32,000 nucleotides of DNA, taken from assembly GCA_001192655.1 (NCBI GenBank), contig BBVC01000016.1:1-32000 (forward strand), given 5' to 3'. Below, one piece after another: positions 1-32,000 of this stretch; the first letter of the stretch is position 1; each line of letters starts with the position of its first letter. The notes below the pieces were generated by a model. It was not told where the DNA came from, did no database searches, and saw only the letters and a program-made list of their open reading frames with translations. The DNA is from Caedimonas varicaedens (GTDB taxonomy: Bacteria > Pseudomonadota > Alphaproteobacteria > Caedimonadales > Caedimonadaceae). A program made the position numbers and the translations under genes.

Positions 1-1
1 A

Positions 2-1572
<1,571 letters not shown>

Positions 1573-1647
1573 ACCCTTATTTTTTATCTCAGGTGTATCA
1601 ATTTTCATCCGAGGATTTTTAAAAATCTGTATCAAATTTCAGCCGAT

Positions 1648-2171
1648 CTTGGAATAAGGCGCCGATGACATTCGTTCGTCCCTTTGCTCCCCAATCATGA
1701 ATCCCCTCACATCTCTTTCCTTTTGGAGAATAACCATGAGTGCGTGGCATATGGTGTGCAAATCCAGATTCATCAAGAGAAATGATAGGATGCCCTGCTT
1801 CTTCATAAGCTTTCAGCTCTTGACAAAAAGTAGCACGCTTTTCTGGATCGGCCTTGGGATGTTTGAGCGTTTTTTTTATAGGTCACATTCAAGCGTTTTA
1901 AAGCGTGCCATATCCCCATAGAGCTCACACCAAGACGTTCTGCTCTCTCGTACTGATAAGCATCAGGATAAAGCTGTATATCTTCTTTAAGGGCATCCAT
2001 ATTAAGCTTAGTGGCTGGTTTATGACGATGTGTCTGAGGCTCAGGCTTCTTGACCCATCTGACAAGACTGGTCACTCCAACACCAAAGAGATCCGCCGTT
2101 TCAGCAAAACTCAAATTTTTCTTCTTTTTTACAGATAAAACACGAAGTCTAAAATCTAATGAATAGGTCAT
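1648..2171 (-). pseudogene. IS630-family transposase, truncated by the IS21 insertion (orfA 1803-2171 plus part of the catalytic frame)
   Basis: The 122-aa orfA is identical to that of the intact copy. The downstream frame is cut before the second Asp and the Glu of the DDE triad. Confidence 0.8.
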
Positions 2172-2227
2172 GGAATAATCCTCTTAAAAATTATCCATAA
2201 TATAACCATTTTAAAGGTTTTTAGCTA
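1648..2227 (-). mobile_element. IS630-family element, copy C. Only the transposase-5' 580 bp are present because IS21 copy A is inserted in it.
   Basis: 1648-2227 aligns with 20810-21389 of the intact 904-bp copy (constant offset 19162). It ends in the terminal TAGCTA followed by TA at 2228-2229. The junction with IS21 lies at 1647/1648. Confidence 0.85.
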
Positions 2228-2754
2228 TAGATCCAAGGTTTTGGAAAATGAGAAAACTTTTCTATGATTTTCTTGTGAGCTTTCGGGCAAAGTGGGGGAA
2301 TCTGATCTTCTTTTTTTATAGAGTAACCCGCTAATTCCATCACCATTTCCAGCTGGGTGATGGGATGAGCGGTTCGAGAAGGCTCAGGAAGATTTTTTTG
2401 AGAAGTCAAAAAGTATTTTTGACGACCATACCCAAATCCTACACGTTCAGGAACCCGTGCAAAAAAAGGCAAACTAGCATAGCTTACGCTCCAATGTAAA
2501 ATCCACGATTTTTGAAAACGACGCCGAATTAATTCAGGAATGATCATGCTTAACAACCGGCGATCAGCGTAGAGGACGTCACGAAACGCAGGGTCAGCAA
2601 GCAAGAACTCTCGTGCCAAAGAACGAGGTTTAGTCAACAAGGTAATAGGACCTTCCTCTCGTGCAATGGCTTTGAGATAAGGCAAATACCAAATCATATC
2701 TCCAATACCCGGAAAAGGCTGTATGATAAGAGTTCCCCCCTTACGCATCCTCAT
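2221..2754 (-). pseudogene. Glycosyltransferase family 9 (heptosyltransferase-like), N-terminal ~175 aa only, truncated by the IS630 insertion
   Basis: The N-terminus LIIQPFPGIGDMIWYLPYLKAIA is typical of RfaF/WaaC-type GT9 enzymes, which are normally over 300 aa. The reading frame runs straight into the IS630 terminus at 2227/2228, and the stop codon is supplied by the IS end. Confidence 0.65.
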
Positions 2755-2758
2755 CCTC

Positions 2759-4150
2759 CTAGTCCGGAACAGGAATTGAAAATTTTTCCAGGTGATATCT
2801 CAATTCTTCCTTGAGAATTTCCAAACTTTCAACGCTGTTAGCTTCCACACGCGCAACAAGTTCTTCTGTCGTATTGGAAGCACGCAAAAGCCACCAGCCA
2901 TGAAGGCTAACAACTCTGACGCCATCAATATCAATAAAGGGCGTTTGTGCCTTTTTCAAAGCTGCTTGTACCTGAGAAATAACAGAAAATTTGTCATAGT
3001 CTGAACATTCAAGACGAATTTCAGGTGTATTCAAGGGATGAGGCAATCGCTGATACCACTCACTCAGCTTTTCTTCTCCTGTAGAGATAATGCCCAACGT
3101 CCGAAGAGCTGCATATAAGGCATCATCAAACCCAAAATGACGATCAGCAAAAAAGATATGCCCACTCATTTCTCCCGCCAGAGGCGCTTTAGTTTCTGCC
3201 ATCTTTGTCTTAATCAATGAGTGTCCTGTTCGCCACATGAGAGGAACTCCACCCATTTCTGCAATTTTATCAAACAGTGTTTGACTTGCTTTAACGTCAG
3301 CAATAATCGTCGATCCAGGATATTCCTTTAATACTTCGTGAGATAAGAGGATAAGCAACTGATCTCCCCAAATGATATGACCTTGATTGTCAATAACACC
3401 AAGACGATCTCCATCTCCATCAAAAGCAAAGCCTAAATCTGCCTTATGCTCTTTAACCGCTTCAATTAATTGAAGCAGATTTTCAGCGACAACAGGGTCT
3501 GGGTGATGTGCTGGAAAAGTTCCATCAATATCTGCGTTCAGAAGTATATGTTCTCCGGGAAGCTTCTGAATAAGCTTTTTTATAATCTCTCCCGTGGCCC
3601 CGTTGCCTGCGTCCCATACCACTTTAAGAGCTTTGGCCGTGCTATAATGAGTTTCAAAATCACTGATCAAATAATCAATGTAAGCTTCTTCTATCAAATA
3701 ATTTTTAAGAGTACCAATACCAGGCTCGAAGTCTTCTTTTTCTATCAATTTTCCCAAGATTTTAATTTGTTCTCCAAAATAGGACTTTTTGAAAAGAACC
3801 ATCTTAAAACCGTTATAGGAAGCAGGATTATGAGAGCCGGTGACCATGATCGCAGCATCAGTCTGCAAGTGAAAACTTGCAAAATAGGTCATAGGAGAAG
3901 GGCCAAGCCCCACACGTATAATATGAAGTCCAGTAGATTGCAGCCCTTGCACCAATGCTTTTTCAAGTTCAACAGATGTCAGTCTGCCATCGTATCCCAC
4001 AACAATAGAGTTTCCACCTGCTCGTTTGACTATCGTACCATATCCTCTTCCAATTAAGTAGGCATCATGTACCCCAAATTCTTTATCAACGACACCCCGG
4101 ATATCATACTCGCGAAGAATTTTCGGGTTAAGGCTATAATGATGCATCAT
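2759..4150 (-). CDS. Phosphomannomutase/phosphoglucomutase (alpha-D-phosphohexomutase family)
   Basis: 463 aa. Active-site loop TGSHNPASYNGFK, metal loop FDGDGDR and sugar loop GEMSGH. The start overlaps the ugd stop (ATGA). Confidence 0.9.
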   Translation of the reverse strand: MMHHYSLNPKILREYDIRGVVDKEFGVHDAYLIGRGYGTIVKRAGGNSIVVGYDGRLTSVELEKALVQGLQSTGLHIIRVGLGPSPMTYFASFHLQTDAAIMVTGSHNPASYNGFKMVLFKKSYFGEQIKILGKLIEKEDFEPGIGTLKNYLIEEAYIDYLISDFETHYSTAKALKVVWDAGNGATGEIIKKLIQKLPGEHILLNADIDGTFPAHHPDPVVAENLLQLIEAVKEHKADLGFAFDGDGDRLGVIDNQGHIIWGDQLLILLSHEVLKEYPGSTIIADVKASQTLFDKIAEMGGVPLMWRTGHSLIKTKMAETKAPLAGEMSGHIFFADRHFGFDDALYAALRTLGIISTGEEKLSEWYQRLPHPLNTPEIRLECSDYDKFSVISQVQAALKKAQTPFIDIDGVRVVSLHGWWLLRASNTTEELVARVEANSVESLEILKEELRYHLEKFSIPVPD

Positions 4151-5502
4151 ACAACCCTTAATGCAGTTTTTTTTGAGCGAGAGAACCCATAAACAGGGGA
4201 ACGCCCAATAGAAAGATAATCAAATCCCTGCTTCTGAACATGAGATGGCAAATAGATATTACGCAAATCGATCATGCAGGGCTTTTTCAAGACCTTTTTC
4301 ATCTGGTCAAAATCGAGCGCCCGAAACTCATTCCATTCTGTCAGAATCACTACAGCGTCTGTTCCTGTCATGGCATCGTAAGGGTCTTCAAACCATTTTA
4401 CTTCCGAAGGCAACATCTCGCGTCCCTCTTTTTGTCCCTGGGGATCAAAAACGTGAATCTTTGCCCCAGACTTCATTAAGGAAGGAATAATATCCAGACT
4501 GGGCGCGTCTCGCATATCATCCGTATCAGGTTTAAAAGTGACGCCCAAAATACAAAGGGTCTTTTCTTTCAAGTCTCCGCCACATCCCGCCATAACTTTT
4601 GCTGACATGGCTTGTTTTCGCTGACTGTTACTTTCCACAACTGCATCAACAATGCTGATCTTCATGCCATAATCATCCGCAGTATGAATAAGCGCTAAAG
4701 TATCTTTGGGAAAGCACGACCCCCCATAACCAGGTCCTGCGTTTAAAAACCGTTCACCAATTCTTTTATCAAGTCCCATTCCCTGAGCAACTGCCTGAAC
4801 ATCCGCACCGCATATTTCACACAAATCAGCAATTTCATTAATGAAAGCAATCTTCGTTGATAAAAACGCGTTAGAAGCATACTTAATAAGCTCTGCTGAC
4901 TCACGTGATGTAAAAATAAGGGGCGTTTCAGGAGAAGAAAGAGGACGATAGAGCTCTCGCATAATAGCTGTGGCACGTTCTGTTTCTGCTCCAATCACAA
5001 CGCGATCCGGTTTCATAAAATCTTCAATGGCAGAACCTTCCCGCAAGAATTCTGGATTGGAGACAACATCAAATTCTGCATGTGGGCGTTTTTGCCGTAT
5101 AATTTGTTCCACTTTTCGTCCCGTCCCCACGGGTACAGTGGATTTGGTGACAATCACGGTGTACTTTTCAAGGGCAGAAGCAATGTCTTCAGCGACTGAA
5201 TAAACATAAGACAGATCTGCGTGTCCTCCACCTCGACGGCTGGGGGTTCCCACAGCAATAAAAACAACATCAGCCTCTCTTATAGAAGCATGCACATTGG
5301 TTGTAAAAGCAAGCCGTCCTTTTGCTAAATTGTTAGCAACCATTACATTAAGTCCTGGCTCGTAAATGGGGATAATATCCTGGTTTAACTGAGAAATTTT
5401 TTTCTCGTCTTTATCAACACAAGTCACATGAAAACCAAACTCTGCAAAACAGGTTCCTGTGACAAGCCCAACATAGCCGCTGCCAATAACTGTTATTTTC
5501 AC
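4147..5502 (-). CDS. ugd: UDP-glucose 6-dehydrogenase
   Basis: 451 aa. N-terminal Rossmann motif VIGSGYVGLVTG and catalytic Cys motif GGSCFPKD. Full-length similarity to the UDP-glucose/GDP-mannose dehydrogenase family. Confidence 0.9.
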   Translation of the reverse strand: MKITVIGSGYVGLVTGTCFAEFGFHVTCVDKDEKKISQLNQDIIPIYEPGLNVMVANNLAKGRLAFTTNVHASIREADVVFIAVGTPSRRGGGHADLSYVYSVAEDIASALEKYTVIVTKSTVPVGTGRKVEQIIRQKRPHAEFDVVSNPEFLREGSAIEDFMKPDRVVIGAETERATAIMRELYRPLSSPETPLIFTSRESAELIKYASNAFLSTKIAFINEIADLCEICGADVQAVAQGMGLDKRIGERFLNAGPGYGGSCFPKDTLALIHTADDYGMKISIVDAVVESNSQRKQAMSAKVMAGCGGDLKEKTLCILGVTFKPDTDDMRDAPSLDIIPSLMKSGAKIHVFDPQGQKEGREMLPSEVKWFEDPYDAMTGTDAVVILTEWNEFRALDFDQMKKVLKKPCMIDLRNIYLPSHVQKQGFDYLSIGRSPVYGFSRSKKTALRVV

Positions 5503-5505
5503 AAT

Positions 5506-6414
5506 TTAATTCCCTTCTGCCATGGGGAATGTATCTCTAAAATCCTTCAAAAGAGATTCAAGTCCAGAAATTACATCCGTTGCCAGATCTTCCCGACCAA
5601 GTGCCACAGCTAAACTTGCCAGCAACAAGCCTTCTCTGGAACCACAGTCATAACGTTTTCCCTCAAAGCGAAAACCATAAAAAGGTTCCTGCGAAATAAG
5701 ATGGCTTAAAGCATCGGTTAATTGTATTTCTCCTCCCGCCCCACTTTTTTGAAGATCCAAATAATCGAAGACCTTCGGGTCTAAAATATAACGCCCAATA
5801 ATGGCAAGGTTGGAAGGCGCATTATCTGGATGAGGTTTCTCTACAACACCACGGACTTGAACCAACGCCCCTTGCTCTTGGGCAATATCCACAATACCAT
5901 AACGACTCACATGAGATCGATCAACATTCATGACAGCAACCATGATGCCGCCGTACTGCTCATAGCTCTGAATCATCTGTTGCAGGCATGGTTTCTCACT
6001 ATGAATAAAATCATCTGCCAACAAAACCGCAAAAGGCTCATTTCCGATCAAATGACGCGCACACCATACAGCATGTCCTAATCCTAAAGGCTCCTGTTGG
6101 CGAGTATAGGCAATATTGCCCGCAGAAAGCTTTGGAACGCCCAAAGTCATATAATCAACCTTGACGCCGCGTTTTCTCAGTGTCTCTTCTAATTCGAAAG
6201 AATAGTCAAAATGATCTTCAATGGCTGATTTTCCACGCCCAGTCACAAAGATCAGCTCTTCAATGCCCGCAGCCAAAGCTTCCTCAACGGCGTATTGAAT
6301 CAGGGGCTTATCCACAACAGGTAGCATCTCTTTTGGCATTGCCTTCGTTGCAGGCAGAAAACGCGTCCCCAACCCGCCCACAGGAAATACAGCCTTACGG
6401 ATTTTCTTTATCAT
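5506..6414 (-). CDS. galU: UTP--glucose-1-phosphate uridylyltransferase
   Basis: 302 aa. The N-terminus KAVFPVGGLGTRFLPATKAMPKEMLPVVDKPLIQY is the GalU signature. Confidence 0.92.
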   Translation of the reverse strand: MIKKIRKAVFPVGGLGTRFLPATKAMPKEMLPVVDKPLIQYAVEEALAAGIEELIFVTGRGKSAIEDHFDYSFELEETLRKRGVKVDYMTLGVPKLSAGNIAYTRQQEPLGLGHAVWCARHLIGNEPFAVLLADDFIHSEKPCLQQMIQSYEQYGGIMVAVMNVDRSHVSRYGIVDIAQEQGALVQVRGVVEKPHPDNAPSNLAIIGRYILDPKVFDYLDLQKSGAGGEIQLTDALSHLISQEPFYGFRFEGKRYDCGSREGLLLASLAVALGREDLATDVISGLESLLKDFRDTFPMAEGN

Positions 6415-6606
6415 ATTTTTCCATCCCCTTATCCCAAAATCTTGTAGCGAATATAGGTAAAAAATACAAGATTTATCGCTCTCATGCTATTCACACTCAA
6501 AAGAAATTAAAATATTCTGATCATAAAAGTTGTTTCTGACTGATGAGTAAAGCAAATCTCTGCTTTTTGGTAAGGAAAAAAAGATATTATAAAGAAGAAC
6601 GTTATG

Positions 6607-6702
6607 TTTTGCTTTATATATCAATCAAAAGTCCTTTTCAAACTTGAAAAAACACGATAGGATTAAAAAGTTGGTCATTTTTGATTGATATATAAAGCAA
6701 AA
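6607..6702. promoter_or_regulatory. Perfect 24-bp inverted repeat (arms 6607-6630 and 6679-6702, 48-bp spacer) ending 2 nt before the hipB start codon. Candidate operator pair or 5'-leader stem.
   Basis: Arm 1 is TTTTGCTTTATATATCAATCAAAA. Arm 2 is its exact reverse complement, TTTTGATTGATATATAAAGCAAAA. It lies in the divergent galU/hipB intergenic region. Confidence 0.5.
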
Positions 6703-6704
6703 AG

Positions 6705-6956
6705 ATGATACGAAAACCTGTTTTTCTTCATACCCTAGAAATATTGGGAAAAATTATTGCTACAGAAAGAGCTCGTATTCCCCTTACACAACAAGAGCTT
6801 GCCGATCTAGCCGAAGTCAGCCGCACCTCTGTACAACGCCTGGAGGAAGGAAAGGAAGCAACCTTCTCTACCATTGTCAAGATACTGCGCGTATTAAACC
6901 TGATGTTGATCATTGATACATATCAAAAAGAAGAACAAATAGAAAATGACAGATGA
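6705..6956 (+). CDS. hipB: XRE-family helix-turn-helix protein, HipB-like component of a HipBST-type module
   Basis: 83 aa. HTH segment LTQQELADLAEVSRTSVQRLEEGK. Overlaps the next ORF by 11 nt. Confidence 0.75.
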   Translation: MIRKPVFLHTLEILGKIIATERARIPLTQQELADLAEVSRTSVQRLEEGKEATFSTIVKILRVLNLMLIIDTYQKEEQIENDR

Positions 6957-7293
6957 TTCTTTTACTCCAAGAAGCGCACATGTCTGTGTAAATCATCAAA
7001 AAGCAGGAATCCTGACAGAACTGAAACGCGGATATCACTATCAATTTCTTTATCTTCCCGATTATGAAGGCTCCTCTATTTCATTAACCATGCCTGTTCG
7101 CTCAGAACCCTATATCTATGATCGTTTTCCTCCTTTTTTTGATGGGCTTTTACCTGAGGGGAATCACCTTGAAGCCCTATTGAGGCAAGCCAAGCTTGAT
7201 CGGGATGATTACTTTGGCCAGCTTATCGCAGTAGGAAAAGATATGGTAGGGGCTGTCAGTGTGGAAGGAATATCCTCATGGACAGATGTTTAA
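6946..7293 (+). CDS. hipS: HipA N-terminal subdomain protein (HipS-like)
   Basis: 115 aa. FFDGLLPEG matches E. coli HipA FFDNLLPDS, and KDMVGAVSV matches HipA RDSVGAVTL. The ORF ends where HipA N-subdomain 1 ends and overlaps the kinase ORF by 16 nt. Confidence 0.75.
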   Translation: MTDDSFTPRSAHVCVNHQKAGILTELKRGYHYQFLYLPDYEGSSISLTMPVRSEPYIYDRFPPFFDGLLPEGNHLEALLRQAKLDRDDYFGQLIAVGKDMVGAVSVEGISSWTDV

Positions 7294-8210
7294 TAACTCT
7301 TCAGGAAATTCCTGAAGGGCATCTGTATAGCCGTCATGGACTTGCACGGCTTTCGCCCCGTTTGAAAAATCTCAGGCTTTTTCCGTATTCGGCAGAACGT
7401 CAGCAACAGGAAGCGCTTGCACGCACAACCAAAATGTCCATTCAGGGAGTCCAGCCAAAGCTCAGCGCCCGACTTGATATTTCCCGCGAAACTTTTGAAA
7501 TTGTTGAGCAGCGAGGAACTTATATTCTCAAACCCTCTCATCTTTTCTACCCTGAACTGCCTGCCAATGAAGCGCTGACAATGACTCTAGCCGCACAAGT
7601 AGGGATTGAAATTCCCTTACACGGTCTCATTAAATGTAGTGATGAGAGTCTAACCTATTTTATCAAGCGATATGATCGCAAAGGTCATGACGCACGCATC
7701 TCTGTAGAAGATTTTGCTCAATTAACTGAGGAAACACGAGAAACAAAATATAATTCAAGTATGGAGAAAGTCGCAAAAGTGATCGATAGATTTTGCAGCT
7801 ATCCGCAAGTCGAAAAGAAAAAATTATTTGATCGGATTCTGTTTTCCTATTTGATTGGCAATGAAGACATGCATCTGAAAAATTTTTCCCTTATTGTTCG
7901 AAAGGGAAAAGTTGAGCTTTCACCTGCCTATGACCTTTTGAATACATCAATTGCACTGCCTTCGTCCCATGAAGAAATGGCACTGCCAATGGGTGGAAAA
8001 AAGAATAAACTTGATCTTCAGGATTTCAGAAATTATGGACAACTTACGCTTATGCTGCCAGATAAAATTGTTGATGGTTGCCTTTTAAAATTGAAAGAAA
8101 ATCTACCCATTTTGCTCAATACTATTCAAATAAGCTTTTTATCTGAAAACATGAAGAAAAAGTACCTCACTCTACTAAACCAGCGCGCTGAAAAATTACA
8201 AATTTCCTAA
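7278..8210 (+). CDS. hipT: HipA-family Ser/Thr kinase core (HipT-like toxin)
   Basis: 310 aa. Gly-rich loop MSIQGVQPK (HipA ISVAGAQEK), catalytic loop LIGNEDMHLKNFS (HipA LIGATDGHAKNFS) and Mg-binding SPAYDLLN (HipA TPFYDIIS). Confidence 0.8.
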   Translation: MDRCLITLQEIPEGHLYSRHGLARLSPRLKNLRLFPYSAERQQQEALARTTKMSIQGVQPKLSARLDISRETFEIVEQRGTYILKPSHLFYPELPANEALTMTLAAQVGIEIPLHGLIKCSDESLTYFIKRYDRKGHDARISVEDFAQLTEETRETKYNSSMEKVAKVIDRFCSYPQVEKKKLFDRILFSYLIGNEDMHLKNFSLIVRKGKVELSPAYDLLNTSIALPSSHEEMALPMGGKKNKLDLQDFRNYGQLTLMLPDKIVDGCLLKLKENLPILLNTIQISFLSENMKKKYLTLLNQRAEKLQIS

Positions 8211-8265
8211 AGCACTCCCCCTTGCGTTACTTTAATGATATGCTCATGAAAAATGAAAGAAAGAT

Positions 8266-8574
8266 ATGGGTTATCTCTTAAAAATTACAGTATTTTTCTG
8301 TCTTGTTGGACAAGGAGTATCAGCGTCTTCCCTGATCAAGGCATCGCACTTTTCTTTTAAACTGGATGCGCCTGTAGGATGGTCTCTGGACGCGCACTAT
8401 AATATCCCCGCTAATAAGCTTGCTATAGCTATGCCTTATGGACAACTCATCGACGACTGTACCAGTGTTGTGTATGTCAGTGAATCAAATCTTTTTTTTG
8501 CTCATCAACCTCTTGAACATTTTATTGCTTCTGATGTTAGCGCCGGAGGTAAAATGATACAGATCATCGGTTGA
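8266..8574 (+). pseudogene. N-terminal fragment of a secreted hypothetical protein gene interrupted by IS21 copy B
   Basis: Signal-peptide-like N-terminus MGYLLKITVFFCLVGQGVSASS. The ORF runs into the IS21 left end, and its last codons and stop (8566-8574) are IS sequence. Confidence 0.6.
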
Positions 8575-8623
8575 ATTTTGATACACCCACGCATTAACTC
8601 CTTTTCAAAGGAGTTTAGGAATA

Positions 8624-10458
<1,835 letters not shown>

Positions 10459-10534
10459 ACCCTTATTTTTTTATCTCAGGTGTATCAATTTTCATCCGAG
10501 GATTTTTAAAAATCTGTATCAAATTTCAGCCGAT

Positions 10535-10897
10535 GTTGACACTGATCTTGGTATCCAGAAGAAACGAGTCCCTGACGTTATTTTAACGTCCCGTTATCAG
10601 CTTCGAACATCGCAGGGACTCCAGGTTCCGGTCTGTACTTTCAAGGGAGATAAGGGAAAATCTCATGAAAGTGTGGCTTATATTCGCGAAAAAGACAAAG
10701 TCATCCTGATTGTTCTTATGTCTGTTAGCGAACATGAAATGGTAAAAGCCTTACCTGCATTTCGTAAAATCGTCATGTCGTACCGCAAGGCAAGTCTGCC
10801 TTCCAGAATACAAAAAGCAGCTCTGCCGAAAATTAGTCAGAAATCTACATTTCAAATTAGAAAAAAAGTTAATCCTATTTCGCGTCCAGTCCAGTAA
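10535..10897 (+). pseudogene. C-terminal fragment of the gene interrupted by IS21 copy B
   Basis: The frame is open from the IS21 right boundary (10535) to the stop at 10897. The track shows only its GTG-started tail (10673-10897). The phase is compatible with joining to the 8266 fragment. Confidence 0.5.
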
Positions 10898-10925
10898 ACT
10901 AAGCTGACAATAGCACTAATTCTCA

Positions 10926-12932
10926 TTAATACGGCTCATCTACACCTAATTCTCTCGCTTCCAAGTCGCGCAGCTCATCCCGCAGCCGTGCTGCTTCTTC
11001 AAATTCAAGGTTGCTAGCTGCTTTCAGCATTCGCTTTTCCAGAGCAACTTTATAGGCCACAAGCTTTTTCCCCGTTAAATGAGCCGTTTTATCCTCTTCA
11101 ATTTTAACTGTTACATGATCTTTTTCATAAACGCTGATCAGGATATCCGCAATGGATTTTTTAACAGATTCAGGTGTAATGCCATGAGCCGCATTATAGG
11201 CTTGTTGCTTTTCGCAACGACGATGGGTTTCTTCCAGAGCAGCTTTCATAGAGTCGGTTATTTTATCAGCGTACAGGATCGCGCGGCCGTCCACATTGCG
11301 CGCCGCCCTTCCGATGGTCTGAATGAGGGATGTACGTGACCGCAGATAGCCTTCCTTATCCGCATCCAGAATCGCCACAAGCGCACATTCAGGGATATCA
11401 AGCCCCTCACGCAGCAAGTTGATGCCGACCAGAATATCAAAAACGCCCAGTCTCAGATCGCGGATAATTTCAATGCGTTCAAGCGTATCAATGTCTGAAT
11501 GCACATAGCGGGTTTTCAGACCTGCCTCTGTCAGGTATTCTGTCAGGGCTTCCGCCATTTTTTTGGTGAGTGTGGTTACCAACACCCGATATCCCTGTCG
11601 CGCGGTTTCAGAACACTCGGTAATCAGATCATCAATTTGATATTGGGTAGGACGTACCAAACACACAGGGTCGATCAATCCTGTAGGTCGAATGATTTGT
11701 TCAACAAAGATCCCTGTTGTTTGTTCAAGCTCCCATGGACTTGGGGTTGCTGAAACAAAAACTGTTTGGGGACGCATGATCTCCCATTCCTCAAATTTCA
11801 GGGGACGATTATCACGGCATGAGGGCAAGCGAAAGCCATATTCTGCCAGTGTATTCTTTCGCACAGCATCTCCCTTGTACATTCCCCTGATCTGGGGAAC
11901 TGAGACATGACTTTCATCTACAATCAGCAACGCGTTTTGGGGAAGATATTCAAAAAGAGTTGGGGGCGGTTCGCCAGGCGCGCGGGCTGTCAGGAAACGC
12001 GAATAATTTTCAATACCAGCGCACATTCCCGTGGCTTCAAGCATCTCAAGATCAAATGTCGTCCGCTGTCTTAGTCGTTGCGCTTCCAAAAGCCGGTTTT
12101 GTCCTTCCAGCTCTTCCAGACGTTCTTTCAGTTCATGGCGAATCAGCTTGATGGCTTGTTGCATGGTAGGCTTTGGCGTCACATAATGACTATTGGGGAA
12201 GATTGTAATATCGTCCAGCCCTCTGATTTTTTCTCCTGTCAGGGGATCAATTTCATGAATTTCTTCCAGTTCATCTCCAAAAAAAGAAAGTCGCCAGGCG
12301 CGGTCTTCCAGGTGAGACGGAAAAATTTCAAGAGTATCTCCACTGACGCGAAATGTCCCGCGATGGAAACTTATGTCATTGCGTTTATATTGAAGTTCCA
12401 CAAATTTCTTGAGAAGTTCCAGGAGAGGAATTTGACAACCCATTTTAAGGGAAATGGTCATCCTTGCATAATCTTCTACAGCACCAATACCATAAATACA
12501 GGAAACACTGGCAACGATGATAACGTCCTGCCGCTCAAGCAGCGACCGCGTTGCTGAATGTCGCATACGATCGATTTGCTCATTGATCGTCGCTTCTTTT
12601 TCAATGAAGGTATCCGTGCGCGGCACATAGGCTTCGGGTTGATAATAGTCATAATACGAAACAAAATATTCGACCGCATTAGAAGGAAAGAATTCTTTCA
12701 TCTCTCCATATAACTGAGCCGCAAGAGTTTTGTTAGGCGCCATAATCAGCGCAGGTCGCTTCAATTTTTGAATGACGTGAGCCATTGTGAAGGTTTTTCC
12801 TGACCCCGTCACGCCCAGCAAAACCTGATTTTTTTCCCCCTGCTGAAGCCCTTGCAATAATGCCTCAATGGCCTGGGGCTGATCCCCCGCCGGTTGAAAG
12901 TCAGACTGCAATTGAAACAAACCAGATTTCAA
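10926..12932 (-). CDS. uvrB: Excinuclease ABC subunit B
   Basis: 668 aa. Walker [10 protein letters not shown], helicase motifs (LLIVDESH) and a C-terminal UVR domain ([13 protein letters not shown]). Confidence 0.95.
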
Positions 12933-12938
12933 GAGAGA

Positions 12939-30703: not shown

Positions 30704-32000
30704 ATGACCCATCAATTGCTTCTTATAAAGGACATCAGCGTCGTCCTTCCTCACAAAACACTCTTTACAGGTTTTAATGCCCACATCTATGAAGGAAATA
30801 AAATTGCCCTTATAGGACGTAATGGAAGTGGGAAAACCACACTGTTGGATATTCTTCAAGGTCGACAAGAACCTTCAGAGGGAAAAATTTATACTTCAGG
30901 TGGTACGACCTTTGGCTATGTCCCTCAAATGATTGAAGAAATGAATAGATTCAGCGGCGGTCAGAAATTTCAACACGCCCTGAATCAAGCATTAAAAGAA
31001 AAACCTTCTATCCTTTGTCTTGATGAGCCAACCAATCACCTGGATTCAAACCATCGCCGCTCACTGATGCGAATGCTCTGCAATTACAATAGAGCATTGA
31101 TTATTGTATCTCATGATGTTGAACTTCTGCAAACTTGCATTGACACTTTCTGGCATATTGATCCCAAAGGTCGCATTCATATCTTTTCTGGAACCTACGA
31201 TGATTATTTTTATTATTGGCATAAACAGGAAAAAGCCCTGGAAGAAAAATTGAAGCAACTGGAACGGCATAAAAAACAGACACACCAGGATCTTATGCGA
31301 GAACAGGAGCGAGCTAAAAAAAGAAAATTGTATGGAGAAAAGAAATATGCCGATGATAAAATGGCTCTCCGCAGTGCTCAGGGTCGAGGGCAATCAACAA
31401 GCAACAAAAACAGAAAGAGAATTGGCAATGAAAAGGACAACATTTTTCAGCAGTTAGACAACGTCTATATTCCAGAAGTCATTCACCCCAAATTTTCTCT
31501 TGAAGCAACACATGGTAGCTCGAAAACACTTGTTTCCATTCATGACGGTTCTTGTGGTTATGGACAATCTCCTCTCTTGCAAAACATTAATTTATCTCTT
31601 GGATATCAGGAACGTCTCGCAATTATCGGTGATAATGGTTCTGGAAAATCTACGCTTCTCAAGGCGATCCTTGGGGTACCCGATATTAATAGAACGGGAG
31701 ACTGGATAATTCCAAAGCAGGAACATATTGGCTATCTGGATCAACATTATGGAACGCTTGATCCTCACAAGACTGTCTTTGAAACAATCCATCATTTGAA
31801 GACTTCGTGGTCTCCTGCTGAGATAAGACGATTCCTGAATGACTTTTTATTCCGCAAAAATGAAGAGGTCGATGCTCTTGTCCACACTCTTTCCGGTGGA
31901 GAAAAAGCACGACTGTCGCTTGCGCAAATTGCAGCAAAAACACCCAAACTGCTTATTTTGGATGAAATGACAAATAATCTTGATTTGGAGACACGCGCTC
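30704..32000 (+). CDS. ABC-F family ATPase (two ABC domains joined by a basic linker). The 3' end is outside the window, and the ORF is absent from the supplied track.
   Basis: I translated this manually and found no stop from the ATG at 30704 to the window end. NBD1 has GRNGSGKTT, FSGGQK, ILCLDEPTNHLD and SHD. A Lys/Arg/Glu-rich linker of about 95 aa follows. NBD2 has GDNGSGKST, LSGGEKARL and LLILDEMTNNLD. There are no TM segments. Confidence 0.8.
   Translation, partial: MTHQLLLIKDISVVLPHKTLFTGFNAHIYEGNKIALIGRNGSGKTTLLDILQGRQEPSEGKIYTSGGTTFGYVPQMIEEMNRFSGGQKFQHALNQALKEKPSILCLDEPTNHLDSNHRRSLMRMLCNYNRALIIVSHDVELLQTCIDTFWHIDPKGRIHIFSGTYDDYFYYWHKQEKALEEKLKQLERHKKQTHQDLMREQERAKKRKLYGEKKYADDKMALRSAQGRGQSTSNKNRKRIGNEKDNIFQQLDNVYIPEVIHPKFSLEATHGSSKTLVSIHDGSCGYGQSPLLQNINLSLGYQERLAIIGDNGSGKSTLLKAILGVPDINRTGDWIIPKQEHIGYLDQHYGTLDPHKTVFETIHHLKTSWSPAEIRRFLNDFLFRKNEEVDALVHTLSGGEKARLSLAQIAAKTPKLLILDEMTNNLDLETRA

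What the first reader, a model, noticed from the sequence alone, without database searches (positions are those of the whole stretch)
6705..8210. Three-gene split-kinase HipBST-type toxin-antitoxin cassette
Three translationally overlapping ORFs of 83, 115 and 310 aa (overlaps of 11 and 16 nt) encode an XRE HTH protein, a protein matching only HipA N-subdomain 1 (FFDGLLPEG, KDMVGAVSV), and the HipA kinase core (MSIQGVQPK, GNEDMHLKNFS, SPAYDLLN). The break between ORF2 and ORF3 falls where subdomain 1 of full-length E. coli HipA ends. This is the architecture described for HipBST in E. coli O127:H6. In that system HipT phosphorylates TrpS, HipS is the antitoxin and HipB augments. Here the Gly-rich loop reads S54-I-Q56 where E. 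coli HipT has S57-I-S59, so only one of the two autophosphorylation serines exists. That suggests a different autoregulatory state. The cassette lies between a core sugar-nucleotide operon and an IS-disrupted gene, in an accessory context. It is the only multi-gene accessory module in the window. Its target and role (persistence, plasmid or phage exclusion, genome stabilisation in an IS-rich genome) are unknown.
Basis: partly seen in the sequence, partly recalled or inferred. Interest (0 to 1): 0.7.

Follow-up and report, generated by a model that had tools for sequence, protein, structure and literature searches.

The report
Legionella-type HipBST split-kinase toxin-antitoxin cassette
This is an intact three-gene HipBST toxin-antitoxin cassette of the already characterised Legionella pneumophila type, sitting in the chromosome of an uncultured alphaproteobacterium; it is an ordinary new member of a very large known family, and its only fresh feature is a repressor and operator pair with a changed DNA recognition sequence.

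Summary
Three overlapping ORFs (6705-6956, 6946-7293, 7278-8210; overlaps 11 and 16 nt) encode an HTH_3 protein, a Couple_hipA-only protein and a HipA_C kinase core.

The closest characterised system is L. pneumophila HipBST, not E. coli O127 HipBST. HipT matches HipT(Lp) at E=1e-101 (54% identity) and HipT(Ec) at 1e-29. The S54-I-Q56 loop is the norm for this clade and is already published. In that clade serine phosphorylation does not switch the kinase off, and the target is neither TrpS nor GltX.

- The hipS/hipT split is ancestral: it is present in all 88 loci examined.
- All three genes are under purifying selection (dN/dS 0.09-0.34).
- All catalytic residues, and the HipT residues whose mutation weakened HipS binding, are conserved.
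- The cassette sits at the same chromosomal site in 97% and 86% relatives.
- The IS21 downstream (8536-10541, TSD CTGAT) is a later insertion.

One feature is new. Three palindromic operators lie upstream of hipB at about 72-nt spacing, as in Legionella, but their sequence differs: TGATTGATATATAAAGCA rather than TTACTGCTATAACAGTAA. The HipB recognition helix changes with it.

Verdict: new member of a known kind, low-moderate interest.

The parts
6533..6556 (.). Putative HipB operator O3 (degenerate): TTTCTGACTGATGAGTAAAGCAAA
   Evidence: 79% identical to O1 and 78% complementary to O2. It starts 74 nt before O2. At the same position the 86% relative L081 has a perfect TGATTGATATATAAAGCA. Binding by HipB is inferred.
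6607..6630 (.). Putative HipB operator O2: TTTTGCTTTATATATCAATCAAAA (imperfect palindrome)
   Evidence: Perfect 24-nt inverted repeat of O1, 72 nt start to start. The 20-nt core pattern occurs with 0 mismatches only at O1 and O2 in the 32 kb, against 0.57 expected at up to 3 mismatches. Conserved in L081 and L084-L088.
6679..6702 (.). Putative HipB operator O1: TTTTGATTGATATATAAAGCAAAA (core TGATTGATATATAAAGCA). It ends 2 nt before the hipB ATG.
   Evidence: The arrangement matches the three operators shown by EMSA to bind HipB(Lp) (18-nt inverted repeats, 53-bp gaps). The sequence differs from the Legionella TTACTGCTATAACAGTAA.
6705..6956 (+). hipB: 83-aa Xre/HTH_3 repressor with recognition helix EVSRTSVQRLEEG
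   Evidence: HTH_3 5.7e-9 and couple_hipB TIGR03070 6.4e-13. Best solved structure is HipB(Lp) 8ezt at 1.8e-6. dN/dS 0.18-0.34 against 97% relatives. The start region is conserved in relatives; L081 uses an ATG one codon downstream of 6705.
6946..7293 (+). hipS: 115-aa antitoxin equal to HipA N-subdomain 1
   Evidence: Couple_hipA 5.6e-24. HipS(Lp) 7vkb_B 7.9e-35, 60% identity. dN/dS 0.09-0.23. The C-terminal tail after about G108 is unconstrained: a 4-nt deletion there in L082/L083 is tolerated.
7278..8210 (+). hipT: 310-aa HipA-family Ser/Thr kinase toxin
   Evidence: HipA_C 1.2e-47. Full-length match to HipT(Lp) 8ezr/7vkb at 1.2e-101, 54% identity. dN/dS 0.12 against the 86% relative. An SD-like GGAAGGA lies 10 nt upstream of the ATG.
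7431..7457 (+). HipT P-loop K52-M-S54-I-Q56-G-V-Q-P60
   Evidence: S54, Q56 and G57 align to the autophosphorylated S54 loop of HipT(Lp) (Zhen 2022).
7860..7934 (+). HipT catalytic loop N195-E-D197-M-H-L-K201-N and Mg-binding D219 (SPAYD)
   Evidence: D197, K201 and D219 are identical to HipT(Lp). D197Q and D219Q abolish kinase activity and toxicity in L. pneumophila.

Best explanation
This is a chromosomal type II tripartite toxin-antitoxin operon of the HipBST family, in the L. pneumophila (HipBST-Lp) subclade.

- HipT (310 aa) is a HipA-fold Ser/Thr kinase. When free, it arrests growth by phosphorylating an essential cellular protein. That target is unknown for the whole subclade and is probably not TrpS or GltX.
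- HipS (115 aa) corresponds to HipA N-subdomain 1. It is the actual antitoxin: it binds the HipT N-lobe and forces the P-loop (K52-P60) out of the active site, which blocks ATP binding.
- HipB (83 aa) is an HTH dimer that does not neutralise the toxin. It represses the operon by binding three palindromes spaced about 72 nt apart (O3 6533-6556, O2 6607-6630, O1 6679-6702). O1 overlaps the hipB translation start. HipB probably acts as HipB-HipT and HipB-HipT-HipS complexes on the DNA.
- The 11- and 16-nt gene overlaps couple translation and so fix the stoichiometry.

Shown here: gene architecture, homology, conserved catalytic and interface residues, purifying selection, and operator anatomy with its conservation. 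Inferred by homology to the Legionella experiments: toxicity, neutralisation by HipS, and DNA binding by HipB.
For: Architecture and domain content.

Full-length similarity to solved proteins: HipT(Lp) 1.2e-101, HipS(Lp) 7.9e-35, HipB(Lp) 1.8e-6.

Conserved residues (roles):
- Catalytic D197, K201 and D219; P-loop S54, Q56 and G57.
- The phospho-serine cradle R131, R134 and D145.
- The HipT residues whose mutation abolished or weakened HipS binding: D133, R134, E144, R154, K157, K201.
- HipS partner residues S46, L47, F64, G67, P70, E71 and G102.

The split is present in all 88 loci examined, and 79 of the 80 distant loci have hipS directly upstream of hipT.

dN/dS is 0.12 for hipT, 0.09-0.23 for hipS and 0.18-0.34 for hipB.

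Three palindromes sit at 72-74-nt spacing, mirroring the Legionella operators validated by EMSA. They are conserved in position in the 86% relative.

The HipB recognition helix covaries with operator type.

Experimental basis in L. pneumophila: HipT is toxic through its kinase activity, HipS but not HipB neutralises it, and HipB binds O1-O3 (Lin 2023; Zhen 2022).
Against: There is no experimental evidence for this locus.

No sigma-70-like promoter was found between the operators and hipB, and no terminator after hipT, so the transcript boundaries are unknown.

O1 abuts the ATG with a 2-nt gap, against 24 nt in Legionella, so the geometry of repression differs. It may act through the RBS or a leaderless start.

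Some HipS contact residues differ from Lp: I65/M66 become N73/H74, K73 becomes Q81, and Q90 becomes K98. These positions are variable across the clade and were dispensable in Lp.

Two 97% relatives (L082, L083) carry only one operator, so three sites are not strictly required.
Confidence: 0.85

Rival explanations
1. ORF2 and ORF3 are one full-length hipA broken by a frameshift, either a pseudogene or a sequencing error. The locus would then be a canonical or decayed two-gene hipBA.
For: HipS plus HipT together equal the HipA fold. A 2025 survey reports fused HipST ORFs in about 20% of Legionellaceae genomes (PMC12482156).
Against: All 88 loci examined have the split at the same position, each with its own hipT start codon. 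These comprise 79 distant loci from many phyla, 8 close relatives and the window. Both halves are under purifying selection. Independent metagenome assemblies of the same species give the same junction. The split form is the one shown to work as a toxin-antitoxin system in Legionella.
Confidence: 0.02
2. The cassette is a domesticated or decaying remnant. The genes are intact, but HipT is no longer toxic or the system no longer acts as a toxin-antitoxin pair. The split lpg2377-80 duplicate in L. pneumophila is an example: its expression was non-toxic.
For: Non-functional HipBST derivatives exist (Lin 2023 discussion). The host genome is IS-ridden, which is typical of relaxed selection. Operator number varies between strains.
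Against: All motifs are intact and every tested key residue is conserved. dN/dS is well below 1 for all three genes, including across the 86% relative. No IS or indel disrupts the cassette in any of 9 related sequences.
Confidence: 0.08
3. HipT is chiefly a secreted effector kinase aimed at a eukaryotic host. NCBI names the family 'lpg2370 family Dot/Icm T4SS effector'. On this reading HipS and HipB act only as a chaperone and a regulator.
For: The NCBI annotation of the Legionella homolog. Zhen 2022 treated Lpg2370 as an effector. The host's nearest named relatives by UvrB include Alphaproteobacteria MAGs and the ciliate symbiont Ca. Bealeia (Holosporales), and more distant relatives carry Sel1-repeat and T6SS genes.
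Against: Lin 2023 found no translocation above the negative control and showed bacterial toxicity. The clade is spread across free-living Bacteroidota, Verrucomicrobiota, Ignavibacteriota and others that lack such secretion systems. No secretion system lies next to the cassette in the window.
Confidence: 0.04
4. The physiological role is abortive-infection or anti-phage defence, or stabilisation of the neighbouring region, rather than persistence. The molecular mechanism is the same; only the selective purpose differs.
For: HipT gives weak hits (3.4e-10, kinase core only) to the candidate defence family PDC-M03A in PADLOC. The cassette is conserved at one locus in a genome with active IS elements.
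Against: No PADLOC model covers HipS or the full HipT. There is no homolog in 50,697 phage records and only one close homolog in 72,556 plasmids. The neighbours are housekeeping genes (galU, ugd, uvrB), not a defence island.
Confidence: 0.1

Closest known systems
HipBST of Legionella pneumophila (Lpg2368-Lpg2369-Lpg2370; PDB 7VKB, 8EZR, 8EZS, 8EZT; Zhen et al. 2022 Nat Commun; Lin et al. 2023 mBio)
   Same: Same gene order and sizes. HipT is 54% identical over its full length and HipS 60% identical. The P-loop has a single serine (S-I/V-Q). D197, K201 and D219 are identical, as are the HipS-binding residues. HipS lacks the tryptophan used in E. coli. Three palindromic operators lie upstream of hipB with about 71-72-nt periodicity.
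   Different: The host is an alphaproteobacterium, not a member of Legionellales. HipB is only about 35-40% identical to Legionella HipBs, with a different recognition helix (VSRTSVQR against VGKTVIYD). The operator is TGATTGATATATAAAGCA rather than TTACTGCTATAACAGTAA. O1 abuts the start codon (2 nt against 24 nt). The hipS/hipT overlap is 16 nt rather than 4 nt, and HipB and HipS carry 8-aa N-terminal extensions.
HipBST of E. coli O127:H6 (PDB 7AB3-7AB5; Vang Nielsen 2019; Baerentsen 2023 eLife)
   Same: Tripartite split-HipA architecture. HipS acts as antitoxin by displacing the P-loop. HipB is the HTH regulator.
   Different: Only a remote match (HipT 1e-29, HipS 1e-9). E. coli has the S57-I-S59 double-serine loop, HipS W65 and a TrpS target. 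The window system has S-I-Q and N73/H74, and by analogy with Lp it probably has a different target.
HipBA of E. coli K-12 (full-length HipA with HipB antitoxin; target GltX)
   Same: Same kinase fold and catalytic motifs. HipS plus HipT together reproduce HipA.
   Different: Here the kinase is split into two genes, the antitoxin is HipS rather than HipB, and the match to HipA is weak (1e-5 to 1e-6).
Uncharacterised HipBST locus in a Verrucomicrobiales MAG (locus L001, CAZITL010000006.1)
   Same: Nearest non-lineage relative found: HipB 59%, HipS 63% and HipT 56% identical. It has the same 16-nt hipS/hipT overlap, the same operator type (TGATTCATATATAAATCA) and the same VSRT..QR recognition helix.
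   Different: Different phylum and different neighbours. Operator spacing is 72 and 83 nt. O1 ends 17 nt upstream of the hipB start (start offset -35).

Membership tests
HipBST tripartite TA (split HipA) | Three adjacent co-oriented genes: HTH hipB, then hipS (HipA N-subdomain 1 only), then hipT (HipA kinase core without N-subdomain 1) | tested here: met
   HTH_3; Couple_hipA only; HipA_C only. Overlaps of 11 and 16 nt.
HipBST tripartite TA (split HipA) | HipT retains the kinase catalytic machinery: P-loop serine, catalytic Asp, Mg-binding Asp | tested here: met
   S54, D197, K201 and D219 are conserved against HipT(Lp).
HipBST tripartite TA (split HipA) | The split is genuine, meaning separate and selected ORFs, and not a frameshift | tested here: met
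   Split in 88 of 88 loci. dN/dS 0.09-0.25 for hipS and hipT.
HipBST tripartite TA (split HipA) | HipT is growth-inhibitory through its kinase activity, and HipS (not HipB) neutralises it | not testable with these tools
   Needs expression assays. Shown for the Lp and Ec homologs only.
HipBST-Lp subclade (Lin 2023) | HipT and HipS are closer to Lpg2370 and Lpg2369 than to the E. coli O127 proteins | tested here: met
   HipT 1.2e-101 against 1.1e-29. HipS 7.9e-35 against 1.4e-9.
HipBST-Lp subclade (Lin 2023) | Single-serine P-loop motif S-V/I-Q | tested here: met
   S54-I55-Q56. SIQ or SVQ in nearly all of the 120 best homologs. Described.
HipBST-Lp subclade (Lin 2023) | Three evenly spaced inverted-repeat operators upstream of hipB | tested here: met
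   O1, O2 and O3 start 72 and 74 nt apart. Legionella: 18-nt sites with 53-bp gaps.
HipBST-Lp subclade (Lin 2023) | Operator sequence TTACTGCTATAACAGTAA (Legionella O1 consensus) | tested here: not met
   No match to TTACYG-N6-CRGTAA in the window at up to 1 mismatch. The window has TGATTGATATATAAAGCA instead. This is a property of most members, not a published defining criterion. About 72 of the 79 distant loci have it.
HipBST-Ec subclade (E. coli O127:H6) | SxS double-serine P-loop, HipS Trp65 and a TrpS target | tested here: not met
   The loop is S-I-Q. The HipS position after LLPEG is N73-H74. The TrpS target cannot be tested here.
Canonical HipBA | Single HipA ORF of about 440 aa, with HipB as the antitoxin | tested here: not met
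   The kinase is split into ORFs of 115 and 310 aa in different frames.
lpg2370-family Dot/Icm T4SS effector (NCBI product name) | Translocation into a eukaryotic host cell | not testable with these tools
   The name appears on the Legionella adelaidensis homolog. Translocation is disputed by Lin 2023.

The most novel reading that the evidence does not exclude
The window lineage may represent a distinct regulatory specificity class within HipBST-Lp. The class would also include a Verrucomicrobiales MAG (L001) and an Alphaproteobacteria MAG (L078). In it, the HipB recognition helix has switched from VGKTxxxD to VSRTxxQR, and all three operators have switched from TTACYG-N6-CRGTAA to TGATT-N8-AATCA while keeping the ~72-nt three-site layout. 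Such an orthogonal repressor and operator pair would insulate the system from cross-talk with other HipBST copies. It would also provide a natural specificity-swap pair for dissecting how HipB-HipT-HipS complexes read DNA. Separately, the kinase shares the still-unknown, non-TrpS and non-GltX target of the Lp clade.
Probability: 0.45. Interest if true: 0.35.

Novelty: new member of a known kind. Interest (0 to 1): 0.25.

Why it matters
The result matters mainly for annotation. The cassette should be labelled HipBST of the Legionella type, with an unknown target, and not assimilated to the E. coli O127 TrpS-targeting system.

It extends the Lp-type clade to an alphaproteobacterial lineage. Lin et al. 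2023 stressed its restriction to Legionellales within the Gammaproteobacteria and its abundance in the FCB group (Fibrobacterota, Chlorobiota, Bacteroidota).

It also shows that the three-operator, ~72-nt architecture is conserved across phyla even where the HipB recognition sequence has changed. That gives a ready-made natural pair for testing HipB specificity.

It does not open a new question, and it does not make the clade's open question (the HipT substrate) any easier to test.

Tried and rejected
- **Exact-sequence look-ups.** HipT, GalU and IstB were not on record (one search used wrong minus-strand coordinates and was repeated). The window genome itself is therefore not in the collection. 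Relatives were reached through homologs instead.
- **Host identification from the IS21 DNA in plasmids.** No match.
- **Apparent 38-nt insertion in hipT of L085.** It looked like a natural toxin knockout but is a run of N, a scaffold gap. Rejected.
- **The 206-aa downstream gene as a fourth component.** Rejected, because it is found only in close relatives and in none of the 80 distant hipBST loci.
- **Synteny in more distant host relatives (80-81% UvrB).** The gene order around uvrB is completely different, so this says nothing about gain or loss of the cassette.
- **Sizing the variant subgroup with a HipB homolog search.** It returned only the window's own lineage, because the word index is insensitive for an 83-aa protein.
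- **Promoter and terminator scan.** Nothing above background near hipB.
- **TTG at 6744 as an alternative hipB start.** Rejected. It would remove residues that align with the N-terminus of Legionella HipB, and the upstream codons are conserved in relatives.
- **Structure prediction.** Not run.
Full report
**1. Observation**

The three ORFs exist exactly as described: 6705-6956 (83 aa), 6946-7293 (115 aa) and 7278-8210 (310 aa). All are on the + strand, with overlaps of 11 and 16 nt.

Pfam and NCBIfam results:
- ORF1: HTH_3 (5.7e-9) and the HipB-type TIGR03070 model (6.4e-13, below its curated cut-off).
- ORF2: Couple_hipA / TIGR03071 (5.6e-24 / 6.6e-26) and nothing else.
- ORF3: HipA_C (1.2e-47) and nothing else apart from a weak partial match to the YjjJ equivalog (3e-10, far below its cut-off).

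HipS residues 14-106 align with E. coli HipA residues 7-103. The HipT P-loop serine is S54, against S150 in HipA. The break therefore sits where HipA N-subdomain 1 ends.

**2. What it is**

Against all PDB sequences, the best matches are the L. pneumophila proteins:
- HipT(Lp) 8EZR/7VKB: E=1.2e-101 over the full length.
- HipS(Lp) 7VKB_B: 7.9e-35.
- HipB(Lp) 8EZT: 1.8e-6.

The E. coli O127 HipT and HipS score only 1e-29 and 1e-9, and full-length HipA scores 1e-5 to 1e-6. Global identity to the Lp proteins is 54% for HipT and 60% for HipS.

The cassette therefore belongs to the HipBST-Lp subclade that Lin et al. 2023 (PMC10653801) separated phylogenetically from HipBST-Ec.

**3. Is it intact and selected?**

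All residues shown to matter in HipT(Lp) are identical here (roles):
- S54, Q56 and G57 in the P-loop.
- R131, R134 and D145, which cradle the phospho-serine.
- D133, R134, E144, R154, K157 and K201, whose mutation abolished or weakened HipS binding.
- Catalytic D197 and Mg-binding D219.

HipS keeps its partner residues, with E58 changed to D. It differs at I65/M66, which become N73/H74. That position is hypervariable across the clade and was dispensable in Lp.

A scan of one genome per species gave 430 confirmed relatives. Of the 80 best kept, 79 have a separate hipS directly upstream of hipT. Across those 79, eight close relatives and the window, the hipS/hipT split is present in 88 of 88 loci. 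A 4-nt overlap occurs in 69. A 16-nt overlap occurs in the window lineage and in one Verrucomicrobiales MAG, L001.

Close relatives were recovered from metagenomes:
- Five contigs about 97% identical in DNA (L084-L088).
- Two short contigs (L082, L083).
- One relative with HipT 86% identical (L081).

dN/dS against these is 0.12-0.25 for hipT, 0.09-0.23 for hipS and 0.18-0.34 for hipB. The frameshifted-hipA alternative is therefore rejected, and decay is unlikely.

**4. Regulatory region**

The 290-bp galU-hipB intergenic region holds three related imperfect palindromes:
- O1 6679-6702: TTTTGATTGATATATAAAGCAAAA.
- O2 6607-6630: a perfect inverted copy of O1, 72 nt upstream.
- O3 6533-6556: 79% identical to O1, a further 74 nt upstream.

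The 20-nt core pattern occurs nowhere else in the 32 kb.

In L. pneumophila, HipB binds three 18-nt inverted repeats separated by 53-bp gaps, a period of 71 nt, as shown by EMSA. I read those sites directly from 13 Legionellales loci (11 named Legionella) as TTACTGCTATAACAGTAA. The same TTACYG-N6-CRGTAA motif, at 61-73-nt spacing, is found upstream of about 72 of the 79 distant loci, across many phyla. The window has no such site.

The TGATT-N8-AATCA type is found only in the window lineage, in L001 and in an Alphaproteobacteria MAG, L078. These same loci share a HipB recognition helix, VSRT(S/A)(V/I)QR(L/I)E. All canonical-operator loci have VGKTxxxD(I/L)E.

So the three-site architecture is conserved while the protein-DNA code has changed. 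This covariation is the one feature I did not find in the papers read here.

Other details of the regulatory region:
- O1 ends 2 nt before the hipB ATG, against 24 nt in Legionella.
- No convincing sigma-70 promoter was found, so the transcription start is open.
- Two 97% relatives carry a 145-bp deletion that fuses O3 and O1 into a single site, so operator number is polymorphic.

**5. Context and host**

UvrB (10929-12932, minus strand) is 98-99% identical to proteins on the metagenome contigs above. It is about 75% identical to named Alphaproteobacteria MAGs and to Candidatus Bealeia paramacronuclearis of the Holosporales. The host is therefore an uncultured alphaproteobacterium. A finer placement was not possible.

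In the 97% relatives the order is galU | hipB-hipS-hipT | 206-aa gene | uvrB. L081, the 86% relative, shares ugd, galU, hipBST and the downstream gene, but its contig continues with hemB (ALAD) rather than uvrB. In the window the 206-aa gene is split by an IS21 element at 8536-10541, with the target duplication CTGAT. The element is absent from all relatives.

The cassette's G+C (0.39-0.43) matches its surroundings. It is therefore a stably inherited chromosomal locus in this lineage, not a recent island.

The nearest homologs outside the lineage are only 55-59% identical and are scattered over Verrucomicrobiota, Bacteroidota, Legionellales and others. That pattern implies old horizontal spread.

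The 206-aa neighbour is not part of the system. Only one close homolog exists among 72,556 plasmids and none among 50,697 phages. PADLOC gives only weak kinase-core hits to a candidate family.

**6. Mechanism**

This is inferred by homology; see the best explanation. HipT is a kinase toxin. HipS is the antitoxin and acts by ejecting the P-loop. HipB is the autorepressor acting at O1-O3, probably together with HipT and HipS. Translation is coupled through the gene overlaps.

First, the S-I-Q loop is the clade norm: by the regex count plus reading the 26 unmatched sequences, SIQ occurs in about 105 of the 120 best homologs. It is already published. HipT(Lp) is autophosphorylated on S54, yet it still binds ATP, and the S54A and S54D mutants remain toxic.

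Second, TrpS should not be assumed as the target. TrpS and GltX did not rescue HipT(Lp) toxicity, and neither an ASKA library screen nor phosphoproteomics identified the substrate.

**7. Verdict**

This is a correct and well-supported identification of a known kind of system. It is a new and fairly divergent member of the HipBST-Lp subclade, in an alphaproteobacterial host, with a variant HipB and operator specificity. Interest is low to moderate.

Noticed in passing
window 8536-10541 (also 1-1654): Two copies of an IS21-family element (istA 344 aa, istB 288 aa), 100% identical over the 300-nt reference stretches reported. The copy at 8536-10541 is flanked by a 5-bp duplication (CTGAT) and splits a 206-aa signal-peptide-like gene (8266-8535 plus 10542-10897). 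That gene is intact in all relatives. The other copy runs off the window start. The two copies are in direct orientation and bracket pgm-ugd-galU-hipBST, so the segment could in principle behave as a composite transposon. This was not tested.
   Followed up: partly
window 1641-2229, 20233-21145, 21385-22046: Three copies or fragments of an IS630-family element (HTH_Tnp_IS630 ORFs). Two form a 662-nt perfect inverted pair next to tRNA-Arg(ACG) at 22285-22361. The whole 20235-22043 block is absent from the 97% relatives, so it is a recent insertion.
   Followed up: partly
L082:1-90 and L083:1-155 (against window 6557-6677): Two metagenome relatives (HipT 97% identical) lack about 145 bp between O3 and O1, leaving a single hybrid operator. 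They also carry a 4-nt deletion at the 3' end of hipS that replaces the last residues with a longer out-of-frame tail (121 aa) without touching the conserved core. This is natural variation in operator copy number and in the HipS tail.
   Followed up: partly
L001 (CAZITL010000006.1, Verrucomicrobiales MAG) 2250-3930; L078 (CANMHY010000051.1, Alphaproteobacteria MAG): These are the only distant loci sharing the window's operator type (TGATT-N8-AATCA) and HipB recognition helix (VSRT..QR). L001 also shares the unusual 16-nt hipS/hipT overlap. Together they suggest a cross-phylum sub-lineage of HipBST-Lp with altered HipB specificity.
   Followed up: partly
window 6415-6704: The operator-bearing intergenic region is shared with the divergently transcribed galU-ugd-pgm operon (galU start at 6414, minus strand). 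O3 lies about 120 nt from galU. Whether HipB also affects this sugar-nucleotide operon is unknown.
   Followed up: no
window 15009-15617 and 14492-15052 (minus strand): Two adjacent, overlapping Chromate_transp ORFs (202 and 186 aa). They are conserved as a split pair in relatives, so this is probably the normal two-gene short-ChrA arrangement and not a frameshift.
   Followed up: no
L091/L092 (relatives with 80% UvrB): More distant relatives of the host carry a fused T6SS sheath gene (VipA-VipB in one 631-aa ORF) and a 686-725-aa protein with a HigB-like toxin domain near uvrB. These are unrelated to the finding.
   Followed up: no
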